64,000 bases of DNA from Eledone cirrhosa (lineage: Eukaryota): NCBI GenBank assembly GCA_964016885.1, contig OZ024762.1, positions 7,316,001 to 7,380,000 on the forward strand, read 5' to 3'. Below, piece by piece: positions 1-64,000 of the stretch (position 1 is the stretch's first letter; every line of letters starts with the position of its first letter). The notes under the pieces are model-generated. The model was given only the letters and a program-made list of their open reading frames with translations, made no database searches and was not told where the DNA came from. Made by a program: the position numbers and the translations under genes.

Positions 1-90
1 AAAAGAGTTGAAACTAATGCATGCAAGATTTCACAGCTCTAGCATCAGTCCTTCATAGTCAGCCTATGAACTTTTCAGCTGACTCTGAAA
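1..90. mobile_element. End fragment of a dispersed mariner-like DNA transposon/MITE family
   Basis: ATGCAAGATTTCACAGCTCTAGCATCAGTCCTTCATAGTCAGCCTATGAACTTTTCAGCTGAC recurs at ~13390-13465, 45115-45190, 54910-54960 (inverted), 56870-56925 and 63480-63540. Confidence 0.65.
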
Positions 91-229
91 AATTATTTAA
101 AAAAGAAAAGTGTGAGAATACCCACACACTCCATCACACACCACAAGAGGCCCTGAAGTTTCTCTTCCAATAACTGACCTAGAATTGTTCTGGAGAAGCA
201 AATAACTTTCGCTTGGTACCAAGATGAGA

Positions 230-620
230 TTTTACTGCAGCAATGTGCTTTCAATGCTCCTATGTGTGTGTGAAGACCAGCCAAGAGAACCAATGATGTT
301 TTTGACACCAAATGTCTACAGAAAATCCTTAGCATCAGGTGGGATGACTTCACCAACAAAGAAGTCTGTCAACAAACCCACCAACAATATGTGTCTAACA
401 TAATGTGCAACCACCGACTTGGCTGATTGGAACATGTCACACGACTCTCAAGTGAGAGGCATGCGTATTGGTATCCCTGTGGAAAGAGGCGAAGATGACA
501 TCCCAAGATGAACTGGCAGCAAAAGTTGGAACAATGTGTTGATAGATGGAACTAACCGTGGTCATTGGAGCACTTTGGTTGCCTCGTGTGCCTCAAGACG
601 CGCGATCCAAGTCTAAGTAA
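230..620 (+). mobile_element. Degenerate RTE-type LINE 3' fragment
   Basis: Broken frame reads FDTKCLQKILSIRWDDF..NKEV...RLG*LEHVTR, typical of the RTE ORF C-terminus. Confidence 0.6.
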
Positions 621-1599
621 GCCAACTCACAGCATTAACATGGGTGATAGCAAAGCTAAGGTTCTGGAATAACTAAGCCCCCATGCAGGAATTACCTCAT
701 ACAGTGAGCTGCCATAATGACAAGAACCTCATCAATGGCACAGCTTCCCTAAATGTCTCAAATTCCGCCAGCTGAAAAAAAAATTGATGTTGCATGGCAG
801 TGAGACATTGGTGATGAGTGTGGAAGATGTGTGAAACCTGGAGAGAAACAAATCTTGCATATTCTGTTGGATGTTTAGGGTTAGTGTGCCTTAACAACAA
901 AACATGACTGAGCTGTGAGAAAGAGAGGAATCACAAGTTTCATGCAGGAAAGAAGATTGCATTGCCATAGACATACAATGTGTATGGCTGATGATTGATA
1001 AGTGGAAAAAGGGCCAGGAGTTCCAAGGGGAAGAAAGACATGAGCAGAGGTGGTGAAAGCTATTTTCATGAAATTACAATTCTTTTGTTTTATTCAAATC
1101 ACAGTTTCATATTAATTTTTTACATATTACTGAAGATGATAAAGATAGTATCAACTATGAAAACATTTCCTTAGTCCAATTTGATGAGTTCCACCTCATT
1201 CTGTAAAGGAATAAGGTCTGGAATCTTGATAATTAAAATATATATATATATGTAAATTCTCGAATGGTGTCGGTAGGGTAATGTGTTGGTAGAGTATAAG
1301 CATCTTTATTATATATAGAAATGACTTCTACAGGACTAGAACAGTTTCATTTGTATGAAATCATCAGGACATTCCTGATGATTTCTATATATAATAAAGA
1401 TATATATATGCGTATTTACAGAATATAAAACAATTGAATTTTTGTTTAATGCATGCTATTATTAACATTCTGTGTATAATATACCTGATATTTTCACTTT
1501 TACATGTACTCTTCTTATAACACCTTTCAATATTTTGATATCTTTTTACTGTAATATCATGTATATGCTCGCTATCATTTTGGATCTGTATTACCTTAA

Positions 1600-1820
1600 C
1601 CCTTTAGCATTCACATTACTCTATATATACTATTGTATTTTCGTAGCAAACACTTTATCTTACAGAATTATCTCACATAATATCGAATCTATGAGATGTT
1701 GATATTATAGATTTTGAGAACAATACCTTAACATCAGTATAAGCGGCCAGTTTCAACTGGTTTGAACAAAAAGAGGTGACACATTCCTGGCCGGATATGG
1801 TCGGTTTGAATGCTAAAGGG
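1600..1820. mobile_element. piggyBac-type MITE
   Basis: TTAA target duplication; TIR CCCTTTAGCATTC...GAATGCTAAAGGG; further copies at 35441-35657 and 37276-37472. Confidence 0.85.
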
Positions 1821-2042
1821 TTAATGCCTACTATTACTGATTTACTGTGTAATATGCTTGATATACTCACTTGTAGTAATACCCTCTTTACAACAGCTTC
1901 CAATATTCGGCTATCTTTTCGGTGTAATATCATTTTATTACTCTTGTTTTTCAATATGATGTCACTAACACTGTCAATAATAATGTATCTTAATGAATGT
2001 TCTAAGGACTAGGAATGTAATTACTTGTTTAAACATTGTCTA

Positions 2043-2089
2043 TGCTCTGATGAATCCAGACAGTTGTCTGGGAGAAATGATCGTCAGCA
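2043..2089 (+). ncRNA. Type I hammerhead ribozyme motif (Penelope-like-element type)
   Basis: UGCU-CUGAUGA-a-UCCAGAC/AGUU/GUCUGGG-a-GAAA-UGAUCG-UC-AGCA; near-palindromic stem III; the 10.1/11.1 pair is mismatched. Confidence 0.6.
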
Positions 2090-2377
2090 ATTAAATGCAT
2101 TAAACAAAAATTTGATTGTTTTATATTCTGTACTTCTGCTCTGTAATACATCTAATTTACATTGAGCTAATTCTCTTACTGGTAATTGGGTAATACAATA
2201 TATTACCCTTTCGTATTTATAATTGTATATAGATTATATTTATATAAGTATAAATACTATTATTATTAATATGCATATGTATATAAAAAGATGTTCAAAA
2301 TTAAGATGTTTCACTATATGTATGAAATTAATCTTATCTCTATCACTTTCTTTTACAGGAATTGTATTTTGTTGACT

Positions 2378-40703
<38,326 letters not shown>

Positions 40704-41689
40704 AGCTTCTAAGCATGTATAAAGCCATTCATAACACTTGGAATACTCTTCAGTGATGTCATTTCTCAACAGCTAATCTCTCTTTCTCTCACACACAGAG
40801 AAGATTTTATGAAGAACTTTATTTCCCTTTCATATCAAAAGGTATCCTTCACTGATTTCCAATCAGGTGAAACTAAATCTTTAATTGTCTGCACTAACAA
40901 TTTTTTAAGTAAAAATATCTATTCTGAAAGTCATGCCCAGGTGTTACTTATTTTATTTGCATTTAGTTTACAAAATACAGAGTGTATTACTGGTATATCA
41001 GGTCTTGAAAGACTGATGGTGTTTCTCTCTGTCTACAGTATATATGTATATATACGAGGTGTGTCAGAAATGAAATGGGACTGTGGTCGTAAAAAATTAT
41101 ATTTCATATCCAAACAACAAGTTTTTCCCATTTGAACAGTCATCGTCAGAACTGCAGCACGCATGCACACACACACGCATCGTCCAGCGCTGGACTTACC
41201 TATTTGCTAAATAAGCTATAACTTAGGGCCACACTCAATCGAGAGCCTCATTTTATATAATTTTTATTTTTTATTTTATTAGTTTTTATTCTTTAACACT
41301 ACTAAATCATAAAAAATTATATATATACAGTGTACCCCAAACATTTGCGGTTCTGGTTATTCGTGAAATTATCCTTAGAATCTAACTAATAATAGTTCAT
41401 GGAAGCCACCGCATATTCGCGGAATTGTAAATATCTTCCACAATTTTTTTATGGCTTTTTCCGTGGCAATATATATTTTTTTGTGCTTTTTAACGCTAAA
41501 TTATAACAATATGCTGTATTTGCTGGCCTGTGTTTTACATTTTGTTTTGACATTTATAGGCATTTTTATGGACCACGTCCAGTATTTGCAGTTTTTCACT
41601 CTTCGCGAGTGCTCTAGGGACGTAACCGCCGCGAATACCGGGGAACAACTATATATATATAGAGATTGTATGATGTATACAAACAGCAA

Positions 41690-43420
41690 TGTTACATGGC
41701 AGTGAGACATGGGCATAGTGTGCAGAGGATCTGCGCGGATGGGAAAGAACGTCAGTTATCACCACCTCCACCCATGATTTTCGTGGTCTTCCTTCCACTG
41801 AGATTTCTTGGCACTTCTTTACCCAGCAATCTTCCTTCATGTGCTTCACATGTCCATAACAATGCAGTCTCTTCTCTCCCCAGAGAAGAATGTGTCCCCA
41901 ACATAGGTTAGTCATTAGTGACATCTCAATAAACAAGAGACAGAATGAGACATACAGGAAGGTCTGGAAGCTAAAAGACCTTTCATTAAAATATAAATTT
42001 AGGAAAGCCCTTCAAGATGTGTATGATGAGAAAAAAGACGAATTTGAATCGTATGGCATAGATGACGACTGGAAGTTCTTACTTGACAACTTACTGCAAG
42101 CTACTGAAGAGACTTGTGGCTGGAGCAAAGCTCCAACCAGAAGGTGACCTGGTGGTGGAACAGCACGGTAGATAGGGCCATTAGAGACAAAAGACAAGCA
42201 TGGAAGGCTTGGAAAAATGGTGGGAGTAGAAACCGATATTCAGCTGCTAAAAGAGAAGCTACAGGTGTACTTAGCACGCCAGGAGGCTGAGTATAGGAGG
42301 TTTGCCAATGTTCAGTAGAAAAGCTAGAGAATAAATTCTGGCTATGGAAACAGCAGTTGGAATTAAGAGGACTGAGAGTGAACCTAGCTAAGACAAAAGT
42401 GTTGAAAAGTAGATAAGAGGGACAAAACTCTGATTCCATCAGGGAAATGACCATGCTCGATATGTAGAAAAGGAGTTGGCATAAACTCTATAGAATGTGC
42501 ACAAAGCAGATCTTGGGTACACAAGAGGTGTAGTGGGATAGCAGGAAAACTTCATATGTAGAGATGTAAGTTAATTTCTTTTAAAAAAAAAAACTTTTCT
42601 AAATCATTAATATTGTTATATACATGTTGAGAATCTTTTATCACTTGGGACCAGAAGTGTTTCAGATTTAAGATTTTGAAATATTTGTGTACTTTCTAGA
42701 TACTGGCATCTTAACATAAATTCTAAATATAATCATAGCTTAAAAACATTCATAGAAAGACTTAATATATATTTATTATACATGTTCAGGGAAATTTGAC
42801 TGTATAAGTTGCAGTGATAGGCACATTTTTCAAATGCAGGTAGGATCTATAGAGGTGGTTGATAGCTTCCGATACCCAGGTGATCAGATTAGCAAGGGAG
42901 GAGTATGCTCTGAGGCCATAGTATAAGGATAGGATGGAAGAAGTTTAGGGAGCTGCTTCATCTGTTGACAATAAATGGTTTCTCCCTACGAATGGAAAGT
43001 CGGTTATATGGTGCATGGTAGTGAGACATAGGCAGCAACTGCAGAGGATATGTGATGACTGGAGAGAAATGAAGCAAGCATACTCCATTGGATGTGCATA
43101 AACGACCAAGCATAGACGAGTTGAGAGTGAAACTGTATATAAGAAGGATAAGTTGTAGTGTGCGGGAGAGAAGATTGCGTTGGTATGGACATGTGATGCA
43201 CATGGAGGATGACTGCTGGGTGAAGAAGTGCCAAGAAATCTCAGTGGAAGGAAGACCACAACAAAAATCATGGATGGAGGTGGTGAGAGCTGGTCTCAGA
43301 TCGCTGAAGCTCACAGAGGAGATGGCGAGAGACCGTGACAAGTGGAGAGATGCTGTGGTGAAGAGGACCCGTCCTACCCTTGCAAGCAAGGAAAAGCAGA
43401 TGTAAATTGATGATGATGAT
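41690..43420 (+). mobile_element. Fragmented RTE-type LINE (with an inverted piece at 41750-41890)
   Basis: PQHRLVISD, KVWKLKD, TWWWNSTVD, RRLRWYGHVMHMEDDCWVKKCQ...RDRDKWR. Confidence 0.85.
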
Positions 43421-43679
43421 ATGCATTTCCATAGAAAAGGTAAAGGAAAGAAGAGTGCTCTATGTGTAGTACAGAGCTATTATATAATAAACAACAATAT
43501 AATATAGTTGTATACACAGAATCAGATGAAAAATGATAAATAAAAAGATTAATGAAAAATAAAAACAAAACGAGACTGGTAGTCCAAGCAAAACTTGCAC
43601 ACATATACAAATATATAAATAATCACATACATATAAAGGCAAATATATATACATACACGCATAAGTTCTTACATGATCT

Positions 43680-43900
43680 GTCTAAGGCTATGTTACCTAC
43701 ATATTAATTAGGCTAGCTATATGCTAACCTGATGTCCTGGACCGAGTTAGGAATCCGTCTTACCCGATTTTCCCTAAATTTGATTTGAGTTATCTCCTTT
43801 TATTTAGAGTTACTTCCCCGTTATGGAATTCTTTTTTTTTTTCTTTCAATTCACTTCCGGTTCTTTGAAAGAAAATCGTTTTCCTATAACGAGGTAATGA
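43680..43900 (+). promoter_or_regulatory. Promoter-like module, paralogous to 46550-46737 but lacking the structured RNA
   Basis: Shares TCTAAGGCTATGTTACCTACATATTAAT with 45815-45842; two GAGTTA(T/C)...CC motifs, ETS-like ACTTCCGG, donor GAG/GTAATG at 43893/43894. Confidence 0.4.
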
Positions 43901-46371
43901 AACTAAACCTTTTCTATATACACATGTTTTATTTACCGTGGCTTTCTGACACACGATTTCTTTTAAACCAAAAAACTACTCATACGAATAGTGTTACTTC
44001 TTGTAAAGAAACAAAACTAAGCCATCTCGACACTATATACATTTCTAAGAAATATAACTCAAATTTCTCTATAAAACACATTCTGTGTATCAGCTATCTT
44101 TCTTTATTGAATACATTGTAAACCTTGTCAACAATACGTTTTACTATCTACTCTTTTTAGAGACATAAATATAAAACTATTTACTTTCTACTACGAAAAA
44201 TATATTAACCTTCTCTATGCAGGAAAATACCTTTCCTATTTTCTTTTAAGAAACAAAATATGTATAGCTACAGTTGTATTTTTTTCTCCATTTCTTTCAC
44301 AACGAAGCACAGCAGCTTCATTTCTCGCACACGTGTGTGAATAAAAAACGTTAAACACTTGGATTTTACCAATTTTAGATTGATCAGTTATTGAAACATT
44401 TTCTGTATATTTCCCTCCATAATGTTAGAAATAATTATTTAAACGTTAGGTTGTTTTTTTTGCTTCGGCTTAGGGTATGTATGTGCCATAGTATCTCCTG
44501 TGGCCAACTAAGCCCTGGTCATCATAAGCTTAGAGGGTGAAAGAAGCAGTTTTAGGTCATACTTCACATAGCATCTCCTATGGCCACCTAACACCCTGGT
44601 CAATGTCCCATAGTTTCTCCCACGCTAGCATGGGTCGTTTTGCTTATATATATATGTATGTGTGTGCAATTATATTTGTCCATCAATTGTGTATACACAG
44701 TTTGAGGTTGGACCTTCGGAAAGACCTGAAGATTCATCTGTATTGCTGTACGGGTCTGAGACTTGGACACTGACCAAGAGATTCACTCAGATGGTGGATG
44801 GGTGCTAAATATATATATTTATACAAATTTTTCTTTTCCTGAAGTGTGTAGACATTTTTTTTGTATACACACTTATTGGCATTAGCTGTCTCGTTTCTTA
44901 GAAGAAATGAAAAAGCAAAAGTTTGGTTTATTTCACATGTTCGTCGCTAGATAAGGAAGTTTATTTACATTCCTTTGAAGATCTCAGTAATATTTTCCTG
45001 TGTAGAGAAGGTTTAATTCTGTTTCTTAGTAAAAAAGAGAATCAGAAGTATATACGTAAGAGGGCTGACTGACCAAATGGAAAGAAGCAATGCAGTTATT
45101 AGTAAGGAGAGTTGAAATTAATGCATGCAAGATTTCACTGTTCTAGCATCACTCCTTCATAGTCAGCCTATGAGCTTTTCAGTTGACCCTCGTTTGTACA
45201 GAAGAAGGTTTATATAAGTGTAACTTTATGTGTGTGTCTAGAGAAGATTTAGTTTTGTTTATTAGACAAAGAAAGTATGTATATATAAATGTAACAGATA
45301 GAATGCCTTCATTTCAGCTGTCTGAATTCAAATCCCATCAAGGCCAACTTTGCCTTTCATCCATTCAAGGTTGATAAAAAAAAGTACCAGTCTAGTACTG
45401 GGGTGAATTCTTCCTCTACACTTCTCTAGAAGAAATCCGCTGTATTCAGACCTGGGCTCTGCCAGGTTTTAAAAAGAGCCCTAGAAACACTGTATGTCAA
45501 TGCGTTGCCTCTATGACTCCCTCGGGAGTTACGGGTCCATACATATAACTCTCACAGCTTGGAAGTTCTGTATGTAAGTCTTTAAAAACATTTCAGCAGT
45601 ACACTCAGCTGAGGAGTTAATCCTGCGATAGACCAGTGTCCTATCCAGGGAGAGTCTTATACTCTCAGACACTTAATTCCAAAGAAACTGGTGAGAAGCT
45701 GAGAACAGATTTTATATATACTATATTTAGGTTTAATCAATACATATATTGATGATTGGAATCATGGTCTTAAGATTACCCAAATCGATACTAACTATTA
45801 CAAATACAGATCTCTCTAAGGCTATGTTACCTACATATTAATAGTTCTGAAAAGATGCATCAGTCTTCTCCTCTATGGAGCAGAAACGTGGCCCCACACA
45901 AAGTCGATTGACAGCAGAGCCCTGAGGACCAGCTAAATCACAGCCCACAGCCTTACTCTCGTTCAACACAGTAGCACCTGGTAGGCTCTACCCATGATGA
46001 TGCCGGTCTAGATGTACAAAATACTCGAATATAAGGTGATCCTCCTCCCTATCTTATGTCTAAGAAGTGGGCAAAAATGCGAACCTTATTTACGTAGAAT
46101 TTGAAGTTGGCGAAAACGGTCAAACTATTGGATCCCTATATAAGTCAACCCCTTACTACATATTCGTGTATATCCCGTTATATATGTACCAAATACTAGT
46201 AGTTCCTTAATGGCTATATATCCCGTTATATTTATATATAGAGAGAAACGGAAAGAAAACAAGATAACACTCGGAATATGTCGTGTTATCTCGCTTTCTT
46301 TCCGTTTCTTTTTTTTTTAAAAAAGAAGGAAAATGTTAGCTATAAGTATGACTATTTGACTCTGTAGAATT

Positions 46372-46536
46372 GCGGCTTGTGCGTGGCGCTGCACGTAGCG
46401 TTTCTGGCTTCGCTGTCGTACTTCGGTATGGCATGACCACTCGATCGTGTCTGAAGTTCGAATCGTTGCGGGGTCGGCCGGGACCACAGCAGGCTGGCTT
46501 TATGCTGGCCTGCTCTCCCGCCTCGCATGAGTTTTT
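46372..46536 (+). ncRNA. Candidate structured Pol III-type ncRNA, copy 1 (unassigned; vault-RNA-like architecture)
   Basis: TATAAGTA at 46341; 5'/3' terminal stem; cUUCGg hairpin at 46414-46433; B-box-like GTTCGAATC at 46456-46464; T5 at 46532-46536; structure-preserving differences in the other copies. Confidence 0.55.
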
Positions 46537-46549
46537 GCCAAACAATTTG

Positions 46550-46737
46550 ACGAGAGTTATCTCCCTTTGATTTGAGTTATTTGCCCTTTGTTGACATTGA
46601 ACTACTTCCGGTTTGTGGAACTCTTCTTCCTTTGTTGTCATTTCTTTTCAGTGTATTGAAGCTGTAACATTATTCTATTTACTCTGGGACTATTAACGAT
46701 ATCTGTTTGGATTTTACGTTCGTGTAAAGAGGTATGT
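46550..46737 (+). promoter_or_regulatory. Promoter-like module and putative first exon
   Basis: GAGTTATCTCCCTTT and GAGTTATTTGCCCTTT, ETS-like ACTTCCGG, pyrimidine-rich CTCTTCTTCCTTT, donor GAG/GTATGT at 46731/46732 conserved in all copies. Confidence 0.45.
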
Positions 46738-48679
46738 AAAGTTTTATTCACACTCACGGATATTATTGAGACACAAAAATACATTTCACTATCTTGGAAA
46801 TATACATACATTTAATTCTTCAATATAAATACATTCTTGTAGTGTTTTAGTTGCCATGTCTTTTAAATTTATTCTAAACACTCTTCACAGAACTAAACCT
46901 CCTTCCGAGAAACAAAACAAATAATATATACACGCAGCTACCTCTTCTAACTAAACATACATGCTACTTTCCTCCCTATACCTTATACCATCGTAATTTC
47001 TACGTCGAGTTACCTCGGCATCACCACCTTTACTCCAACTCAGCATTCTCTCTTGCACATCATATCAACTATATATTTATATTATAATCGTATCTCTATT
47101 ACACCTTCTCTGTATATACTTACTTAGAAGAAAGGTATATCTCCTCATTATACACAGTATCCGGAGCTATATAAGAAACTGTAGTATATAGAATACAGAC
47201 CCTCTCTCTATACATAAACACACTTCGAAGTATTGTATATATGCAGCATCTATATACACACAAGGCAAAGTTAAAACCCTCTTCTCTACTACTTTTCCCG
47301 AGGATACTTACATAAAACTCTGGATATTTTAATCAAGGCATCTATTTTTTGTACGTAGAGATTCCCCTAACATCTAGAAGACATTATATTCAGTATCCTT
47401 CTCAATAGAAAAAAAAACTCCCCATGTATTATATTACACATACATAGTTTCCTATAGATATGGTATTCCATAGAATACACTCCCTTGTTATACAAACATT
47501 GTACACACGTGTGTATATAATACACAGAAACTTACTACTAGATATTGTGTGTACACAGCAAAGAATCTACTGTTTGTATGTAGAGACTTCTCTGTAACAT
47601 CTAGAAGGCTTATATATTTATTATCCTTCTCAATAATAAAAAAAACCATATATATTATATTATAAATACAGTAATACCTCATCTAGAGGCGTATAAGAAA
47701 CTAAACTGTTCAGGATAAAGAGGTTTGATTTCTGCATCCAGACAATTATTGGTGTTAGAGCTGTGTAATCTGGATTATTTTTATTAATATATTCTGTTTC
47801 TTTCCAGGTATGTTGAAGATCTCCGCCAGCTCACCTCACACAGTCGTCTCAAGAAATAAAATAACTCCAACAACAAAATGTAGTTTATTTATTAATCTTT
47901 ATTTCACTTAGAAGTAAGTATATCCTATAGAACATTGTATTTTATTATATATATACACAGGTAGTATCTTACATGTAGATCGTTTAACTTCCACTCATAA
48001 TATATGTATTTAGATACTGTATATATTTATGTAATTAGTGAGAAACATCCTTCTTGAAAGAAGTGTATATATAGAATAGATTAATTAATGTGTATGTACA
48101 CTATAGAATCCCAGTAAGAAACATCCTTCTTACTGAAAGAGGTAAGTGTGGTGCTATAGAAAAGTTTCTTTGAGAATGGAAACTGTATATATATATAATA
48201 CAGTAATCCTAGCAAGTTTATTTCTTGCTGTGTATATCTCCTGTAAGAGGTTATAATATCTATATATACCTCTCTCATACTTACCAGTAAGTATATAGGA
48301 ATAGAGGTATTAATAAAGAAGTTTCATATTATAAACATTTATAATGTGTATATATACAGTATTCTAGTAAGTTTATTTCCTTCTGTATATAGAATAAATT
48401 TGTATTCTATATCTCTCCCAGTATGTATATAGGAATAGAAGTATGAACTCAGTTCGAAACATCTTTCATGAAAGAAATGTATCTAATGCAGTATTCTAGT
48501 GAGGCCATTTCTTTCTGTATGTATACATATGCCTAGAGATAGAAGGGTGTTAATATGTATGGATTCTATAGAAGTAAGTGTATATATACACATGGTTTTA
48601 AGGTAATAGTATCCTATAGAATACACATACTTATATCTATCTAGAGAAGAAAGTTTAACTCCTTAGCTATATTTATATA

Positions 48680-50087
48680 AACATACATACACACATATAT
48701 GTACATATGTATACATACATACGTATGTGTATATATACACATACATACGTATGTATGTATATGTATATATACATATGTATGTATATATATACTTACGTAT
48801 GTATATACATACATACATAAGTATATATACATACGTATGTATATGTACGTATGCATAAATATACATACGTATGTATACACATGTATGTATATATATACGT
48901 ATGTATACATACATATACATACGTATGTATATATACATACGCATGTATACATACGTATGTATATATATATACGTATGTATGTATATATATACATACGTAT
49001 GCATATATACATACGCATGTATATGTATACATACGTATGTGTACATATACATGCGTATGTATATGTATACATACGTATGTATATATACATACGCATGTAT
49101 ATATACATACGCATGTATATGTATATACGTATCTATACATACGTATGTATATATACATACGCATGTATATGTATACATACGTATGTTTATATATACATAC
49201 GTATGTATATACATACGTATGTGTATATACATATACATACGTATGTGTATATACATATACATACGTATGTGTATATATACATACGTATGTGTATACATAT
49301 GTATGTATATATAAACATACGTATGTATACATATACATACGTATGTATATATACATACGTATGTATACACATACGTATGTTTATATATATATACATACGT
49401 ATGTGTATATATACATACGTATGTATATTTATGCATACACATACATATGTATATATACATACGTACGTATATATATATACATACGTATGCATAAATATAC
49501 ATACGCATGTATATATATACATACGTATGTATATGTACACATGCGTATGTATATATACACATACATATGTATATATACATACGCATGTATATATACATAC
49601 TCATGTATATATACATACTCATGTGTATATACATACGTATGTTTATATATACATACGCATGTTTATGTGTATATATATATACATACGTATGTATACATAT
49701 ACATACGTATGTATATTTATGCATACACATACATACGTATGTATATATACATACGTACGTGTATATATACATACGCATGCATAAATATACATACGCATGT
49801 ATATGTACACATACGTACACATGCGTATGTATATATACACACGTATGTATATATATACACACGTATGTATATATATATATACATATACATACGTATGTGT
49901 ATATATACATACGTATGTGTATACATATGTATGTATATATAAACATACGTATGTATACATATACATGCGTATGTATATATACATACGCATGTATATTTAT
50001 ACATGCGTATGTATATATACACATACGTATGTATATATATACACACGTATGTATATATATACATATATATGTATATACATACACATG
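48680..50087. repeat. 1.4-kb compound purine-pyrimidine microsatellite (TACA/TACG/TATG)
   Basis: Direct inspection; rich in the self-complementary TACATACGTATGTA. Confidence 0.95.
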
Positions 50088-51584
50088 TCTTTAATCCTTA
50101 GCTATATTTATATAATACAGTAGTCTAGAGATATAAGGGTATTAATATGTCTGTAGGTTATTGTCTTTATATCTGTGTAGGGTAACTTCTAAATTTACAA
50201 TGAAGATATGCTTTATATACACAAAAGTGTTTATGTGGAGTATGCCTGTCTAGAGGAGAACACGTATTGATATATCCTTTCAAGAAAAGGGTAACTGTGT
50301 ACATATGGTTCTACATACTGTACTTTATTGAACACAATTTCAATATATAATGAGGTACTTCTTCCAATATAGAGAAGAAGGTATATTATAGACATGAAGT
50401 ACGCTTTGTGTGTCATTGAATGTAAAGAACACTAAATTTCTTTGTATTTATACAGTTAGCTCTCTTGCTTCTTAGGAAGCATGTACACGTTCTACTGTGA
50501 GATGCTTATACGCAACTAGAAGAACAATAGTAGTAGTTTCCTAAGAGACGTATGTGTAGTATCTAGCGAGAATGTATTGATATGTATGTACAGATCAAAA
50601 CCTCTTATCTTATATGTGTATGATGTTCATAAAGAGACACACACAATGTGGGTTTAGATATTTTCTTATATACAGACGTGTCTACTTTTATGTTAATTAC
50701 CTGTATATAGAGATGGTTTGTTTCTAATAGGTGTGTATCTAGGCAATAACATTTCTCCTGTATAGAGGGGATTTATTTATATAATATGAATCTAGTATAC
50801 AGTGACAGGTTTTTGTCTTCCTACAGTGTAAGAGGTGTCTAGTGTGTGTATATATACAGGGAGTAAATAATAAGGCAACAAAGGAAAATACTGGTTTATT
50901 CTTTTATTTCACAATTTATTTACCTTTCTTCTTGAGATAGAGTTGTAGTAGTCTCCAGGTCTGGTCCTTAGGAATATAAAATAGGTTAGTTGTGTATATA
51001 TAAAGATTTAGTTTTGTATCTAGTGAAGAACGTTTATATATGGATGATGTAGCTATCAAGCAGGTGCGGATGCTAGAAGTAGTAGTAAAGAGTCCTACGG
51101 CAGAGTAATGGAGCTACCATGCTTCGTTAGATATGAAATATAACTGTATGGTTTAGCTTCTATATTCATATGTCTAGAGAAGGTTTAGTTTCATGTCTAT
51201 TATTCCAGTATGAACAAGTTTGTATATTGCGCCTCATAAGTATCTGTTATGATAGAAGGGAGACCGTTTATATATGAATATAGCTTCATGTGTACGTATG
51301 TCCCCAGGATTCTTCCTCTACATGGTTTAGAATAAATTTACGGCTAATACATAAATATGCCTGAAGTGTTTGTGTATTTACGTGAAAAAGTGTCTTCTTG
51401 TATATAGAATATCTGTGTGTGTATTCAGGTATAAGGTTTAAAATGTGTATAGAGAGGAAGCTTGGTTATATTTCCTTACAAGTATGTATATAGTATCGAG
51501 AGAAGATTTAGTTGTAACATGTTAGAAGAGGTGTGTATATATACAGATCATGGTTAGTTTTGTTTCATAATAGAGGAGGGTAAC

Positions 51585-52727
51585 ATGTATGTTTAGTTAG
51601 AAGAGGTAGCTGCGTGTATATATTTAGTTTTGTTTCTTTAAAAGACATGGTAACTTACTTTTGTGTCTCAATAATGTGTGTGTATATACGGCAAATAAAA
51701 CTTTACATACCTCTTTACACGAACGTAATATCCAAATATCAGTAATAGTCCCAGAGTAAATAGAATAATGTTGCCGTTTCAATACATTGAAGAGAAATGA
51801 CAACAAAGGAAGAAGAGTTCCACAAACCGGAGGTAGTTCAATGTCAACAAAGGGCAAATAACTCAAATCAAAGGGAGATAACTCTCGTCAAATTGTTTAG
51901 CAAAAACTCATGCGAGGGGAGAGCAGGCCAGCCTGCTGTGGTCCCGGCCGACCCCCGCAACGATTCGAACTTCAGACACGATCGAGTGGTCATGCCATAC
52001 CGAAATACGACAGCGAAGCCAGAAACGCTACGTGCAGCGCCACGCACAAGCCGCAATTCTACAGAGTCAAATAGTCATACTTATAGCTAAACATTTTCCT
52101 TCTTTTTAAAAAAAAAAAGAAACGGAAAGAAAGCGAGATAACACGACATATTCCGAGTGTTATCTCGTTTTCTTTCCGTTTCTCTTTCTATATAAATATA
52201 ACGGGATATATAGCCATTAAGGAACTGCTAGTGTTTTGTACATATATAACGGGATATACACGAATAGAAGCCAGGGAATATGTAGTAAGGGGTTGACTTA
52301 TATAGGGATCCAATAGTTTGACCGTTTTCGCCAACTTCAAATTCTACGTAAATAAGGTTCGCATTTTTGCCCACTTCTTAGACATAAGATAGGGAGGAGG
52401 GTCACCTTATATTCGAGTATTTTGTACATCTAGACCGGCATCATCATGGGTAGAGCCTACCAGGTGCTACTGTGTTTAACGAGAGTAAGGCTGTGGGCTG
52501 ATGTTTTAGATGGTCCTCAGGGCTCTGCTGTCAATCGACTTTGTGAGGGGCCACGTTTCTGCTCTATAGAGGAGAAGACATGCATCTTTTCAGAACAATT
52601 AATATGTAGGTAACATAGCCTTAGAGAGATCTGTATTTCTAATAGTTAGTATCGATTTGGGTAATCTTAAGACCATGATTCCAATCATCAATATATGTAT
52701 TGATTAAACCTAAATATAGTATATAAA
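51585..52727 (-). repeat. Right arm of inverted duplication (partner 45713-46965)
   Basis: Reverse complement match, e.g. 52681-52727 to 45713-45759. Confidence 0.95.
51902..52054 (-). ncRNA. Candidate structured ncRNA, copy 2
   Basis: Reverse complement of copy 1 with an 11-nt deletion in the 3' hairpin and a C>U change at the UUCG closing pair. Confidence 0.5.
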
Positions 52728-53640
52728 GAAGTGGATTTTAGAATATGCAATGATAGTGTCGAGAGAAGGCTTAGTTAGTTCTAACAATGTACCACTATGA
52801 ATAAGACAGAAAGCGGTGTATGTAGATAGAATGTTTAGTTTTCCTGATTATGAAGAGGTTTTAGTTATTATTCTTAGTAAAAAGATGGTTATATTATACA
52901 TATACGTCTCTAACATTCCTCCTGTATATAAAGGGTAGTAAAATATATTCTTGTGTCTCAGGAATAACTACGTGTTTATCGATGAATTTAAGGCTCAACT
53001 AAAACATTACATACCTCTTTAGAAGAATGAAGGTGTATATATAAATGTAGCTTTATATGTGTATATATATCTAGATAGGAAACGTTTCTTCCAGTGTATG
53101 GATTATAGAGGTGAATGCATACACTAAAGAATGTTAATATATATCTAAGACTGTATTTTCGAGTGTTTAGCAATGAATTAAAATATACATAGCAAATAAA
53201 GCGTTCGTATAGGTAAATTAGAGGGTAGTTTACCTCAGCTAAAGAACATTTATGTATATATAAATCTAGTTTTGTGTGTGTATTTAGTTTTAAATAAAAC
53301 AATATGTACGTCTCTAGAATCTTTCTGTATACAGAATAATTGTTTCTACTTTTGGCACAAGGCCAGCAATTATCCAGTGCATTACTGGTACTTTATTTTA
53401 TCGACCCCATAAGGATGAAATGCATATAGAATAATGTATGTCTATGAGTGTATATACGGCAAATAAAACATTACATACCTCTCACCATTAGTATAATATC
53501 CAGACTGATTCTATCAAATTACACGAGTAAATCCAAACAATGTTAACAGTTTAATTCAATAAAGAAGAATGACAACAAACGAGAATAGTTCCAATCAGGG
53601 GCAAGTAATTCAAACGATAACTCTCAGCGAATTTTTTAGT

Positions 53641-53789
53641 AAAATTCAATGCGAGGCGGGGACGCAGGCCAGCATAAAGCCGGGCTGCCGCCGCAACGAT
53701 TCGATCTTCAGACACATAGAATGGTCATGCCATACCGAAGTACGACAGCGAAGCCCGAAACGTTACGTGCAACGCCATGCACAGAGCGC
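53641..53789 (-). ncRNA. Candidate structured ncRNA, copy 3 (diverged)
   Basis: Keeps TATAAGTATGACTA upstream, the UUCG hairpin, the long central stem and a T4 end; lacks one whole hairpin. Confidence 0.5.
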
Positions 53790-53851
53790 AACTCTACTGA
53801 GTAAATTAGTCATACTTATAGTTAGAATTTTATTTATTAAAAAAATATATA

Positions 53852-54039
53852 TATAGAAACGGAATGAAGACAAGATAACTGAGGGCGTGGGGAAATATCT
53901 CTTTCTGAATATATTTCGTATGGTGAGAGTTGAGATCTCTACCCAATAATTATCAATATTATACTTCGTCTCCGAAATATTTTCAGAAAGAAATTACTTT
54001 TTCACGACCGTGTTACCTCACGTCCATCCCGTTTCTATA
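53852..54039. mobile_element. TA-flanked MITE with long imperfect TIRs
   Basis: TAGAAACGG...CCGTTTCTA termini; an internally deleted version forms the hairpins at 46244-46309 and 52118-52183. Confidence 0.65.
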
Positions 54040-55469
54040 TGTAACAAGTTTAAACTACTAGTATTTAATACTAATACTTATATATATATACAGAACAATA
54101 AGTATATTTACTTCAAGATAGTAATGTTTATGTTAATACAGAAAATAAAAAATGCAAACCATCGATCTTAGTAATTAGTATCAATCACTAATTATCAATT
54201 TGTGTAATAAGCATCTTAAGACCATGATTTCCTTCATCGATATGTGATTAGACCAAAATTTAGTATAATATATAAAGACTGTTCTCAGCTTATGACCAGT
54301 TTGCTTGGTGTTAAGTGTCTGAGAGTACAAGACTCTCCCTGGATAGTACGCTGGTCTACCACAGGACTAACTCCTCGGCTGTGAATACTGGAGCAATGTG
54401 ATGAATGCAGAACTTCCAAACTGTGAGAGTTACATGTATGCATGGACCTGCAACTCCTAAGGGAGTCATACAGGCCACACATTGACATACAGTATTTCTA
54501 GGGCACTTTTTAAAACCTGGCAGACCCATCTCCTCTCCAGGTCTGAATACAGCAGATTTCTTCCAGAGAAACAGAAGAATCAACCTCAATACTAGACTGG
54601 TACTTTGTTTTATCAACCTCAAATGGATGAAAGGCAAAGTTGACCTCAGCAGGATTTTAATTCAGAGAACTGAAGGCATTCTGTTACATTCATATATACA
54701 TACTTACTTTGTCTAATAAACAAAACATCTCTCTACACACACATAACATATAAAGCTACATTTATATATAGCTCTTCTAAGAAATTAAACCTACTCTAGA
54801 CTTACACATAGATACAGTTATATATAAATACTTACCTTGTCAAATAAACACAACTAAATCTTCTCTAGACAGACACACAAAGCTACATTTATATAAACAT
54901 TCTTCTCTACTGAAAAGCTCATAGGCTGGCTTTGAAGAAGTGATGCTAGAACTGCGAGATATTGTGGTTAGGTTCATTATCATAGGACTTGGTGGAGCAA
55001 TCAAAATTCACTGCCAACTCATGTACAACTTTATGATGTTCTTGATTCATCGGTGAAAAAGAATGACTCTGATAGTTCTGTTTCATGTGAGGAAGACAAA
55101 AGGAAACCTTCAGAGTGTCCATTAAGCAATATGGGATATTTCTAGAATGTAACTAATGCCAACTTGAATCATCCTTGGACATCATCATACATAGTATATA
55201 TATATAGTGTGTTTAGTACAGTGTAGTTGTAGCTAACTAGGTATTTGGTTTTATGAAATGAAAGGGACAAAAAAACAAACTATATATATATACACTGATA
55301 CTTCAATGTGTTATAAGCAATCCAATACCACTGTTGGATACATAGAGTGCTTAATCCTGCTTACACCAAAGTTTATGGATTAAGGTGGTGCAAACACAAC
55401 ACTTAAATAAATGAAACAATATATGGCCATAGTACAGAAAATTCTTATAATATATATATATATATACAT

Positions 55470-55890
55470 CTCGGGCTGGATTCTGTTGAGGGTCTTTGCC
55501 ACAAGTGACATCAATGAGATTACCCTGTAGTTGTTCATGTTAGAAAGATTTCCTTTCTTTGGTACTGAGATGATGTTAGTGATCAAGGGCAACTTTCTCC
55601 AGTGCCTGGTTACAGAACTCCAGGATGATATCATCAAAATCACACCTCTTCATCACTTTTGATGCCTCTCCATGGGTCTTGATCTTCGTGGTTCGCTGAA
55701 GCCCCTCTCTGGCGAAGGTCCTGTCTCAATATCCAGTTCCTCAAACAGCTGTCTGATCTCCCTGGTATTCTCGGCTGTCGAAGGTGGCTCTCCTAGTAGG
55801 GTCTTAAAATGGTCCAGCCTCTTCTTATCCCCAGATCTAACTCAAACTCCCTCTCTTCCTTCCTGTAATCTCGTTGATCATCATCCAGCT
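55470..55890 (-). mobile_element. LINE reverse-transcriptase N-terminal fragment
   Basis: NIISVPKKGNLSNMNNYRVISLMSLVAKTLNRI. Confidence 0.85.
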
Positions 55891-56309
55891 CTCTTTACAC
55901 TTATATATATATATATACACTGACCTCCTACAAGGTTACATCTCAAAGGAGGTTTACACCAGTTCTTTTATCCCGAGACTTTTTCAGGAACTGTGGACAA
56001 GGAGTTTCTTATGGTTGTAAGTTTTTTGAAAGGGGAAAAATAACAGAAGGTGATTGTCGTGTGAAGGAGGAAGATTGGTAGAGCAATGGACTCCACAGAC
56101 ACTGGTAAGGGTAACTTAGAACAGGATGGAAAGGTATCCATGGTGAGTGAAAAACCTAACCATTGTTTCAGCTACAGCAGCAGAGGAATTAAGTTATGGT
56201 GGGTTTGAAGAAAACAGAGTTGGATGTCTTCAATGTAGTGACTATATAGACCAGAGGCTTTCAACATAACTGATGAGTGTTTCAGTGGAGACCAGCAACC
56301 TCTGAGGAG

Positions 56310-56620
56310 CAGGGACTATAGTAGTAGAGATAGAATAGGCAGAGGGAACGGCATATTTAGGGGCTGGGGAGAGGCAGAGACTACTGTAGTAGAGGTAGAC
56401 AAGGTAGAGAGGGAACGGCATATTTAGGTGCTGGGGAGAAGCAGAGACCACTGTAGTATAGGTAGAGAGGGAACAGCATATTTAGGGGCTGGGGAGTGCT
56501 AGTGAGGAGCAGGAACCAGTGTAGTAGAGGTAGACTAGGAAGAGAGGGAATAGCATATTTAGGGGTTGAGGAGGAGCAGAGACCATTGTAGTAGAGGTAT
56601 AATGTGCAGAAGGAGGAGAG
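56310..56620. repeat. Degenerate ~60-70-bp minisatellite
   Basis: Repeated GTAGTAGAGGTAG...AGAGAGGGAACGGCATATTTAGGGGCTGGGGAG; mirrored at 63800-64000. Confidence 0.8.
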
Positions 56621-58029
56621 ACAATAATTGTGGACCAGAGCCTGTTGAATTGTTGATAAAGCTGGAGTGTCATCCCTTAATGTATCAACCTTGTCAACAT
56701 GAATGTCCTTGGGGGATAAACCCCTTTTCTACAGGTACTTGATAATACCACGATGCCAAATTTTGTCCATTTTCAAGAGGTCATTACTAATTACATTTGA
56801 AGTCCTCTTTCAACAGTCAGATGTCAGTTTACTTGGAAAGAAACAATGCAGTTATTAATAAGAAGGGTTGAAATTAATTCATGCAAGATTTCCCAGCTCT
56901 AGCATCAGTCCTTCATAGTCAGCCAACCTTCGTACTTCTGCTGGGTCAAGCCCGACGGGGGCTGACGTCTTAAACAAGCCCCAACAAATAAGAAAGATTT
57001 AGAAGAGAATATACTACTTCCTAGATATTCACACAAAAGTGACATTAGAATTATTGCTGGAAATAGCAGCCAAATATTTATCGCTCGCCACGTTTTAAAA
57101 TAATGAAGGACACATTAGAAGATGTAGTTTTAGATAGTCATATATACACATATTGGTCAACGCTGGAATCTCATTGATTCTATATACATAAGTCGGTTCT
57201 CAGAGGACCTATTCAGGTTATGGGAACTGTTTGTCCCCCGTGTAAAAATTTGGCGCATAGATATATATAATTTCGAGTATATACTTATATATGTCTGTAT
57301 GCATTTTGTTGGGGTTTAAATGGTGAAAATTTCATAAGGGAGCTGTTGTTTACTTTCATTGACAAGTCAGACCTGAGCGATCAAGACATATATTTACATA
57401 TACATAATCAAAAGTAAAAACATTGTTAATATCTTCCTTCACAGATAAAATATAAAAGATTGTATTTACATGTGTCACAGCTAATTCACCTCCGTAATTC
57501 TTGGGAAACCTGGCTTCTATTTCTAGCAAGTGGAGCGTAGACGTAGAGACGTGTTGCTGTTGTTTACTTTTATTCACAGGTCTTGAACGAGCAAGACAAG
57601 ATGACCCGACATGTGTGTAATCGATGGTATACCTGCCGTGACCATCCTGTGTTTATATGATTATCAAGGTACCCACATCTACATCTTTGAATGCACCTTT
57701 CATTGTTTTAAAAGGGTTGTAGAAGACAGAACATCTGAGGGTGAGAGGCCGGAGATCGTCAGTGAGTGGCTTTAAATTAATTAGCCATGATTCTATGAAA
57801 TAAAGAAGCGAAATCACTTTGAAGAAAAATAGGAGAACAATAGTAATTATTATGAGGCCGGTGTAGCGATTATATATTGCCCTTTGTTTACATTAACCCC
57901 TCCCGACATCATGGTAATTAGATATTCCGACTACAGGGAGGTGTGGGATGGAATGAATTCTTTTATTTATTTACTTATATCAAATAACAAACACGGTGGC
58001 AAGGAGTAAATTAAAAAACTCGCCTTTTT

Positions 58030-58200
58030 ATTTTAAAATAAAATTCAAGCATAACCTCTCCCATGATGCAACAGTGCTGGTAAATGATTTGGCGATTTAG
58101 CGACATCAGTTCCTTAAATTTCACCAGGACGAAATCTCAAGAACGATAACTCTGTCTTTACTTAATCGCAAAAATGGGTGCAAAAATTATTTCGAAACAA
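58030..58200. promoter_or_regulatory. CpG-containing module with a ZNF143/Staf-like site (four copies)
   Basis: CTCCCATGATGCAA plus AACGATAACTC; copies at 59865-60030, 60140-60294 and 62190-62365. Confidence 0.4.
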
Positions 58201-58620
58201 CACTTGCTATAGACGAAAACGGCAATATTAAAAGTATTTTCTGGATTTTTAATAGGTGAACACATCATTATATATATATATTCTACTATATATATATATA
58301 TACATTTATATATATATATACACATATACTCTTTTACCTGTTTCAGCCATCCGGCTGAGGCCATGCTGGGGCACCGCCCTTGTTGCTACACATTTTATCT
58401 CCAGCCTGTATAGGTTGGCCACTGGTGTAAGAGGGAGTTTGTTGCTGCTGCCCTTAGGTTTCCCTCGTGTCTTGCTGTGGGCTCATCCGGGATCCTGGAT
58501 AACAAGGTGTCGAGATGTTTCTTGAAGACATCCACCTCCACGTCATGCAAATCTCTCATGTATATATATATACATGTATATATATATATACATGTATATA
58601 TAACTATATATATATATATA

Positions 58621-59745
58621 TAGCATCACTCCTTCATAGGCTGACCAAGATACTCTCATGGAATGACCAAATGAGGTTTATTTTTCAACATGCAAGATTG
58701 CACAGCCCTAGCATCACTCCTTCATAAGCTGACCAAGATACTCTCATGGAATGATCAAATGAGGTTTATTTTTCAACATACAAGATTTCACAGCTCTAGC
58801 ATCACTCCTTCATAGGCTGACAAAGATACTCTCATGGAATGACCAAATGAGGTTTATTTTTCAACATGCAAGATTGCACAGCTCTAGCTTCACTCCTTCA
58901 TAGGCTGACCAAGATACTCTCATGGAATGACCAAATGAGGTTTATTTTTCAACATGCAAGATTTCACAGCTCTAGCATCACTCCTTCATAGGCTGACCAA
59001 GATACTCTCATGGAATGACCAAATGAGGTTTATTTTTCAACATGCAAGATTGCACAGCTCTAGCTTCACTCCTTCATAGGCTGACCAAGATACTCTCATG
59101 GACTGACCAAGATACTCTCATGGAATGACCAAATGAGGTTTATTTTTCAACATGCAAGATTTCACAGCTCTAGCATCACTCCTTCATAGGCTGACCAAGA
59201 TACTCTCATGGAATGACCAAATGAGGTTTATTTTTCAACATGCAAGATTGCACAGCTCTAGCTTCACTCCTTCATAGGCTGACCAAGATACTCTCATGGA
59301 ATGACCAAATGAGGTTTATTTTTCAACATGCAAGATTTCACAGCTCTAGCATCACTCCTTCATAGGCTGACCAAGATACTCTCATGGAATGACCAAATGA
59401 GGTTTATTTTTCAACATGCAAGATTGCACAGCTCTAGCTTCACTCCTTCATAGGCTGACCAAGATACTCTCATGGAATGACCAAATGAGGTTTATTTTTC
59501 AACATGCAAGATTTCACAGCCCTAGCATCACTCCTTCATAGGCTGAACAAGATACTCTCATGGAATGACCAAATGAGGTTTATTTTTCAACATGCAAGAT
59601 TTCACAGCTCTAGCATCACTCCTTCATAGGCTGACCAAGATACTCTCATGGAATGACCAAATGAGGTTTATTTTTCAACATGCAAGATTTCACACCCTAG
59701 CTCACTCCTTCATAGTGAGCCTATGAACTTTTAAGCCTACCTTCG
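58621..59745 (+). repeat. 88-bp satellite array, 12 full copies plus partials
   Basis: Unit TAGCATCACTCCTTCATAGGCTGACCAAGATACTCTCATGGAATGACCAAATGAGGTTTATTTTTCAACATGCAAGATT(G/T)CACAGCTC. Confidence 0.97.
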
Positions 59746-60313
59746 TATATGTAAACAATGTATTTATTTAATATACAAATAATTACTATTGCTACAGTTA
59801 AAAAATGTACAAAAAAAATTTTTTAATTCAGTTTTTAATTCATGCAACAATTGTGTTAAAGAAATTCGAAATAATTTTTGCACCCATTTTTGCGATTAAG
59901 TAAAGACGGAGTTATCGTTCTTGAGATTTCGGCTCGGAGAAATTTAAGGAACTGATGTCGCTAAATCGCCAAATCATTTACCTGCCCCGTTGCCTCATGG
60001 GAGGGTAATGGCTGCCTTTTATTTTTTAAACGATGGCAGATTCTTTAGTTTCTTTCGCAGCATCTTGTTTCTTGTTTCATATAAGTAAATAATTAAAACA
60101 TTTTGGCGAGAAAGATATTAAAAAGACTGCCATGGTTTTCGAAAAATAAAAGGCACCATTACCCTCCCATGATGCAACGGGAGCAGGTAAATGATTTGGC
60201 GATTTAGCGACGTCAGTTCCTTAAATTTCCCAGAGCCGAAATCTCAAGAACGATAACTCCGTCTTTACTTAATCGCAAAAATGGGTGCAAAAATACTTAC
60301 ATTGTTTGTATAT

Positions 60314-61768
60314 AAGGTAGGCTTAAAAGTTCATAGGCTCACTATGAAAGAGTGATGCTAGGGCTGTGCAATCTTGCATGTGGAAAAATAAACCTCATTT
60401 GGTCCTTCCATGAGAGTATCTTGGTCAGCCTATGAAGGAGTGATGCTAGAGCTGTGCAATCTTGCATGTTGAAAAATAAACCTCATTTGGTCATTCCATG
60501 AGAGTATCTTGGTCAGCCTATGAAGGAGTGATGCTAGAGCTGTGAAATCTTGCATGTTGAAAAATAAACCTCATTTGATCATTCCATGAGAGTATCTTGG
60601 TCAGCCTATGAAGGAGTAATGCTAGAACTGTGAAATCTTGCATGTTGAAAAATAAACCTCATTTGGTCATTCCATGAGAGTATCTTGGTCAGCCTATGAA
60701 GGAGTGGTGCTAGAGCTGTGCAATCTTGCATGTTGAAAAATAAACCTCATTTGGTCATTCCATGAGAGTATCTTGGTCAGCCTATGAAGGAGTGAAGCTA
60801 GAGCTGTGCAATCTTGCATGTTGAAAAATAAACCTCATTTGGTCATTCCATGAGAGTATCTTGGTCAGCCTATGAAGGAGTGATGCTAGAGCTGTGAAAT
60901 CTTGCATGTTGAAAAATAAACCTCATTTGGTCATTCCATGAGTGTATCTTGGTCAGCCTATGAAGGAGTGAAGCTAGAGCTGTGCAATCTTGCATGTTGA
61001 AAAATAAACCTCATTTGGTCATTCCATGAGAGTATCTTGGTCAGCCTATGAAGGAGTGATGCTAGAGCTGTGAAATCTTGCATGTTGAAAAATAAACCTC
61101 ATTTGGTCATTCCATGAGAGTATCTTGGTCAGCCTATGAAGGAGTGAAGCTAGAGCTGTGCAATCTTGCATGTTGAAAAATAAACCTCATTTGGTCATTC
61201 CATGAGAGTATCTTGGTCAGCCTATGAAGGAGTGATGCTAGAGCTGTGAAATCTTGCATGTTGAAAAATAAACCTCATTTGGTCATTCCATGAGAGTATC
61301 TTGGTCAGCCTATGAAGGAGTGAAGCTAGAGCTGTGCAATCTTGCATGTTGAAAAATAAACCTCATTTGGTCATTCCATGAGAGTATCTTGGTCAGCCTA
61401 TGAAGGAGTGATGCTAGAGCTGTGAAATCTTGCATGTTGAAAAATAAACCTCATTTGGTCATTCCATGAGAGTATCTTGGTCAGCCTATGAAGGAGTGAA
61501 GCTAGAGCTGTGCAATCTTGCATGTTGAAAAATAAACCTCATTTGGTCATTCCATGAGAGTATCTTTGTCAGCCTATGAAGGAGTGATGCTAGAGCTGTG
61601 AAATCTTGTATGTTGAAAAATAAATCTCATTTGATCATTCCATGAGAGTATCTTGGTCAGCTTATGAAGGAGTGATGCTAGGGCTGTGCAATCTTGCATG
61701 TTGAAAAATAAACCTCATTTGGTCATTCCATGAGAGTATCTTGGTCAGCCTATGAAGGAGTGATGCTA
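60314..61768 (-). repeat. 88-bp satellite array, ~16 copies, inverted
   Basis: Reverse complement of the 58621-59745 unit. Confidence 0.97.
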
Positions 61769-64000
61769 TATATATATATATAGTTATATATACATGTATA
61801 TATATATATACATGTATATATATATACATGAGAGATTTGCAGGACGTGGAGGTGGATGTCTTCAAGAAACATCTCGACACCTTGTTATCCAGGATCCCGG
61901 ATGAGCCCACAGCAAGACACGAGGGAAACCTAAGGGCAGCAGCAACAAACTCCCTCTTACACCAGTGGCCAACCTATACAGGCTGGAGATAAAATGTGTA
62001 GCAACAAGGGCGGTGCCCCAGCATGGCCTCAGCCGGATGGCTGAAACAGGTAAAAGAGTATATGTGTATATATATATATAAATGTATATATATATATATA
62101 TAGTAGAATATATATATATAATGATGTGTTCACCTATTAAAAATCCAGAAAATACTTTTAATATTGCCGTTTTCGTCTATAGCAAGTGTTGTTTCGAAAT
62201 AATTTTTGCACCCATTTTTGCGATTAAGTAAAGACAGAGTTATCGTTCTTGAGATTTCGTCCTGGTGAAATTTAAGGAACTGATGTCGCTAAATCGCCAA
62301 ATCATTTACCAGCACTGTTGCATCATGGGAGAGGTTATGCTTGAATTTTATTTTAAAATAAAAAGGCGAGTTTTTTAATTTACTCCTTGCCACCGTGTTT
62401 GTTATTTGATATAAGTAAATAAATAAAAGAATTCATTCCATCCCACACCTCCCTGTAGTCGGAATATCTAATTACCATGATGTCGGGAGGGGTTAATGTA
62501 AACAAAGGGCAATATATAATCGCTACACCGGCCTCATAATAATTACTATTGTTCTCCTAATTTTTCTTCAAAGTGATTTCGCTTCTTTATTTCATAGAAT
62601 CATGGCTAATTAATTTAAAGCCACTCACTGACGATCTCCGGCCTCTCACCCTCAGATGTTCTGTCTTCTACAACCCCTTTTAAAACAATGAAAGGTGCAT
62701 TCAAAGATGTAGATGTGGGTACCTTGATAATCATATAAACACAGGATGGTCACGGCAGGTATACCATCGATTACACACATGTCGAGTCATCTTGTCTTGC
62801 TCGTTCAAGACCTGTGAATAAAAGTAAACAACAGCAACATGTCTCTACGTCTACGCTCCACTTGCTAGAAATAGAAGCCAGGTTTCCCAAGAATTACGGA
62901 GGTGAATTAGCTGTGACACATGTAAATACAATCTTTTATATTTTATCTGTGTAGGAAGATATTAATAATGTTATTACTTTTGATTATGTATATGTAAATA
63001 TATGTCTTGATCGCTCAGGTCTGACTTGTCGATGAAAGTAAACAACAGCTACCTTATGAAATTTTCACAATTTAAACCCCAACAAAATGCATACAGACAT
63101 ATATAAGTGTATATATATATATATACTCGAAATTATATATATATATATACACGCGAAATTTTTGCACGGGGGACAAACAGTTCCCATAACCTGAATAGGT
63201 CCTCTGAGAACCGACTTATGTATATAGAATCAATGAGATACCAGCGTTGACCAATGTGTATATATGACTATCTAAAACTACATCTTCTAATGTGTCCTTC
63301 ATTATTTTAAAACGTGGCGAGCGATAAATATTTGGCTGCTATTTCCAGCAATAATTCTAATGTCACTTTTGTGTGAATATCTAGGAAGTAGTATATTCCC
63401 TTCTAAATCTTTCTTATTTGTTGGGGCTTGTTTAAGACGTCAGCCCCCGTCGGGCTTGACCCAGCAGAAGTACGAAGGTTGGCTGACTATGAAGGACTGA
63501 TGCTAGAGCTGGGAAATCTTGCATGAATTAATTTCAACCCTTCTTATTAATAACTGCATTGTTTCTTTCCAAGTAAACTGACATCTGACTGTTGAAAGAG
63601 GACTTCAAATGTAATTAGTAATGACCTCTTGAAAATGGACAAAATTTGGCATCGTGGTATTATCAAGTACCTGTAGAAAAGGGGTTTATCCCCCAAGAAC
63701 ATTCATGTTGACAAGGTTGATACATTAAAGGATGATACTCCAGCTTTATCAACAATTCAACAGGCTCTGGTCCACAATTATTGTCTCTCCTCCTTCTGCA
63801 CATTATACCTCTACTACAATGGTCTCTGCTCCTCCACAGCCCTTAAATATGCTGTTCCCTCTCTACCTCTACTACAATGGTCTCTGCTCCTCCCCAACCC
63901 CTAAATATGCTATTCCCTCTCTTCCTAGTCTACCTCTACTACACTGGTTCCTGCTCCTCACTAGCACTCCCCAGCCCCTAAATATGCTGTTTCCTCTCTA

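What the first reader, a model, noticed from the sequence alone, without database searches (positions are those of the whole stretch)
46341..46536. Three-copy, covarying ~160-nt structured RNA gene candidate (TATA, B-box-like motif, T-run) with vault-RNA-like architecture
Seen in sequence: a GC/CpG-rich island in very AT-rich DNA, present three times (46372-46536 +, 51902-52054 -, 53641-53789 -). Each starts ~31 nt after a conserved TATAAGTATGACTA and ends in T4-5. Hand folding of copy 1 gives: a terminal stem CUUGUGCG-U-GGCG/CGCC-U-CGCAUGAG closing right at the T-run; a long stem GUAGCG-U-UUCUGGCUUC/GAAGUUCGAA-U-CGUUGC; an 8-bp cUUCGg hairpin UGUCGUAC-UUCG-GUAUGGCA; hairpins CAC/GUG and GGUC/GACC; and a 10-bp GCAGGCUGGC/GCUGGCCUGC hairpin. 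Most changes in diverged copy 3 preserve pairing (G-U to A-U and U.C to G-C in the long stem, CAC/GUG to CAU/AUG, U-G to C-G), and its deletion removes exactly the GGUC..GACC hairpin. Copy 3 also gains a few mismatches and has a weaker terminal stem. Copy 2's deletion trims only a hairpin tip. Established knowledge: vault RNAs are Pol III transcripts with an upstream TATA, paired ends, a B box that pairs with the segment after the A box, and small clusters; they are characterised mainly in deuterostomes. Inference: the order AGCG..CTTCG / TGTCTG..GTTCGA..GCGGG / GCTCTCC..TTTT parallels human vtRNA as I recall it. This could be a cephalopod vault RNA or an undescribed Pol III ncRNA. The A box is weak and copy 3 has GATCGAATC at the B box.
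Basis: partly seen in the sequence, partly recalled or inferred. Interest (0 to 1): 0.82.

Follow-up and report, generated by a model that had tools for sequence, protein, structure and literature searches.

The report
Octopus vault-like small RNA gene cluster
Next to a transcription-factor gene in what is likely an octopus genome lie three copies of a conserved ~160-base sequence, predicted to fold strongly, that matches no Rfam family and is likely a small RNA made by RNA polymerase III, built like a vault RNA but lacking that family's signature motif; its expression is untested.

Summary
The three copies are real. Each starts 31 nt after an identical TATA 14-mer, carries a B-box core and ends at its only T4-5 run. 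Copies 1 and 3 fold better than shuffles (z -4.1, -3.0), much less so on the opposite strand (-1.7, -0.8). The RNA diverged less than its 3' flank between copies 1 and 3 (13% vs 35%, p 1e-5) and against a contig from another species (0/191 vs 4/85, p 0.009). Two other species gave one contig each over the RNA, so it is not an abundant SINE. Rfam finds nothing.

'Covarying' is overstated: 5 of 11 affected pairs are kept, 6 break. Copy 2 is a young duplicate that looks decayed. The layout is vault-like, but the vault signature (A box joined to TTACTTCG) and its pairing register are not met; likeness to human vtRNA1-1 is marginal (P 0.007-0.06 in copy 1, chance level in copy 3). Vault RNAs are already catalogued in a limpet and a leech.

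Verdict: likely an undescribed octopod Pol III small-RNA gene family that works like vault RNA; membership and expression unproven. Interest 0.55.

The parts
46341..46354 (+). Copy 1 TATA-containing 14-mer, starting at -31
   Evidence: exact in all three copies; TATA-to-start region 28/32 identical to copy 3 against 17/30 in the spacer upstream
46372..46536 (+). Copy 1, predicted 165-nt RNA: terminal stem, long imperfect stem capped by two hairpins, 3' hairpin, U-tail
   Evidence: MFE -76.5, z -4.09, 14 G-U pairs of 63; opposite strand z -1.74
46384..46394 (+). Possible A box at +13, weak (6 of 9 consensus positions, counted by eye); an alternative at 46405-46415 scores 7 of 9 in copies 1 and 2 and is not among the best matches in copy 3
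   Evidence: the best A-box score in copy 1 is at chance level (P 0.93)
46456..46464 (+). B-box core GTTCGAATC at +85 (GATCGAATC in copy 3)
   Evidence: the strict core occurs 21 times on both strands of the 64 kb; against the looser 11-nt consensus the match is 8/10, P 0.29
46532..46536 (+). T5 run closing the terminal stem; predicted Pol III terminator
   Evidence: only T4+ run in the copy
51902..52054 (-). Copy 2, 153 nt; young duplicate of copy 1, likely decaying
   Evidence: z -0.67
52072..52085 (-). Copy 2 TATA 14-mer
53641..53789 (-). Copy 3, 149 nt; older paralogue, 15-nt deletion, T4 end, two two-sided changes in the terminal stem
   Evidence: z -2.97 against -0.84 on the opposite strand
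53807..53820 (-). Copy 3 TATA 14-mer
45715..46781 (+). Duplicated segment carrying copy 1 (inverted partner 52725-51656, 93% identity)
46728..46746 (+). Conserved splice-donor-like 19-mer downstream of each copy (also 51696-51714, 53464-53482 and 53000-53018, all minus strand); role unknown
   Evidence: 4 exact matches, 0.13 expected; alignment
46244..46309 (+). 66-nt palindrome upstream, likely a MITE remnant older than the duplications; not part of the RNA
   Evidence: z -7.9; its left arm collects several contigs with loose ends in runs X2, X5 and X7

Best explanation
This is a low-copy cluster of conserved sequences, predicted to fold strongly, that are likely RNA polymerase III genes for a 150-165-nt RNA that would work like a vault RNA, as a paired-end scaffold bound by protein. 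Inferred steps: TFIIIC binds the internal B box; TFIIIB is placed by the strong TATA box, which makes up for the poor A box; Pol III starts 31 nt downstream and stops at the T4-5 run. The 5' and 3' ends pair into a terminal helix with a free U-tail. By analogy with vault and Y RNAs (established knowledge, untested here), La would bind the tail and a TROVE-domain protein, TEP1 or Ro60, the terminal helix. The invariant long stem with its two hairpins corresponds to the vault central domain; the 3' region is an extension that tolerates deletions. Shown: copies, motifs, spacing, conservation above the flank, few contigs in two other species. Predicted: the fold. Not shown: transcription, ends, partner. 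I put about 0.78 on 'functional Pol III gene' and about 0.35 on 'true homologue of vault RNA'.
For: Promoter and terminator layout in all three copies, with no internal T4. Folding is strand-specific and rich in G-U pairs, as expected of an RNA and not of a DNA palindrome. Copy 1 vs copy 3: 20 of 149 sites differ in the RNA against 62 of 179 in the 3' flank, p 1e-5. Organism B contig: 0 substitutions in 191 nt of TATA plus RNA, 4 in 85 nt of flank, p 0.009. Organism C contig: 4 substitutions, 3 keep a pair as G-U and 1 is unpaired; P 0.085. Two two-sided changes in the terminal stem, P 0.04. Vault RNAs have type-2 boxes, a TATA-like box, paired ends and a variable centre (passages of PMC7058938, PMC11185573) and reach about 190 nt in Leishmania (PMC9326685). 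Six collinear exact blocks (38 nt) are shared with human vtRNA1-1 as printed in PMC10087102, counted by eye; P 0.007-0.06. MVP genes exist in the mollusc Aplysia (PMC9334734).
Against: No expression evidence. No Rfam match, vault included, at E<=10. The A box is at chance level. The signature seen in mouse, human and Fasciola (GG followed by TTACTTCG) is absent; the nearest match needs a 2-nt gap (P 0.08 copy 1, 0.44 copy 2, 0.03 copy 3 against the mouse motif; 0.47-0.98 against the fluke motif). The vault-type registers cost 1.5-10.9 kcal/mol in copy 1 and 15-16 in copy 3. Copy 3 shares only 18 nt of such blocks with the human RNA (by eye), below the null mean of 21-25. Six of 11 pairs break in copy 3. 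The organism B contig lacks G46520, which removes a pair of the inner terminal helix; organism C changes the last C of the B-box core (one contig, depth 5). MVP and TEP1 were not checked in octopus.
Confidence: 0.5

Rival explanations
1. A functional Pol III RNA peculiar to octopods and unrelated to vault RNA, arisen from a tRNA-, 7SL- or SINE-type promoter as BC1, 4.5S and snaR did in mammals. Its long imperfect duplex would act as a decoy or ligand for double-stranded-RNA-binding proteins, as adenovirus VA RNA and EBERs do.
For: All the Pol III evidence above. The vault signature and register are not met. No Rfam match. The B-box core has the form of a tRNA T-loop. The first 30 nt resemble the SRP Alu 5' domain (recalled, from no call).
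Against: No tRNA fold (ARAGORN 0). The SRP-like 5' hairpin has probability about 0 and costs 6 kcal/mol in copy 1, and no SRP model matched. The paired-end layout, the small cluster and the collinear blocks with vtRNA1-1 lean towards vault.
Confidence: 0.3
2. The TATA box drives Pol II, and the structured part is the 5' end of a first exon of about 330-360 nt of a spliced long non-coding RNA ending at the conserved donor-like site.
For: A donor-like 19-mer is exact downstream of all three copies while the flank around it is about 60% identical. Copy 1 has a possible acceptor near 47806 with AATAAA about 50 nt behind it. CpG-rich island.
Against: The strong conservation stops at the T-run that closes the terminal stem. 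A B-box core is present. The acceptor region has no homologue near copies 2 or 3. A fourth donor-like site has no RNA copy of its own.
Confidence: 0.1
3. An inert GC-rich relic (SINE head or dead gene) copied passively in local duplications.
For: The copies sit in larger duplicated segments that include flanks and a MITE remnant. Covariation is marginal. Copy 2 looks decayed. No expression data.
Against: The RNA and TATA are conserved well above the flank in two comparisons. CpG is retained. Organisms B and C give one contig each over the RNA while the adjacent palindrome arm collects at least five in B. No poly-A or simple-repeat tail follows the T-run.
Confidence: 0.1

Closest known systems
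Vault RNA (Rfam RF00006; human vtRNA1-1; Lottia, Helobdella, Macrostomum and Fasciola candidates)
   Same: TATA-like box near -30, internal B box, paired 5' and 3' ends, a long stem capped by two hairpins, U-run end, small local cluster; short collinear blocks shared with human vtRNA1-1.
   Different: No A box joined to TTACTTCG; the B box pairs in another register; about 40 extra nt with a hairpin before the 3' strand of the terminal stem; no Rfam score; neighbour is SPT5, not ZMAT2/protocadherin (a vertebrate trait).
Trypanosomatid vault RNAs (seen only through the review PMC9326685)
   Same: Long (up to about 190 nt) Pol III RNAs recognised only from structure, short terminal motifs and TEP1 binding: a precedent for a divergent member.
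   Different: They were assigned by TEP1 co-precipitation, which is missing here; I could not see their bulged-helix motif.
Lineage-specific type-2 Pol III RNAs (rodent 4.5SH/4.5SI, BC1, snaR) and viral VA/EBER RNAs
   Same: Weak A box offset by a -31/-24 TATA-like box (shown for 4.5SH in PMC7279448); VA and EBER are of similar length with a terminal stem (recalled).
   Different: No tRNA or 7SL body is detectable here; no sequence relation shown.
tRNA-derived SINEs of cephalopods (recalled)
   Same: Internal B box, GC-rich head.
   Different: Conserved external TATA and flanks, a terminator in place of a tail, few copies, no dispersed copies in the window.

Membership tests
Vault RNA | Scores against Rfam RF00006 | tested here: not met
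   no match at gathering score or at E<=10 on copies 1 and 3
Vault RNA | A box directly followed by TTACTTCG | tested here: not met
   7 of 8 letters match at 46418-46425 in copies 1 and 3, inside a UUCG hairpin and not joined to a GG-ending A box; P 0.03-0.44 against the mouse motif, 0.47-0.98 against the fluke motif
Vault RNA | Internal B box | tested here: met
   core at +85 in copies 1 and 2, T>A variant in copy 3
Vault RNA | Internal A box | tested here: inconclusive
   best 7 of 9, P 0.93; the Fasciola candidates' A boxes are also degenerate
Vault RNA | Paired 5' and 3' ends followed by a U-run | tested here: met
   pair probabilities 0.99-1.0 in copy 1; two two-sided changes in copy 3
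Vault RNA | CUUCG pairs with the B-box core and the A-box 3' half pairs with the segment after the B box | tested here: not met
   probability <=0.0002 for the first; 0.12 in copy 1 and about 0 in copies 2 and 3 for the second; reference structure from PMC10087102
Vault RNA | Length 80-150 nt (about 190 in Leishmania) | tested here: inconclusive
   predicted 149-165 nt; ends not measured
Vault RNA | Binds TEP1 / co-purifies with vaults | not testable with these tools
   needs a pull-down
Vault RNA | Host encodes MVP and TEP1 | not tested
   no genome held; MVP reported in Aplysia (PMC9334734)
Pol III type-2 gene | TATA-like box near -30, B box, T4+ terminator, no internal T4 | tested here: met
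Pol III type-2 gene | Transcribed by Pol III | not testable with these tools
   no run on record as RNA was listed
Pol III type-3 gene (U6, 7SK, Y) | Conserved proximal element at about -65 to -48 | tested here: not met
   46310-46339 is 43% diverged between copies 1 and 3; no Rfam match
SINE | Many dispersed copies with unrelated flanks and a tail | tested here: not met
   flanks homologous; one contig each in organisms B and C; a whole-genome count was not possible
tRNA or tRNA-derived RNA | Cloverleaf or T-arm | tested here: not met
   ARAGORN 0; the T-loop-like motif has no T-stem in the predicted fold
SRP/7SL-derived RNA | Alu-domain fold | tested here: not met
   no Rfam match; the candidate 5' hairpin has probability about 0

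The most novel reading that the evidence does not exclude
An octopod-specific class of Pol III RNA, unrelated to vault, Y or 7SL RNA, whose invariant 77-nt imperfect duplex acts as a built-in decoy or tuner for double-stranded-RNA-binding proteins such as ADAR, in animals known for extensive A-to-I recoding.
Probability: 0.15. Interest if true: 0.85.

Novelty: new variant of a known kind. Interest (0 to 1): 0.55.

Why it matters
If it is the octopus vault RNA, it would show that the family can lose its one universal motif and so escape Rfam, and it gives a seed for finding hidden vault RNAs in other invertebrates. If it is not, it is an uncatalogued Pol III RNA of a lineage whose small-RNA genes have hardly been surveyed. 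Either way one blot and one TEP1 pull-down would decide. The compact TATA-plus-B-box unit might also serve as a native promoter for guide RNAs in cephalopods.

Tried and rejected
No whole genome is held, so genome copy number, a canonical vault RNA elsewhere, and MVP/TEP1 could not be checked.

Run search: no RNA holder listed. Run X2 is of unrecorded kind and covers all 30 bins including flanks, so I did not use it as expression evidence. Organism D (X7) had no cover over the RNA at 80% likeness; this shows nothing either way. 4 of the 11 listed runs were laid.

Metagenome pattern scan: 11 of 11 loci are chance matches in GC-rich contigs dense with long bacterial-type ORFs; the model scores them at most 19 bits against 152 for copy 2, which was not in the model. 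A 22-nt core motif found 0 in viral contigs and 0 in prokaryotic genomes.

Coding: two ORFs over copy 1 have no Pfam match. Sigma-70 scan irrelevant. SRP-Alu-like 5' hairpin rejected on energy. An alternative helix in copy 3 that would explain three substitutions costs 8 kcal/mol. In one search my hand-written structure misplaced the 4-bp inner terminal helix by one column, so I rely for it; its shuffle control is uninformative with two sequences (123 of 500). In one search the threshold entered for copy 3 (24) was too high; the by-eye value is 18. The joint motif test (null 0.0004) was designed after seeing the sequence and is not counted as independent support. A direct alignment to whole published vault RNA sequences was not run; that comparison is by eye.

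Earlier findings of the scan: nothing on this sequence or genome.

Full report
OBSERVATION. The three copies are at the stated places, and a model built from copies 1 and 3 finds no fourth in the window. All start 31 nt after an identical TATA 14-mer, hold a B-box core at about +85, and have a single T4+ run, at the end. Copy 1 folds at -76.5 kcal/mol (z -4.09), copy 3 at -60 (z -2.97), copy 2 at -59 (z -0.67). The opposite strands of copies 1 and 3 give z -1.74 and -0.84, and 14 of the 63 pairs in copy 1 are G-U. The fold therefore belongs to the strand that the TATA box and T-run predict.

CONTEXT. The cluster lies about 5.6 kb past the last recognised coding exon of an SPT5 gene (Pfam domains in four exons). 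That exon's only database hit is Octopus vulgaris SPT5-like at 74%, so the host is likely an octopod. Copies 1 and 2 are parts of a 1.07-kb inverted duplication at 93% identity; copy 3 is an older duplicate, about 70% over 470 nt. A palindromic MITE-like remnant lies upstream.

SELECTION. Between copies 1 and 3, 13% of sites differ in the RNA (10% in its first 100 nt) and 12.5% in the TATA-to-start region, against 43% in the spacer upstream and 35% in the 3' flank (p 1e-5). Public runs from three organisms hold the stretch (6 of 11 rows, 3 studies). In organism B one 275-nt contig has no substitution in 191 nt of TATA plus RNA and four in 85 nt of flank (p 0.009); it has three gap letters, one of which removes G46520. 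Those four flank changes also occur in a contig of organism A, so the B contig is probably the counterpart of another paralogue or allele, not of copy 1. In organism C one 151-nt contig covers 46376-46519 with four substitutions and two gap letters that were not shown; none of the substitutions breaks a predicted pair (P 0.085). One contig each in B and C, against at least five on the neighbouring palindrome arm in B, argues against an abundant SINE, though contig depth is not a copy number. Run X2 shows two flank types absent from the window, so the family may have four or five members.

COVARIATION. Of 11 scorable pairs hit by the 20 substitutions of copy 3, five are kept and six broken, no better than random placement (P 0.21). 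The two two-sided changes sit side by side in the terminal stem (P 0.04). Copy 2 has two deletions, an insertion and a substitution and looks decayed.

IS IT A VAULT RNA? Rfam gives no match at gathering score on the window, nor a vault or SRP match at E<=10 on copies 1 and 3. The layout agrees with vault genes as described in PMC7058938 and PMC11185573 (passages): type-2 boxes, TATA-like box, paired ends, variable centre, small cluster. The human structure in PMC10087102 (passage) has the same outline of terminal helix, long stem and two-hairpin cap. By eye, copy 1 shares six collinear exact blocks totalling 38 nt with vtRNA1-1; random sequences with a fixed B box reach this in 0.7-6% of 1200 trials, and copy 3 (18 nt) is at chance. 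The signature that holds from mammals to flukes, an A box ending in GG followed by TTACTTCG, is absent, and the vault pairing register is disfavoured, strongly so in copy 3. I therefore do not file it as a member. Vault RNAs are already listed for Lottia, Helobdella and Macrostomum and predicted in Fasciola (PMC8824774: passages and Table S9; its figure PDF was unreadable; also PMC2770079, passages), so a cephalopod member would extend a known family.

MECHANISM. Most likely TFIIIC binds the B box, the strong TATA box positions TFIIIB despite the poor A box (as shown for 4.5SH RNA in PMC7279448, passages), and Pol III makes a 150-165-nt RNA whose ends pair. By analogy with vault and Y RNAs, La would cap the U-tail and a TROVE protein would bind the terminal helix; the trypanosome vault RNAs, up to about 190 nt, were recognised in this way (PMC9326685, passage). 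All of this is inference; no transcript was seen. I put 0.5 on this reading, 0.3 on an unrelated octopod Pol III RNA, 0.1 on a Pol II first exon (a donor-like 19-mer is conserved 163-196 nt behind each T-run) and 0.1 on an inert relic.

LITERATURE. Ten full-text searches listed no paper that, by title and abstract, describes an octopus vault RNA or this element; 'vault RNA' with 'octopus' listed one unrelated review. Stadler 2009 was seen only as cited by others; Kolev 2019 and the invertebrate 7SK paper were not held. Their alignments and supplements may include cephalopod candidates. Also seen as passages only: PMC550661, PMC7904556, PMC9334734, PMC12992080, PMC13465034.

VERDICT. A real, conserved, low-copy, uncatalogued Pol III-type RNA gene family of octopods, vault-like in build; membership and expression unproven. 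New variant of a known kind; interest 0.55.

Noticed in passing
window 46728-46746 (+), 51696-51714, 53464-53482, 53000-53018 (-): An exact 19-nt splice-donor-like motif in four places, three of them 163-196 nt behind the T-runs, conserved far above its flanks (0.13 expected by chance). The fourth has no RNA copy of its own.
   Followed up: partly
window 46244-46309; arms near 54039-54012 and 53879-53852: MITE-like element: arms adjacent as a palindrome before copies 1 and 2, about 130 nt apart before copy 3 (by eye); its left arm recurs in contigs of organisms B and D.
   Followed up: partly
window about 2500-40703 (+): SPT5 gene spread over roughly 38 kb; its last coding exon is only 74% identical to Octopus vulgaris SPT5-like, which seems low for this conserved protein.
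   Followed up: partly
window 56530-63875: A 7.3-kb inverted repeat at 97-99% complementarity whose inner arms are arrays of an 88-nt unit (foldback-like element).
   Followed up: no
window 19034-20393 and 32693-34048: Two arrays of 48-nt period inside SPT5 introns that keep long open frames of repetitive peptide; probably minisatellites.
   Followed up: no
window 46492-46502: An 11-nt stretch in the 3' hairpin of copy 1 is identical to the 5' end of human vtRNA1 as printed in PMC10087102, but out of order with the other shared blocks; likely chance.
   Followed up: partly
run X2 on window 46513-46748: Two contigs with 27 and 13 differences match none of the three window copies, suggesting further paralogues or divergent alleles in organism A.
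   Followed up: partly
window 48600-50100: A 1.5-kb TA/CA-rich microsatellite separates the convergent copies 1 and 2.
   Followed up: no
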